Positions 1-64,000 of a DNA stretch of 64,000 nucleotides are shown here, piece after piece. The position numbers and the translations under genes were made by a program. The stretch's first letter is position 1. The number at the start of each line of letters is the position of its first letter. Under the pieces are notes generated by a model that was given only the letters and a program-made list of their open reading frames with translations, was not told the origin of the DNA and ran no database searches. This stretch comes from Escherichia phage PSD2001: sequence record OK254198.1; one strand, written 5' to 3'.

Positions 1-1194
1 GAAGCAAACTATATTGGTGGGCTGAAACCTGTACAGGATTCGACAATTGTTATCGAATATCTTCGTACATCAGGGGCTGATGCAAATGGTGCAGTTGATT
101 TCAGCTATGCTGACTCCTTGTCTTATATCACAGTGGATAAAATTACTGAAAACTACAACGACGACCCTGATTATGTCGGTGCTGATGGTGGTGGTGACCC
201 GGAAGATATCGAACGAATCCGTGAACTGGCTGTTGTTAAACGTGAAGCACAGATGCGTGCTGTCACCGGGACGGATTATGATACCTTCGTATCCGAAAGA
301 TTTGGCTCAATCGTGCAAGCCGTACAGACGTTTACAGACGCAAATAAACCTGGGTATGCGTTTATATCAGTTAAGCCTAAATCGGGCTTGTATCTCACCG
401 CAGTGCAACGTGAGGACATCCAGAACTACCTTAGCGAGTTCAACGTATCAACAATTACACCATCGGTTATTTCTCCGGATTATTTGTTCCTTAAACATAA
501 TATCAAAGTATCTTATGCGCTGAACAAATTACAAGAATCTGAACAATGGTTGCAAGCACAAATCATTAATCAGATTGACCGTTATTATATCGATGAAGTT
601 GAAATCTTTAACAGAAGTTTTGCTAAGTCAAAAATGCTTACGTATGTGGATAATACTGACCATAGTATTCTTGGTTCATCTGCAACCATTTCGATGGTGC
701 GTGAAGTCCTGAACTTCTTTAAGACTCCAGAATCCGGCATTAAATACTATAACCAGTATGGCAACCGTTCAGTCGAATCAAGTGAATTTGAATTTGTTCC
801 GACCACGGGTGAAGCCTATAACGTTCGCATTGTTGCAACTGATAAAGATTCTCGTGGTGATGGTAAAATGGTAATTGGTCCATTCCGTCCAGGCGATGTT
901 ATTGAAAATGTAAACATCCAGCCTTACCTGCAAGATGACTTTAATAAAATGGAAGCTCCGGCTGACCAAACAGTTTATTACGCAATTGGCGAAATTGACT
1001 ATTACTCTGATTATATTTTTTGGGATATCGCTGCGATTGGATTGACCTCCGACCGCTTTGAAGTTCAATCAATCGAACTTTATGCAAGTCCCAACCAAGA
1101 TAATATATACACGCAAGATGGTTCACTGATTGTATTTGAGAATGACCTTCGTCCGCAATATACAAAGATTGACCTTGAACCAATTACACTATAA
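1..1194 (+). CDS. 6: Baseplate wedge protein gp6, C-terminal part (reading frame open to window start)
   Basis: Frame open from position 1 to stop at 1194; lies directly upstream of gp7 as in T4. Confidence 0.8.
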   Translation, partial: EANYIGGLKPVQDSTIVIEYLRTSGADANGAVDFSYADSLSYITVDKITENYNDDPDYVGADGGGDPEDIERIRELAVVKREAQMRAVTGTDYDTFVSERFGSIVQAVQTFTDANKPGYAFISVKPKSGLYLTAVQREDIQNYLSEFNVSTITPSVISPDYLFLKHNIKVSYALNKLQESEQWLQAQIINQIDRYYIDEVEIFNRSFAKSKMLTYVDNTDHSILGSSATISMVREVLNFFKTPESGIKYYNQYGNRSVESSEFEFVPTTGEAYNVRIVATDKDSRGDGKMVIGPFRPGDVIENVNIQPYLQDDFNKMEAPADQTVYYAIGEIDYYSDYIFWDIAAIGLTSDRFEVQSIELYASPNQDNIYTQDGSLIVFENDLRPQYTKIDLEPITL

Positions 1195-1213
1195 GCCTCT
1201 TCGGAGGCTTTTT
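1195..1213 (+). terminator. Hairpin GCCTCTTCGGAGGC plus T-run between genes 6 and 7
   Basis: Perfect 5-bp GC stem with TTCG loop followed by TTTTT. Confidence 0.5.
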
Positions 1214-1222
1214 AAGGAAACC

Positions 1223-4200
1223 ATGATGAGTGTTAAAGCCCCTTATGTAACCAGCTTACGGATTGATAAACTATCTGCTAACCAGGTTAGCATAAAATGG
1301 GATAATGTTGGCGCCAACTTTTATTATTTTGTTGAGATTGCTACGACAAAAGAAAATGGTGTTGCTATTCCAGAAGAAAATCTGTTATGGAGGAATTTAG
1401 GTTATACTCCAGACAATGAATGGTTCGAACAAGATTTTATTCGTCCAGTATCATTTTACAAAATGCGTGTTGCTGTTGCAGCAATGGGTTTTGAACAATC
1501 TGATTGGGTTTATACCGAAGAATTTGAAACCTTTGCAACTAACGCATACACATTTGAACACATGCGTGAGTTTACATTAACAAATAAATTCATCGAAGAA
1601 AAATTTACAAACAATAACCAAGCTTATATCAACTTTAATAATGATGCAATTATGGCATCGCTGATGTCTGAAGATTTTAGCTTTACTCCTGCATATTCTC
1701 ATTTGTCTTCAATTTCAAACTATGTATTAAAAGAAGACCAATACCACGAAATCCAGGGTAGCATTCAGCCAGTATGTAACGATGTTAATCGTACGATGAT
1801 TGCTGAACTCGGTGGTGTACTGTATTTGTTTGAACGATTCCAGACAACTGTCAAAGTCTCCAATGATAAAGGGCAGAACTGGTATTATGTAAAATTGTTT
1901 AATGACCGCATCGGCAACCCAGTATCGCGCACAATTTATTATCAATCAGATACGACAACTTATGTACTCGGATATGACCGAATTTTTTACGGCCGCAAAT
2001 CAAGTGACATAAGATGGTCTGCTGATGATGTTCGATTCAGTTCTCAGGATATAACATTTGCAAAAATTGGTTCGGATATCAATCTCGGATTTGATATTGA
2101 AATATTTGGCACATACGCAAGACTCCCGGCATACATCTCGACAATCGCTGAAGCAATTACTACGACCGATTCCATGATTTATGTTGCTGGTCGTGACCGC
2201 GTATACAAGGCTAAATCTTCTGATGCTCCAATTGATAACGACCCTAACTCCCCAACATTCGGTGAAAAATTATTTGAAGCTGGATATAGCACAATAAGCG
2301 GCAACCCAAAAGCTGTTTGTTACAAGATGGATTCAATTGACGGTGAAGTGTTTGCATTAATCACGGGTGAAGTAAAGGAAGAACGTCAAGACCCGACTAA
2401 GCCTGAAAACGTTGTCGATTCATTATCAAAGGGCGTTTATAAATTAAATACCGATACCGATACATGGACACGAGTTTTTGGCAATACAGAGGATGAACGC
2501 CGTCGTATTGAACATGGTTACACAAGCATGTCAACTGATGGAATTGAACTTTTTATCAGTTCAAGTAACTTTCGCTATTCCGTTGAGCCAGATACCGAAC
2601 TCCCTGCTAAGTATCCTGAAGAAGTTAACGAAGCAGTCAAATATGTGTATGATGAACAATGGATACATGACAAGCATTATTTGATGATGAGTTTTAGGTC
2701 GAATAAAGATTCAGGTTGGGAAGAGTTTAAACCTGGACGTATGTCATATTACGCTGAACCGTTCTTTAACTGGTCTCGCCGTGATGATACTCGTTGTTGG
2801 ATTACCACATCAGACAGAGCTCTGGTTGTATATAATGACATGCTGTATCAAAAGATTATCGATACCTTTGGTGGTTCATCCCCTGAACGTATTGTGCACG
2901 AATACTGGAATAAAGGTCAAGTAAAAGTTACTTCTCCTAACATCGAATTCAATGGCTTTAAAAAATATGCCTCGGGTATTATGTTACATAAAAATACTGG
3001 TGAGCTTATTGGTTATTTTGAATTTGACTATCGTATGCGTGATGAAGTTAGATTAATCTGGAAACCGAAAGAAGTTATGTTCACTGCAGAATTACAGAAC
3101 CAGGAACATGATATTCCATGGACCCCGGATAATGATGAACAAGAGAAAGACCCGGACTTGCGTCCTCTTTTAACAAAGATGGTTCCGGATAGTTATTTGC
3201 TCCAGGATAGCAACTTCGAAAAATTCTGTGAATATTATTTACAGTTTATCAGTGATGGTTCTGGCACATATTATAACAACCTTTTGAACTTGATTCGCAA
3301 CCAGTACCCACGCGAGGAAGATGCATGGGAATACCTTTGGAGTGAAATGTACAAAAGAAATATATATTTGTCAAAGACCAAGCGTGACGAAGTAGTTCGT
3401 TTCTTTGAAGCAAGACAGTCTGATTTTTGGGCAACCAAGGGGACTGAAGCATCCTATAAGTTTTTATTCAAATTGTTATATAATGAAGACGTTGAAATCG
3501 ATATTGAATCCAAGAACGGAACCGAGTATGACATAATCGTCGAATCTGATAATATCAGCGAAGATATTGTTGGGCAAACAATTTACACACCAACTGGCCG
3601 CAGTAACGTTACCTATATGGAGCGTGACTACAAACAGGGTAAATTGAGATGGCGTATCACAATTCATAACTTGCTTGGTCGCTTTATTGTTGGGCAAGAA
3701 ATTAAATCCGAAAGGACTTCCTTTGAAGGCATGATTGTTCAGGGCGTTCGCGGGAAAGAATTACTTAGCAATAACATCGATTATATCAACCGAAATCGTT
3801 CTTACTATGTAATGACCATTAAATCAAGTCTCCCAACATCTCGTTATCGTAATGACGTATTGCGATTTGTTCATCCGGTTGGATTTGGATTCGTTGGAAT
3901 TACATTATTGACAATGTTTGTTAATGCTGGTCTGTCATTAAAACACACAGAAACCATTATCAATAAACTGAACAACTATCGTTGGTCGTCGGGTATTCCG
4001 TCAGAATGGTGTGACCGTATCGCAGTTATTGGAGCCGATGGAAACATTGAGCATAATGCTGTTACAGGCGAAGCAGTATATAATATTGCTCCTAACGCAG
4101 GTTTACCGTTCCCATTACCGGCAGATTATGATGCCGAAAACGATTTTTCAGATTTTCATGGGACTCTCCCGTCTGAACGTCGTAAAAAATACAGTCCATT

Positions 4201-4321
4201 GTTTGACCAGTCCGCCGTGACTTTTGCTAACTGGCGCAATTTGGTTAATCAACGTCTTAAGGATGATATTGGTAATCCACGCGACCCGAAAGACCCAACA
4301 CAGGTAAAGGTAAATGAATAA
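1223..4321 (+). CDS. 7: Baseplate wedge protein gp7
   Basis: About 1032 aa from ATG at 1223 (AAGGAAA upstream); size and position match T4 gp7; N-terminus resembles T4 gp7. Confidence 0.9.
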   Translation: MMSVKAPYVTSLRIDKLSANQVSIKWDNVGANFYYFVEIATTKENGVAIPEENLLWRNLGYTPDNEWFEQDFIRPVSFYKMRVAVAAMGFEQSDWVYTEEFETFATNAYTFEHMREFTLTNKFIEEKFTNNNQAYINFNNDAIMASLMSEDFSFTPAYSHLSSISNYVLKEDQYHEIQGSIQPVCNDVNRTMIAELGGVLYLFERFQTTVKVSNDKGQNWYYVKLFNDRIGNPVSRTIYYQSDTTTYVLGYDRIFYGRKSSDIRWSADDVRFSSQDITFAKIGSDINLGFDIEIFGTYARLPAYISTIAEAITTTDSMIYVAGRDRVYKAKSSDAPIDNDPNSPTFGEKLFEAGYSTISGNPKAVCYKMDSIDGEVFALITGEVKEERQDPTKPENVVDSLSKGVYKLNTDTDTWTRVFGNTEDERRRIEHGYTSMSTDGIELFISSSNFRYSVEPDTELPAKYPEEVNEAVKYVYDEQWIHDKHYLMMSFRSNKDSGWEEFKPGRMSYYAEPFFNWSRRDDTRCWITTSDRALVVYNDMLYQKIIDTFGGSSPERIVHEYWNKGQVKVTSPNIEFNGFKKYASGIMLHKNTGELIGYFEFDYRMRDEVRLIWKPKEVMFTAELQNQEHDIPWTPDNDEQEKDPDLRPLLTKMVPDSYLLQDSNFEKFCEYYLQFISDGSGTYYNNLLNLIRNQYPREEDAWEYLWSEMYKRNIYLSKTKRDEVVRFFEARQSDFWATKGTEASYKFLFKLLYNEDVEIDIESKNGTEYDIIVESDNISEDIVGQTIYTPTGRSNVTYMERDYKQGKLRWRITIHNLLGRFIVGQEIKSERTSFEGMIVQGVRGKELLSNNIDYINRNRSYYVMTIKSSLPTSRYRNDVLRFVHPVGFGFVGITLLTMFVNAGLSLKHTETIINKLNNYRWSSGIPSEWCDRIAVIGADGNIEHNAVTGEAVYNIAPNAGLPFPLPADYDAENDFSDFHGTLPSERRKKYSPLFDQSAVTFANWRNLVNQRLKDDIGNPRDPKDPTQVKVNE

Positions 4322-5318
4322 TTCATCTGTAGTTTATCGTTCGATAATTACCTCGAAATTTCGAACTGAAAAAATGTATAACTTTTATAAAATGATTGGT
4401 AATGAGCCCGACCAGAATACGATGTATGTAACGTTCGGTCGTGCTGAACCCTGGGCTTCGAATGAGAATGACCCGGGGTTCGCCCCTCCTTATCCGGTTG
4501 ACACAGCACAAGGTGTTGAAGATACTTGGACAAATATGATGGGTGCAGTCAAAGTTTATAAGTCAATGCTTGATTGTGTTGTCCCACGTAAAGACTGGGG
4601 CGATATCAGATATCCTAATCCGCTTAACTTCCAGGTAGGGGAAATTGTTGTAGCTAACAGTGCTCCATATAACCGAACTGATGTTGGTAAAGGTTGGATG
4701 GTTTATCGTTGTGTAGACGTTCCTGATGTTGGGACTTGCTCCATTTATTCTATTATCAATAAAGAAGAGTGTTTAAAACTCGGTGGTAAATGGACTGCAG
4801 AATATAACTCGACGAGAGCTCCAGCTGGGACTGGTGATACAGAAGGACGAGTAGATATGGGCGATGGTTATCTCTGGGAATATTTGTATGAGATTCCACC
4901 TGATGTATCCATCAACCGTTGTACTAACGAATATATTGTTGTTCCATGGCCTGAAGAAATCGAAGAAGACCCATCACGTTGGGGCTACAAAGACAATATC
5001 AGCTGGCAACAAGATGATTTCGGTTTAATATACAGAATCAAAGGATATACAATCAGATTTAAAGCATTTATGGATTCCATTTATTTCCCAGAGTTCAGCC
5101 TCCCGGGGAACAAAGGCTTCCGCCAGCTGTCGATTATATCCAACCCACTTGAAGTTAAAGTACATCCTAATGACCCAAATATCAAAGCAATCAAAGAATA
5201 CTACGATGCAATTGATTTGGACCGTCATTCCGGGGAAATGATTTATATGGAAAACCGTCCACCGATTATTCGTGCAATGGACCAGACAGAAGAAGTTAAC
5301 ATTATTTTTGAATTCTAA
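4314..5318 (+). CDS. 8: Baseplate wedge protein gp8
   Basis: 334 aa, same length as T4 gp8; N-terminus MNNSSVVYRSIITSKFRTEKM closely matches T4 gp8. Confidence 0.92.
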   Translation: MNNSSVVYRSIITSKFRTEKMYNFYKMIGNEPDQNTMYVTFGRAEPWASNENDPGFAPPYPVDTAQGVEDTWTNMMGAVKVYKSMLDCVVPRKDWGDIRYPNPLNFQVGEIVVANSAPYNRTDVGKGWMVYRCVDVPDVGTCSIYSIINKEECLKLGGKWTAEYNSTRAPAGTGDTEGRVDMGDGYLWEYLYEIPPDVSINRCTNEYIVVPWPEEIEEDPSRWGYKDNISWQQDDFGLIYRIKGYTIRFKAFMDSIYFPEFSLPGNKGFRQLSIISNPLEVKVHPNDPNIKAIKEYYDAIDLDRHSGEMIYMENRPPIIRAMDQTEEVNIIFEF

Positions 5319-5321
5319 CAA

Positions 5322-5343
5322 GGGACCTTCGGGTCCCTTTTTT
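5322..5343 (+). terminator. Rho-independent terminator after gene 8
   Basis: GGGACCTTCGGGTCCC hairpin followed by TTTTTT. Confidence 0.7.
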
Positions 5344-5347
5344 ATTC

Positions 5348-5355
5348 TATAAATA
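5348..5355 (+). promoter_or_regulatory. T4-type late promoter (TATAAATA) for gene 9
   Basis: Exact TATAAATA 28 nt upstream of the gp9 ATG. Confidence 0.6.
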
Positions 5356-5382
5356 TAGCTATATCAATAACGAGGCTTACCT

Positions 5383-6252
5383 ATGATTAATCAAACCCCA
5401 AAATTATTAGTAGACATCGGCGAGATTGGTAACGCCAGCACCGGTGATATTCTATATGAAGGCGGTCGTAAACTGAACGTGGATTTAGACAGTTTGTATA
5501 ATACATTCGGCGACCAGCGTCTGTACTCTGTGAACAATGGAGAAAACTCCCAGGTACTTCATGCGACTGGCTACTATCAAAAAGCCACAAATATCATCGA
5601 ATGGAACTCGACTGTTGCTCTCGGTTCTATGCGAGATGTCAATACTGCCGAAGGTGTTATCACTGCAAGAATTGCAAAAGGTAAAGCAGGCGAAGGTGTT
5701 ATCTTTATTAACTCCAATGGTTCATTATCCACCTCGATGCCTCTGGAAGTTGAATTACAAGGCACGGATTCATTCCTGACTGCTGCAACGAACAAAATGA
5801 AATTTACTCAGCCTTATACAAAAATTACATTGTGGTGTATTGACGATGCTAACGGTGTAGGGACCTGGGACTACAAAATTGAAAGTATGTTTGGCAACCA
5901 ATCTGTATTGCTCGACAAAACATACAATATGAGCTCGGTTGTTCGTGATATTCCACTTGCTTTCCGCGCAGATTATAAAACTATCAAATTGATGCTGACA
6001 GCTATTTCAACAGACGAAACTAAATACAAAGCATCAGAAATATTACTTTACATCGACCTTAAGGACCGCAAGGTATATAGCACAGAATACGCTGTAATCA
6101 GACGTGGACAAACTAATGAAGAAGATGAGATATATGCCATCGATTTTAGAATTGATAACCAGGATATCATTCAGGCGGCTATAAGCTCACCCACTGCCAT
6201 GAAGCTCGCTATTAAAGTAATTTCCGCCCAAACAATCGGAGTACCGGTATAA
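5383..6252 (+). CDS. 9: Baseplate wedge protein gp9 (long tail fibre socket)
   Basis: 289 aa vs 288 aa in T4; synteny between 8 and 10. Confidence 0.9.
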   Translation: MINQTPKLLVDIGEIGNASTGDILYEGGRKLNVDLDSLYNTFGDQRLYSVNNGENSQVLHATGYYQKATNIIEWNSTVALGSMRDVNTAEGVITARIAKGKAGEGVIFINSNGSLSTSMPLEVELQGTDSFLTAATNKMKFTQPYTKITLWCIDDANGVGTWDYKIESMFGNQSVLLDKTYNMSSVVRDIPLAFRADYKTIKLMLTAISTDETKYKASEILLYIDLKDRKVYSTEYAVIRRGQTNEEDEIYAIDFRIDNQDIIQAAISSPTAMKLAIKVISAQTIGVPV

Positions 6253-8063
6253 TGAAACAGAATTTAAAAATTGGCAATATGGTTGATGATGGTACTGGTG
6301 ATTACCTTCGTCTCGGCGGTCAAAAAATAAACAATAACTTTGACGACCTTTATTATCAGCTGGGTGACGGTGAAAATCCTCATGCGGCTGGTGCATGGAA
6401 AACTTGGACTACACAAGAAGGCACCGAGTTGTCTGCTGTTATGGGTCGAAGCTATACTATCGATACATCAGCCGGTGCGGTTCGAGTCGTCCTCCCGAAA
6501 GGAACAACTCAAGAATACAATTATGTAATTCGATTGCGTGATGTGTTTGCTACCTGGCAAATCAACCCGGTGACAATTGTTCCTGCAGTCGGGGATACGA
6601 TTAAAGGCTCACCAAATCCAGTAGAAATTAAACGCAACTTAGCTGACCTTGAACTTGTATATTGTTCACCAGGTCGTTGGGAATATATCGATAATAAACA
6701 AGTCGATAAAATTTCAAATAACGACGTTGCTACGGTTGCATCCCAACAGTTTATTGCTACCGAAGGGCAAACTGACTTTATCAATGTGTTTGGTGCTATT
6801 CCGTATAGCGTATCGAACTTAGAAGTCAAACATCGTGGTAACGACCTGTTTTATGGTAAAGATGATATTTTCGACCCGGTGAATGCTGAATTTGGTTCCC
6901 CTGGTGCAAACCCTGGTGAAATCGTTGCGCTTGATGGTAAAAGCATCCGTCTGAAAATGCCATGTGCTGAAGGTGATACTGTTATCATCCGAACATTTAA
7001 TGATGGTATTGCTCAATGGCGTAGTTCGTATAATCGTCGTGATATACTTGTTCGTAGTCAAGACAGGGCCAAAGAAACAACAATTAATGGCTCTTTGATT
7101 GTTACGGATTTGACAACCAAACACACCTTTACAATTGAAGAACTTGGTATTTCTCCGGGTAGCCCAATTAACCCAAACGCATGTCAGGTATTCATTAACA
7201 GTATTTTACAACACCAAGCCGGGACCGCAGGAACTCCAGTATTTTATTGCGAAGGTGCACAAGGTTCTACTGCTGCAGAATGTAGTGCAAATGGTGGTAG
7301 CTGGTCTGAATCGACCCAGGATTATTTGCTGCAATTTGATGATGATAACCGTATCGAAGGCATTAGCATTTATCGTGAATTTGAAGACGGTGATATTCTG
7401 TCGGTCATTTGGTACAATAACGATATCGGCACAACTATGACCATGGATGAAATCCGTGATGAGACTGATACTCTTTATGTTTCTCAGGGAAATACATTGA
7501 GCCTAACCGGTCGTGTGCGTATCACAGATTTTGATAATCCGTTTGCACCAAACGTTGAACCAGTCGGTCTTCAGGAAGTTGTTCCATCTTCTGTTGGCGC
7601 TATCTTTGAATTATTCTATCCGGTTGGCACAATTTACGAAAATACGGTTAACCCGAATAACCCGGTTACTTATATGGGATTCGGTTCATGGAAACGTTTG
7701 AAAGAACGTGTAATCGTTGCCTGGTCTGATGACCCTGCCTCAAACTTCCATACAAACAATAATGACCTGGATTCTGGTGGTAACCCACAAGCGACAGCGG
7801 GTGGCACAGGTGGTAGTGTTGAAGTTCATATTAAAGATATAAATGTACCTAAACTTGAAACCGATGAGAAAGTATTAGTTGTTGATGATAATGGTCCGAT
7901 TGTTGTCGGCGGTTGTCAGGTAGACCCAGATGCACAAGGTCCAGCCTATACCAAATACAGAGAAGACAAAGTCACTATTAATCAGGCACAAGACCCTCAA
8001 GCTCAACCGGTTTATACAATGCCTCCATATTTGATTGCTCATCGCTGGGTAAGGATTGCTTAA
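6252..8063 (+). CDS. 10: Baseplate wedge protein gp10
   Basis: 603 aa vs 602 aa in T4; start overlaps gp9 stop (TAATG). Confidence 0.9.
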   Translation: MKQNLKIGNMVDDGTGDYLRLGGQKINNNFDDLYYQLGDGENPHAAGAWKTWTTQEGTELSAVMGRSYTIDTSAGAVRVVLPKGTTQEYNYVIRLRDVFATWQINPVTIVPAVGDTIKGSPNPVEIKRNLADLELVYCSPGRWEYIDNKQVDKISNNDVATVASQQFIATEGQTDFINVFGAIPYSVSNLEVKHRGNDLFYGKDDIFDPVNAEFGSPGANPGEIVALDGKSIRLKMPCAEGDTVIIRTFNDGIAQWRSSYNRRDILVRSQDRAKETTINGSLIVTDLTTKHTFTIEELGISPGSPINPNACQVFINSILQHQAGTAGTPVFYCEGAQGSTAAECSANGGSWSESTQDYLLQFDDDNRIEGISIYREFEDGDILSVIWYNNDIGTTMTMDEIRDETDTLYVSQGNTLSLTGRVRITDFDNPFAPNVEPVGLQEVVPSSVGAIFELFYPVGTIYENTVNPNNPVTYMGFGSWKRLKERVIVAWSDDPASNFHTNNNDLDSGGNPQATAGGTGGSVEVHIKDINVPKLETDEKVLVVDDNGPIVVGGCQVDPDAQGPAYTKYREDKVTINQAQDPQAQPVYTMPPYLIAHRWVRIA

Positions 8064-8728
8064 TGAAAACATTAACGAATAAAAAGGCTGGAGTAATTTC
8101 CCGCCTTGCTAGTTACTTAGAATTTCAAAATACATCAAAAAATATTACGGCTGTCATGGGTCAACGAGCAATCGGCGGCCCATCCGCAACACAAACAACC
8201 GAGGGTATTTTTTATCCAACAGTTCAGAGCGCAATAGATGATATTGCGTTTCGATATGAGCTTCCGGTTGGCAGTGTAATTACTAATACGAATAACCTTT
8301 CTCCTGCAGCAATCAGCCAGTCGGATAAAATTAAATTTACCGGGTCTATTTCTGGTGCTGGGGTTGGTGATACTGTTTTGTTTTTCATTTTTGGTATTCC
8401 AGTTGAGGTTATTGTCGGGGATTCGGCTGTATTAGTTGCTTCCAAGGTTAACGATGCTTTGCTGACGGCTGTTGCTGATAGCTTAATCGTGTCAAGCTCT
8501 GCAATTGATAGTGTGGACCAGTCTATATTAAATATTACATATAACGACTACCAAAACCATAATTTTGCACCTTTTGCTCAATATGGTTGTACGCTTAGCC
8601 AGACTATTACACAGCAACCGCGCGGTGGTTATGGTTCCTGGGAATATCTTGGAACTTCAACCCAGACATTATCAGGTGGCACAGCAAATGGCGCAATTTC
8701 ACTTTACCATTATAAGCGAGTATCGTAA
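8063..8728 (+). CDS. 11: Baseplate wedge protein gp11 (short tail fibre attachment)
   Basis: 221 aa vs 219 aa in T4; translationally coupled to 10 and 12. Confidence 0.9.
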   Translation: MKTLTNKKAGVISRLASYLEFQNTSKNITAVMGQRAIGGPSATQTTEGIFYPTVQSAIDDIAFRYELPVGSVITNTNNLSPAAISQSDKIKFTGSISGAGVGDTVLFFIFGIPVEVIVGDSAVLVASKVNDALLTAVADSLIVSSSAIDSVDQSILNITYNDYQNHNFAPFAQYGCTLSQTITQQPRGGYGSWEYLGTSTQTLSGGTANGAISLYHYKRVS

Positions 8729-10278
8729 TGACAACGACTAACACGCTAAAACACATTAGCGATAAATCCGAATATAAAACATTCGACCCGACGGGAACAG
8801 CTTTCCCGTCGACTGTTACCAACGTACAAGAGGCTTTAGGGTCTCTTAATAAAATTGCGTTAGATGGATATATCCCAGCCTCTTCCGAAACGACCGCAGG
8901 GCTCATCAGACTAGCCACCACACAAGAAGTTATTGATGGTATTAGTCCAGACTCTGCAGTTACTCCAGCGACCTTAAAAGCTCGTTTAGACATCCCTACG
9001 CAAGCCACAGAAACTTATGTCGGTATTACCCGTTATGCAACTAATGCCGAAGCAATTGCCGGAACAGTAACCGATGCGGCTATTGTTCCATCTTCATTAA
9101 AAGCAACAATTGATGATGTTTTTACTGTTCGTGTCGGTACTGAAAATAACCTGGGTGTTCTTCGTATTAGTACCGAGGATGCAGCTTTAGCTGGTACAGA
9201 TGATACAACCGCTATGTCTCCGTTGAAAGTTGCTCTGGCAATTGGCAAAGCAACAGCAGCTCTTCCGACTTATTCAACTGCCACACAAACTGTTTCTGGT
9301 TTAGTACGAATTGCTACAAATGCTGAAGTGCAAGCAGGAACCCTGGGCGACGGTGTAGCAATTTCTCCGGCAGGTTTAAATGCTCGCACAGCAACACAAG
9401 ACCGCACAGGGATTATTCGTCTGGGCAACCAGTCAGAGATTAATAACAGTGCTGATGGTGTTGCAGTAACTGGCGCAACTCTTAATGGTCGTGGTGCTAC
9501 AACCGATATTCGTGGCGTTGTTAGATTAACTACTCAGGCTGGGGTTGCTCCTGGTGGTGATGGTGCCGGTGCACTGGCTTGGAACGCAGATGTAATCAAC
9601 ACTCGCGGTGGTCAACGAATTAATGGAAGTCTTTCTTTAGATTATATTTCCACCGGCAATTTTGATTCCAATACAGCTCATATGGGCGGTCAATTACTTT
9701 CGACACAGCGTTATGCTTCTGAACGGGTTCCAGTTGGAACGGTGATGATGTTCGCAGGTGATAGTGCTCCTCCTGGCTGGATTATGTGTCATGGTGGCAC
9801 CGTTAATGGTGACCAATTCCCTGACTATCGAAATACTGTTGGAACTCGTTTCGGTGGCGATTGGACCAACGTCGGTATTCCTGATATGCGTGGTTTGTTT
9901 GTTCGTGGTGCTGGTACCGGTGGACATATTCTGAATAACCGCGGTCAAGATGGTTATGGCAAAGACCGTTTGGGTGTTGGTTGTGATGGTTCATGGGTCG
10001 GTGGTGTACAAGCTCAGCAAATGTCATATCATAAACACGCGGGTGGTTGGGGTGAATACCAACGTAACGAAGCCCCATTTGGTGCATCAGTTTATCAGGG
10101 TTATCTGGGCACAAGAAAATATGCAGACTGGGATAACGCTTCATATTTTACTAACGATGGATTTGAACTCGGTGGCGGCAGAGATGCTTTAGGTACGTTA
10201 AACCGTGAAGGTCTTATTGGTTATGAAACTCGCCCATGGAATATGTCTTTAAACTATATTATCAAAATTCATTACTAA
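8728..10278 (+). CDS. 12: Short tail fibre protein gp12
   Basis: 516 aa; N-terminus (KFDPTGTAFP..., ATTQEVIDG...VTPATL) resembles T4 gp12; repetitive Gly/Thr/Ala-rich shaft. Confidence 0.9.
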   Translation: MTTTNTLKHISDKSEYKTFDPTGTAFPSTVTNVQEALGSLNKIALDGYIPASSETTAGLIRLATTQEVIDGISPDSAVTPATLKARLDIPTQATETYVGITRYATNAEAIAGTVTDAAIVPSSLKATIDDVFTVRVGTENNLGVLRISTEDAALAGTDDTTAMSPLKVALAIGKATAALPTYSTATQTVSGLVRIATNAEVQAGTLGDGVAISPAGLNARTATQDRTGIIRLGNQSEINNSADGVAVTGATLNGRGATTDIRGVVRLTTQAGVAPGGDGAGALAWNADVINTRGGQRINGSLSLDYISTGNFDSNTAHMGGQLLSTQRYASERVPVGTVMMFAGDSAPPGWIMCHGGTVNGDQFPDYRNTVGTRFGGDWTNVGIPDMRGLFVRGAGTGGHILNNRGQDGYGKDRLGVGCDGSWVGGVQAQQMSYHKHAGGWGEYQRNEAPFGASVYQGYLGTRKYADWDNASYFTNDGFELGGGRDALGTLNREGLIGYETRPWNMSLNYIIKIHY

Positions 10279-10286
10279 GGACCAAA

Positions 10287-11912
10287 ATGATTAATAAACT
10301 CAGTCTCAAAGAACTGCCGTATAGCATCGGTATTCCAGACGAAGGTCAACAGAGAATTCGTTGGATACAAAACGGCGATTGTATGACTGCGGCCAGTACC
10401 AAATATGGTTATGATGGTAATTTGAACGCCGCTGCAGTTGGCGTTCAAACAAACGTAGATACACTCGACGACAACTCAAATGCATCTAAAGAAAAAATCA
10501 ACGAAATTATTGATAATGTCAATAATATTCAGGAAGCTTTGGATATAACAACTAACACAGAAGTTGTTAAACAAATTGAAAAAAACCGTACGGACATTCT
10601 TGACCTTGATGAACGTCAATTTAATACCGAATTGCTGTCAAGTGAAACATCCGAAGGTCTTAAAACGTTAAAAGAAGATGTTGGTGCTTATGACCCGTTA
10701 ACCGATTCATATTATCGCACAGTTCGTAATGACCTCGTATGGATTAAAAATGAATTAGGCCAGTATGTTGACCAAGATATAAATGGTCTCCAGGTTATCG
10801 ACAATCCGTCAAAAGGCATGAAACGCCGCATCATCGATAACAGTTCGGCTATTGTTGCTCATGGAGTTCGTATTAAGACTCTTGAAGATAACTATCATGA
10901 TTCTGATGTTGGTTCTCTTAACATAAAAGTAATTAAAATTCGTGAAGAATTAGGTGAGTCTACTTTAGCAACAGGTAAACCGGCTGTATTTGTTAGACTG
11001 AATACTCTTGATGGTAAAGCGGTCGAAATTGATGAAGATATTACCAACATTCAAGAAGCTATTGGTTTTGGTACAGGGATTGCAATCACAACTCGCGTTG
11101 AAAATCTTGGTGGACGTGTTTCGGTCAATGAAACAGATATTGCGAATATCAAACCAAGACTTGCTAAGGTTGAAGCTGATATCGGCACCGCTCTGGAACC
11201 ATTAACAATTAATGGTCGAATCAGTGCTTTGCGCTCGGATGTTAATGGCTTACAGGTTGTTGTTGGTCAGGATTCAAGCTCTGGTTTACGCGGAACCACT
11301 GCATGGCTTTCTCAGAGAATTGGTACAGAGCAATCTCCGGAGCCAAACACTATCACGTATAAGTTGAATGCGACCACTACACTGGCTAATGAAACCGCAT
11401 CAGGTCTTCAGGATGTACAAGCCGAAATCGGTACAAATAACACTGGTATGAAAGGTTCTATTTTGACTTTAACTAGTCAGATGAACGGAACTAACCCTAA
11501 CGGTGCTACCGTGGCTGAACGTGGTGTTCTTCCGGTTGTAATTAACTTGGATATGCTGATGGCGTCCAAGCTGAACGATGCACCATTGGACAATAAGTTA
11601 TATGGTCGCAAGCAAGGAACCTGGACTGAAATTATCGATACCAAAACCGAGATTGATGCAATTAAACTCGATACTGCGAAAATTGCACCATTAACCACTC
11701 GCGTGACAACCCTTGAAGGTACAGTAACTCCGCTCCCTGGTCGCCTGGATGCGGCCGAGGCGAAGATAACTACTTTAGAAGGTAAAGTATCAGCCTTAGA
11801 AACAGAGCTCGCCAAAAGGCCTCCTGTCGCTCCTGCAGCTGATGGTCTCCCTTATGTGCTCGTTGATAATGCATGGGTTCTTTTGTCTACATTCGTGACT
11901 GTTGGACCATAA
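10287..11912 (+). CDS. wac: Fibritin (whisker antigen control protein)
   Basis: Coiled-coil-rich protein ending in a foldon-like C-terminus (...PYVLVDNAWVLLSTFV); start chosen at the internal ATG at 10287 just after the gp12 stop. Confidence 0.85.
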   Translation: MINKLSLKELPYSIGIPDEGQQRIRWIQNGDCMTAASTKYGYDGNLNAAAVGVQTNVDTLDDNSNASKEKINEIIDNVNNIQEALDITTNTEVVKQIEKNRTDILDLDERQFNTELLSSETSEGLKTLKEDVGAYDPLTDSYYRTVRNDLVWIKNELGQYVDQDINGLQVIDNPSKGMKRRIIDNSSAIVAHGVRIKTLEDNYHDSDVGSLNIKVIKIREELGESTLATGKPAVFVRLNTLDGKAVEIDEDITNIQEAIGFGTGIAITTRVENLGGRVSVNETDIANIKPRLAKVEADIGTALEPLTINGRISALRSDVNGLQVVVGQDSSSGLRGTTAWLSQRIGTEQSPEPNTITYKLNATTTLANETASGLQDVQAEIGTNNTGMKGSILTLTSQMNGTNPNGATVAERGVLPVVINLDMLMASKLNDAPLDNKLYGRKQGTWTEIIDTKTEIDAIKLDTAKIAPLTTRVTTLEGTVTPLPGRLDAAEAKITTLEGKVSALETELAKRPPVAPAADGLPYVLVDNAWVLLSTFVTVGP

Positions 11913-11917
11913 CAAAA

Positions 11918-11935
11918 GGGCTTCGGCCCTTTTTT
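11918..11935 (+). terminator. Rho-independent terminator after wac
   Basis: GGGCTTCGGCCC hairpin followed by TTTTTT. Confidence 0.7.
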
Positions 11936-11937
11936 CG

Positions 11938-11945
11938 TATAAATA
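11938..11945 (+). promoter_or_regulatory. T4-type late promoter (TATAAATA) for gene 13
   Basis: Exact TATAAATA followed by AAGAGGAAAA RBS and ATG at 11964. Confidence 0.6.
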
Positions 11946-11963
11946 CAGTAAAGAGGAAAACAT

Positions 11964-12902
11964 ATGGCAACTGAATCATACAACCCGAAACAATTAAAAG
12001 ATGCAATCCTTCGTCGTCTTGGTGCTCCAATCACGAATATCGAAGTTACAACCGAACAGGTTTATGATTGCATCCAGCGCGCATTAGAATTATATGGTGA
12101 ATATCATTATAATGGTTATAACAAAGGTTATCAGGCTTTTTATATCGGTCATGATGAAGTTTCACAACAGAAATTCCGTGATGGTGTTTTCGATTTAAAA
12201 GGACGTAATATTTTTGCAGTAACGCAGATTATTCGTACTAACGTCGGTTCATTAACTTCGATGGACGGACAAGCCACATATCCGTGGTTCACAGATTTTG
12301 TTCTGGGGCTGGCCGGGATTAACGGTGGAATGGGTAGCTCATGTAACAGCTTTGGTCCAAATGCTTTTGGTGCGGACCTTGGTTATTTTACACAGCTTAT
12401 GCAATACCGTTCAATGATGCAAGACCTGATGGTTCCGCTGCCAGATTACTGGTATAATGACGATACCGAACAACTTAAAATTATGGGCAACTTCCGCCAG
12501 GGAGATGTGATTGTAATTGAAGTTTATACCAAATCGTATAACGGTGTGGATTCAATGGTAGGCAATACAGCTGGCTATGGTTTTGCTTCAGCCGATTGTG
12601 ATAATCCGTGGAATGCTGGCGCACAGTGGGATAACCCAGCGCGCAGAATAAGCGGTATGAGAGCCGGTGAGGACCTTGGACTTCAAGATGGTGCATACAA
12701 CAACCGTTGGGTGAAAGACTATGCCACAGCGCTCGTTAAGGAAGTTAACGGCAACGTATTGGCTAAACACCAGGGAATGATGATGCCAGGTGGCGTCACA
12801 GTTGATGGTGTTCGTTTAATTGAAGAAGCTCGTATGGAAAAAGAACGTCTTCGTGAAGAACTTGACCTGCTGGATGCACCGACTCCTATATTGGTGGGCT
12901 AA
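11964..12902 (+). CDS. 13: Neck protein gp13
   Basis: 312 aa vs 309 aa in T4; synteny. Confidence 0.88.
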
Positions 12903-13687
12903 TGGCTACTTATGACTCAAGATTATTCGCCCGGCTCGAAGACGGGACCGGGTATGACAATACTAATGCTACAGAGATATTAAACCCTTATGTAAACTTT
13001 ATGCATCATGAAAATACCCAGACTTTAGCTGATGCTATTGTTGCCGAAAGTATTCAGATGCGCGGAATGTCTCTCTATTATATCCCAAGACAATTCGTTA
13101 AGCCGGATTTGTTATTCGGTGAAGACCTCCAGAGTAAATTTGATAAAGCATGGAAATTTGCAGGTTATCTGGATACGTTTGATGCATATCAGGGTGATGG
13201 TTCTATCTTTAGTAAATGGGGTATGTCTGTGAACGATGAAATCACAATATCGATTAACCCTAATCTGTTTAAACATCAATGCAACGGAACCGAACCTATT
13301 GCCGGGGATTTGATTTATTTCCCTCTTGATAACAGTCTGTTCGAAATTACATGGGTGCAACCTTACGACCCATTCTATCAGGTAGGTCAAAACGCCATTC
13401 GTAAAATCACCGCGAGCAAATACATTTACTCCGGGGAAGAACTTAAACCTGAATTGCAACGGAATGAAGGTATTAATATTTCAGAATTCAGCGAGCTCGA
13501 TTTACAACCAATCCACAATATCGATGGCCTTACAGATATCAGCGATATCCCTTATGCAGAATCTGATGAGATTAACGCAGAAGCAGCTGAATATGTTAAA
13601 CCATATTTTGTGCAGAATGGCCGTGGACTTGAGGCTCCTCCGAAGGCAAAACAGGATAGCTTTGACGATAGTTTCTTTGATGAATAA
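12902..13687 (+). CDS. 14: Neck protein gp14
   Basis: 261 aa vs 256 aa in T4; start overlaps gp13 stop. Confidence 0.88.
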
Positions 13688-13730
13688 ATACATTTATTAA
13701 TGCGCCCGAATTGGGCGCCTGGAGGTTACT

Positions 13731-14602
13731 TTGTTTGGGCATTTTTATAATTCGTCTCTGCGTCGCTATATCGTTTTAATGGGCGATTTATTTTCCCATG
13801 TACAAGTGGCCAGAACCAGAGAAGACACTGGACTTAAATATATTAAGGTCCCTATTTCTTATGCTTCAAAAGAAAAATTCATGATGCAGCTTGGAAAATG
13901 GACCGCTATTCAGAATACACCTACTCCTGACATGACACCGCAAGAACGTGCTGCTCAGAAGGCTAAAATCGAGACCGTATTGCCCCGTATGAACCTACAT
14001 ATGGTTGACTTGATGTATAACGGGCAATATAAAACGGCTCTCCAGAATCACACACAGGCGCGATTTGCTAATAACGACCCTCGCAAGCAGATATCTCAAT
14101 ATTCTCCGGTGCCGGTCAAAATGATTTTCGAGCTTGGAATATATACAAGGCATCAAGATGATATGTTCCAGATTATCGAACAAATCATGCCTTACTTCCA
14201 GCCACATTTTAATACAACCATCACCGAACTTTATACGAATGAAATTACGTTCGAACGTGATATAAGAATCGTGCTTCAGTCCATTGCTATGGATGAGCAA
14301 ATTGAAGGTGATGCAATGACTCGCCGTAGACTCGAATGGTCCATTATGTTCGAAGTCAACGGTTGGTTGTATCCACCGGTTAAGGAAGTGGCCGGGGAAA
14401 TCCGTACTATCTATCTTGACTTCTTTGCAAATTCCAGAGAGCTTGCACCGGAAGGTAATTTCGAATCTGTTGACTCGGAAGCCGTTCCACGAGACGTCGA
14501 CCAAGAAGACTGGCAAGGTGAATCTGTTCAAACCTACTCGCAGGATATTCCTGTACCGGTTGACCCAGCACCGTCAGCCCCAAGAAAAAATAGGGTACCA
14601 CT

Positions 14603-14606
<4 letters not shown>
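13731..14606 (+). CDS. 15: Tail sheath stabiliser / tail completion protein gp15
   Basis: N-terminus [13 protein letters not shown]... closely matches T4 gp15; the first codon here is TTG and no in-frame ATG lies upstream after the stop at 13698-13700. Confidence 0.85.
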
Positions 14607-16913
<2,307 letters not shown>

Positions 16914-16942
16914 AAGTAAAGCAAACTATTAGAGGACTCAAA

Positions 16943-18922
16943 ATGGCTTTATTATCTCCGGGCATTGAGCTCAAAGAAACAACGGTCCAAAGCACTGTTG
17001 TTCGTAACGCGACGGGTCGTGCGGCGCTGGTTGGTAAATTCCAGTGGGGCCCAGCTTTCCAGGTAACTCAGATTACAAACGAAGTTGAACTTGTTGATTT
17101 GTTTGGTGGCCCGAATAATGAAACAGCAGATTACTTTATGAGTGGGATGAACTTCCTGCAATATGGTAATGACCTCCGTACTGTACGTGTTGTTAACCGT
17201 GACGAAGCTAAAAACGCATCCCCTATTGCTGGCAATATTGAAACTACCATCGTAACTGCTGGTACAAACTATGCTGTCGGTGATGTTATTCAGGTTAAAC
17301 ACAACCAGACTGTTGTTGAACCGGCTGGCCGTGTGACCAAGGTCGACGTTGATGGTAAAATTCAGGCAATCTTTATTCCTACCGATAAGATTATTGCATT
17401 TGCCAAAACTATTAACCAGTATCCTAATTTAGGTAGTGCATGGACCGCAGAAGTTACGACCACTTCTTCCGGTGTATCTGGTACCATCACTGTCGGAAAA
17501 ATTGTTACTGATTCTGGCATTCTGTTGACTGAAGCAGAAAACAGTGAAGAAGCAATTACTTCTCTGGAATTCCAGGCATCATTGGCAAAATATGCAATGC
17601 CAGGTGTTGTTGCTCTTTATCCTGGTGAAATTGGTTCGACTCTTGAAGTTGAAATCGTATCCAAAGCTGAATTTGAAAAAGGCGCAACTGCAAATCTGGA
17701 TATTTTCCCCGGTGGTGGTTCCCGTGCTTCTATAGCTCGTGCAGTGTTTAACTATGGTCCTCAGACCGAAAACCAATATGCAATTATCGTTCGCCGCGAT
17801 GGTGCAATCGTCGAAAACGTTGTTTTGTCTACCAAGCAGGGCGAAAAAGATGTTTATGGTAATAACATTTACCTGGATGACTACTTTGCAAAAGGTACTT
17901 CCAACTACATCTATGCAACATCTCGCAACTGGCCTGTAGGCTTCAGTGGTATCATCAATCTGTCTGGTGGTATTTCTGCAAACGATAAGATTACCGCTGG
18001 TGATTTGATGCAAGGTTGGGACCTGTTCGCTGACCGTGAAGCTCTGCATATCAACCTGCTTATCGCTGGTGCAGTAGCTGGTGAAGGCGATGCGACCGCT
18101 TCCACTGTTCAGAAGCACGTAGTTTCTATCGCTGATGAACGTCAGGATTGCCTGGCATTTATCTCTCCACCGAAAGGTCTGTTGGTTAACGTTCCTCTGA
18201 CCCGTGCAGTGGATAACCTGATTGACTGGCGTACAGGTGCTGGTGCATTTGATACTGATAATATGAATATCAGCACGACTTATGCAGCAATTGATGGCAA
18301 CTATAAATATCAGTATGATAAATATAACGACGTTAACCGTTGGGTTCCTCTGGCAGCTGATATGGCTGGGCTGTGTGCTCGTACTGATGATGTTTCTCAG
18401 CCTTGGATGTCTCCGGCCGGCTATAACCGTGGTCAGATTCTGAACGTTCTGAAATTGGCTGTTGAACCACGTCAGACCCAGCGTGACCGCATGTATCAGG
18501 AAGCTATCAACCCGGTTGTTGGTTTCGCAGGTGGTGATGGTTTTGTTCTGTATGGTGATAAGACTGCAACTAAAGTTCCATCTCCGATGGACCATATCAA
18601 CGTTCGCCGTCTTACGAATATGCTGAAGAAAAATATCGGTGACGCATCCAAATATAAACTGTTTGAGCTTAACGATAACTTCACTCGTGCATCATTCCGT
18701 ATGGAAACTTCTCAATACTTGGATGGTATTCGTGCGCTCGGTGGCATTTATGAAGGTCGTGTGGTTTGTGATACTACTAACAACACCCCGTCGGTCATAG
18801 ACCGAAATGAGTTTGTTGCGAGCATTTATTTCAAACCTGCACGCAGCATCAACTACATCACGCTTAATTTCGTAGCAACAAGCACCGGTGCTAATTTCGA
18901 TGAGCTGATTGGGCCACAATAA
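16943..18922 (+). CDS. 18: Tail sheath protein gp18
   Basis: 659 aa, same length as T4 gp18; synteny. Confidence 0.93.
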   Translation: MALLSPGIELKETTVQSTVVRNATGRAALVGKFQWGPAFQVTQITNEVELVDLFGGPNNETADYFMSGMNFLQYGNDLRTVRVVNRDEAKNASPIAGNIETTIVTAGTNYAVGDVIQVKHNQTVVEPAGRVTKVDVDGKIQAIFIPTDKIIAFAKTINQYPNLGSAWTAEVTTTSSGVSGTITVGKIVTDSGILLTEAENSEEAITSLEFQASLAKYAMPGVVALYPGEIGSTLEVEIVSKAEFEKGATANLDIFPGGGSRASIARAVFNYGPQTENQYAIIVRRDGAIVENVVLSTKQGEKDVYGNNIYLDDYFAKGTSNYIYATSRNWPVGFSGIINLSGGISANDKITAGDLMQGWDLFADREALHINLLIAGAVAGEGDATASTVQKHVVSIADERQDCLAFISPPKGLLVNVPLTRAVDNLIDWRTGAGAFDTDNMNISTTYAAIDGNYKYQYDKYNDVNRWVPLAADMAGLCARTDDVSQPWMSPAGYNRGQILNVLKLAVEPRQTQRDRMYQEAINPVVGFAGGDGFVLYGDKTATKVPSPMDHINVRRLTNMLKKNIGDASKYKLFELNDNFTRASFRMETSQYLDGIRALGGIYEGRVVCDTTNNTPSVIDRNEFVASIYFKPARSINYITLNFVATSTGANFDELIGPQ

Positions 18923-18963
18923 TTATCATCGCTTAGAATTAATCAGTTAGAAACCGTAGAACC

Positions 18964-18992
18964 ATTATACAGTGTTATAAATAAAAGCATAA
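18964..18992 (-). promoter_or_regulatory. Middle-promoter-like element (MotA box ATGCTTTT, 13 nt spacer, TATAAT) antisense to the late genes
   Basis: Minus strand reads ATTATGCTTTTATTTATAACACTGTATAATGGTTCTACGG; same architecture as the uvsY and rnlB promoters in this window. Confidence 0.4.
18976..18983 (+). promoter_or_regulatory. T4-type late promoter (TATAAATA), distal copy upstream of gene 19
   Basis: Exact TATAAATA in the loop of the inverted repeat. Confidence 0.45.
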
Positions 18993-19062
18993 TCGGTTCT
19001 ACGGACTCCTGTGATTGATTCTGGGAAGCCATTATCTTGAGATGATGAATCATATTACCTAG

Positions 19063-19070
19063 TATAAATA
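19063..19070 (+). promoter_or_regulatory. T4-type late promoter (TATAAATA), proximal copy upstream of gene 19
   Basis: Exact TATAAATA 53 nt upstream of the gp19 ATG. Confidence 0.55.
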
Positions 19071-19122
19071 CATGCATCAGGGACGCGTTCACGCGACCTG
19101 TGTCTATAAAGAGGATTCCTTA

Positions 19123-19614
19123 ATGGAGTTGACCGATATCACACGTGCTTTCGAATCCGGCGACTTTGCTCGCCCTAACCTGTTCGAAGTCGAAATCCCA
19201 TTCCTGGGTAAAAACTTTGCTTTCCATTGTAAAGCAGCCCCGATGCCTGCTGGCATTGTAGAAAAAGTTCCTGTCGGTTACATGAACCGTAAAATCAACG
19301 TTGCGGGCGACCGTACATTTGATGACTGGACTATTACGATTTATAACGACGATGCTCATAAAGTTCGTCAAGCAATTGTTGATTGGCAAAATCTGTGTCA
19401 CGGTATGACTAACGAAATCACCGGTGCAGCTCCTGCTGATTATAAGAAAACTGCTACTGTCCGCCAGTTCCATCGTGATGGCAAGACCGTTACGAAAGAA
19501 GTTGTTATTACCGGCATGTGGCCAACCAACGTTGGGGAAGTCCAGATGGATTGGGACAGTAATAATGAGATTGAGACGTTCGAAGCGACGTTCGCAATTG
19601 ACTGGTGGGAATAA
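19123..19614 (+). CDS. 19: Tail tube protein gp19
   Basis: 163 aa from ATG at 19123 (AAAGAGGA RBS); near-identical to remembered T4 gp19 (TRAFESGDFARPNLF...); the upstream ATG at 19072 lies inside the promoter. Confidence 0.92.
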   Translation: MELTDITRAFESGDFARPNLFEVEIPFLGKNFAFHCKAAPMPAGIVEKVPVGYMNRKINVAGDRTFDDWTITIYNDDAHKVRQAIVDWQNLCHGMTNEITGAAPADYKKTATVRQFHRDGKTVTKEVVITGMWPTNVGEVQMDWDSNNEIETFEATFAIDWWE

Positions 19615-19615
19615 G

Positions 19616-19623
19616 TATAAATA
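19616..19623 (+). promoter_or_regulatory. T4-type late promoter (TATAAATA) for gene 20
   Basis: Exact TATAAATA immediately after the gp19 stop. Confidence 0.6.
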
Positions 19624-19631
19624 AAGTTATT

Positions 19632-19649
19632 ATGAGGCTTCGGCCTCAT
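19632..19649 (+). other. Hairpin in gene 20 leader (ATGAGGC TTCG GCCTCAT)
   Basis: 7-bp stem with TTCG tetraloop between the late promoter and the GGAG RBS of gene 20; no U-tract follows. Confidence 0.5.
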
Positions 19650-19671
19650 TTCCCAAACTTCGGAGACTCTA

Positions 19672-21246
19672 ATGGCAGGTTTTAACACAATACTAAATTT
19701 TCTTAAGCCTTGGGCTAAAGAAGATGAACAAGAATATAAGCAACAAGAAAAAAATAATTTAGAGTCAATGACCGGGCCGAAGTTTGATGATGGGGCTCGC
19801 GAAATTGAGTCACAAGAACAAAACGTCCCGTATAATGCATTGATGCAACAGATGTTCGGGAGCAATGAACCTGAAGTAAAAAATACCAGGGAATTAATTG
19901 ACACTTACCGCAACCTACTAAATAATTATGAAGTTGATAACGCGGTGCAAGAAATTGTGTCTGATGCTATCGTTTTTGAAGACGGTAAAGATGTTGTAGC
20001 TCTTAACCTTGATGCTACCGAATTTAGTCAGAAAATTAAAGACCGAATCCTCGAAGAATTCGCGGAAGTTAATAACCTCCTTAATTTCGAGCGTAAAGGT
20101 TCTGACCACTTTAAACGTTGGTATGTGGATTCTCGAATTTTCTTCCACAAAATTATCAACCCATCAAAACTTAAAGATGGAGTTCAAGAACTTCGTCGCC
20201 TTGACCCAAGACAAATCCAGTTCATCCGTGAAATCGTTACACGCATGGAAAATGGTACAAAAATTGTCGATGGTTACAGAGAATATTTTGTATACGATAC
20301 GGGCCATGAAAGTTATTGTGCCGATGGTCGTATATATGAAGCAGGTACTAAAATAAAAATTCCTCGTGCGGCAATTGTATATGCGCATTCTGGATTACTT
20401 GATTGCTGCGGCAAGAATATCATCGGATACTTGCAACGAGCAATTAAACCTGCAAACCAATTAAAACTATTAGAAGATGCTTTAGTCATTTATCGTATAA
20501 CTCGTGCTCCAGACCGCCGAGTCTTTTATATCGATACCGGGAATATGCCGTCTCGTAAAGCAGCAGCACACATGCAACATATTATGAACACGATGAAAAA
20601 CCGTGTCGTATATGATGCAACTACGGGTAAAATCAAAAACCAACAGCACAACATGTCAATGACAGAAGACTATTGGTTGCAACGTCGTGATGGTAAAGCA
20701 GTCACTGAAGTTGATACCCTCCCGGGTGCACAAGGCATGTCGGATATGGACGATGTTCGCTGGTTTAAGAACAACCTATATCAGGCTCTCCGAATTCCAT
20801 TATCTCGTATCCCTAATGACCAAAACAGTGGCGTTATGTTTGATGCGGGCGCGACAATTACTCGCGATGAATTGAATTTCTCTAAATGGATTCGACAGCT
20901 ACAGAATAAATTTGAAGAAGTTTTCCTCGACCCGCTTAAAACCAACCTTATCCTGAAAAAAATTATTTCAGAAGAGGAATGGGAAAAGGAACTAAATAAT
21001 ATTAAAGTTACGTTCAACCGTGATAGCTATTTCACCGAAATGAAAGATGCAGAAATCATGGAACGCAGAATCAATATGCTAACGATGGCTGAACCGTTTA
21101 TCGGTAAATATATTTCGCATCAAACGGCTATGAAGGATTTCCTCCAGATGTCTGATGAAGAAATTAATCAAGAAGCTAAGCAAATTGAATTGGAGTCCAA
21201 AGAGGCTCGTTTCCAAAACCCTGAAGAAGAAGAAGAGGATTTCTAA
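19672..21246 (+). CDS. 20: Portal vertex protein gp20
   Basis: 524 aa, same length as T4 gp20; synteny. Confidence 0.93.
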
Positions 21247-21500
21247 TGGATGATTTATTTGAAGCCATTAAATCAAACGACCTCGTAGCCGTTCGCAAAT
21301 ATTTTGCTGAAAACATTGGCCCAGTATGCGGTAGTTTGATTGAAGAACGTAAGATTGAAATTGCACGTTCCATCATGATTGAAGGCGAAGAGCCTAAAGA
21401 TGATGAAGATGAAGACGACGGTAAAGCAGAAAAGAAAGACAAAAAAGAATCTGATGACGCTGACGAAGGCGACGATGATGAAGATGAGGACGATGAATAA
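21246..21500 (+). CDS. 67: Prohead core protein gp67
   Basis: 84 aa with acidic C-terminus; between 20 and 68 as in T4. Confidence 0.8.
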
Positions 21501-21928
21501 TGTTTATTATCCCTGATGATTACGAATTAACTCTTGAAAACATCGAAAGTGTTTCCGAAGAAGCTCAGGGACAATTTGATTCATTATCTGAAGCCTTAGA
21601 AAAAGACGATATAAATATTATTGTAGAAAACATGTTTGCAGCCGGTGAATACGAAAAAGCAACGGTTATCGGCGCTCTGAATGAAGGTGTTCAGCTTAAC
21701 GAATTTATCGTTAAACATGTATCGTCTCGCGGTGAGTTAACCCGCACAAAAGACCGAGCTACTCGTAAGCGTAATGCTTTCCAAACAACTGGTCTTTCTA
21801 AAGCTAAACGTCGTCAAATTGCCCGTCTGGCTACTAAAACGAAAAGAGCAAACCCATCTACGCAAATTAGAGCAGAGCGCAAGCGCAAAAAAGCTCGAGC
21901 TAAGCGTAAAGCATTCGGACTTGATTAA
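21500..21928 (+). CDS. 68: Prohead core protein gp68
   Basis: 142 aa vs 141 aa in T4; basic C-terminal tail. Confidence 0.8.
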
Positions 21929-22566
21929 TGGAACAGAAACCAGAGTTACTAATCGAACACTGGGGTCAACCGGGCGAAATTAAAGATGGTGTACCGATGT
22001 TGGAATCTCATGATGGTTCCAGCAGCGGTTTAAAGCCAGGACTTTATATTGAAGGTATTTTCCTACAAGCTGAAGTTGTTAACCGTAATAAACGACTTTA
22101 TCCTAAACATATTTTGGAAAAAGCTGTTGCGGACTATATCGCCGAACAGGTTGAAACCAAGCAGTCTCTTGGAGAATTAAACCATCCACCTCGTGCAAAC
22201 GTTGACCCTATGCAGGCGGCAATTATTATCGAGGAAATGTGGTGGAAAGGGAATGATGTATATGGCCGCGCGCGTATTATCGAAGGCGACCATGGCCCAG
22301 GTGATAAACTTGCTGCGAATATAAGAGCAGGTTGGATTCCTGGCGTATCTAGTCGTGGACTTGGTTCCCTGACTAAATCAGCAAAAGGTTATAGCATCGT
22401 TAATGAAGGTTTTAAATTGACGGTTGGAGTAGACGCAGTATGGGGGCCAAGTGCTCCGGACGCTTGGGTCAAACCAAAGCAGATTACAGAATCACAAACG
22501 GCTGTTGCCGATACCAGTGCCGATGACGCCTTTATGGCTCTCGCAGAGGCTTTAAAGACGTTATAA
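21928..22566 (+). CDS. 21: Prohead core protease gp21
   Basis: 212 aa, same length as T4 gp21; synteny. Confidence 0.9.
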   Translation: MEQKPELLIEHWGQPGEIKDGVPMLESHDGSSSGLKPGLYIEGIFLQAEVVNRNKRLYPKHILEKAVADYIAEQVETKQSLGELNHPPRANVDPMQAAIIIEEMWWKGNDVYGRARIIEGDHGPGDKLAANIRAGWIPGVSSRGLGSLTKSAKGYSIVNEGFKLTVGVDAVWGPSAPDAWVKPKQITESQTAVADTSADDAFMALAEALKTL

Positions 22567-22569
22567 ATA
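22562..22569 (+). promoter_or_regulatory. T4-type late promoter (TATAAATA) for gene 22
   Basis: Exact TATAAATA overlapping the gp21 stop. Confidence 0.55.
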
Positions 22570-22598
22570 AATGTATATCTTAACAACAGGACTACAAA

Positions 22599-23417
22599 AT
22601 GCTTAAAGAACAACTCATTTCTGAAGCTCAGAATATCGATGCTTCCGTTGCTCTCGATAGTATTTTCGAATCAGTTAATTTGTCCCCGGAAGCGAAAGCT
22701 ACCTTCGGCACTGTATTCGAAGCTACCGTCAAGCAACACGCCATCAAACTGGCAGAATCTCACATTCACGCCATCGCTGAAAAAGCTGAAGAAGAAGTCG
22801 AAAAGAATAAAGAAGAATCCGACGAAAAAGCAGAGAAAAAACTGAAAGAATCTGCAGCTAAATTCCTGGACCACGTTGCTAAAGAATGGCTCGCTGAAAA
22901 TAAACTGGCTGTCGACCGCGGCATTAAAGCTGACCTGTTCGAATCCATGTTCACCGGCATGAAAGAACTGTTCGTTGAGCACAACGTTGTTGTTCCAGAA
23001 GAATCTGTCGATGTTGTTGCAGAAATGCAGGAAGAACTGGCTGAACAGAAAGAAGAAACCGCTAATCTGTTCGAAGAAGTTGCTAAGCGTGATGCTTATA
23101 TCAATTATGTCCAACGTGAAGTTGCGTTGACTGAAGCGACTAAAGACCTGACTGAATCCCAAAAAGAAAAAGTTGGTTCTCTGGTAGAAGGCATGGAATA
23201 CTCTGATGCATTCGGTACCAAAATTGGCGCTATCGTTGAAATGGTTAAAGGTCAGGTAGAACCCACCAACAAACCAATCACCGAAGCCGCTATAAATAAA
23301 AATGTAGACGATGCTGCGGCACTGAATTACATTTCAGAAGCAGTTGAAGAAAAAGGCGCCAAGCCTACCCTGTCCTTCGCGGACTTGTCTGCTCTCGCAG
23401 CATCACGAATTTCTTAA
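22599..23417 (+). CDS. 22: Prohead scaffold protein gp22
   Basis: 272 aa, Glu/Lys/Ala-rich coiled-coil composition; 269 aa in T4. Confidence 0.88.
   Translation: MLKEQLISEAQNIDASVALDSIFESVNLSPEAKATFGTVFEATVKQHAIKLAESHIHAIAEKAEEEVEKNKEESDEKAEKKLKESAAKFLDHVAKEWLAENKLAVDRGIKADLFESMFTGMKELFVEHNVVVPEESVDVVAEMQEELAEQKEETANLFEEVAKRDAYINYVQREVALTEATKDLTESQKEKVGSLVEGMEYSDAFGTKIGAIVEMVKGQVEPTNKPITEAAINKNVDDAAALNYISEAVEEKGAKPTLSFADLSALAASRIS
23291..23298 (+). promoter_or_regulatory. Candidate late promoter (TATAAATA) inside the 3' end of gene 22, upstream of gene 23
   Basis: Exact TATAAATA 141 nt upstream of the gp23 ATG; could be fortuitous. Confidence 0.35.
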
Positions 23418-23438
23418 TTTAATAAGGTTATACAACAC

Positions 23439-24998
23439 ATGAAAAAGAATGCATTAGTTCAAAAATGGTCCGCTCTGTTGGAAAACGAAGCTCTTCCGGA
23501 AATCGTTGGTGCTTCTAAACAAGCTATCATCGCTAAAATCTTTGAAAACCAGGAACAAGATATTCTGACCGCTCCTGAATACCGTGACGAAAAAATCTCC
23601 GAGGCATTTGGTTCTTTCCTGACCGAAGCTGAAATCGGTGGTGACCATGGTTATGATGCTACCAATATTGCTGCTGGCCAGACCTCTGGTGCAGTAACTC
23701 AGATTGGGCCGGCAGTTATGGGCATGGTTCGTCGTGCTATCCCGCATCTGATTGCGTTTGATATTTGCGGCGTACAGCCTCTGAACAACCCGACTGGCCA
23801 GGTATTTGCACTGCGTGCAGTATACGGTAAAGACCCTGTCGCTGCTGGTGCTAAAGAAGCTTTCCATCCGATGTATGCTCCGAACGCTATGTTCTCTGGT
23901 CAGGGCGCTGCTAAGACTTTTGAAGCACTGGCTGCAAGCAAAGTTCTGGAAGTTGGTAAAATTTATTCTCACTTCTTCGAAGCAACTGGTTCCGCGCACT
24001 TCCAGGCTGTTGAAGCTGTAACCGTTGATGCTGCTGCTACTGATGCTGCTAAACTTGACGCTGAAGTTACCAAACTGCTCGAAGCTGGTAAGCTGGCTGA
24101 ATTGGCTGAAGGTATGGCTACCTCCATCGCCGAACTGCAAGAAGGTTTTAACGGTTCCTCTGATAACCCGTGGAACGAAATGGGCTTCCGCATCGACAAA
24201 CAAGTTATCGAAGCTAAATCCCGTCAGCTGAAAGCAAGCTACTCCATCGAACTGGCACAGGACCTCCGCGCTGTTCATGGTATGGATGCTGATGCCGAAT
24301 TGAGTGGTATTCTGGCTACCGAAATTATGCTGGAAATCAACCGCGAAGTTATCGATTGGATTAACTACTCCGCACAGGTTGGTAAATCTGGTATGACCAA
24401 CACCGTTGGCGCTAAAGCTGGTGTGTTTGACTTCCAGGACCCGATTGATATCCGTGGTGCTCGTTGGGCTGGTGAAAGCTTCAAAGCTTTACTGTTCCAG
24501 ATTGATAAAGAAGCCGCTGAAATCGCTCGTCAGACCGGTCGTGGTGCAGGTAACTTCATCATCGCTTCCCGTAACGTAGTTAACGTGCTGGCTGCTGTTG
24601 ATACTTCTGTTAGTTATGCTGCTCAGGGTCTGGGTAAAGGTTTCAACGTTGACACCACTAAAGCTGTGTTCGCTGGTGTTCTGGGTGGCAAATACCGTGT
24701 CTATATCGACCAGTATGCTCGTGCAGATTACTTCACCATCGGTTACAAAGGCGCTAACGAAATGGATGCTGGTATCTACTACGCACCATATGTTGCACTG
24801 ACCCCGCTGCGTGGTTCTGACCCGAAAAACTTCCAGCCGGTTATGGGCTTCAAAACCCGTTACGGTATCGGTATCAACCCGTTTGCTGACCCTGCTGCTC
24901 AGGCTCCGACCAAGCGCATTCAGAACGGCATGCCGGACATCGTTAACAGCCTTGGCTTGAACGGTTACTTCCGCCGCGTATATGTTAAAGGAATTTAA
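23439..24998 (+). CDS. 23: Major capsid protein gp23
   Basis: 519 aa; long stretches identical to remembered T4 gp23 (e.g. GGDHGY.ATNIAAGQTSGAVTQIGPAVMGMVRRAIP). Confidence 0.95.
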   Translation: MKKNALVQKWSALLENEALPEIVGASKQAIIAKIFENQEQDILTAPEYRDEKISEAFGSFLTEAEIGGDHGYDATNIAAGQTSGAVTQIGPAVMGMVRRAIPHLIAFDICGVQPLNNPTGQVFALRAVYGKDPVAAGAKEAFHPMYAPNAMFSGQGAAKTFEALAASKVLEVGKIYSHFFEATGSAHFQAVEAVTVDAAATDAAKLDAEVTKLLEAGKLAELAEGMATSIAELQEGFNGSSDNPWNEMGFRIDKQVIEAKSRQLKASYSIELAQDLRAVHGMDADAELSGILATEIMLEINREVIDWINYSAQVGKSGMTNTVGAKAGVFDFQDPIDIRGARWAGESFKALLFQIDKEAAEIARQTGRGAGNFIIASRNVVNVLAAVDTSVSYAAQGLGKGFNVDTTKAVFAGVLGGKYRVYIDQYARADYFTIGYKGANEMDAGIYYAPYVALTPLRGSDPKNFQPVMGFKTRYGIGINPFADPAAQAPTKRIQNGMPDIVNSLGLNGYFRRVYVKGI

Positions 24999-25020
24999 TC
25001 CTAGATTAAGTTAAATAAAA

Positions 25021-25049
25021 AGGGACCCTTGAGGTCCCTTTCTTGTTTT
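25021..25049. terminator. Bidirectional terminator between gene 23 (plus) and the 93-aa minus-strand ORF
   Basis: AGGGACCCTTGAGGTCCCT hairpin flanked by an A-run and a T-rich tract. Confidence 0.65.
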
Positions 25050-25330
25050 CATACCATACCATTTAAATGAACTTCTACCCGGCGCTTGATGAGGTCTCTG
25101 AAGTTAACATTGTTTTCTTGAAGTTTCAACCAGTTACCATTTTTATCTTTAGTGTGAGTAGAATAATTACCATTCCACCAGAAATCAGTGTCATATGCTA
25201 AGTTTTCATATTTTTTAACTAATTTGTTCAGAGCATTACCATTAACACCATTTGGGTATTTGTTGACCAATGCAATAACTTCAATTTCCAATTTTTTAAA
25301 GGTGTTCAGAAGGAAAGTTGATTTGTTCAT
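25049..25330 (-). CDS. Hypothetical 93-aa protein on the antisense strand between genes 23 and 24
   Basis: ATG-initiated ORF with a GGAG RBS and its own early-type promoter; no recognisable motif. Confidence 0.5.
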   Translation of the reverse strand: MNKSTFLLNTFKKLEIEVIALVNKYPNGVNGNALNKLVKKYENLAYDTDFWWNGNYSTHTKDKNGNWLKLQENNVNFRDLIKRRVEVHLNGMV

Positions 25331-25370
25331 TTTAAACTCCAGGTTTTGTTTGTTAACTCAGTATGGAATC

Positions 25371-25400
25371 ATTATGTCTTATCTTAATCTGGTTGTAAAC
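25371..25400 (-). promoter_or_regulatory. Early-type promoter (GTTTAC, 18 nt, CATAAT) for the 93-aa ORF
   Basis: Minus strand GTTTACaaccagattaagataagaCATAAT; leader nearly identical to the one at 50734-50804. Confidence 0.5.
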
Positions 25401-25406
25401 AACTTT

Positions 25407-25414
25407 TATAAATA
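25407..25414 (+). promoter_or_regulatory. T4-type late promoter (TATAAATA) for gene 24
   Basis: Exact TATAAATA 26 nt upstream of the gp24 ATG. Confidence 0.6.
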
Positions 25415-25440
25415 AAGTATATCACAAAAGGAAAGCGCAA

Positions 25441-26721
25441 ATGGCAAAGATTAACAAATTACTGCGCGAGTCAACTACCACTACCAGCAACTCCTTGGGC
25501 CGCCCGAATCTTGTTGCTTTGACCCGCGCTACAACCAAATTGATTTACCGCGATATTATCGCTGAACAACGTACGAACCAGCCAGTTGCGGCTCTGTACG
25601 GTGTTAAATATCTTACTCCTGATAATGAATTCAGTTTCCAAACTGGTGCCGTTTATGGTGGTGAAGTTGGTTCTAAAGACCGTGAAACTATCCCGGAATT
25701 TACAACCCCAACTCAAGCCGTAGCTAAAGGTGGATACATTAAATTCCAGAATATCGTTTATAAAGCTCTGGTTGATAATCCATTTGCATCGACTACCGAA
25801 ACTGTATTATCCGATGTTCTGCAAGAAGGTCTTATTGCATTAACTATTCGTTTGGTTCCTGATGCGGCGCACACCGAGAAATTTGAAGCCGGGGATGTTG
25901 AGATTAGTAATGCTGTATTCCAGGTCAACAAATGGAATGCTCCGGTTAAAACACGTAAATTGAAAACTGCATTAACTGTTGAGCTTGCTCAGGATATGGA
26001 AGCAAATGGGTTTAATGCTCCTGCTTTCCTGGAAGACTTGCTTGCCACTATTATGGCAGATGAAATTAACAAAGATGTTCTTCAGTCTCTTATTACCGTT
26101 TCCAAGCGTTATAAAGTAACTGGTGTTTCTGACAATGGCGTCATCGATTTAACATATGATGCAGCTCCAGAAGGCGCACGTAAACTGTACGAACTAGTTT
26201 GTGAAATGAACTCCGAGATTCAGAAAACTACATCTTATTCCGGTACCTTTGTTGTTGCCTCTAGCCGTGTTGCTGCTATGTTGGCTGGCTCTGGCTGGCT
26301 GAAACATAAACCAGAAGATGAACAATGGCTTCCTGAAACAGCGTACGGTTATTTGATTAATGGCCTCCCTGTATTCTGTGATGTTAACAGTCCATTAGAT
26401 TATGTAACCGTTGGCGTTAAAGAAAATTACGGCGGAAACGAAGTCGTAGGCTCAATCTTCTATGCTCCTTATACCGAAGGTCTGGACTTAGATGATGAAG
26501 AGCATGTAGGCGCGTTTAAGGTCATTGTGGACCCTGACAGTTTGCAACCAGCTATCTCTTTGATGGTTCGTTATGCACTTTCAGCTAACCCGTACACCGT
26601 TGCTAAAGACGATAAAGAAGCTCGTATTATCGACGCAACCAATATGGATTTAATGGCCGGTCAGAGCAATATGTCTTATCTGCTCGGTGTTAAACTTCCG
26701 CCAATCATTTATGAGGCGTAA
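25441..26721 (+). CDS. 24: Capsid vertex protein gp24 (copy 1, T4-like)
   Basis: 426 aa; N-terminus MAKINKLLRESTTTTSNSLGRPNLVALTRATTKLIY closely matches T4 gp24. Confidence 0.92.
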   Translation: MAKINKLLRESTTTTSNSLGRPNLVALTRATTKLIYRDIIAEQRTNQPVAALYGVKYLTPDNEFSFQTGAVYGGEVGSKDRETIPEFTTPTQAVAKGGYIKFQNIVYKALVDNPFASTTETVLSDVLQEGLIALTIRLVPDAAHTEKFEAGDVEISNAVFQVNKWNAPVKTRKLKTALTVELAQDMEANGFNAPAFLEDLLATIMADEINKDVLQSLITVSKRYKVTGVSDNGVIDLTYDAAPEGARKLYELVCEMNSEIQKTTSYSGTFVVASSRVAAMLAGSGWLKHKPEDEQWLPETAYGYLINGLPVFCDVNSPLDYVTVGVKENYGGNEVVGSIFYAPYTEGLDLDDEEHVGAFKVIVDPDSLQPAISLMVRYALSANPYTVAKDDKEARIIDATNMDLMAGQSNMSYLLGVKLPPIIYEA

Positions 26722-28005
26722 ATGCAAAAGATTAACGCACTAATTCACGAATCAACATTAACGGCGGCCAACCAGGTCGCCCGTCCTAATTTACTTTCTT
26801 ATACTCAGGCTACGAATAAACGAATTTTTAAAGCGCTCGTGGCTGAACAGAAAACTACCCAGCCTGTTGCTGCGTTGTATGGTGTTCGTGTTCTGAACCC
26901 AGATGATAAAATGACTTATCTTGGCGGAGCAACATTTGCAGGTCAGATTGGTATGTTCGAGCGTAAGAATATCCCAGAATTTACGAACAAAGACGAAGAT
27001 TATGCAGTCGGTGATATGTTCCAGTTTGAAAGTGTTGTGTTCAAAGTTTTGGAAGCATCACCATTCGCCGGGACTCTCGAAACTGATTTGGGTGAAGTTA
27101 TTTCTGAAGCCATTGCGGCTGGCCATATAAGAATGATGTCAGATGCAGCTTTCACTGATAAATTTGAAAAAGGTCATCCTGAAATTGCTGAAGCTGGTTT
27201 TCGTATTGATAAATGGCAGACTGAAGTTAAATCCAGAAAGCTGAAAACTTCTTTAACTGTTGAGCTTGCTCAAGACCTGGAAGCAAACGGTTTCGATGCA
27301 ACAGACTTCATCGATAATATTCTCGGCATTCAAATGGCAGAGGAAATTAATAAGGATGTACTGCAATCCCTTATTACTGTCAGTTCTCGCTTCAAGGTGC
27401 AAGGTGTTTCTGAAAAAGGTGTATTGAATCTAACTGACCCGAAATATGATAATGCTCAGGACCGTGCGCGAACCCTGTATTATTATATGTGTGAAATGAA
27501 CTCTGCAGTTCAACGTCAGACTTCGTTTGCTGGCACATATGCAGTCGCTTCTTCCCGTTGTGCAGCTATTTTAGCAGCTTCTGGTTGGGTTGAGAAAAAG
27601 GAAGACCAGGATGAATTAGCCTATGGCGTTCTGAAGAACGGTTTACCACTTTATGCAGATATGAATAGTCCATGTGATTATGTTATTGTCGGTGTAAATG
27701 CTGATATGGGTGAAGGTCAGACGGTCGCATCTTTGTATTATGCGCCTTATACGGAAGGTCTTAGCGAAGTTGATGATGAGGGTGATACCTCGGTCGGGGA
27801 ATTCAAGGTTATTGTTGACCCTGAAAGCTTGCAGCCTACTGTTGCGCTATTAGCTCGTTATGCATTGACAGCGAACCCTTATACGGTTGCGAAAGATGAT
27901 AAAGAAGCTCGCATTATTGATGGTGCTGATATGGATAAGATGGCTAACCAAAGCCAATTGAGTTCTTATCTTGGTGTTAAACTTCCACCACTGGAAAAAG
28001 AATAA
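26722..28005 (+). CDS. Capsid vertex protein gp24 paralog (copy 2, diverged)
   Basis: 427 aa, collinear with copy 1 (shared blocks RKLKT.LTVELAQD.EANGF, EINKDVLQSLITVS, ANPYTVAKDDKEARIID); starts at the ATG directly after the copy 1 stop. Confidence 0.85.
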   Translation: MQKINALIHESTLTAANQVARPNLLSYTQATNKRIFKALVAEQKTTQPVAALYGVRVLNPDDKMTYLGGATFAGQIGMFERKNIPEFTNKDEDYAVGDMFQFESVVFKVLEASPFAGTLETDLGEVISEAIAAGHIRMMSDAAFTDKFEKGHPEIAEAGFRIDKWQTEVKSRKLKTSLTVELAQDLEANGFDATDFIDNILGIQMAEEINKDVLQSLITVSSRFKVQGVSEKGVLNLTDPKYDNAQDRARTLYYYMCEMNSAVQRQTSFAGTYAVASSRCAAILAASGWVEKKEDQDELAYGVLKNGLPLYADMNSPCDYVIVGVNADMGEGQTVASLYYAPYTEGLSEVDDEGDTSVGEFKVIVDPESLQPTVALLARYALTANPYTVAKDDKEARIIDGADMDKMANQSQLSSYLGVKLPPLEKE

Positions 28006-28027
28006 GGGCCTTGCGGCCCTTTTTTTT
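28006..28027. terminator. Bidirectional terminator between gp24 copy 2 (plus) and rnlB (minus)
   Basis: GGGCCTTGCGGCCC hairpin with an A-run upstream and TTTTTTTT downstream. Confidence 0.7.
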
Positions 28028-29033
28028 ATTCACTAACTAATGCAATCCAAACGTGTCTTAATGTTTCTCTTACATTTGCGATGAGTTGCTTTTTAACTTC
28101 AACAGGATTTTCCGCCAGGGTCAATTCAAGGCCTTCGCGCCCGGCTTCTTCCAGAATATCTTGAACTGTTAGCCCCATTACCTTTCCAAAATCCTTCGGT
28201 GTTACTTCCCCAATTTTACTGATAACATTGTTGATACGGTTAACAGTCACATAATCAGTGAAATTCCACAGTAAATCCATATCATTTTGGCTCAGAACCA
28301 CTGCAGCCTTAATAGGCTTATCAGACTTTTTCTTTTCACTGAATTTAGAGTTCTTACATTTAATCGCTACACGCTCGCCGTTAGGTAACCATGCAGGAAC
28401 ATCAGGTTTTAATACAAATCCTTCAGCAGTGAATACTTTACCTTCCACCTTTGCATCAAAATCAGTGGTATTTGCTGTAGTCAATCCTGCGTTATCCACT
28501 GTAAAATTGTAATCAGGGACCACAGAATCCAGGTCATTAGGTAGCTTAATTAATTCTTCAAAACTACCTGTAGCCAGGCGCGGGGCAACTTTAAACTTAT
28601 GAATAATACAAAAGGCTTCCATAAGTGTGTCAGTCAGGACGGATTCAGAGCCATCTTCCTTAGTAACGCGGATATCAAACACATAGAAATCTTTATCGCC
28701 GTAATTCACATTCTTCTGAATACCTGTACCAGCAAACTCACCATAAATCTGATATGCCTGATAATTAATATCCTGCAAAAGTTTCTGCACAGATTTAATA
28801 GAATCTGCATAGTTCTTTAATACAATTTCATAACCATAGAAATCTTCTGCAGGTAGGATAGGTCCAGTGCGTTTCGCACATGTCACATTGTCTTGTTCAA
28901 TGATTAATGAAAAGTTGGTACCATGAATCTTCTCGCGAGCTACCCATTCACCGCTGGTGAAGCCTTGCAGGCGAATCTTTTCAATGAACTTGTTGTTATA
29001 GTGATTTTCAAGGCTGTTGTATTTCTTAAACAT
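28026..29033 (-). CDS. rnlB: RNA ligase 2
   Basis: 335 aa; N-terminus and motif I ([10 protein letters not shown]) closely match T4 Rnl2. Confidence 0.92.
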
Positions 29034-29132
29034 AATCTCTCACTTTTGATGTTATAAATATCATTATAAATTAGACCCACTATACTTTCTTTCTTTGAAA
29101 GGAATTAATAGTCGCAAAGGGGTCTAGAACCA

Positions 29133-29159
29133 TTATACCACAATTTTATTTGAAGCAAA
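29133..29159 (-). promoter_or_regulatory. Middle promoter for rnlB (MotA box TTTGCTTCA, 13 nt, TATAAT)
   Basis: Minus strand TTTGCTTCAaataaaattgtggTATAATGGTTCTAGACCCC. Confidence 0.55.
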
Positions 29160-29163
29160 AAGG

Positions 29164-29427
29164 TCAGAATTTTACATACAATGTTGGCTTGTTTTCTTGC
29201 CAGTCATAATTCCAGGTAAATGATGTAAATTTTTCTGCTCGCAGAAATTCAGATATCTTTGCGCGGTTTCCTTCTTCATACTCTTTTTCAGAAACTGCCA
29301 TATTAACAGCATCTTTGCCATTTTCAGCGGCGGCAATAGCCACTTTGCGAAATATAGCAATAAAGTCATTTGCAACTTTATCTTGTGACTCTTTGGCTAT
29401 TTGGCGTAGTTCTTCTGCAAATGTCAT
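29164..29427 (-). CDS. Hypothetical protein (position of T4 24.2/24.3)
   Basis: 87-aa ATG-initiated ORF, 4-nt overlap with the upstream ORF. Confidence 0.55.
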   Translation of the reverse strand: MTFAEELRQIAKESQDKVANDFIAIFRKVAIAAAENGKDAVNMAVSEKEYEEGNRAKISEFLRAEKFTSFTWNYDWQENKPTLYVKF

Positions 29428-29627
29428 TTCTTCACCTTTTTGTTATTCAAACGTTTACGATAAACAATCTTTTCTTTCGCTTTAAATTTAGCTTTGGCTT
29501 GTTCTACATCAACCCAGGCTTTTGCCATCTCTTTAGCAGTCCCGCCTAATACCTTGGCGATTTCAATAAATGTCATACCAGATTCATGCAGAAAATGTAC
29601 TTTAACCTTATCCATAATGATTCTCAT
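29424..29627 (-). CDS. Hypothetical small basic protein with a helix-turn-helix-like segment
   Basis: 67 aa; MTFIEIAKVLGGTAKEMAKAW resembles an HTH; lysine-rich C-terminus. Confidence 0.5.
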   Translation of the reverse strand: MRIIMDKVKVHFLHESGMTFIEIAKVLGGTAKEMAKAWVDVEQAKAKFKAKEKIVYRKRLNNKKVKK

Positions 29628-29644
29628 GTTGAGTTAGTGAAGCT

Positions 29645-29674
29645 ATCTTAACATGGAATTTTTAACTTGTAAAC
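29645..29674 (-). promoter_or_regulatory. Early-type promoter (GTTTAC, 18 nt, TAAGAT)
   Basis: Minus strand GTTTACaagttaaaaattccatgtTAAGAT upstream of the 67-aa ORF. Confidence 0.4.
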
Positions 29675-29773
29675 AGGAGTTTTATGCCAGATGGACAATT
29701 GTTATGGTATGACCACAAAGACTCACTGGAGAAAGGGCCCAAGACAACGTTTGCTCAGTACCATAAAAACAAA

Positions 29774-29794
29774 GGGACCCGAAGGTCCCTTTTT
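29774..29794. terminator. Terminator after hoc
   Basis: GGGACCCGAAGGTCCC hairpin with flanking A/T runs; same sequence as the terminator at 41507. Confidence 0.65.
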
Positions 29795-29796
29795 AA

Positions 29797-30930
29797 TTAA
29801 TAAACGTAATCGTATATAATACCAGCTTCTAAAGCGGTGCGATGAATAATTCGACCATTACGAGATTCTTGTACATCAACCTCTGGATAGTCGGTAATCA
29901 TTTTTTGAAGGGTATATCGGTGCAAATAATACGGGCTATCTGGAGCATCAGTTTTCCAGTCTTGTCCAGCAAGAGTCATTTTCTGAATTTCGTCCATAAC
30001 CCACCAACCACACCAGATATAAGCTGAATTACGAACTGGCAGCGGATGAACGTAAGGTAATTCGCCATCTGGAACAGGTGCTACTTTAGCTGTGATAGTT
30101 ACATTACCAGTTTTTGTGACAGTCGCCGGGTTATAATCTGTAGCAGATACAACAACAGAAACTTCAATTACCTGTGAACCTTCAGCGCTTGTATCGATTG
30201 CTAGAGTATCCGTGGTGCCAACTACAGGAGAACCGTCTTTCTTCCAAGAATAGGCAAAAGTAGCTCCACTCGGTGCGCCAACTACATCTGCTTTAAATGA
30301 AGCTAGGGTGTCTTCCGGAACATTAATCGAAGCTGGGGTTAATGTCACAGAAACACCTGTCATAGTTTTCTTAACAAAAGTTACCGCAGCTCCTTTAGTT
30401 GCGGTGCCATTATTATAATCGGGTGCAGAAACAGTAACTTCACAGTTCAATGTATAATTTGCTTCTGCTGATTCGGTAACAGTAATAGTTTTACCGGTTT
30501 GACCTGGGATTACGCTAGTGTTACGTTTCCAAACATAAGCGATTGTTGCACCAGAAGGAGCGCCTGTCACGTTAGCAGTAACAACTTGAGATTGCCCCAC
30601 TTCTTTAGTAACAGAGGCCGGGTCTAAAGTCAATGTAATAGCAGGCATTGTTTTATTCTGGATAGTTAAAGTTGTCTCAGCTTCAGCTGTTTCTGGTTCG
30701 CCGTCCGCTGGTGTAGTTGTTGCAACAACTTTAATAGTCTTACTGCCTGCTGGACCAACAGCAATATAATCCATTGCAGCAGTCACAGAAGATTGAGGAA
30801 CGCCATCAACGGTCCAGACAAATGATTCGGTACCTTCAGCTGCAGCACCAGAACCGGTCGCAGTGAAATTGGTTGTTGCTCCAATAACGGCCGTAGCCGC
30901 CAAAGGAGCAATAGTTACGGTATAAGCCAT
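29797..30930 (-). CDS. hoc: Highly immunogenic outer capsid protein Hoc
   Basis: 377 aa vs 376 aa in T4; Ig-like repeats and conserved C-terminal capsid-binding block (ELPYVHPLP...YIWCGWWVMDEIQKMT). Confidence 0.92.
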   Translation of the reverse strand: MAYTVTIAPLAATAVIGATTNFTATGSGAAAEGTESFVWTVDGVPQSSVTAAMDYIAVGPAGSKTIKVVATTTPADGEPETAEAETTLTIQNKTMPAITLTLDPASVTKEVGQSQVVTANVTGAPSGATIAYVWKRNTSVIPGQTGKTITVTESAEANYTLNCEVTVSAPDYNNGTATKGAAVTFVKKTMTGVSVTLTPASINVPEDTLASFKADVVGAPSGATFAYSWKKDGSPVVGTTDTLAIDTSAEGSQVIEVSVVVSATDYNPATVTKTGNVTITAKVAPVPDGELPYVHPLPVRNSAYIWCGWWVMDEIQKMTLAGQDWKTDAPDSPYYLHRYTLQKMITDYPEVDVQESRNGRIIHRTALEAGIIYDYVY

Positions 30931-30939
30931 AATAAACCC

Positions 30940-31605
30940 TTATTTTAAAGTGACAAAAGATGAGTTACGAGTTTCTCGTACTAGAACAGACCCATTACGA
31001 TTGATGTAATAAATCAAACTGAATAGGGTTTGATGCGCGGTAGGATGTGGGAAAGCAGTTGGACGTTCTTTCCAATCTGGAGTCTCGGCAATCCACTGAT
31101 AAATCCACCATGGAACAGTACAGAATCCAGGGTTCTTACCAATAAGCATTAAATTAGGGCTAAAGTTTTTTGGCAAAGTAAATACAGGTTTTTCAGATTC
31201 GATAACCTTAGCAACAGCTGCTTCGAACTTTTCTTCGACAAAAGGAACATCTTCTTCAACCACAACAACTGGTTCTTCGATTTCTACAACTTCAACCTTT
31301 GCTTCGGTTGGAGCATCAAATAATAGTTTGGCTTCTTCTTTAGCAGACTCATCGCCATCAAATTTAGCACCTGACAATTCATCATCGGCATCGATAAGGT
31401 CAGTGATGCTCAGGCCTTCATTATCATCAGGCATAGGCATGTCAGCAAATGCTTTAAGTCCTGCTTCCAGGTCAGCCAACATATTATCAAAGGTTTTTGT
31501 TTTCTTAACATCAACACCAAGTGATGCTGCATATTCGGCTAATTTTTCTTTGGCTTCTTTTTTCTCGAGGACACGAATTTCCTCAATATAGTTCTTGTCA
31601 ATCAT
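30940..31605 (-). CDS. inh: Inhibitor of prohead protease Inh
   Basis: 221 aa vs 226 aa in T4; directly upstream of hoc. Confidence 0.8.
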   Translation of the reverse strand: MIDKNYIEEIRVLEKKEAKEKLAEYAASLGVDVKKTKTFDNMLADLEAGLKAFADMPMPDDNEGLSITDLIDADDELSGAKFDGDESAKEEAKLLFDAPTEAKVEVVEIEEPVVVVEEDVPFVEEKFEAAVAKVIESEKPVFTLPKNFSPNLMLIGKNPGFCTVPWWIYQWIAETPDWKERPTAFPHPTAHQTLFSLIYYINRNGSVLVRETRNSSFVTLK

Positions 31606-31623
31606 GATGAACCTCGGTTAGTG

Positions 31624-31631
31624 TATAAATA
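31624..31631 (+). promoter_or_regulatory. T4-type late promoter (TATAAATA) for uvsW
   Basis: Exact TATAAATA 28 nt upstream of the uvsW ATG. Confidence 0.55.
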
Positions 31632-31659
31632 TAGATATATTTATTACCTTGGAATCATC

Positions 31660-33159
31660 ATGGATATTAAAATCAACTTTCTAAATTTTAGTCACGTGCA
31701 TGTTGAATGTGAAGATGGAATCTTCTACGAACTCCGTGATTACTTCAGCTTCGAAGCTGAAAACTATCGCTTCAATCCAAAGTTCAAGCAGGGAGTTTGG
31801 GACGGACGAATCCGCCTCCTGGATTACAATCGTAAATTACCATACGGTTTGGTTAATCAAATTAAAAAGTTCGCTGACCAGTTTGGTTATTCATTCTGGA
31901 TTGACCCGCAAATCACCGAGAAAGAAGAAATCTCTCGCGAAGAATTCGACAAATGGGTCGAGTCAAAAGAAATCTATTCAGGCAATACCAAGATAACGCC
32001 CCATTGGTATCAATCTGACGCCGTATATGATGGTCTGGTCAACAGAAGAAAGATTCTGAACTTACCTACGTCTGCAGGTAAAAGCCTCATCCAGGCGCTT
32101 CTGGCGCGATATTATCTCGAGAACTATGAAGGCAAGGTGCTTATCCTTGTTCCCACAACTGCCCTTGTTGACCAGATGATTAATGACTTTGTTGATTATC
32201 GACTTTTCCCTCGTGCAGCTTGTCTGGGTATTCGTTCCGGGACTAAACGCGATTCGGATGCGATGATTTATGTATCGACTTATCAGACGGCTGTAAAACA
32301 ACCTAAAGAATGGTTTGGCCAGTTTGGCCAGTTTATGAATGACGAATGCCACATGGCTACAGGTAAATCGATTTCGACGGTTATCGAAGGCCTTACGAAT
32401 TGCATGTTTAAATTTGGTCTGTCAGGTTCACTCCGTGATGGCAAAGCCAATCTTATGCAATATATGGGTCTGTTTGGTGATATCTTTAAACCAGTATCAA
32501 CATCTAAATTAATGGAAGATGGCCAGGTTACTGACCTTAAAATAAATAGTATTTTCCTTCGTTACCCTGATGAATTCACCGTTAAAATGAAAGGTAAAAC
32601 TTATCAGGATGAAATCAAGGTAATTACAAAAGCTACACGCAGAAATAAATGGGTAACAAACCTTGCTATCAAACTTGCCAAAAAAGAAGAAAACGTATTC
32701 TTGATGTTTAAGAATATCGAACATGGTAAATCAATGTTTGAAATGATTAAGGAAGCCGGCCATGAGAAAGTGTATTATGTTTCTGGAGAAGTTAATACAG
32801 AAACCCGTAATGCATTAAAGGTTATGGCCGAACAAGGGAAGGGAATTATTGTTGTAGCATCATATGGTGTATTCTCAACGGGGATTTCCGTTAAAAATCT
32901 TCATCATGTTATTTTTGCACATCCCGTAAAATCAAAAACTATAATCCTTCAAACAATTGGGCGTGTGCTTCGAAAACATGATTCAAAAGCACAAGCTAAC
33001 GTTTTTGACATTGTGGATGATATGGGGGTCAAACCCAAATCAGCAAACGCTAAAAAGAAATATGTTCACCTCAATTATGCGCTTAAACATGCACTAGAAC
33101 GTATTCAGCGGTATGCAGACGAAAAATTCAATTATGTAATTAAACAGGTGGAAATATAA
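31660..33159 (+). CDS. uvsW: UvsW RNA-DNA and DNA-DNA helicase
   Basis: 499 aa from ATG at 31660; helicase motifs (NLPTSAGKS, MNDECH) and strong similarity to T4 UvsW; the track's upstream start at 31621 is GTG inside the promoter. Confidence 0.92.
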   Translation: MDIKINFLNFSHVHVECEDGIFYELRDYFSFEAENYRFNPKFKQGVWDGRIRLLDYNRKLPYGLVNQIKKFADQFGYSFWIDPQITEKEEISREEFDKWVESKEIYSGNTKITPHWYQSDAVYDGLVNRRKILNLPTSAGKSLIQALLARYYLENYEGKVLILVPTTALVDQMINDFVDYRLFPRAACLGIRSGTKRDSDAMIYVSTYQTAVKQPKEWFGQFGQFMNDECHMATGKSISTVIEGLTNCMFKFGLSGSLRDGKANLMQYMGLFGDIFKPVSTSKLMEDGQVTDLKINSIFLRYPDEFTVKMKGKTYQDEIKVITKATRRNKWVTNLAIKLAKKEENVFLMFKNIEHGKSMFEMIKEAGHEKVYYVSGEVNTETRNALKVMAEQGKGIIVVASYGVFSTGISVKNLHHVIFAHPVKSKTIILQTIGRVLRKHDSKAQANVFDIVDDMGVKPKSANAKKKYVHLNYALKHALERIQRYADEKFNYVIKQVEI

Positions 33160-33386
33160 TGAAATCCTTCGAAGAAATTATGTACGAAGCATCAATTGAA
33201 GGCTTTATGGCTAAGATTGGTTCCTGTCAGACCATGGACGGTCTGAAGGAGTTGGAAGGCTATTATAAGAAACGCAGCAAAGAAGCTGAACTGAAAGATT
33301 CCGATGATATCAGTGTTCGCGATGCTCTTGCCGGTAAACGCGCCGAGCTTGAGGATATGGACGACGAAGAAGACGAAGATTTCTAA
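33159..33386 (+). CDS. uvsW.1: UvsW.1 small acidic protein
   Basis: 75 aa with acidic tail, immediately after uvsW as in T4. Confidence 0.75.
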   Translation: MKSFEEIMYEASIEGFMAKIGSCQTMDGLKELEGYYKKRSKEAELKDSDDISVRDALAGKRAELEDMDDEEDEDF

Positions 33387-33444
33387 ATAAAAAGGCCCCA
33401 ACCAAAAGGAAGGGGCAAAACCAAAAAATGGTTAACAACACTAG

Positions 33445-33612
33445 CTAAATTAAAAGTTGGGTCTCGTTCAGTTGCTCTTCTGTATTTTCCGTAACTGGCA
33501 AACTCTGAACATAATTATAACAGGCGCCCGGATGCACCGGACCTTGGTCTGTATCCACAACCAATGCAGAATCGATTGGAGTTTTACAGACAACACAAAT
33601 CTTATCTGACAT
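33445..33612 (-). CDS. Small Cys-rich protein (uvsY.-2 position)
   Basis: 55-aa ORF found by manual translation; strong GAGGAG RBS; CVVC...HPGAC zinc-ribbon-like spacing. Confidence 0.5.
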   Translation of the reverse strand: MSDKICVVCKTPIDSALVVDTDQGPVHPGACYNYVQSLPVTENTEEQLNETQLLI

Positions 33613-33640
33613 GATTGTCTCCTCAGTTAAACTTACATAT

Positions 33641-33757
33641 CTATTTAGTGCTCTTCATAATAGCAGCGCGAGCTTTCATCTCATTAACAATTTCGGTTAT
33701 TCGGTTTGCAGAGATAACCATCTCGTCGAGAATCTTACTGATATTCTGTTTCATCAT
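33641..33757 (-). CDS. Small ORF (uvsY.-1 position)
   Basis: 38-aa ORF whose ATG overlaps the uvsY stop (ATGA). Confidence 0.35.
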   Translation of the reverse strand: MMKQNISKILDEMVISANRITEIVNEMKARAAIMKSTK

Positions 33758-34188
33758 TTACCTGCCTCGAATTGTCTTATTTCTAACATATGTTTAAGTG
33801 CAAAACTTCGTGACTTAACACCATCTAATGCAGCGCTACAGAAGTCCTGGAGCAGTGCCCAATACTGAATTGAAGTATCAATCTTCAACACGCTTGAATC
33901 TGCGGCCATGACTGTTTTCAATTCTGACTTCTCGTATACATCCATGCATACTTCTTCCCCTGGGTCACCCCTTCCCGTATAATGGTCTAGTCGTTTTTTC
34001 AGTGCAGTTTTCTTCTGAATCTCAAGACGCATTATTTCTTTCTTGCAGTTGGTATACAATCTCAACCATTTGCTATGCAACAAAACGTTGTTTTGTGTTT
34101 CATATTGAAGTTGTGTACCATCAATTTTTAAATCTGCATCTAGCTCGTCCTGAAATACTTCCAACTTATATTCAATCTCTTTTTTCAT
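33754..34188 (-). CDS. uvsY: Recombination mediator protein UvsY
   Basis: 144 aa from the internal ATG at 34188; conserved blocks (TQLQYETQNNVLLHSKWL, YTGRGD, LKIDTSIQYWALLQDFCSAALD) match T4 UvsY. Confidence 0.9.
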   Translation of the reverse strand: MKKEIEYKLEVFQDELDADLKIDGTQLQYETQNNVLLHSKWLRLYTNCKKEIMRLEIQKKTALKKRLDHYTGRGDPGEEVCMDVYEKSELKTVMAADSSVLKIDTSIQYWALLQDFCSAALDGVKSRSFALKHMLEIRQFEAGK

Positions 34189-34216
34189 AATGTATCCAAT
34201 GTAAGGGTCTAGAACC

Positions 34217-34244
34217 ATTATACAGCCATAAAATTAAAGCATTA
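34217..34244 (-). promoter_or_regulatory. Middle promoter for uvsY (MotA box AATGCTTTA, 12 nt, TATAAT)
   Basis: Minus strand TTAATGCTTTAAttttatggctgTATAATGGTTCTAGACCC in the 25-uvsY junction. Confidence 0.6.
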
Positions 34245-34631
34245 ACCGTTTTGACTTAGCTGAATCCTGATTTGTTCGAGGGTATCAGGGTCATCAACAA
34301 TGCTGAACTGAACCGTTACGATAATGGAGTTATCATCATACATAGGGACAACTGCAACCTGTAGATTGCTTATCCTTGGTTCGAAGTTCCGCACCGCGGA
34401 GACGATGTTGCGTTTAATGGTATCTGTGATTAATGGAGTGATATTCTCAAAAAGCTGATTACTTATATCACATCCAAATTCAGGCATAAAAGGCCTTGAC
34501 CCTTTTCTTGTGGTGATTATTCCCAGAAGACTGTTCTTAACGGACCTTGCACCAGTTACTTTAGCAACGTCTTTATCCCAACTCATTGACAAGTCGGGAG
34601 ACACATCGCTATACATTTTGTTTATATTCAT
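34242..34631 (-). CDS. 25: Baseplate wedge protein gp25
   Basis: 129 aa vs 132 aa in T4; LLGIITTRKGSRPF.PEFGCD block conserved. Confidence 0.9.
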   Translation of the reverse strand: MNINKMYSDVSPDLSMSWDKDVAKVTGARSVKNSLLGIITTRKGSRPFMPEFGCDISNQLFENITPLITDTIKRNIVSAVRNFEPRISNLQVAVVPMYDDNSIIVTVQFSIVDDPDTLEQIRIQLSQNG

Positions 34632-35255
34632 TTACATAAACTTAAAGAATTCTTTAAGCCCCTTAATTACATGGACAGAATGCGCTCCACACTCGCAAGA
34701 GATAGGAATAGCCATTTGGACCTGTGGCTTGAGAAGTTCTTCCGTTAGTGCATTTATATCATCGAGGGTAATTGCATTGTACAGGTCTTCGATTTCGGCT
34801 TCATTTAAGTCATCAACAACGATGCGCTCACCGCCTTCCGTGATAATATATTCGATACAACAAGCAATCATTTTTCCTTTATCGCCATCTTCAAACAGAC
34901 CAGGATAACGGAATTTAATTTTAAACGCCCCGAAATCACGAATAACTTCAGACTCATCCACGATGCTTGCGCGACTTATAGTCACAGGAATATCTTGTTC
35001 CTTTCCGCACTCACATACCCATGTATGCTCGACGTTAACAGCTCCGAGACTATTTGCCCAGAGATTAATAAGAAGCAGCTCGGCTTCCTGTTTGTTTAAC
35101 CCTTTAGCATCAGTGCATTTATTAAGCAGTTCAATTATTGCAGGTTCCATACGCTTTTCTAATTTTGCCTGAAGCAAATCTTTGTATTCGCGCAATGTAA
35201 AAGCCCTACAATTTATAGTTTTATTTTTAATTTGGACAATAAATTCATAAGTCAT
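34632..35255 (-). CDS. 26: Baseplate hub protein gp26
   Basis: 207 aa from ATG at 35255 with AAGGAG RBS; position upstream of 25 on the minus strand as in T4. Confidence 0.8.
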   Translation of the reverse strand: MTYEFIVQIKNKTINCRAFTLREYKDLLQAKLEKRMEPAIIELLNKCTDAKGLNKQEAELLLINLWANSLGAVNVEHTWVCECGKEQDIPVTISRASIVDESEVIRDFGAFKIKFRYPGLFEDGDKGKMIACCIEYIITEGGERIVVDDLNEAEIEDLYNAITLDDINALTEELLKPQVQMAIPISCECGAHSVHVIKGLKEFFKFM

Positions 35256-35273
35256 AATTTGCTCCTTTACTGT

Positions 35274-35284
35274 ATTTATAAATA
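35274..35284. promoter_or_regulatory. Overlapping divergent late promoters (TATTTATAAATA) for gene 26 (minus) and gene 51 (plus)
   Basis: The 12-mer reads TATAAATA on both strands; ATG of 51 is 25 nt downstream and ATG of 26 is 19 nt downstream on the minus strand. Confidence 0.55.
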
Positions 35285-35308
35285 TCAATAAAGATAAAAG
35301 GGGATTCT

Positions 35309-36061
35309 ATGGCCAATATCGTAAGATGTGAAATGCCAGACGGAGTTCATCGTTTCAAACCGTTTACAGTCGCTGATTACCGTGATTTACTGCTTGTGCG
35401 AAACGACATGAACAACAAACCCGTCGAAGAACAAAAACAATTATTAGACGAACTGTTGGAAGATTATTTTGGAGAATATCCAAAAGCATGGAGGCCTTAC
35501 ATATTCCTGAAGGTATTCACTTCCTCTATCGGTAAGACAAAAGTCCCGGTAGCGTTTGAATGTCAAAAATGTAAAAAGACAAAGCAGACTTTGTTTAACA
35601 TGAATCAGGGTCCATTAGTAAATCCAACGATGGAAACCGCCGGGATAAAAATACAATTTAAGTTCCCTGAAGTGGAATATAAAGATAAGTCAGAGCTTGT
35701 CTTGAATACCATCCAGACTGTCGAAGACTCGGAACAAAAATACAATTGGGAAGACCTTCCTGAAGAAACAAAGATGCAGGTTATCGATGCAATTGATATA
35801 GAGAGCCTCGAAGCACTCCTTAAGAAAATGCATTCGGTTTATATTCCATTTACATATGGCTGTTGTGAAAAGCACAAAACCGAATACACTGACCTGCTTG
35901 ACGTCTTTAAGCTTATCCTTAACCCGGATGAAGTCTTTGTATTTTATCAAATTAACCACTTGCTGGTAAAGAATCAATATTCGCTGGATAGCATCATGCA
36001 TATGATTCCTATTGAACGAGGTATTGCTTTATCACTAGTTGAGAAGGACTTGAAAAAATGA
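35309..36061 (+). CDS. 51: Baseplate hub assembly protein gp51
   Basis: 250 aa vs 249 aa in T4; synteny. Confidence 0.85.
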
Positions 36062-37227
36062 CAGTTAAATCTATGCAGCGTGAAGGCTTTCCTAATATCA
36101 GCATCCGCCTTTACGAAGATTATGATGCATGGCTTGAACACCGTTTTGTGGAACTAGCTGCCACCTTTACAACGTTAACCATGCGCGATTCCCTTTATGG
36201 AAGAAACGAGGGACTCTTGCAATTCTATGATACGAAAAACCTGCATACAAAAATGAATGGTGAACAGGTTATTCAGATTTCCGTTAAGAATGCCAACTCT
36301 GACCGAACCCAATCCAGAATATATGGAAGTAAACACTTTGCCGTTTCCGTGGATTCAAAGGGTGATAACATAATTACAATTCAGCTGGCTCCTATTCACG
36401 AAATTGAAGACTTGAAATTTAGTCGTATGTTTTACCCGAGCGTACAGGAAACATTAGTCGAAATGACTGGGGTAATTTATCAAGATAGACCATTACTTTC
36501 CCCACCAATAAACGGCATAAACGTTTATGCTCCTAACGTTCCATGGTGTGATTCGATGAACCAATATATGGAATTCATAAGGGAAGTTGGCCTGTCGGTA
36601 GAAACTGATAAATTTGTTTTTGTATGGGAAGATATTGATGGGATAAGTATCCAGGATTATGAATGGTTAACATCACAAGAGCCAATTAATTTTGTGGTGG
36701 GTGAACCTCGATTGGTTGGTCAATTTGTACAAAACCTCGAGACCCCATTGGCCTTCGATTTCGAATGGTTAACAAAGGCAAACCAACACACAAGAAAACC
36801 ATACGAAAACGCAACTGTGTATGCGCATTCATTCCTTGATAAGAACGCAACCAGAATAACTTTTGGGGAAGGTCAAAACAGTATTCTGGTATCTCGTTCC
36901 GGGGGCTATGCAGATTACACATACCGAAATGGTTTCGAGGAAGCTCAGCGATTAATAACCATGTCACAATATGATGGTTACGCACATTGCAAAACATACG
37001 GGAACTTTGAATTAACTCCGGGCGATAAGATAAATTTCTATGACCCGAAGAACCAATTCAAATATGATTTTTACGTAGACGAAGTTATTCATGAAGTGAG
37101 TAACAATACATCAATTACAAACCTCTATATGTTTACCAATGGTAAGCCTATCGAAGTTGAAGAACCACCGAAGGTTAAAAATGAACTTAAAACTGATTCT
37201 GCCGACGAAGAAAATACAGCTGGGTGA
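36058..37227 (+). CDS. 27: Baseplate hub protein gp27
   Basis: 389 aa vs 391 aa in T4. Confidence 0.88.
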
Positions 37228-37699
37228 TAAAGAGATTCACGTTCCCAAGCTTGGACTCAAGCATCACAATCTGATTAAAAACGAACCTAACCCATACGCT
37301 GCATTAAGAAAGATTATGCAATCGATATTCCCTAATCTTACAGCAGCCGAATCCGACTTTGTATCTTTACATCTTCTGGAATTTAATGGTAAGCTAAAAG
37401 ACAAACGCGAGATTAACGGATTTACATATAAGCTGGATGATGTTTATATCTGTCAGCGCCTTGAATTCTCTTATCAAGGAAAGACATTTAAATTCCGCTC
37501 GAATAAGCCGTATGAAGAATTCGGACCAGTTGACAATCTCCTGGAGACCCTTTATCTCGGTGAAGATGTTCCAGACTTTCTGGATATGCCTGCTTTTGTT
37601 GCTAAGTGGGCAGACGATATCACAAGCACATTAGCAATCCCGGGTCCGAATGGTCCTGTTAAGGGGTTACTGAAAATAATGGAACTCCTAAATGAATAA
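37181..37699 (+). CDS. 28: Baseplate hub distal subunit gp28 (start uncertain; 37139 also possible)
   Basis: ATG at 37181 has a GAAGG RBS; overlaps the 3' end of gene 27. Confidence 0.7.
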
Positions 37700-39437
37700 G
37701 AACTCCGAACAAACGAGCTTCAGACGCGGTGGACCTAATAAAAAGCTTATCGAAGAATTAGCACCACAAAGGAGGGCGGAAGCCCTCTCTGCTGAACAGA
37801 ATGATGAATTATCGAATCTGAATACAACTCTTACAAATACTCAGGCTGCAACCGAACTTGTATCGGAAGCTATTGAGGATAAGGGTAATCAGATTATAGA
37901 GAATATCCAAACCAATAATGGAGTCCTCCAGGATATCAGTGCTGGGGTCGAACTGACGGCCGAAGCCACCGAGAAGACTCAACAAGGGATTAAAAACCTC
38001 ACGGATATTCTCTCGGATAAGCTCGACAAACTCAGCGCAATGATAAGTGGTAAACTAGGCGTCACGTCTCCTGTGGCTGGTTCTGAAAGCCTTAAACCTG
38101 TGGAGGATGCACTACCAGAGCCTGAAGAGAATAAGCCCACGGCGAGCGTTCCAACGCTCATACCGCCTGAAGAACAAAAGCCCGACGCTGACTTCATTCC
38201 GGAACCAGAACAGCCAAAAACCGATGCAGAAGGCAAAGAGACTAATACCTGGTCACTTGGTGATAAGCTTGATACCCTTTCGAAGATAACCGAAAAAGGA
38301 TTTAAGGCATCGATTTCTGTAGCCGACCGAATCTCCGGAATGTTGTTCAAATATACAATTACAGCTGCAGCCGAAGCAGCCAAGCTTATTGGTGGATTAT
38401 TGTTGTTGGTATTCGGTATCGATGCAATACGAGTTTACTTCCAATATTTCATGAAGCAATTCGAAAAAGGATGGGCCGAATTTAATGATAAGTTCAAAGA
38501 ATGGGGCCCACTGCTTGAAGGACTAATGACTTGGGCTAAGAACGCGCAAGCGATGTTTAGTGAAAAGAATTGGTTGGGATTAGCTGAAGCTATTATCCGT
38601 GGGATGGTCAACTTAACGAAGAACATGGCTCAACTTCTTATGCTTGGTATTTCGAAACTGATTTCAGCTATCTTAAGCAAAATCCCTGGGATGGGCGATT
38701 TAGCAGATAATGTGGAAGCCTCAGCTTTGATGTCTTATCAGCAAAATACAGGGGCAACTCTGGATGATGAAGACCAAACCAAGATAGCAAAATATCATGA
38801 CAAACGTTCGGCTGAAGCAATGGAAGCTGCAGAGAAGATGAATAAGAAGTATAAGGATAAACCTGAACTAATTAATCAAGCCGAAAAATATGGTAACCTT
38901 ACCAAGGAACAAGCTGACCAGCTTCGCGCGGGTGGGATTGACACAAGCTTCAGAGACCTTCCGGAAGAAGAACGTCTGGACTATTTCAAGAAGCGTGACA
39001 AAGCACAGGCTGATATTATTCGTTTGACCCAAACTGCTGACAACCTAATGAAGCCAGACGCAACCGATAAAAAGAATGCGATGGAAATGAGAGCTAACAT
39101 TGAAAAACAATTAGCTGACCCAGCTATGGCAAAAGGTGGAGCTCCGAAAGACCTGAATATGCGCGCCCTGTTGGAAAAACTTGATAAGTCTCTCGAGAAG
39201 TTCAAAGACGAACCGAAAGTTAAACCGCCGGATGTTAAGACTTCTCCGGATGCACAACAAGCTGCAAAGGTTGACGAAGGCATGAAGGCCAAAGAAAATA
39301 AATACAAGGATGCACCAGCTCAGGCACAAATTAACACGGTCAATAATATTCAGAAGACTTCCAGGACGCAATACAATATGCCTCCTCAAAGTTCAACCCC
39401 TGCCCCTGGCATGAGACAGGCCACGAGAATTAACTAA
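37692..39437 (+). CDS. 29: Tail tube length determinant (tape measure) gp29
   Basis: 581 aa vs 590 aa in T4; synteny. Confidence 0.88.
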   Translation: MNKNSEQTSFRRGGPNKKLIEELAPQRRAEALSAEQNDELSNLNTTLTNTQAATELVSEAIEDKGNQIIENIQTNNGVLQDISAGVELTAEATEKTQQGIKNLTDILSDKLDKLSAMISGKLGVTSPVAGSESLKPVEDALPEPEENKPTASVPTLIPPEEQKPDADFIPEPEQPKTDAEGKETNTWSLGDKLDTLSKITEKGFKASISVADRISGMLFKYTITAAAEAAKLIGGLLLLVFGIDAIRVYFQYFMKQFEKGWAEFNDKFKEWGPLLEGLMTWAKNAQAMFSEKNWLGLAEAIIRGMVNLTKNMAQLLMLGISKLISAILSKIPGMGDLADNVEASALMSYQQNTGATLDDEDQTKIAKYHDKRSAEAMEAAEKMNKKYKDKPELINQAEKYGNLTKEQADQLRAGGIDTSFRDLPEEERLDYFKKRDKAQADIIRLTQTADNLMKPDATDKKNAMEMRANIEKQLADPAMAKGGAPKDLNMRALLEKLDKSLEKFKDEPKVKPPDVKTSPDAQQAAKVDEGMKAKENKYKDAPAQAQINTVNNIQKTSRTQYNMPPQSSTPAPGMRQATRIN

Positions 39438-39445
39438 GGAATAAC

Positions 39446-40540
39446 ATGAAAGTAAAAGAACTCGATATTGATATTGCGGGTTTATTTAACGGAGGTTCTA
39501 AGACCTCCGCTGGGCAGTCAAAAGCTGCCCAGACTCAAGCTACTATTGTGGCGCAATATCCAGCAGAACGAGCTTCCGGTAATGATTCTTCAGATGATAT
39601 GCGAGTTAATGACCTTTATAAAAATGGTCTGTTATTCACGGCATACAATTTCAGTTCAAGAACATCTCCGGAATTACGCTCAGACAGGTCAAGCCAATTG
39701 ACTTCATTAAAGAAAGTTTCCAATGGTGCTTCATTTAACCCGGTTAAAAGTTTAACATCTTTTGCTAAATCGAAATTAACCGGCGCTGGCTCAACAGGTA
39801 AAAGTTTTGATTCAAACGCTGTTGCAAATATCCTGTTGCCTCGTTCGAAGTCTGATGTAGAATCCGTATCGCATCGATTCAACGATGTTGGTGAGTCTCT
39901 TATTACGAAAGGTGGTGGCTCAGCTACAGGTATTCTTAGTAACATCGCATCGACTGCAGTTTTCGGCGCACTCGAATCAGTTACAAACGGTGTAATGGCC
40001 GACCATGGCGAACAGATTTACACAACGGCAAGAAGCATGTATGCTGGTCCAGACAACAGGACAAAAGTTTACACATGGGAAATGACTCCACGTTCGGCCC
40101 AGGACTTAATCCAGATAGTGAAGATATATGAGATTTTTAACTATTATTCCTATGGGGAAACCGGTAAAAGTTCGTTTGCTTCCGAGCTGAAAGATAAAAT
40201 CGATACATGGTATAAATCCACCTTCAAAAAAGAAGCAATCGATAACTTTGACGGCAAGTTGCTCGGTGAAGAGATAACAAGCTTCCTAACGAACGTTCTG
40301 GTGGTCTCTAACCCTACTATCTGGTATATCCGCAACTTCGGCGATACAAGCTCGTACGATGGCCGTGGGGAGCTATTTGGGCCGTGTCAGATTCAGAGCA
40401 TAAGATTCGATAAATCTCCGGATGGTCATTTCGGTGGATTAGCTATTGCTCCTAACCTGCCATCGACTTTTGTACTTGAAATCACTTTCCGTGAAATCAT
40501 TACGCTTAACCGTGGCTCACTATATGCGGAAGGTTTCTAA
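39446..40540 (+). CDS. 48: Baseplate tail tube cap gp48
   Basis: 364 aa, same length as T4 gp48. Confidence 0.88.
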   Translation: MKVKELDIDIAGLFNGGSKTSAGQSKAAQTQATIVAQYPAERASGNDSSDDMRVNDLYKNGLLFTAYNFSSRTSPELRSDRSSQLTSLKKVSNGASFNPVKSLTSFAKSKLTGAGSTGKSFDSNAVANILLPRSKSDVESVSHRFNDVGESLITKGGGSATGILSNIASTAVFGALESVTNGVMADHGEQIYTTARSMYAGPDNRTKVYTWEMTPRSAQDLIQIVKIYEIFNYYSYGETGKSSFASELKDKIDTWYKSTFKKEAIDNFDGKLLGEEITSFLTNVLVVSNPTIWYIRNFGDTSSYDGRGELFGPCQIQSIRFDKSPDGHFGGLAIAPNLPSTFVLEITFREIITLNRGSLYAEGF

Positions 40541-41499
40541 TGTTTACTTTACAAGAATTTCAAACACAAGCGATTAATATCGACTTACAAAGGAATAACC
40601 TTTTTAGTGTGGTCTTCGCGACCGCACCTTCCTCTAAATCTCAGAATCTTCTGGACCAGTTTGGTGGCGCATTATTCAGCAACCTTCCTGTTAACTCAGA
40701 TTGGTTCGGATTAACACAAGGTGACTTAACTCAAGGGATAACAACTCTTGTTACTGCCGGAACACAAAAGCTTATTCGTAAATCAGGGATAAGCAAATAT
40801 CTTATCGGGGCAATGAGTAACCGTGTTGTGCAATCATTATTAGGTGAATTTGAGGTTGGTACTTACCTGCTAGATTTCTTTAATATGGCTTATCCAACGG
40901 CTGGTCTATTAGTTCACTCTGTTAAGCTTCCGGATAACACATTGAACTACGAAATGGACCTTAACCATAATGCACCAAATATCAAGATAACAGGGAGAGA
41001 ATATTCTCCGTTGGTATTGAGCTTTAGAATGGATTCAGAGGCAGGGAACTTCAGAGCATTTAACGATTGGGTTAACTCTGTACAGGACCCAGTTACCCAG
41101 CTAAGGGCTTTGCCTGAAGACGTTGAAGCTGATATTCAGGTTAACCTGCACTCACGTAACGGATTACCGCATACGGTTGTTATGTTAACTGGTTGTGTTC
41201 CTGTAAGTGTATCAGCGCCTGAATTGAGTTATGAAGGGGATAATCAGATAGCTACATTTGATGTAACTTTTGCTTATCGCGTTATGTCAACGGGAGCAGT
41301 GGGAAGAGCTGCTGCACTGGAATGGTTGGAAGATAAGGTTATTAAGGGTGTATCTGGTATTAGTTCAGATAACAACTTGAACGCAGAAGTTGCCAAATTG
41401 AGCCGCTTGTCTGGTGCTCAATCTGGATTAACAAGTCTGTACAATACGTTCACTGGTTCTGGGAGAACAGTCTCTGGTGGAAGTCAACGTATATTATAA
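40540..41499 (+). CDS. 54: Baseplate tail tube initiator gp54
   Basis: 319 aa vs 320 aa in T4. Confidence 0.88.
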   Translation: MFTLQEFQTQAINIDLQRNNLFSVVFATAPSSKSQNLLDQFGGALFSNLPVNSDWFGLTQGDLTQGITTLVTAGTQKLIRKSGISKYLIGAMSNRVVQSLLGEFEVGTYLLDFFNMAYPTAGLLVHSVKLPDNTLNYEMDLNHNAPNIKITGREYSPLVLSFRMDSEAGNFRAFNDWVNSVQDPVTQLRALPEDVEADIQVNLHSRNGLPHTVVMLTGCVPVSVSAPELSYEGDNQIATFDVTFAYRVMSTGAVGRAAALEWLEDKVIKGVSGISSDNNLNAEVAKLSRLSGAQSGLTSLYNTFTGSGRTVSGGSQRIL

Positions 41500-41506
41500 A
41501 AAGAAA

Positions 41507-41528
41507 GGGACCCGAAGGTCCCTTTTTT
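41507..41528. terminator. Terminator after gene 54
   Basis: GGGACCCGAAGGTCCC hairpin followed by TTTTTT; A-run upstream. Confidence 0.7.
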
Positions 41529-41817
41529 ATTTGCGGAATGAAATGAAACCTGCTGCAGTCATTACAACTTCTTTTTTAGCAAAGACTGTAATTGCAATTG
41601 GTGCTTCAGATTCAAGTTGCCCAGTTACTACACCATTAAAAATATTTTCTGTTTGTTCAGAATTTACAAAGTTTTCAACAGGGCGAAGGTCAAACTTCTT
41701 ATCTTCGCCAAACACGCGCCGTAGTTCATTACCCACCGCGCTGTCAAACTCTTCTGAAGCCGGGATAACATTCTCAACTACCAGTTCCTGACCATTAAAG
41801 CGAAAAGATGATTTCAT
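41527..41817 (-). CDS. Hypothetical protein (alt.-x position)
   Basis: 96 aa from the ATG at 41817 with a GAGGA RBS; the upstream ATG at 41850 lies within the promoter -10. Confidence 0.5.
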   Translation of the reverse strand: MKSSFRFNGQELVVENVIPASEEFDSAVGNELRRVFGEDKKFDLRPVENFVNSEQTENIFNGVVTGQLESEAPIAITVFAKKEVVMTAAGFISFRK

Positions 41818-41848
41818 TTTATTTTCCTCATGTGCAATTGATATGAAC

Positions 41849-41878
41849 ATTATATCGCACTTCCTTGTGCTTGTAAAC
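41849..41878 (-). promoter_or_regulatory. Early-type promoter (GTTTAC, 18 nt, TATAAT)
   Basis: Minus strand GGGTTTACaagcacaaggaagtgcgaTATAATGTTC just downstream of the alt copy 1 stop. Confidence 0.5.
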
Positions 41879-41880
41879 CC

Positions 41881-43941
41881 CTACGAAAGGAATTTAGGAG
41901 GAATAGCTTCCAAATTAATACAACTAGCAAGAATACCAAGACCTTGATTGACTTTCTTCGTTACCCCAGAGGATGCAAACGATGCAAAGTCAACAGATTC
42001 TGCTGGCTCTTCTGGTTCCTTGCCCTGATAAACGACAAGCTCACCAGTTTCCATCAACACATCACCATCATAGATAACTGCATTTTCATCCAGTTGGTCC
42101 GTAGTCTGGATATCAGCTTCCAGCATTTTGACGTTCGCGTTTCCTTGATACGAAGCATCAGTAATTTTGGTAATCTTAACTACAGTCCCACGAGGAAGAA
42201 TAACTTCCTGCTCGGATGGGTTGCTTGACAATTCCCCAGGAACAATTACGTTAATTAAGTCCGCCCCAGAAATTTTCCAACCAACATGCATCATTACGTG
42301 GTCGCGGCGTGCAGCCGGCATATCTGGTAAAACAATTTCGTCATCAGCCTGGAAAGATGTCCCATCACGATAGTCCTGATGAACTGCAGCCATAGCAACG
42401 TTCGCCACCCAGCCACCAAAGATAATCGGTTTAAACGACGTTGATACATAGTTCCTGAAATAAAATAATTTAGATTTCTTAATTTTATCAAATGTAGGAA
42501 CGTTTAAATATTGACCACGCCAAAGAGTTGTATTAGGCGGCAACTTATGTCCAATTTCAAAGGCCGAATCCAATTCCTTAATTGTTTCGACAACTCTGTC
42601 TAGATTTAGGAATTCAGCTTCTTCTTCATAATATTTACCCATCAAATAATTATTAATATCGGCATAGTTTGCTCCACAATAATCTGCAATTGCTTCTCGC
42701 TGGCCATAATGGAAACGGTTGTCAGTATACCCTGCTGTGAAATTAAGAGTATTTTCTGATGCTTCTTCGGCAAAGTCTTTAACTGCAACACGAATGGCGC
42801 TCGTGTATTCTTTTTCCCAGAGCGAGGCTGCATAAGTAGCTGCATCCAGGTTAGGAGGAGCATCATTCATTTTTCTTTCGATAAATGCAGCTTTGCGAAG
42901 GTTAAGAATCTCGGCACATGATTCGGCAAAAATCTGCATCTGCTTCATACTACCAACCGGAGCACGTTTAAGTTCACGATGCATACGGTTAAAAATTGGG
43001 TCAGAGTCTTCAACACGAATTTCTTCTTTCCAAACACCATTTGCTCGCATAGCCGTATCTGCTGCACGCATACGAGCCATAGTATTCGTTTCGGAAGGTC
43101 GAACAAAAATTTCCAGTTCTTCATAATCATCGATAAGTTCTGCCGTAGCCGGTCGACTAAACTTAGCAGCTTCTGCATCAATTTCGTCCCAGCCATCGGG
43201 CACGGAATCACTTGGAGCGTACTGGGCTTGTGCAATAGCTCGGCGACTGATTTTAGTTTTCTGGGCAACAGCAGCATCGGTCTTTTTGTTTGCTGCATCA
43301 ATCAGAACTTCGGCTGCGATTTCTTGTTTGGAGACTTGTGCGCCTGTATCTTTATTAGTGAATACATCGCCGACTTTAGTTTCAACTTTTTGATATTTCT
43401 CAGGGACCGGTGGCATACCATCAACCGAAAGCAGGTCAACACCCTTTTTGTACATAATTACATAAGCGTTCTTTTTACCGAGGCCAGAAGCATTCGGAAG
43501 AACATGATAACGCCCGCTGGTTTTCATTTGAATCAGTCGATTCATAATACGAATAACAGCTTGGTCTTGTCCTTTCATCTTTTTGGATGGGAAACGGAAC
43601 AAGACTACATCAGGTTTACCTAGTTTAATGCTTTCCCAGACTGTAACAAAAATCAGGTTAATTGCATCAAGAGGTTTTTCACCTAGACCACCCTTCAGAG
43701 GAACAGCATGGCCATGTGAAGTCCCGGAGAGCAGGAATACCTCGGCAATTGCATCACCACGTTTATATTGTTTAACTGTTTCTTTGCCCGTAAATTGCAT
43801 CAAACGAGCCATAAGAGAATTGGTCCCAGGAACACCGAATTGCCAAACCTGTGGGACCTTGTATTTTGGATTCATATTAATGACAGGATAACCGAAGGCT
43901 TCGATATATTTGTCAAAGAGTTCATTTAATTGTTCAGACAT
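41881..43941 (-). CDS. alt: Alt-like ADP-ribosyltransferase, paralog 1 (distal)
   Basis: 686 aa (T4 Alt 682 aa); C-terminal ART-like motifs (YVSTSF, SEQEVILPRGT). Confidence 0.8.
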   Translation of the reverse strand: MSEQLNELFDKYIEAFGYPVINMNPKYKVPQVWQFGVPGTNSLMARLMQFTGKETVKQYKRGDAIAEVFLLSGTSHGHAVPLKGGLGEKPLDAINLIFVTVWESIKLGKPDVVLFRFPSKKMKGQDQAVIRIMNRLIQMKTSGRYHVLPNASGLGKKNAYVIMYKKGVDLLSVDGMPPVPEKYQKVETKVGDVFTNKDTGAQVSKQEIAAEVLIDAANKKTDAAVAQKTKISRRAIAQAQYAPSDSVPDGWDEIDAEAAKFSRPATAELIDDYEELEIFVRPSETNTMARMRAADTAMRANGVWKEEIRVEDSDPIFNRMHRELKRAPVGSMKQMQIFAESCAEILNLRKAAFIERKMNDAPPNLDAATYAASLWEKEYTSAIRVAVKDFAEEASENTLNFTAGYTDNRFHYGQREAIADYCGANYADINNYLMGKYYEEEAEFLNLDRVVETIKELDSAFEIGHKLPPNTTLWRGQYLNVPTFDKIKKSKLFYFRNYVSTSFKPIIFGGWVANVAMAAVHQDYRDGTSFQADDEIVLPDMPAARRDHVMMHVGWKISGADLINVIVPGELSSNPSEQEVILPRGTVVKITKITDASYQGNANVKMLEADIQTTDQLDENAVIYDGDVLMETGELVVYQGKEPEEPAESVDFASFASSGVTKKVNQGLGILASCINLEAIPPKFLS

Positions 43942-43950
43942 TTTTAACCC

Positions 43951-45825
43951 TTAATTGAGAAGGTGTACAAGTTTTTCCATAGACAAATCATAAGAGATTC
44001 TGTCATATTTTTTCAAAAGCGAATTTGATTCGTCTATCTGGTCATTTTCTAAGATAGAGCATTCAACGAGAATGTATTTACCCATCGAACCCATCATGCC
44101 AGCTGTAGCACCATAGACTTTATCAATCTTAAGCATTGTTCCACGTGGAAGAATAACTTCGGTTTCAACGGACCAGTTTGCCAGGTCACCAGGAATAACT
44201 ACCTTGATATTTTCTGCACCTTTGATAATCATACCAATCTTGATTGTAGGTTTCGCCGAACCAGTTGCACTTTTAATAGTTGCATCGATTGCCCCATCAT
44301 CGATATCACTCGATAATGCATTTGGGTCAAGGTTCGCAGCGGTGTGGCCCATACGACCGAAAATATTTGGCGCCAGAGATGTACTCGCAAACATAGGAAG
44401 ATACATCGTTTTATTTTTGATGGAATTAATTGCCATATCGGTTGGCATGACTTGAGCACGGTAGATGATAGTTCCTTTTGGAAGCTTAACACCGTTTTCA
44501 AATACTTTATCCATATCGGAAATCATTTTGATTTCGCTTTCTTTTGCGTCAGCTTTCCCTAGCAGGAAATTATTGATTGCAGTATATTTTCCGCGAGTAT
44601 ACGCCTTAATTGCTTCGGCCTGGTCTTCAGTTATTTCAGGGTTGTCGGAGATATGAAATAATGGTTGGATGGCCTTGGTGTAAATTTCATCTGCAATAAT
44701 ACGAATAGCTTCTTTAGTCTTATCTTCGCGCGCCCAGGTTCCCACAATGGAGTCGTCAAGCAACATATCAGCAACTCTACGCAATGTATCAACAGGATTC
44801 TTTGAGGCTCGCAGGACGTTCGAAAACTCACTTATTTTGTGTTCCATGCCGACTTCTTTAAGAGCATTAAGCACATCCATAGCTACACGAGTTTTTGTCT
44901 TATCTTCACCGACATCGCCTTGCGCGACTAAATCAAAATAATCTGCATATTCATCACCTGCTCGGTCGATTACTTTTATCGAAGCTTTAGCTATCTGACT
45001 TTCTCTGGCATCATCTGTTGAATGCACTGCGCTGGTAGTCGAGAGCTTCGTATAAATCTCTTTATGTTCTGGCGAGAATTTAGCAAGCCCAGTTGGTTCG
45101 TTCCCCGAATACAACGCATTAATAGCCGCGCGTTTAGAAAACTTGGTTTTAACAACAACTGCCTGGTCTGTACGTTTTTCTTCAACCTTTGCAATGGATG
45201 CTGCAATAGCTTCATTTTTGGTAACAGTTTCACCGCTGGCTTTATCCACATAAACATCACCAACTTTCGATTCCACTTTTGTGTATAGCTCAGTGTTGAT
45301 GCCTGGAATTCCGGCGATAGATTCAATCGGTTTGGATTTACGATAAATCAATACGTAAGTATGTTTACCTGTGTATTGATACATATCATCCAGGACTTTG
45401 AATTGGCCACCCGCGCGAGCCATAATAAGTCGAGCAAGAACACGCTGAATGGTTCGTTCTTGCCCCTTCATTTTACGGGTCGGGAAGCGGAACATAATTG
45501 CATCCATTTTCATCAGTTTTACTTGTTCGTAAACTACATCAAAAATGGATTTAATTGCTCCAATCGGGTTATCACCAAGACCACCTTTAAGAATAGCTGG
45601 AGTACCGTTTGAATTTAATGACATCAAAATAACGTGTGCATACTTATCGCCAGTTTTGACCTGTTTAATAGCATCGCCTTCGGATGCGTAAGACACCATA
45701 CGAGCAATAAGATTATCATTCCCCGGGACCTGGATATTCCAAATCTGTGGAACTTTTGACTTTGAAAGGTTAATGGCCGGGATATTAGATTCCCCTTCAA
45801 AAACCTCTGACAATAATTCGGTCAT
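43951..45825 (-). CDS. Alt-like ADP-ribosyltransferase, paralog 2 (proximal)
   Basis: 624 aa; collinear with paralog 1 (PQ.W...VPG...L.ARM, FASTSL, ETEVILPRGT); 9-nt spacer to paralog 1. Confidence 0.75.
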   Translation of the reverse strand: MTELLSEVFEGESNIPAINLSKSKVPQIWNIQVPGNDNLIARMVSYASEGDAIKQVKTGDKYAHVILMSLNSNGTPAILKGGLGDNPIGAIKSIFDVVYEQVKLMKMDAIMFRFPTRKMKGQERTIQRVLARLIMARAGGQFKVLDDMYQYTGKHTYVLIYRKSKPIESIAGIPGINTELYTKVESKVGDVYVDKASGETVTKNEAIAASIAKVEEKRTDQAVVVKTKFSKRAAINALYSGNEPTGLAKFSPEHKEIYTKLSTTSAVHSTDDARESQIAKASIKVIDRAGDEYADYFDLVAQGDVGEDKTKTRVAMDVLNALKEVGMEHKISEFSNVLRASKNPVDTLRRVADMLLDDSIVGTWAREDKTKEAIRIIADEIYTKAIQPLFHISDNPEITEDQAEAIKAYTRGKYTAINNFLLGKADAKESEIKMISDMDKVFENGVKLPKGTIIYRAQVMPTDMAINSIKNKTMYLPMFASTSLAPNIFGRMGHTAANLDPNALSSDIDDGAIDATIKSATGSAKPTIKIGMIIKGAENIKVVIPGDLANWSVETEVILPRGTMLKIDKVYGATAGMMGSMGKYILVECSILENDQIDESNSLLKKYDRISYDLSMEKLVHLLN

Positions 45826-45850
45826 ATTGTTTTCCTTATAAAATATGATG

Positions 45851-45858
45851 TATTTATA
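45851..45858 (-). promoter_or_regulatory. T4-type late promoter (TATAAATA) for the alt pair
   Basis: Minus strand CGTATAAATACATC, 26 nt upstream of the paralog 2 ATG. Confidence 0.5.
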
Positions 45859-45866
45859 CGAAAAAA

Positions 45867-45890
45867 GGGCCGAAGCCCTTTTGTTATTTT
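45867..45890. terminator. Terminator after gene 30
   Basis: GGGCCGAAGCCC hairpin; on the minus strand it is followed by TTTTTTCG. Confidence 0.65.
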
Positions 45891-47425
45891 AATCCAGTCT
45901 TTGACCAGTCGCCAAATACATCTTCGAATGTGTCTGCATGGTCTTTATCGAAACGGAACCCTTTGATAATCGGCAGGAACAATGCAACCGTATTATCTTT
46001 ACGAGTCTCGGAAGTCAACCAACCATTACATTCACAGTCAGCAATCATTCCAACCAATTCACCTTTACGAGCTTTAACCATTAAGGCTTCACGGTCCATT
46101 TCATGACGCTCATCAATCGGAATAGAAACCCATTTTTTGGTTTTCTTATCTTTAACTTGAGTTGTGTCTTTAAAACCAGAACCACAGTTATTTCTAATCT
46201 TACCACAAGAAGAACGAAGCACAACACCGCCAATCTTATTCGGGTCTTTATCGTGCTCGTAATATTCAATGATTTCCATTGCAATGTCAATTACTTCTTT
46301 GAACTTATACAGGTTCTTTGAGCGCTTGTTTTCCCAAATCGATGCCATGTTCTTAAGGATAATACCTTCAAGACCTTCATCCACATATTTCTTATAGATA
46401 ACCTTCGCTTCATCGAGATTGTTAACAACATGGTTTTCAATCAGAATCATGCGGTCGAAACCATGTAGCACCACGTTATCTGCAATCATCTTTTCCAGAA
46501 CAGCAAAACGCACATCATATTTCAACGGATTGAGAATCTTAACATCAGAATAGACTTCAATCAGTGGAACATAATCCCAAACCTGGAATTTCATGCAAGA
46601 AGCTTCTGTTGCAGAAATAGTTCCTTTTAATGATTTGTTTGCCAGACCATTTGAAAAGGTTCTTGATTCTGCGAATTCCGCGAATTCTTTTGCCTTACTA
46701 AGCTCAGGCATATCGTCAAAAAGGAAGCCCAAACCGTCATTCTGGGGAGCTACTTTCTGTTCATGGTATACTAACTCGCCGTCAATCAAAACGCCCTCAG
46801 GATGTCTCTCACGCGCTTCACGGGTAGCTTCAATCAATTCCTTTTTAAGGAGGTCAAGCTTGAGGTATTCGTTGCCAGCTCGGGATAACAATCGAACATC
46901 ATCCAACTCATCGCCACGAACTTCTGCAAAACACCGAGCGCCGTCGGCTTTCAATTGCGCAAAGGCCGGGAACTTAATGTTCTTGGCAATACCGGCTTCA
47001 TCATAGGAAGAAGCGAGCATCTGTGGTTGTTCAGGAATTAAACCTTTCCAAACCTTATTCGCAATTGATACGGATGCCCCGCATTCCAGGTCACGCATCA
47101 TCACACGGCGAAGAACTTCAACATCAGCCTTTTTACCATCTGCAATATAGCCAGATAATTCCTCGATTGCAGCATTACCTGTCAATTTGCGAGAGGCCAA
47201 TGTGAATTCGATAAAGTCAAGCATATCATCGATATTCAGCATACCAAAGCTTTGTGTCGTTGCCCCAGGTTTAGGCCATTTCTTAATATAGAACTGGATG
47301 CCTTTGGAATATGTCAAACGATACACGCGTTTAAGGGTTTCATTGTCAGAATACGATTCCAGGATAGCTTGTTTCTCTTTAGTGGAATCGGTTGCAGCAA
47401 TTTCATTTAAAATATCTAAAATCAT
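45884..47425 (-). CDS. 30: ATP-dependent DNA ligase gp30
   Basis: 513 aa from ATG at 47425 (AAGAGGTGA RBS); strong similarity to remembered T4 DNA ligase (MIL.ILNEIA...KRVYRLTYS...YIKKWPKPG). Confidence 0.92.
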   Translation of the reverse strand: MILDILNEIAATDSTKEKQAILESYSDNETLKRVYRLTYSKGIQFYIKKWPKPGATTQSFGMLNIDDMLDFIEFTLASRKLTGNAAIEELSGYIADGKKADVEVLRRVMMRDLECGASVSIANKVWKGLIPEQPQMLASSYDEAGIAKNIKFPAFAQLKADGARCFAEVRGDELDDVRLLSRAGNEYLKLDLLKKELIEATREARERHPEGVLIDGELVYHEQKVAPQNDGLGFLFDDMPELSKAKEFAEFAESRTFSNGLANKSLKGTISATEASCMKFQVWDYVPLIEVYSDVKILNPLKYDVRFAVLEKMIADNVVLHGFDRMILIENHVVNNLDEAKVIYKKYVDEGLEGIILKNMASIWENKRSKNLYKFKEVIDIAMEIIEYYEHDKDPNKIGGVVLRSSCGKIRNNCGSGFKDTTQVKDKKTKKWVSIPIDERHEMDREALMVKARKGELVGMIADCECNGWLTSETRKDNTVALFLPIIKGFRFDKDHADTFEDVFGDWSKTGLK

Positions 47426-47434
47426 AATCACCTC

Positions 47435-47713
47435 TTAGTCGTTGGCTCTATTATATGCCACATCTTCCAAAAGCAAATCCAGGCGTTTGTGATAAGTGAA
47501 CACAAATTTAGTCGCTCCATCTGGTTTCATTTTAGTCATGAAGTGAACATAGATAAATCCTTGCTCAACACATTCACGCCAAACCGGATGGTCTTTGGCC
47601 GGATTAATATCAAACGAGTAATCATGATTCACATGACGAATAAACTGATTAACATGGCCATAATCCATGGTAGTAGTAGGACCGTAATCAGAAATAGTAT
47701 GAACGACAAACAT
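47435..47713 (-). CDS. Hypothetical protein (30.1 position)
   Basis: 92-aa ORF from ATG at 47713 overlapping the upstream stop (TGATG). Confidence 0.55.
   Translation of the reverse strand: MFVVHTISDYGPTTTMDYGHVNQFIRHVNHDYSFDINPAKDHPVWRECVEQGFIYVHFMTKMKPDGATKFVFTYHKRLDLLLEDVAYNRAND
47450..47477 (-). promoter_or_regulatory. Middle promoter for gene 30 (MotA box TTTGCTTTT, 13 nt, TATAAT)
   Basis: Minus strand ATTTGCTTTTggaagatgtggcaTATAAT within the 3' end of the upstream ORF. Confidence 0.45.
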
Positions 47714-48528
47714 CAATTACCCCCTTGGCCGCCAGTCGGTTGATTGTACCAATATTCAATGCCAGTACCTACGCGTGGACCATATTGATATGGATACGCT
47801 GGATTATATCCAGGAGTCCATGGTTGTCCAGGGCGCCAGCCTTGTTGCAGAAGACGACGAGTTTCACGAAACAGCTCGCCCAGTTTACGGAGTTCATCAG
47901 GGGTGTATTCTGGCTTGACCGGTTCATCTTTGTGTTTCAGTTTAAGCTGTCCAGCAACATCGTCCCAGTTAAAAACTTTGGAAGCTGTTTTAGGAATAGC
48001 ATCACGTTCACCACGAGCCATCCAATAAACCGGGACTTCAAGGATTTCACTCGCATGGTCGCAATGGTGTGCAAGGTCATCAATATAACAAACGACATTA
48101 TATTTGTCTTTTGCCTTCTGAAATAACTCTTCTTTAGAGGCTGTATGACCACACATCATCACTTCTTTAAACGCCCCAGGGAACAAAGCATTCAGGTTGA
48201 ATTGACGATTCAGGCGAGCATCAATAGAATCACCCAGGGCTGTAACAGCCACAAAATCATATTGCTCTTTGAGGTTATTAATAACCCTTAACGCATCTGT
48301 GTAAGGAGACAAATAGCGAATAAAATCTGAACAGTTATATTTTTCAATTAACTGTGCACCCAACTCTTCATCGCAATTGAACAGTTTACCAGGGGTCACA
48401 AATTTTTCATCCTGAATCATTTTAAGGATATGTTCCAGGGGTAAATTATATTTTTGGGCGAAATAAGGCAAGCCAGACTGCCATGACAAACATACGCCAT
48501 CAATATCTGTTAAAATAACGGGTTTCAT
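47713..48528 (-). CDS. HAD-superfamily phosphatase-like protein with Gly/Pro/Tyr-rich C-terminal tail
   Basis: 271 aa; HAD motif I ILTDIDGV and YIDD motif; last about 45 aa are low-complexity (GWRPGQPWTPGYNPAYPYQYGPRVGTG...GGQGGN). Confidence 0.6.
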   Translation of the reverse strand: MKPVILTDIDGVCLSWQSGLPYFAQKYNLPLEHILKMIQDEKFVTPGKLFNCDEELGAQLIEKYNCSDFIRYLSPYTDALRVINNLKEQYDFVAVTALGDSIDARLNRQFNLNALFPGAFKEVMMCGHTASKEELFQKAKDKYNVVCYIDDLAHHCDHASEILEVPVYWMARGERDAIPKTASKVFNWDDVAGQLKLKHKDEPVKPEYTPDELRKLGELFRETRRLLQQGWRPGQPWTPGYNPAYPYQYGPRVGTGIEYWYNQPTGGQGGN

Positions 48529-48983
48529 AATGCATCTCTCAATTGGTTAAGTATGTCAATAAATTCTTGTTCAGTCAATATTGTATCATGAACAGTAAGG
48601 TGACTTGCCATCGAATGCTTTAAAACTTTGCCCTTTGTGGCTTGTAATGCGTCGCGGAATCCTTTGTTTTGGAGCGCTGCTTCAAAATATGCATTTGTAT
48701 ACAACTCTTTCCATGATGTAGAGTATCTTGAAAAGGGAATTCCAAGCCAGAAAAGCGTCCCACGGTCCGCAGCTCTTGCATAAGCTCTTCCACTTTGCTG
48801 GGCGGCCAATCCGGACATCCCAAATATACGTTTTTGTTGTTCATTATTTCTCACCTTGCACCCTTGGAGGAAGCCTTCAAGACCTCCAAACTGGATACCC
48901 TCCATAACAAAAGGCCATTTAGCAAAGTTACTTAATGCACATGACGGCCATGGGAAATTGCTTCTGATTTCTAACTCAGACAT
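48525..48983 (-). CDS. YbiA/NADAR-like (DUF1768-type) protein (30.3 position)
   Basis: 152 aa from the internal ATG; LSNFAKWPF...GIQF...EGFLQGCK resembles the FSNFA.WP...EHYFQA.K core of E. coli YbiA. Confidence 0.55.
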   Translation of the reverse strand: MSELEIRSNFPWPSCALSNFAKWPFVMEGIQFGGLEGFLQGCKVRNNEQQKRIFGMSGLAAQQSGRAYARAADRGTLFWLGIPFSRYSTSWKELYTNAYFEAALQNKGFRDALQATKGKVLKHSMASHLTVHDTILTEQEFIDILNQLRDAL

Positions 48984-49188
48984 CTTTGACACTGATAATC
49001 TTGGTTGCATACCACATGCCATGGTCTGGCAATCTTTCTTTAATTGACCGTCCGCGATATGTTTTTCGCATAACAACAGTTTTAATAGCATCTTCATCGC
49101 AAGCATATGGCGGTGATAAATCAATAACACGATAAGTCACTTCAACCATTTCCAAGCCAAACAGCTTTTTAAATAATTTCTTAATCAT
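48976..49188 (-). CDS. Hypothetical 70-aa protein, tandem paralog B
   Basis: Shares M.KKL..K..G.EMVEVTYR..D.SP...R.P..G.W....IISVKD with the adjacent ORF. Confidence 0.55.
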   Translation of the reverse strand: MIKKLFKKLFGLEMVEVTYRVIDLSPPYACDEDAIKTVVMRKTYRGRSIKERLPDHGMWYATKIISVKDV

Positions 49189-49197
49189 GAAGATTCC

Positions 49198-49410
49198 TTA
49201 AATATCTTTGACGCTGATAATCTCTACATCAGCCCAATGACCATAACCAGGTAGACGGTCTTTAATAGATAATCCACCGTCAGATTTCAGCATTTTAATT
49301 GTTTTAGTATATGGTTCAATATTTCGGGCCCATGGACTCACGTCTGTTATGCGATAAGTCACTTCAACCATTTCTGTTCCCAAAATTTTCTGAATCAGTT
49401 TCTTAAACAT
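49198..49410 (-). CDS. Hypothetical 70-aa protein, tandem paralog A
   Basis: About half the residues identical to paralog B. Confidence 0.55.
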   Translation of the reverse strand: MFKKLIQKILGTEMVEVTYRITDVSPWARNIEPYTKTIKMLKSDGGLSIKDRLPGYGHWADVEIISVKDI

Positions 49411-49411
49411 A

Positions 49412-49606
49412 TTATCCTCGCCTTAAACATTTGATTACAGACAGTTCACCGTCCATGCGAACGTCTTCAGTTCCATCAACCCACAGGACTACATAGGCTT
49501 CTTTAATTTGGTTATTACCCAATTTAAAAGCAGGTAAGACCTTAGAAATCATTCCAGGAATACCCACACCTTTTAACTGGACAGTTTGCGATAAGAATAG
49601 TTGCAT
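49412..49606 (-). CDS. Hypothetical protein
   Basis: 64-aa ATG-initiated ORF in the tightly packed minus-strand block. Confidence 0.45.
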   Translation of the reverse strand: MQLFLSQTVQLKGVGIPGMISKVLPAFKLGNNQIKEAYVVLWVDGTEDVRMDGELSVIKCLRRG

Positions 49607-49893
49607 TAGAACCTCATCTGGAAACCGTGTGATTTAACATTACCGCCATTAATATCAGACGAATTAATTTCACGTGCTGCAATTGGTTCAATATCAATGT
49701 CGCGTCTAAGCTTGGTGATTGCCAGAGTATCACGTCCATTAACAGTCCTGAATTCAACTGGACAAACTATATCAACATAGTTCTTAATGGATTCTTTAGT
49801 TGGTTCACGCCCAGCAGGAACATTAGGGCCTTTTTTAGAGAAAACAACTTCACAGAAATTTTTGCGTGTATCAAAGTAGGTAGTCATAAACAT
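49606..49893 (-). CDS. Hypothetical protein
   Basis: 95 aa from the ATG at 49893 with a GAGGA RBS; the track start at 49923 has no RBS. Confidence 0.45.
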   Translation of the reverse strand: MFMTTYFDTRKNFCEVVFSKKGPNVPAGREPTKESIKNYVDIVCPVEFRTVNGRDTLAITKLRRDIDIEPIAAREINSSDINGGNVKSHGFQMRF

Positions 49894-49929
49894 AGTATTT
49901 TCCTCAAGGGGCTTTCGCCCCATTTAAGA

Positions 49930-50295
49930 TTAGATATCAAATTCATTAAGAACTACATCAAAGATTGCTTCCAGGTGTTCAGGTTTTGCTTTGTTGCTCA
50001 GGATGTGACGAATCCAAGTTTTAACCAGAAGCTTGCGATTAACACCATTCCAGCAAGGATGAGTCCCTAAATCACGTTCACGGAAATCATCATCTAAAGC
50101 AATTTTAAAAGTTGAACCAGTCATAGTGATTGAAAGAGTGATACCATTTTCAAATCGCATATAAACGTAGTTAGGAGTCATATATTGTTCAATTTCACAT
50201 ACTGAACCGTTTTGATGTTTCCACAAGCAAATAACTTCAGAAGAACCTGGGATGCAGTTAGAAACATATTTGCGTTCAAAGTTGATGTAGTTCAT
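49930..50295 (-). CDS. Hypothetical protein
   Basis: 121-aa ORF preceded by the shared leader and GGAG RBS. Confidence 0.55.
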   Translation of the reverse strand: MNYINFERKYVSNCIPGSSEVICLWKHQNGSVCEIEQYMTPNYVYMRFENGITLSITMTGSTFKIALDDDFRERDLGTHPCWNGVNRKLLVKTWIRHILSNKAKPEHLEAIFDVVLNEFDI

Positions 50296-50331
50296 TTTAT
50301 TCTCCAGTGTTTGGTTTGTTGGTACAGGTCT

Positions 50332-50360
50332 ATAATATCATAACCTGTACCAAAGTAAAC
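50332..50360 (-). promoter_or_regulatory. Early-type promoter (GTTTAC, 17 nt, TATTAT) embedded in a 9-bp inverted repeat
   Basis: Minus strand GTTTACtttggtacaggttatgaTATTATAGACCTGTACC; the arms GGTACAGGT (50321-50329) and ACCTGTACC (50343-50351) bracket the -10. Confidence 0.45.
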
Positions 50361-50364
50361 TGTT

Positions 50365-50733
50365 TTATGCGACTTTAATCCAATTATCTAAATTTAATTC
50401 ACCCTTAGCTTTCATTTTTTCAATCAAATCATCAGCAGTAGTGCGACCATTTTGATACCATGTAACATCTTCAGAATAACCAGTTTCTTCATCTTCATAG
50501 GTCTTACAACGAATCTTACCAGTTATGATAGTTTTCAGTTCGTAGGTATCACCAGTAAAAAAGTTTGTTACCATAATTTTCCAGGAGAAGTCATCAGAAG
50601 GACCTTCTGGAGTCATGCAAGAAACGAATTCAAATTGTTCTTTATACAAGTGCCATTGCATTTCTTTAGTTTCAATGGCTTTGTAACCGTCGTGGTCTTT
50701 ACCTTTGATGTATGAGTTAAGATTGATTTTCAT
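50365..50733 (-). CDS. Hypothetical protein
   Basis: 122-aa ORF preceded by the promoter-leader cassette. Confidence 0.55.
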   Translation of the reverse strand: MKINLNSYIKGKDHDGYKAIETKEMQWHLYKEQFEFVSCMTPEGPSDDFSWKIMVTNFFTGDTYELKTIITGKIRCKTYEDEETGYSEDVTWYQNGRTTADDLIEKMKAKGELNLDNWIKVA

Positions 50734-50774
50734 TTTATTCTCCAGTGTTTTATTGTGTAACTCAGTATGGAATC

Positions 50775-50804
50775 ATTATGCACTGGACCAACCCTGTTGT
50801 AAAC
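50775..50804 (-). promoter_or_regulatory. Early-type promoter (GTTTAC, 18 nt, CATAAT) with conserved leader
   Basis: Minus strand GTTTACaacagggttggtccagtgCATAATGATTCCATACTGAGTTACAC, near-identical to the cassette at 25331-25400. Confidence 0.5.
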
Positions 50805-50813
50805 CCCTTTATG

Positions 50814-50842
50814 GAAAATAAAAAGGGACTCCGAAGAGTCCC
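50814..50842 (-). terminator. Rho-independent terminator after the 53-aa basic protein gene
   Basis: Minus strand GGGACTCTTCGGAGTCCC followed by TTTTTATTTT. Confidence 0.65.
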
Positions 50843-50847
50843 TGAAC

Positions 50848-51009
50848 TTATGCTTTCGGCTTACCAAAGCAAGCTGCATCGGCACGCAATACCGCACGAG
50901 CACGAGCCTGAAGTTTATCAGTTACCTGATTGATTCGCTTGTTGGACGCACGCTTGTAACCAGCGCGTTTGGAGGAGCCATCAACAACTTTAACTTCTTT
51001 CTTAGCCAT
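50848..51009 (-). CDS. Small basic protein (53 aa)
   Basis: Manually translated ORF MAKKEVKVVDGSSKRAGYKRASNKRINQVTDKLQARARAVLRADAACFGKPKA; absent from the ORF track because it is under 60 aa; followed by its own terminator. Confidence 0.45.
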   Translation of the reverse strand: MAKKEVKVVDGSSKRAGYKRASNKRINQVTDKLQARARAVLRADAACFGKPKA

Positions 51010-51303
51010 ATTAAATTCTCTTTAAAATAGAATGCAGGACTTATTGGCATTGCCTGCGCAAGCCCTCGAAGGGAACATTAGGTTTCGGATATTTAACGAC
51101 AGGATAACCATAAACCTCGTCATCATACCAACCACGGCTTAGACAGATAACCTTTTTCTGACGCGTGATAGTACAAAATACATTCAAGAGGTACACCACA
51201 AAATTATCGGGGTCTAAAACTATAATGATTCGCAAATCATTAATCAGATAATTCGGTGGCTCCTCGATTTTAGCTCACACTAAGGTAGCGAATCACCTAC
51301 AGC

Positions 51304-51558
51304 TTACTTCAGGGTTACGACAAAATGACGAACAGCTTTACGGGCAGCAGATGCCAGCGGCTTAGCAAATTTCAGTTCATCTTTTGCTTCGAGCACAGCG
51401 CGAAGGTCGGTTTGAATCGGGTTAAGATGTTTGAAATACTGCAGAATTTCCAGTGCTTCGGCTTCAACATCAATAGATGCGCCATAGTTTTCGTGACCGT
51501 TATTCCATGCAGTGCGTTGCAGTTCAAGAGCGTGTTGTAATTGTTTGTTTAAAGACAT
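51304..51558 (-). CDS. rIII: Putative RIII lysis-inhibition accessory protein
   Basis: 84 aa from the internal ATG with GAGG RBS (T4 RIII is 82 aa); adjacent to gene 31 as in T4; assignment by position and size only. Confidence 0.5.
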   Translation of the reverse strand: MSLNKQLQHALELQRTAWNNGHENYGASIDVEAEALEILQYFKHLNPIQTDLRAVLEAKDELKFAKPLASAARKAVRHFVVTLK

Positions 51559-51712
51559 TTTAGAAGCCTCAATATGAGGTGAATATTTGGTGGACACGTT
51601 CTTCTGAATTTCACTTCCTTTCGGCAAGTCTCTCAGTTGTAGTCCACCGTTTAGGATTAGCTAACCCCATACACCAGCAAAGCTCTGTATGACATCAACC
51701 AATCCATATTAT

Positions 51713-51720
51713 TATTTATA
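51713..51720 (-). promoter_or_regulatory. Candidate late promoter (TATAAATA on the minus strand) in the rIII leader
   Basis: Minus strand GTTATAAATAAT just downstream of the gene 31 stop; could be fortuitous. Confidence 0.3.
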
Positions 51721-51729
51721 ACGCTAATT

Positions 51730-52077
51730 TTACTTATAAAGACAAGGAACAGCTTTATAATGACAGGTCACAAATTTCTGCTTAACTTCTTTAGCCTGCT
51801 TAAGTCCTAGAGCAACCAGAGGATGTGGAACGTTTGCAATCTTGCCAACCGGAAGAGGAGTCAAATCACCCACTTCACAGAAACCTTCAGGAACATCTGG
51901 ACCAACCGAAAATACTTCACACATCTCTGGGATTTCACCCTGATGGAGTTTTCCGATAACGATACCTGATGCCGTAGTTTCTTCATCACCAGCTTGCTTT
52001 GGCTCAGAAACCAAAATAATATATTCACCTACTGCTTTAATTGGTAATTCCATATTTAATCCATGTTGTTTGGTCAT
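51730..52077 (-). CDS. 31: Co-chaperonin for GroEL gp31
   Basis: 115 aa; [21 protein letters not shown] and C-terminal [16 protein letters not shown] match T4 gp31; start could instead be the internal Met 9. Confidence 0.88.
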
Positions 52078-52108
52078 GTATTAATAATAACACGCACCGT
52101 TTGAAGCA

Positions 52109-52408
52109 TTAAAGGACAAGCAGAGTCTCGGTCTGTAGCCCATTCACGGAAATCAATTTATTGAAACAGAATGAACGCCATTCATTAAGCTTGGTATCAA
52201 ATACCCGGATATAGCTAACTGGTTCTTTATTGACTTCTGGTCCAGGGGCCTGGATTTCTTTATACGGTAGCAGGTCCAGGTCGCGAGTACAAGTCATACG
52301 ACGGATGCTACCATCTGCTTTTTCAAACAGAACTTCGTGAAAACCAACAGACAAAATAGTCTTGACTTTTTCGCGAAGGCGAATTGTTTCTTGTTCAGTT
52401 AAAATCAT
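52109..52408 (-). CDS. Hypothetical protein (31.1 position)
   Basis: 99-aa ATG-initiated ORF. Confidence 0.5.
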   Translation of the reverse strand: MILTEQETIRLREKVKTILSVGFHEVLFEKADGSIRRMTCTRDLDLLPYKEIQAPGPEVNKEPVSYIRVFDTKLNEWRSFCFNKLISVNGLQTETLLVL

Positions 52409-52410
52409 AA

Positions 52411-52644
52411 TTATTCCAGAATAGTTTTGATAGTGGTTGCATTACGCTCTTTTAGAGCTCTTAATAGGCTATGACAATTATCAAGAATAGGCACCGTTTT
52501 ATATTTCATTTCGGCGCGAACCCACTCGGATTTATAGTACGATTTCCAACGAGAGAAAAAGTACTTTTTATATTCTACTGAAAAGGCTACCAGGTTTTCA
52601 CCTTTTGAGTTCAGACCTGAAAACTTAACTAGACGAAATTTCAT
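52411..52644 (-). CDS. Hypothetical protein (31.2 position)
   Basis: 77-aa ATG-initiated ORF with 3-nt spacing to its neighbours. Confidence 0.5.
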   Translation of the reverse strand: MKFRLVKFSGLNSKGENLVAFSVEYKKYFFSRWKSYYKSEWVRAEMKYKTVPILDNCHSLLRALKERNATTIKTILE

Positions 52645-53225
52645 TATTCACCACAAAATTCGTTAATGTTTTCCCAGTTCAATTTGTCTAGACTACGCTT
52701 AGGCACATTGAACACCTCAATTCCCGCGTTCTTCAGGATATCATCCCAACCAGGAATATTCTTATCATACGTTTCACAGTAAACCAATTTCTTGATTCCT
52801 GATTGAGAAATTGCCTTTGCACAATCAGGGCAAGGAGAAAGCGTCACATACATAGTAGCGCCTTCAATTGACGAACCCATTCTGGCAGCGAACAGAATCG
52901 CATTAAGCTCGGCATGAATTTCGTTGTTCTTTGACCAGGCCGAATGAGCTTCGCGATGAGCTTTCGCCAATACAAAACGGTCAACCTGACTGAATCTCAC
53001 GCATTCTGGCTTATGACCAGGGATGAGAACAGGTTTAGGTTTATTCAGTAACCAACCTTGCTCTTCCGCATGCTCGCAACAGTTAACCCCACCTGCAGGG
53101 GAACCATTATACCCTGTAGAAATAATGCGGCCATTCTTTTCAATAACAGCTCCCACTTTCCAGGAGCAACATTTGGATTCTTGAGATACAAGGTATGCGA
53201 TTTGCAGAACAGTAGTTGGTTTCAT
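52644..53225 (-). CDS. cd: dCMP deaminase
   Basis: 193 aa; zinc-binding motifs HAELNAI and PCPDCAKAI typical of the cytidine/deoxycytidylate deaminase family. Confidence 0.88.
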   Translation of the reverse strand: MKPTTVLQIAYLVSQESKCCSWKVGAVIEKNGRIISTGYNGSPAGGVNCCEHAEEQGWLLNKPKPVLIPGHKPECVRFSQVDRFVLAKAHREAHSAWSKNNEIHAELNAILFAARMGSSIEGATMYVTLSPCPDCAKAISQSGIKKLVYCETYDKNIPGWDDILKNAGIEVFNVPKRSLDKLNWENINEFCGE

Positions 53226-53561
53226 TTACATCACCACAAGATAATTGGTTTTAATAGTTTCAACACGATATAATTCATGTCGCAATTTAGTAATGCTCTT
53301 AACATGTGTTGTAATTATACTATCACCATCACTGAAGCGTTTTTTCTTATCGCCAAAAATCACCCCAAACATTCGCTCACCAATTTCTACAGGAGCTTCT
53401 GTGATAACAACCGCATCATAATTACTTGGGTGAATACTTTTAAACAGAGCATCATTCGCAAGTGTTACTTTGATAAATGCAGCTGTCTCCGGGTCCAACT
53501 TACGATGGTCGCCCAAATCATTTTTAAGGGCTTCTTTGAAAATATCCATTAAATTCATCAT
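53226..53561 (-). CDS. Hypothetical protein (cd.1 position)
   Basis: 111-aa ORF abutting cd. Confidence 0.5.
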   Translation of the reverse strand: MMNLMDIFKEALKNDLGDHRKLDPETAAFIKVTLANDALFKSIHPSNYDAVVITEAPVEIGERMFGVIFGDKKKRFSDGDSIITTHVKSITKLRHELYRVETIKTNYLVVM

Positions 53562-53803
53562 TGAATATACACTCGCTGCGCTTCAACCAGACCATCAGAA
53601 CCCAATTTCAGTTGGGTCAACTGGTCACCACCCTTTAGAGTAATTTTCGGATTAATGACAATCATAAAACTGCGTGCAGATTCCTGAATAACTTGCAAAG
53701 TCGCAGCAGGGAATCGCTGTGATACACGGTTAATCATCTCTTGAGCAAATGCCTTCACTTTTTCGTGAAACTCTTCAACAGTAATTGGGGTTTCGCTAAG
53801 CAT
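53558..53803 (-). CDS. Hypothetical protein (cd.2 position)
   Basis: 81-aa ORF with 4-nt overlap. Confidence 0.5.
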   Translation of the reverse strand: MLSETPITVEEFHEKVKAFAQEMINRVSQRFPAATLQVIQESARSFMIVINPKITLKGGDQLTQLKLGSDGLVEAQRVYIQ

Positions 53804-54345
53804 CAGATTGTCTCCTGTTTAACTTGTTTAACGATAGAAGCTTTTGTGATATCGCCTTTGATAATATAGCAATCTTCTGCAGTACCACGGTTTAACAAAC
53901 GCTCGGCTTCGCCTTCTGCGTGTTCTTTTGACACATGACGAGAGTTAATCTCAATCTTGCCATTTTTAACCACAAGCAATTTCCAAACTGATGCAAGTTT
54001 TACTGGCACAGGTTCAACTTCTGGCTTAACACCAACTTCTACCTGGATGAAATATTCAAATTCATCTGACAATGGACCAACAGAAACAAACATTGCCCCA
54101 TGATGCCTGTTTTCTGCACCAGATATTTTTGCCAAATCCACAAAATTCTTTTCATCAATCAAACGAATCTCACAAACTTTTCTTCCACCGCTAGCAGTAT
54201 CAGGGACAATCTTAACTTCAAACGGAGTCATACCGATGTATTTGGCAATTTGGTAATTAGCTGCCCAGCCTCCGGCAATAAACTGTTTTTTGGCATTTTC
54301 AGACGTGAACTTGTAAAACTTACCTTCTTCAAAGAAATTGCTCAT
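53803..54345 (-). CDS. Hypothetical protein (cd.3 position)
   Basis: 180-aa ORF; no motif recognised. Confidence 0.5.
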   Translation of the reverse strand: MSNFFEEGKFYKFTSENAKKQFIAGGWAANYQIAKYIGMTPFEVKIVPDTASGGRKVCEIRLIDEKNFVDLAKISGAENRHHGAMFVSVGPLSDEFEYFIQVEVGVKPEVEPVPVKLASVWKLLVVKNGKIEINSRHVSKEHAEGEAERLLNRGTAEDCYIIKGDITKASIVKQVKQETI

Positions 54346-54405
54346 TTTGTTTTCCTCATGTGTTGATAAAATTCATTATACACCATCCGTGGTGAAAGTA
54401 AACAC

Positions 54406-54684
54406 TTAAATTGCTTCGACAACTACCGTTTGTTTCTGGAAGTCCATTTTGCATGAAATAGCTAAAATGTGGTTATCAATTTTAAACGGAACAATTGCAA
54501 ATGCTGCACCAGGTGTGAGTTGAACAGTGATTGCATCAACTGCATCCGGGAACATGATTTCCAGAATAGCAGACAAACGACCATGCACCTTTAGTTCAGT
54601 CGACGTGTCGACGCTTTCGTATAGATAATCAGATGCAATCTGACTAAAAACTACTTTAACAATTTCAGAATATGTAGGAAACAT
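54406..54684 (-). CDS. Hypothetical protein (cd.4 position)
   Basis: 92-aa ORF downstream of a middle-promoter-like element. Confidence 0.5.
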   Translation of the reverse strand: MFPTYSEIVKVVFSQIASDYLYESVDTSTELKVHGRLSAILEIMFPDAVDAITVQLTPGAAFAIVPFKIDNHILAISCKMDFQKQTVVVEAI

Positions 54685-54730
54685 TTCTTTTCTCGCTTAG
54701 TTATTGGGGTATCCAAAGGACCTAGACCCC

Positions 54731-54757
54731 ATTATACCATAAAATTTTTAAAGCGTT
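54731..54757 (-). promoter_or_regulatory. Middle-promoter-like element (AACGCTTTA box, 12 nt, TATAAT)
   Basis: Minus strand AACGCTTTAaaaattttatggTATAATGGGGTCTAGGTCC; the box has CGCTT rather than the TGCTT consensus. Confidence 0.4.
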
Positions 54758-54971
54758 AATGAACGGTATGCACCTTGACATTAACGATAAATCGGTCAAT
54801 GACTTCAGTCAGCGGAACGAATTCAACATAATATTCGCCCTTGTATCGTTCGTTGATATCATTGCGCAGTGCAGCCAGGTTGTTGATAAGAGCAGGAGAC
54901 ATATTCTGCCCTACCAGTTTCTGAAGCTCTTTATAAGCTTCTTCTTCAACTTCATGGTGTTTGTTATACAT
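54756..54971 (-). CDS. Hypothetical protein (cd.5 position)
   Basis: 71-aa ATG-initiated ORF. Confidence 0.45.
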   Translation of the reverse strand: MYNKHHEVEEEAYKELQKLVGQNMSPALINNLAALRNDINERYKGEYYVEFVPLTEVIDRFIVNVKVHTVH

Positions 54972-55173
54972 AATGTTCTTCCAAGAAGGCTAAGAGTTCT
55001 GGAGCGGATTTAAAGATACCGCCATCGACCTTGTCTTCATCTTTATAGTCCATTACATCCAGGCCAATACGTCCATCGGTTAAAGGCCATACGCCGAAGA
55101 AAAAGCATTTACGTTTTTCAATCTCTTCGATTGTACGAAAAATCTTTTCGATATTATTCATAGGGTTCCACAT
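54964..55173 (-). CDS. Hypothetical small protein (start uncertain)
   Basis: ORF open to 55218, but that ATG overlaps the RBS of the plus-strand HNH gene; internal ATG at 55173 preferred. Confidence 0.3.
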   Translation of the reverse strand: MWNPMNNIEKIFRTIEEIEKRKCFFFGVWPLTDGRIGLDVMDYKDEDKVDGGIFKSAPELLAFLEEHYV

Positions 55174-55187
55174 CTCCACTACTTGAG

Positions 55188-55195
55188 TATAAATA
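55188..55195 (+). promoter_or_regulatory. T4-type late promoter (TATAAATA) for the HNH endonuclease gene
   Basis: Exact TATAAATA followed by AAAGAGGA RBS and ATG at 55222. Confidence 0.5.
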
Positions 55196-55221
55196 TAGTA
55201 TATCACCAAAGAGGACATACA

Positions 55222-57079
<1,858 letters not shown>

Positions 57080-57083
<4 letters not shown>

Positions 57084-57562
57084 ACGCCAAGCTCCTTATA
57101 AAGTTCTTCGCGACAGGTTTTAAGGATTTTACCAGTTTCATAAGCATCACTTTCAGAAACATCACCAAGTGCAGCGGCAGATTGCATTTGACCATGGCGT
57201 TTAGCTGCATATTCAAAACTTTTTACTAGCTCACGAATACGTTCTTTTTCATTGTATTCTTCAATAAATTCTGGGTATTCCCAAACAGGTCGCATCATAC
57301 GATACCAATGCTGAATAGTAATATAATTACTTCCATCCAGATTAATAATTTGCGAAGGCTTAATAGCGCCCGGAGCATAAAAAGTTACCTGTCTTACTAC
57401 ATCAATACCGTCCACCATAGCCCAAGCAAAATCAAAAGTTGCCTTCTTTTCAATTGGTGTACTTGCGCAGGACCCTAATTTTAAGAGCTTTTGTAATGCA
57501 GGGGATTTAACACCTGAAATGTATTCAGGATTAGATACAAAAGAATTGTCACGTAAAGTCAT
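57080..57562 (-). CDS. Hypothetical protein
   Basis: 160 aa from the ATG at 57562 with GAGGAA RBS; the track's upstream start lies in the promoter. Confidence 0.5.
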
Positions 57563-57596
57563 AATAATTTCCTCAAATTTTATAATCCGTGGGAAC

Positions 57597-57626
57597 ATTA
57601 TACTCTGCTCCCATGAGTTTGTACAC
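57597..57626 (-). promoter_or_regulatory. Early-type promoter (GTGTAC, 18 nt, TATAAT)
   Basis: Minus strand GTGTACaaactcatgggagcagagTATAATGTTCCC. Confidence 0.4.
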
Positions 57627-57729
57627 TACTTTCCAAAAAGACCTTGGACACATAAAGTGGCCGCAATTCCAAAACAAAAACAGAATGCACCAAATCTAAC
57701 AATATCCCAACCAAGGCTACAGGTCTCTA

Positions 57730-58020
57730 TCATTTGCAACGTTCCTCTTTTAGTTCAGAACGATAATAGCATAACATACCTTTTTGGTCATGTACATATC
57801 TTTTTACATCATTCATCCAAATCCTGAATTCTTGCGATGCTTCAAAAGGCATACCAACCCAGGCTTGACCCTCAATTACCTTCACTTCCCATTGCTGCTT
57901 ATAATCAGCCAATGCAACAGGCCAATTAGGATGAACTTGAATTGTGGGCTCCACAACGGGCTTCTGGGCGCATGAAACGAGTCCAATAGCCAAACATACT
58001 GCCATGATAGATTTCATCAT
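57730..58020 (-). CDS. Outer-membrane spanin (o-spanin) lipoprotein (pseT.2 position)
   Basis: 96 aa; signal peptide with lipobox GLVSC; overlaps the i-spanin gene by 4 nt. Confidence 0.7.
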   Translation of the reverse strand: MMKSIMAVCLAIGLVSCAQKPVVEPTIQVHPNWPVALADYKQQWEVKVIEGQAWVGMPFEASQEFRIWMNDVKRYVHDQKGMLCYYRSELKEERCK

Positions 58021-58370
58021 TTGGTGAGCTCCTGGAAGTCCTGTGCGAACTTATCAAAAGACTGATTAATCTGTTTTTCAACTAATTTAGGCTTCGCGGC
58101 CACAACCTTAGTGCGTTTTGCATCTGCACGGAGTTTATCATTTTCCTTCTGCAGGTGTTCAACATATTCCTGACGTTCCTGGTCAAGGAGATTAATTTGA
58201 TTAATCTGGTCTTTTACTGATTGCAGATTTTTCGCGTTATCTTCTGCAACTTTGGTGACTTCCGCCACCGCTGTCTTGAGATTATCCACTTTTGCTTTTA
58301 GATAGAAACCACTACCAGCAGTTACTACCAGGGCGAGCATAAGCCCTGCAGTGAGATTACTTATTTGCAT
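58017..58370 (-). CDS. Inner-membrane spanin (i-spanin) (pseT.3 position)
   Basis: 117 aa; N-terminal TM helix followed by a charged coiled-coil domain. Confidence 0.7.
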   Translation of the reverse strand: MQISNLTAGLMLALVVTAGSGFYLKAKVDNLKTAVAEVTKVAEDNAKNLQSVKDQINQINLLDQERQEYVEHLQKENDKLRADAKRTKVVAAKPKLVEKQINQSFDKFAQDFQELTK

Positions 58371-58864
58371 AACTTGATGATTACCTCAACAATATCATCC
58401 TGGGATAAACCATTCAGGAGGATGTGATTTGTACTGTCAGATGCTGAAATGCGGAACTGATTACCAACTTCATCCGCCATATCATCCTGGGTCAACACTG
58501 GGTGTTTAATTCCCAGACGGTGTTGAAGTGTCAGGGGTTCAACCACAACATAACAAACACATCCATTGATATGCACATTAGGTTGGGTCTGATTGATGAA
58601 CACTTCTGCATCATATTTAACCAAATGGTTCTTTAAGAAGTCAACCATTTCAGGAACAGATTCATGCAGTGCTTCTTTCCGCTCTTCTGATTTTTTATCA
58701 CGATATTCTTTTTGTTTCGCCTTCAACTTTTTATCGGAGGCGAGTTTTTTCCGCAAGTCAGTCATGAGACCAATTTTCTTGGTCCCTTTATAGACATAAA
58801 TTCCGTCATGACGGTCACCATATTCATTGACAATCATTTCATTTGAAATCAGTTGCATATCCAT
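58361..58864 (-). CDS. alc: Alc-like protein (assigned by position and size)
   Basis: 167 aa from the ATG at 58864 with GAGGA RBS, same length as T4 Alc; lies between the spanin pair and rnlA. Confidence 0.45.
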   Translation of the reverse strand: MDMQLISNEMIVNEYGDRHDGIYVYKGTKKIGLMTDLRKKLASDKKLKAKQKEYRDKKSEERKEALHESVPEMVDFLKNHLVKYDAEVFINQTQPNVHINGCVCYVVVEPLTLQHRLGIKHPVLTQDDMADEVGNQFRISASDSTNHILLNGLSQDDIVEVIIKLCK

Positions 58865-58877
58865 AATATTTTCCTCA

Positions 58878-59111
58878 TTAGTAGCGGTTGTAACCCCGGG
58901 GACCAAAAGAGTTGGCACCCAGGCGTTCATCTTTCTTTTTGGCTCTTGCTCTAAACCCAGAATCACCTGTTTGAGCTTTCAGTTCTTTTAACAATTTGGC
59001 CTTCAGGTCAGTAATGAAACCAATCCGGCGGTCTCCCTTGTAGACATAGATTCCGTCATTACTGTCACCATATGCCTGTGTAACTCTTTCATTTGTAATT
59101 AAGTTTAACAT
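58878..59111 (-). CDS. Hypothetical 77-aa protein paralogous to the N-terminal domain of the Alc-like protein
   Basis: Shares L..NE.V...YGD..DGIYVYKG...IG..TDL..KL with the downstream gene. Confidence 0.5.
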   Translation of the reverse strand: MLNLITNERVTQAYGDSNDGIYVYKGDRRIGFITDLKAKLLKELKAQTGDSGFRARAKKKDERLGANSFGPRGYNRY

Positions 59112-59142
59112 GTTTTAGTCCTCATCAGTAGTTGATGGAACC

Positions 59143-59172
59143 ATTATGTATAGAAAGGAGGGGCTTGTACAC
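59143..59172 (-). promoter_or_regulatory. Early-type promoter (GTGTAC, 18 nt, CATAAT) with its -35 in a terminator hairpin loop
   Basis: Minus strand GGGGTGTACAAGCCCCtcctttctataCATAATGGTTCC. Confidence 0.4.
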
Positions 59173-59181
59173 CCCTTTTTT
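59160..59181. terminator. GC hairpin (GGGG CTTGTACA CCCC) with T-run after rnlA
   Basis: 4-bp GC stem; the T-run (TTTTTT) is on the plus strand, A/G-rich on the other side. Confidence 0.4.
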
Positions 59182-59182
59182 A

Positions 59183-60319
59183 TTATTCAGGAAGGATTAC
59201 TTCCGCTTGGTAGTCCGACGGAATGTAAAGTTTATGATTTTTAAGGAAAACTTTATTGATTTGAGCAATCGTTTGTTCAGTTTCCTGTGGGCGTTGATAG
59301 GTGTTCATTAATACGGAGAACAATCCCGGGTATGGTTTGCACAACTCTTGACCTTTAATCGCAAACTCGCGCCGGTCTTTTCCTGCCAGTTGTTTCTGAG
59401 CATCAAGCAACAATCCCAATGTATTGGACAGATAATCCAGATGCGTTACAGTAAAGGCATTAACTTTTTCGCGAGCATAAGTATCGCCAGTAAACATGGC
59501 AATAACATCATCTGCCCCGCCAGCAACAACAACTTCAAACAGTCGCTCATTATTATTAATGGAGTCTTTAGTATGATGCAGAGCACAATACCATTCTGTT
59601 TTCATCTTGAACTTCTGACCACTTGCCAGCTCATAGACGAAGCCTTCAATCTCTTTCATACCACGAACATTCTCAATGCTCGCCGGGTCATATGCTTCAA
59701 CCAGGAAAGGACGGAGCGCAGCATCTTTGAACAGTTCCTGATAAGGAATATATTCACCAGTTTCATTATGGCGAACGTTCAGTAAAATCAGGTCACGTTC
59801 CAGGTAAGGCAAAACAATGCGGTTGGTTGGTGCAACATATTCCATATTGCATGTATAACCAGCTTCAGTGATTTCAGTTACGCGAGCCCTGAATGCACTG
59901 CGATGCTCTTGTTTAAACACCTGCAAGGATTCAGCAGCTTGGGAGCTTTTGATTGACCCTTTGGATTTAAAGGCGATATTAGTCTGGTCCATATAAGTAG
60001 AAACCAAGCTACCATCAGCTTTTGCAGTAACCAGGACAACCTCATCAAGGTTAAGGTCCATGGTCATTGGATTCTCACCCAGATTAAAGAATTTTTCCAT
60101 AGGACGGGCGGCAATGCGAACTGGACCATTGTCATCCATTTCAAACATAATGCCACGACACTCCAGCGCATCATCAAGAAGCCAATCACTATAGGAAGCA
60201 TAGTTATAGCTAAAGATGCGGAACTTAGTTTCAAATGGAGAAACAAAATCCGTATAGAAAAACTTACCTTTATCGGATTCGGCGCAAAGCTTCATTAAGT
60301 TATCATATAATTCAATCAT
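59183..60319 (-). CDS. rnlA: RNA ligase 1
   Basis: 378 aa vs 374 aa in T4; position between alc and denA. Confidence 0.85.
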   Translation of the reverse strand: MIELYDNLMKLCAESDKGKFFYTDFVSPFETKFRIFSYNYASYSDWLLDDALECRGIMFEMDDNGPVRIAARPMEKFFNLGENPMTMDLNLDEVVLVTAKADGSLVSTYMDQTNIAFKSKGSIKSSQAAESLQVFKQEHRSAFRARVTEITEAGYTCNMEYVAPTNRIVLPYLERDLILLNVRHNETGEYIPYQELFKDAALRPFLVEAYDPASIENVRGMKEIEGFVYELASGQKFKMKTEWYCALHHTKDSINNNERLFEVVVAGGADDVIAMFTGDTYAREKVNAFTVTHLDYLSNTLGLLLDAQKQLAGKDRREFAIKGQELCKPYPGLFSVLMNTYQRPQETEQTIAQINKVFLKNHKLYIPSDYQAEVILPE

Positions 60320-60726
60320 TTCTTCACCTTATGTTGGTAATTCCACGGGGGATTAAAAAGCTTGATGAACATCGGCTCTTCCAGAGACATCGTTTCGACT
60401 GACATTGTGCCAAGTTCATTGGTCATTGACAGATTGAAACATTGTCGTGCATAGAATACCACCTTTTTACCTTCTTGTAAAGCTTCATGTATCATCCGGG
60501 ATTTGTTTGAATCGCTCGTCTGGTCGATTCGGTTAATCGCAGTCCGGTAATAGTTGATACGCTTCTTAAGGTTGTTCGTCTTACCAATATACACTAGTTC
60601 ATCATCAACTGAAATAGCATAGATAACATTTTTCTTGTTCGCGAGAGTAAGAATAGGGATTTTACCATCGACTAACTCTAACTCCGCGTATTTTATAAAA
60701 CTGTATTCATCAGCGATTTGTTTCAT
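60316..60726 (-). CDS. denA: Endonuclease II (GIY-YIG family)
   Basis: 136 aa from ATG at 60726, same length as T4 EndoII; GIY-YIG-like VIYAISVDDELVYIGKTNN; the track start at 60732 is TTG. Confidence 0.85.
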   Translation of the reverse strand: MKQIADEYSFIKYAELELVDGKIPILTLANKKNVIYAISVDDELVYIGKTNNLKKRINYYRTAINRIDQTSDSNKSRMIHEALQEGKKVVFYARQCFNLSMTNELGTMSVETMSLEEPMFIKLFNPPWNYQHKVKK

Positions 60727-60735
60727 GGGCAAAAA

Positions 60736-60750
60736 GGGCCGAAGCCCTTT
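60736..60750 (-). terminator. Hairpin terminator between nrdB and denA
   Basis: Minus strand GGGCTTCGGCCC followed by TTTTTGCCC immediately before the denA ATG. Confidence 0.5.
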
Positions 60751-60752
60751 CC

Positions 60753-61931
60753 TTATAGATATTTACGGAAACCAGCAAGAACATTCTCATCGACGTCATT
60801 GTCAATCTGGGCTACCAGGTAAGCAGACAACTCAACTTCTTGTGGTGCAGATTGCACATTATCAGAGTTAAGATATTCGCGAATCCATGGAATCGGGTGC
60901 TTAGTAGATTCTAACACGATTTCACAAGGGAGACCGCATTGCTTCATACGAGAAACCGTCAGGTAATCGATGAACCGGTTAAGAATCTCGACGCTCAACC
61001 CAGGGAGTCCACCGTCTTTAAACAGATGCACGGCCCATTCTTTTTCCTGGCGATTAACTTCCATGAAAATGGCTGCGGCTTCTGCTTCACATTCGTGTGC
61101 AATTTTAACCCATTCGTCGCCGTCGGTGCCAGTCTGCAACTGACGAAGAATATATTGGGTCCCCTTAAGGTGGAGCTGTTCATCACGGGCGATGAACTTC
61201 ATTATCTTCGCATTGCCTTCCATGATTTCCATGTTCTTATGGAAGTTGAAAGTACAGGCAAAAGATACATAAAAACGAATGGCTTCCAGGGCATTAATGA
61301 CATGCAGACAGAGATAAAGAGACTTCATCAATGCTCGTTTGGCGATAGCTTCTTGTTTGATAGCTCGTTCCAAACGTTCGTCCGCTTCGGGAGTTTCTTT
61401 GGCCAGTTCAACAAAAGCAATCTGGTTTTGCCATTGACGAGTTTTATTCAGAACATCATCATAGTAATGGCCAATGGATTCTGCTCGCTTCATGATTGCA
61501 TCATCTAACAGGATTTCGTCGAATACCTTCGCCGGGTCCGTATAGAGATTTCGCATGATGTGCGTATAAGAACGAGAGTGAATTGTCTCGCTGAATGTCC
61601 AGGTCTGAATCCATGTATCAAGACTCGGGTCGGAAACTAATGCGGCTAATGCTGCAGCTGGAGCACGACCCTGTATACTATCCAGAAGTGATTGGTATTT
61701 CAGGTTATTTGTAAAAATATTTTGCTGATGGACAGGAAGCTTATTAAATTGGGCTCCATCCATCATCAGGTTTACTTCCTCAGGTCGCCAGAAGAATGAT
61801 AATTGCCTTTCTGTTAATTCTTCGAAAACTTTATGACGCTGGATATCATAACGGGCGATGCCCAATCCAGAACCGAAGAACATCGGCTCGGCTAAAACAT
61901 CCACCGGAGTGGTATTAAAAACTGTACTCAT
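60753..61931 (-). CDS. nrdB: Ribonucleotide reductase small subunit NrdB (class Ia beta)
   Basis: 392 aa, uninterrupted; diiron-tyrosyl radical protein signature blocks. Confidence 0.92.
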   Translation of the reverse strand: MSTVFNTTPVDVLAEPMFFGSGLGIARYDIQRHKVFEELTERQLSFFWRPEEVNLMMDGAQFNKLPVHQQNIFTNNLKYQSLLDSIQGRAPAAALAALVSDPSLDTWIQTWTFSETIHSRSYTHIMRNLYTDPAKVFDEILLDDAIMKRAESIGHYYDDVLNKTRQWQNQIAFVELAKETPEADERLERAIKQEAIAKRALMKSLYLCLHVINALEAIRFYVSFACTFNFHKNMEIMEGNAKIMKFIARDEQLHLKGTQYILRQLQTGTDGDEWVKIAHECEAEAAAIFMEVNRQEKEWAVHLFKDGGLPGLSVEILNRFIDYLTVSRMKQCGLPCEIVLESTKHPIPWIREYLNSDNVQSAPQEVELSAYLVAQIDNDVDENVLAGFRKYL

Positions 61932-61969
61932 TTTATTTCCTCAATAGCTCATCCATGAGCATAATTATA

Positions 61970-64000
61970 TCAAAGTTTACAGGCGGAGCAGTCTTCTGCT
62001 TTAGGAGCTTCGATTTCGTAATCGTCTGTTCCGGAACCATCTCTAGTGTTATGATAATAAAGGTTTTTTCCACCAAAATACCAGAAGTACATCAGGTCGT
62101 CAAGCATAACTGACATCGGAACTTTTCCTTTCGGATAATTCTGCGGGTCATAATACGTATTTGCCGATGCTGACTGACAAATCCATTTCAACATAATCGC
62201 GACTTGGGTCAGATAAGGTTTGTTACCTTGCTTAGCTAGCACCCATGCGTAATCGTACAATCCTTTATTGTGCTCAATATTGGGCACGACTTGATTAAAG
62301 GAACCCTCTTTTGACTCTTTAATAGAGACTGGTCCACGCGGAGGTTCGATACCGTTTGTACTGTTAGAAACTTGGGAAGATGACTCACAAGGCATAAGTG
62401 CTGATAATGTGCTATTACGGATGCCATATTCAACCAGGTCTTCCCGCAACTGCGCCCAGTCACAAACGTAGTTTGGAGCTGCGATTTGGTCAATCTTTTT
62501 ATTGTACCAGTCGATAGGTAATTCGCCTCGAGCCCAACGAGTGTCTGAATAATATTCGCAAGGTCCTTTTTCTTTGGCGAGCTTGATTGATGCTCGGATA
62601 AGGCCATATTGTAATCTCTCGAACAGTTCATGCGTTAAATCGTTTGCATCAGCGTAGGAAGCGAAATTGCTTGCCAGCCATGCAGCATAGTTAGTAACCC
62701 CAACACCCAGGTTACGGCGTTTTTTGGCTTTCAGAGCTTCTTTAACCGGATAACCCTGATAGTCCAACAGGTTATCAAGAGCACGAACTTGAACTTCGGC
62801 CAGTTCATTAATCTTATCTTGGTCTTGCCAGTCAAAACTATCCAGAACAAATGCAGACAATGTGCACAATCCGATTTCAGCGTCTTCGTTGTTCACATCA
62901 GTAGTCGGGATTGCAATTTCGCAGCAAAGGTTTGATTGACGAATCGGAGCCTTGTCACGGATAAACGGAGTGTAGTCATTCACGTTATCGACGAACTGCG
63001 GATAAACCCTGGCTGTACCGGAACGTTCGGTCATGAATAATTCAAATACATCTTTTGCTTTGATGCGCTTCTTACGAACCGTCGGGTCTTTTTCTAAGGC
63101 TTCATATAACTCGCGGAATTTATCCGGGTTATCAAAATATGAATAATACAATTCACCGCCAGCTTCGTGTGGACTAAACAGAGTGATGTAATCATTCTTA
63201 GCCAGTCGTTCCATCATCAGGTTATTCAGCTGGACACCATAGTCCATATGTCTGATGCGGTTTTCTTCAACGCCCTTGTTGTTCTTCAGAACGAGTAAAT
63301 TTTCAACTTCCAAATGCCAAATAGGATAATAAGCAGTAGCAGCGCCGCCACGGATTCCACCTTGTGAACATGATTTAACAGCCGTTTGGAAATGTTTCCA
63401 GAACGGAATAACACCAGTATGCTTGACTTCGCCCATACCGATTTTCGAACCTTCGGCACGAATCATGCCAACGTTGATACCGATACCTGCACGCTTACTG
63501 ATATATTCGATGATTGAATTAGCAGTCTTATTAATTGACTTCAGGGAGTCAGCCGCTTCGATAACCACACAGGAACTGAACTGTCGGGTAGGTGTTCTGG
63601 CGCCCGCCATGATAGGTGTGGGCAACGAAACCTGTCGGGTGGATACTGCATCATAAAAACGGCAAACGTGCTTCAGGCGGTCCGTTGGTTCATCCTGGTG
63701 CAGTGCCATGCCGATAGCCATGATAGCGAATTGCGGAGTCTCGTAGATTTTACCAGTGGTTTTATCTTTAACCAGGTATTTCTCTTTAAGTTGCATCGCG
63801 CCTGCATAAGTCAGGTCAAAATCACGTTCATGCTTGATACGAGATTCCAGATAAGTAATCTCTTCGGCCGAGTAGCTTGACAACAGCTCCGGGTCGTATT
63901 TGCCTTCATTAACACAATAAGAAATCTGGTCAATAAAAGAACGCGGCTCAAATTGTCCATAAACATCTTTACGCAGAGCAAACATCGTAGCTTTGGCTGC
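61970..64000 (-). CDS. nrdA: Ribonucleotide reductase large subunit NrdA (class Ia alpha), N-terminus beyond window end
   Basis: Frame open to position 64000; more than 670 aa matching remembered T4 NrdA over long stretches (e.g. PTPIMAGARTPTRQFSSCVVIE, SNLCCEIAIPT, C-terminal DDYEIE...C.ACKL). Confidence 0.93.
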   Translation of the reverse strand, partial: AAKATMFALRKDVYGQFEPRSFIDQISYCVNEGKYDPELLSSYSAEEITYLESRIKHERDFDLTYAGAMQLKEKYLVKDKTTGKIYETPQFAIMAIGMALHQDEPTDRLKHVCRFYDAVSTRQVSLPTPIMAGARTPTRQFSSCVVIEAADSLKSINKTANSIIEYISKRAGIGINVGMIRAEGSKIGMGEVKHTGVIPFWKHFQTAVKSCSQGGIRGGAATAYYPIWHLEVENLLVLKNNKGVEENRIRHMDYGVQLNNLMMERLAKNDYITLFSPHEAGGELYYSYFDNPDKFRELYEALEKDPTVRKKRIKAKDVFELFMTERSGTARVYPQFVDNVNDYTPFIRDKAPIRQSNLCCEIAIPTTDVNNEDAEIGLCTLSAFVLDSFDWQDQDKINELAEVQVRALDNLLDYQGYPVKEALKAKKRRNLGVGVTNYAAWLASNFASYADANDLTHELFERLQYGLIRASIKLAKEKGPCEYYSDTRWARGELPIDWYNKKIDQIAAPNYVCDWAQLREDLVEYGIRNSTLSALMPCESSSQVSNSTNGIEPPRGPVSIKESKEGSFNQVVPNIEHNKGLYDYAWVLAKQGNKPYLTQVAIMLKWICQSASANTYYDPQNYPKGKVPMSVMLDDLMYFWYFGGKNLYYHNTRDGSGTDDYEIEAPKAEDCSACKL

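What the first reader, a model, noticed from the sequence alone, without database searches (positions are those of the whole stretch)
47435..48983. YbiA/NADAR-like and HAD-like genes with an odd low-complexity tail, just upstream of DNA ligase
The ORF at 48525-48983 carries a YbiA/NADAR-like core (SNFAKWP ... EGFLQGCK), a family linked to reversal of ADP-ribose and N-glycoside modifications. The adjacent HAD-family protein (DIDGV, YIDD) ends in a 45-aa Gly/Pro/Tyr-rich tail that is atypical for HAD phosphatases. Together with ligase 30 and the nearby Alt pair this could form a nucleotide or ADP-ribose processing module, possibly with an anti-defence role.
Basis: inference. Interest (0 to 1): 0.45.

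Follow-up and report, generated by a model that had tools for sequence, protein, structure and literature searches.

The report
T4 genes adfN, 30.2, 30.1
These are the ordinary T4-phage genes 30.3, 30.2 and 30.1: 30.3 is the already published anti-DarT enzyme AdfN, and 30.2 is an uncharacterised phosphatase whose odd Gly/Pro/Tyr-rich tail is real and conserved but of unknown purpose.

Summary
The window comes from an SP18/VR7-like T-even phage (Gaprivervirus). The flagged stretch holds genes 30.3, 30.2 and 30.1, directly upstream of DNA ligase gene 30.

**30.3 (48525-48983, minus strand).** It is 85% identical to T4 gp30.3, published as AdfN. AdfN is a NADAR enzyme that removes ADP-ribose from guanine in DNA and defeats DarTG1 defence. 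Fold, E36, K43, H123 and the C-terminal helix are all present.

**30.2 (47713-48528, minus strand).** It is a capped HAD phosphatase with all four motifs invariant. Bridging homologs link it to the NT5C 5'(3')-deoxyribonucleotidase family. Its substrate is unknown.

**The tail.**
- It is not a frameshift artefact. It is in frame in all 32 close relatives, with dN/dS of 0.04-0.15.
- It ends in a GxG(I/V)EY(L/W)xxQPT motif shared with T4 and Klebsiella-type relatives.
- About half of the family has only a short C-terminal extension (35 residues or fewer).
- The tail was found on no other protein.

**No module.** 30.2 almost always travels with ligase. Only 19 of the 80 best gp30.3-like loci have 30.2 within 6 kb.

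Interest is low. One untested lead is that 30.2 could be the unknown T-even factor AdfN needs.

The parts
48525..48983 (-). Gene 30.3 = adfN. A 152-aa NADAR-family glycohydrolase that removes ADP-ribose from guanine in DNA (anti-DarT factor).
   Evidence: PF08010 at 5.7e-64. 85% identical to T4 gp30.3 and the same length. E36 and H123 are invariant and K43 nearly invariant across 60 homologs. AlphaFold2 pLDDT 93.7. Foldseek top three are YbiA, PnNADAR and GlNADAR. The function was shown experimentally for the T4 ortholog (PMC11825919; PMC11125620).
47941..48528 (-). Gene 30.2, residues 1-196: the HAD phosphatase core with a helical C1 cap. It is related to the NT5C family.
47845..47940 (-). 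Gene 30.2, residues 197-228: a charged linker containing a predicted amphipathic helix (residues 210-228).
   Evidence: AlphaFold2 predicts helix 210-228, with 10-residue-block pLDDT of 93 and 86. 47% of these residues are charged. A comparable helix-like segment precedes the tails of other lineages.
47716..47844 (-). Gene 30.2, residues 229-271: the predicted-disordered Gly/Pro/Tyr/Trp/Gln-rich tail.
   Evidence: 79% of residues are G/P/Y/W/Q/N. pLDDT is about 50. The tail is in frame in all 32 SP18-like records. dN/dS is 0.04-0.10, with changes mostly at third codon positions.
47734..47769 (-). Terminal motif GTGIEYWYNQPT (residues 254-265). The family consensus is GxG(I/V)EY(L/W)xxQPT.
   Evidence: 17 of 119 cluster representatives match a looser core pattern of this motif, [IVL]E[YW][LWY]xx[QR][PA][TK], including T4-type and Klebsiella-phage proteins. 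It is unique in the window. In IMG/VR, an exact search for the GTGIEYLxxQPT variant (Leu at the L/W position) hit only 30.2 genes. A profile of the tails found no other protein among 1.84 billion representatives.
47435..47713 (-). Gene 30.1: a 92-aa DUF3045 protein of unknown function. Its ATG overlaps the 30.2 stop codon (TGATG).
   Evidence: PF11243 at 6e-18 and phrog_2054 at 1e-35. SP18 and T4 annotate it as gp30.1. One cluster, P0141, reads as a 30.2 core fused to DUF3045.
45884..47425 (-). Gene 30: ATP-dependent DNA ligase. Included as context; it is the most constant neighbour of 30.2.
   Evidence: PF01068 at 3e-28 and phrog_114 at 1e-155. Ligase lies downstream of 30.2 in 72 of 76 viral loci, and within 600 nt in 68.

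Best explanation
The stretch holds three conserved early genes of a T-even phage. They sit in one tightly packed, probably translationally coupled run: 30.4, 30.3, 30.2, 30.1, then ligase.

**Gene 30.3** is the ortholog of T4 AdfN. This NADAR-fold glycohydrolase cuts ADP-ribose off the guanine bases that the host DarT1 toxin modifies, so phage DNA can replicate in DarTG1-carrying cells. The activity was shown for T4. It is inferred here from 85% identity, intact catalytic residues and an intact C-terminal helix.

**Gene 30.2** is an independent, phage-restricted, Mg-dependent HAD phosphomonoesterase. D8 is the predicted nucleophile, D10 the acid/base, T96 and K132 bind phosphate, and D150/D151 bind metal. 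A closed helical cap argues for a small substrate. That substrate is most likely a (deoxy)nucleoside monophosphate, because the family connects to NT5C 5'(3')-deoxyribonucleotidases. This substrate call is an inference.

**The 30.2 C-terminus** is a charged helix followed by a disordered tail rich in Pro, Trp, Tyr and Gly, ending in a short conserved motif. It is best read as a fast-evolving docking peptide for an unidentified partner. This is also an inference.

**Gene 30.1** (DUF3045) has no assignable function.

The three genes are neighbours through T4-type gene order. They are not a demonstrated ADP-ribose module.
For: **Phage identity.** Megablast gives 95% identity to SP18-like phages, which annotate gp30, 30.1, 30.2 and 30.3 in the same order. 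T4 has the same order.

**AdfN.**
- PF08010 scores 214.5 bits.
- The protein is 85% identical to T4 gp30.3.
- E36 and H123 are invariant and K43 nearly invariant.
- The model has pLDDT 93.7, and helix 138-151 is present.
- Foldseek hits 2b3w, 8bau and 8bat at probability 0.99-1.00, with nothing else below E=1.
- Experiments on T4 AdfN identify E36 and K43 as catalytic and show that the RB69 truncation is inactive (PMC11825919). RB69 gp30.3 is indeed 137 aa.
- The phage-specific His in the last strand is described in PMC11125620.

**HAD.**
- The four motifs are invariant or nearly so, and the model is confident.
- The best PDB sequence hit is cdN 2jao at E=0.21, which is weak.
- 21 of 107 members give sub-threshold NT5C hits.
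- Bridging homologs support the NT5C link: L076 at 99.2% probability with NT5C 24.0 bits, and L168 at 98.9% with NT5C 38.7 bits.

**Tail.**

**Linkage statistics.**
Against: - No activity was measured for any of the window's proteins.
- The window's 30.2 itself hits no Pfam or NCBIfam model. HAD substrates cannot be read reliably from the fold.
- The docking-peptide reading of the tail rests only on composition, predicted disorder and motif conservation. No partner is known.
- The ATGA overlap of 30.3 and 30.2 is at least compatible with functional coupling. So is the published statement that AdfN(T4) needs an unknown T-even factor.
Confidence: 0.8

Rival explanations
1. Genes 30.3 and 30.2 (perhaps with 30.1) work together. 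gp30.2 would be the unidentified T-even factor that AdfN needs for full activity. It could process the released ADP-ribose or its breakdown products, or it could localise or stabilise AdfN through its tail.
For: - The paper reports that AdfN(T4) does not rescue uninfected E. coli and only partly rescues non-T-even phages, and it proposes an unknown phage factor (PMC11825919).
- 30.3 and 30.2 overlap by ATGA.
- They are adjacent in T4, RB69, SP18-like and some Acinetobacter- and Aeromonas-type loci: 22 of 76.
- RB69, which fully supports ectopic AdfN(T4), carries 30.2 with a tail.
Against: - 61 of the 80 best gp30.3-like loci lack 30.2 within 6 kb.
- At least nine T4-like genomes keep the two genes about 60 kb apart.
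- 30.2 is present without a nearby 30.3 in half of its loci.
- 30.2 is one of many genes shared by T4 and RB69, so the prior is low.
- No known chemistry requires a phosphatase for N-glycosidic removal of ADP-ribose.
Confidence: 0.07
2. gp30.2 is a nucleic-acid end-healing 3'-phosphatase that prepares nicks for the adjacent DNA ligase. This would mirror the HAD phosphatase domain of T4 Pnkp or eukaryotic PNKP/Tpp1.
For: - The 30.2-to-ligase adjacency is by far the most conserved linkage. It holds in 72 of 76 loci, from T-even to KVP40-size phages.
- There is a weak phrog_415 polynucleotide-kinase hit at 4.5e-4.
Against: - The confident model has a full helical C1 cap, roughly residues 16-86, over the active site. 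Such caps are typical of small-molecule HADs. The Pnkp-type match covers only the 126-128-residue core.
- Bridging homologs belong to NT5C nucleotidases.
- Conserved gene order in T4-like core regions is not by itself evidence of shared function.
Confidence: 0.1
3. The low-complexity tail is an artefact: a frameshift or sequencing error, or a read-through of non-coding DNA.
For: The composition is unusual and the model is disordered there. In-frame indels occur in the Gln-rich part.
Against: - The same tail is in frame in all 32 SP18-like records, at 79-99% identity.
- dN/dS is 0.04-0.15, with substitutions concentrated at third positions.
- T4, RB69 and Klebsiella-type phages have tails of the same build, and many share the terminal motif.
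Confidence: 0.01
4. Conservation of the tail-coding DNA reflects an embedded regulatory element for 30.1 and ligase rather than a protein function.
For: A sigma-70-like site matching 11 of 12 positions (TGGACA-16-TATAAT) lies at 47830-47803 on the coding strand, about 90 nt upstream of the 30.1 start.
Against: - The total number of promoter-like sites in the region is at chance level: 21 against 19.9 expected.
- The substitution pattern is that of a translated frame.
- The conserved motif is defined at the amino-acid level across lineages with divergent DNA.
- The hexamers coincide with the conserved peptide PGQ...GYNP, so the two signals cannot be separated.
Confidence: 0.05

Closest known systems
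T4 AdfN (gp30.3), anti-DarT factor NADAR; Pfam PF08010 Phage_30_3
   Same: 85% identity over all 152 residues. It has the same catalytic E36 and K43, the phage-type H123 and the C-terminal helix. The genomic position between 30.4 and 30.2 is also the same.
   Different: 23 substitutions, none at the known catalytic positions. No experimental data exist for this allele.
DarG1-type and YbiA-type NADAR proteins (PDB 8bat, 8bau, 2b3w)
   Same: The same YbiA fold (Foldseek probability 0.99-1.00, TM 0.58-0.67) and the same Glu/Lys catalytic pair.
   Different: Only 15-18% identity. It lacks the N-terminal extension of DarT1-linked NADARs and has His instead of Asp/Glu in the last strand (PMC11125620, PMC11825919). 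It is an orphan, not paired with a toxin.
NT5C family 5'(3')-deoxyribonucleotidases (cdN/mdN; Pfam PF06941)
   Same: A C1-capped HAD with a DxDGV...(F/W)xSGL start. cdN is the best PDB sequence hit, and cdN/mdN/3bwv are among the best structural hits. Homologs of 30.2 reach or approach the NT5C threshold.
   Different: The window protein scores nothing against PF06941. The family is divergent and almost confined to T4-like phages. NT5C enzymes have no Pro/Trp/Tyr-rich tail.
T4 gp30.2 and RB69 gp30.2 (hypothetical proteins)
   Same: Orthologs. The core of about 195 residues is highly conserved (66% identity overall to T4). All share the helix-plus-P/W/Y-rich tail build. T4 also shares the G(I/V)EY(L)xN(R/Q)PT motif.
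   Different: Tail sequences diverge fast: tail dN is about 0.8 against 0.12 for the core. RB69 lacks the terminal motif. About half of the family's cluster representatives have only a short C-terminal extension of 35 residues or fewer.
T5 Dmp deoxynucleoside-5'-monophosphatase
   Same: A phage-encoded nucleotidase with a DLDG motif I. It is a functional precedent for phage dNMP phosphatases.
   Different: There is no detectable relationship beyond motif I (hhalign probability 1.7%).

Membership tests
NADAR superfamily / phage gp30.3 (AdfN) subfamily | Sequence match to Pfam PF08010 above the curated cut-off | tested here: met
   214.5 bits against a cut-off of 36, covering profile positions 2-138 of 138.
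NADAR superfamily / phage gp30.3 (AdfN) subfamily | YbiA fold (core helices flanked by small sheets) | tested here: met
   AlphaFold2 pLDDT 93.7 and pTM 0.89. Foldseek's top three hits are the three NADAR structures, and no other hit falls below E=1.
NADAR superfamily / phage gp30.3 (AdfN) subfamily | Catalytic Glu and Lys (E36, K43 in T4 AdfN), plus the His in the last strand that marks phage NADARs | tested here: met
   E36 and H123 are invariant and K43 is at least 90% conserved in 60 homologs, and all three are present in the window protein. Their roles are taken from PMC11825919 and PMC11125620.
NADAR superfamily / phage gp30.3 (AdfN) subfamily | Intact C-terminal helix (its loss inactivates the RB69 allele) | tested here: met
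   The protein is 152 aa with a predicted helix at 138-151. RB69 stops at residue 137.
NADAR superfamily / phage gp30.3 (AdfN) subfamily | Hydrolysis of guanine-linked ADP-ribose on DNA, and protection from DarTG1 | not testable with these tools
   Shown only for the T4 ortholog.
HAD superfamily phosphatases (C1-capped) | The four catalytic motifs: DxD, S/T, K and DD | tested here: met
   D8, D10, K132, D150 and D151 are invariant and T96 is at least 90% conserved across 107 sequences.
HAD superfamily phosphatases (C1-capped) | Rossmann-like core with a helical cap inserted after motif I | tested here: met
HAD superfamily phosphatases (C1-capped) | Match to a curated HAD sequence model | tested here: not met
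   The window protein has no Pfam or NCBIfam hit. Only sub-threshold PF00702 hits occur, in 25 of 107 members.
NT5C 5'(3')-deoxyribonucleotidase family (PF06941) | Score above the Pfam gathering threshold | tested here: not met
   The window protein has no hit. 21 of 107 members hit below threshold. Family homologs score 24.0 bits (L076) and 38.7 bits (L168) against a cut-off of 24.8. These are linked to the 30.2 profile at 99.2% and 98.9% probability.
NT5C 5'(3')-deoxyribonucleotidase family (PF06941) | Nucleotide-binding cap residues and dNMP phosphatase activity | not tested
   Only the alignment of DIDGVCLSWQSGL with the cdN segment DGVLADFESGL was seen. No residue-level structural comparison or assay was possible.
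DUF3045 (gp30.1) | Score above the Pfam gathering threshold | tested here: met
   65.2 bits against a cut-off of 27.

The most novel reading that the evidence does not exclude
The Pro/Trp/Tyr-rich tail of gp30.2, with its GxG(I/V)EY(L/W)xxQPT end, is a docking peptide. It would tether an NT5C-like nucleotidase to a phage complex such as ligase, the replisome or AdfN. In this reading, gp30.2 is the unknown T-even factor that the published work says AdfN needs for full anti-DarT activity.
Probability: 0.06. Interest if true: 0.6.

Novelty: already known. Interest (0 to 1): 0.2.

Why it matters
The most striking part of the finding, a phage NADAR enzyme acting against DarT-type defence, is correct. 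It was published in 2024-2025 for T4 gp30.3 (AdfN), so this window only adds another intact allele.

What remains open is modest. gp30.2 is almost universal in T4-like phages, sits next to ligase, looks like a nucleotidase, and has never been studied. Its fast-evolving tail with a conserved end motif suggests an unknown binding partner.

If that partner, or gp30.2 itself, turned out to be the factor that makes AdfN work only in T-even infections, it would close a question the AdfN authors left open.

Tried and rejected
- **Sequence-profile search of the 30.3 family against PDB.** It gave only YbiA, at E=0.023. That was too weak alone, so the fold was confirmed by structure instead.
- **30.2 profile against PDB sequences.** It gave only cdN at E=0.21, plus a spurious EngB hit.
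- **NCBIfam and PADLOC.** Nothing useful came back for any of the three proteins.
- **T5 Dmp as a relative of 30.2.** Rejected at hhalign probability 1.7%. Dmp itself has no Pfam hit.
- **Tail as a mobile domain.**
  - A profile of 16 tails against 1.84 billion representatives found only a family member.
  - An exact degenerate-DNA search for GTGIEYLxxQPT in IMG/VR hit only six known 30.2 genes.
  - No second copy of the motif exists in the window.
- **Promoter and terminator scan.** Counts were at chance level.
- **Literature.** No held paper mentions gp30.2 or DUF3045. The single Tevenvirinae-plus-HAD paper is unrelated.
- **Cellular homologs of 30.2.** There were only 9 hits in 185,579 species genomes. 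The closest (49% identity) carries the phage-type 30.3-30.2-ligase arrangement; most others are in metagenome-assembled (MAG) contigs.
Full report
**What is there**

The interval lies on the minus strand of a T-even-type phage genome. Megablast of 47200-49200 finds 240 phage records. The best are SP18/VR7-like Escherichia and Shigella phages (Gaprivervirus) at 93-96% identity.

SP18 annotates the matching genes as gp30 (DNA ligase), gp30.1, gp30.2, gp30.3 and gp30.4. Two Alt-like ADP-ribosyltransferase genes lie beyond ligase. T4 has the same order.

In window coordinates the genes are as follows:

| Gene | Coordinates |
|---|---|
| 30.3 | 48525-48983 |
| 30.2 | 47713-48528 |
| 30.1 | 47435-47713 |
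| ligase | 45884-47425 |

The genes overlap or abut. 30.4/30.3 overlap by 8 nt, 30.3/30.2 as ATGA and 30.2/30.1 as TGATG. The 30.1 stop is followed by GAGGTG and the ligase ATG. A hairpin with a T-run follows ligase at 45863-45882.

**Gene 30.3 is AdfN**

- **Family.** The 152-aa protein matches Pfam PF08010 (Phage_30_3) at 5.7e-64.
- **Identity.** It is 85% identical, without gaps, to T4 gp30.3.
- **Conserved residues.** In an alignment of 60 homologs, E36 and H123 are invariant and K43 is nearly so.
- **Link to NADAR.** Several homologs also carry pre-computed hits to PF08719 (NADAR/DUF1768), and JGI names them YbiA-like. A sequence profile reaches E. coli YbiA only weakly, at E=0.023.
- **Fold.** The AlphaFold2 model (pLDDT 93.7) finds exactly the three solved NADAR structures as its only meaningful PDB matches: YbiA 2b3w, Phytophthora NADAR 8bau and Geobacter DarG1-type NADAR 8bat.

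Two papers settle the function of the T4 ortholog.
- Toxins 2024 (PMC11125620) showed that T4 gp30.3 hydrolyses guanine-linked ADP-ribose on DNA in vitro. It also noted the His that replaces Asp/Glu in phage NADARs.
- Johannesman et al., Nat Commun 2025 (PMC11825919) renamed the gene adfN. They showed it is necessary and sufficient for T-even resistance to DarTG1, and that E36 and K43 are required. RB69 is sensitive because a frameshift removes the last 15 residues.

I confirmed that RB69 gp30.3 stops at residue 137. The window allele is full length, with a predicted helix at 138-151.

**Gene 30.2 is a capped HAD phosphatase**

- **Curated models.** No Pfam or NCBIfam model hits the window protein. 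It belongs to phrog_420, of unknown function, at 2e-77.
- **Motifs.** In 107 homologs, D8, D10, K132, D150 and D151 are invariant and T96 is nearly so. These are the four HAD motifs, including the second Asp that marks phosphatases.
- **Model.** The AlphaFold2 model is confident over residues 1-200. It shows a Rossmann-like core with a helical cap, then a helix at 210-228, and about 50 pLDDT from residue 230 onward.
- **Structural neighbours.**
  - Foldseek returns 128 PDB hits at E<=1e-3; all 50 listed are HADs. They include mouse and human 5'(3')-deoxyribonucleotidases and the deoxyribonucleotidase-like 3bwv, at TM up to 0.70 on the target.
  - The fold is therefore certain but the subfamily is not.

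Sequence evidence points to NT5C.
- cdN is the top PDB sequence hit, at a weak E=0.21. It aligns DIDGVCLSWQSGL with DGVLADFESGL.
- 21 of 107 members give sub-threshold NT5C hits.
- Two bridging homologs join the families.
  - A viral protein, L076:3989-4570, matches the 30.2 profile at 99.2% and scores 24.0 bits on NT5C against a cut-off of 24.8.
  - A Bdellovibrionales chromosomal protein, L168:4977-5609, matches at 98.9% and passes NT5C with 38.7 bits.

I therefore read gp30.2 as an NT5C-related nucleotide phosphatase, at roughly even odds on the substrate class. T5 Dmp, the classic phage dNMP phosphatase, is not detectably related. No held paper mentions gp30.2.

**The tail**

- **Composition.** Residues 229-271 are 53% Gly/Pro/Tyr and 79% G/P/Y/W/Q/N, against 13% and 24% in the core.
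- **Not an artefact.**
  - The 75-residue C-terminal segment is found in frame in all 32 SP18-like records, at 79-99% identity with in-frame length variation.
  - Against four close relatives, dN/dS for residues 230-271 is 0.04-0.10. Differences are concentrated at third codon positions, for example 0/1/7 and 2/2/15.
- **Fast divergence between genera.** Tail dN against T4 is about 0.8, compared with 0.12 for the core.
- **A recurring build.** A charged helix is followed by a Pro/Trp-rich stretch and a short hydrophobic end. Trp and Pro are each about threefold enriched in the last 45 residues of tails.
- **Terminal motif.** 17 of 119 cluster representatives match a looser core pattern of the motif, [IVL]E[YW][LWY]xx[QR][PA][TK]; the family consensus is GxG(I/V)EY(L/W)xxQPT. 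They include the T4-type protein and Klebsiella-phage proteins. RB69 has a tail without the motif.
- **Distribution.** About half of the representatives (58 of 119) have only a short C-terminal extension of 35 residues or fewer. Phages of Acinetobacter, Serratia, Pectobacterium, Shewanella and others have 0-35 residues after the core.
- **Specific to this family.**
  - A tail profile found no other protein among 1.84 billion representatives.
  - An exact degenerate search of IMG/VR for the GTGIEYLxxQPT variant hit only 30.2 genes.
  - The window has no second copy of the motif.

A disordered, rapidly evolving extension with a conserved terminal motif is most simply a docking peptide. The partner is unknown and this remains an inference.

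**Is there a module?**

| Loci examined | Observation |
|---|---|
| 76 viral loci with 30.2 | Ligase lies downstream on the same strand in 72, within 600 nt in 68 |
| 76 viral loci with 30.2 | A gp30.3-like gene lies within 4 kb upstream in 38, adjacent in 22 |
| 80 best gp30.3-like loci | Only 19 have 30.2 within 6 kb |

At least nine T4-like genomes carry the two genes about 60 kb apart.

The NADAR and the HAD are therefore independent genes that happen to be neighbours in T-even phages. The constant 30.2-ligase pairing may be functional, or may simply reflect the conserved core gene order of T4-like genomes. The capped active site argues against a DNA-end phosphatase role.

Nothing connects the Alt proteins to either gene.

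One lead remains. The AdfN paper concludes that AdfN(T4) needs an unknown T-even-encoded factor, and 30.2, 30.1 and 30.4 are the nearest candidates. The phyletic data give this little support, and I rate it at about 6-7%.

**Verdict**

The principal item is already known. The tail of gp30.2 is a genuine, undescribed but minor curiosity.

Noticed in passing
window 48976-49188 and 49198-49410 (minus strand): Two tandem 70-aa paralogs, both matching phrog_2042 (the gp30.4 family). SP18 and T4 have a single 30.4 followed by 30.5. The DNA match to SP18-type records stops near 49000, while TH44, CJ20 and the other closest relatives continue.
   Followed up: partly
window 48620-48844 (minus strand): A 74-aa ORF in a second frame inside adfN. 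It corresponds in position to T4 gene 30.3', which T4 annotates as internal translation in a different frame.
   Followed up: no
window 48525-49130 (minus strand): The 30.3 reading frame stays open upstream to a GTG at 49130 (201 aa), overlapping 30.4. The Toxins 2024 paper cloned T4 gp30.3 as 'residues 1-208', whereas RefSeq T4 and the AdfN paper use 152 aa with E36 and K43. The longer form may be an old mis-annotation.
   Followed up: no
window 47830-47803 (minus strand): A promoter-like site, TGGACA-16-TATAAT (11 of 12 matches), lies inside the tail-coding part of 30.2, about 90 nt upstream of 30.1. Promoter-like counts in the region are otherwise at chance level.
   Followed up: partly
window 45863-45882 and 50843-50824: Two strong GC-rich hairpins with T-runs. 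One is just after the ligase stop and is palindromic, so it is usable on either strand. The other lies upstream of gene 30.8. They probably bound the transcription units.
   Followed up: no
protein P0141; proteins P0182 and P0184 (Yersinia phage phiR1-RT type): P0141 reads as a 30.2 core fused in frame to a DUF3045 (30.1) domain (PF11243 at 8e-15). This could be a real fusion or a lost stop codon. P0182 and P0184 replace the tail with a different domain of 115-130 aa that has no Pfam match.
   Followed up: partly
L168 4977-5609 and 5622-6266; L169 3586-5639: Cellular-looking relatives of 30.2 occur as tandem paralogs. There are two in a 723-kb Bdellovibrionales contig, near the rpoA, adk and ribosomal-protein genes. 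There are three in a 174-kb contig binned as Rickettsiales.
   Followed up: partly
loci L103, L125, L128, L132, L141, L146, L147, L154, L158 compared with L038, L066, L020, L019, L030, L023, L072, L034, L022: In at least nine T4-like genomes, the gp30.3-like NADAR gene sits about 60 kb away from the 30.2-ligase pair. The NADAR gene has therefore moved, or been acquired separately, within the T4 superfamily.
   Followed up: partly
window 43951-45825 (minus strand) and upstream: An Alt-like ADP-ribosyltransferase of 624 aa. SP18 annotates two tandem alt genes (altA and altB) here, whereas T4 has one alt plus the remnants alt.-1 and alt.-2.
   Followed up: no
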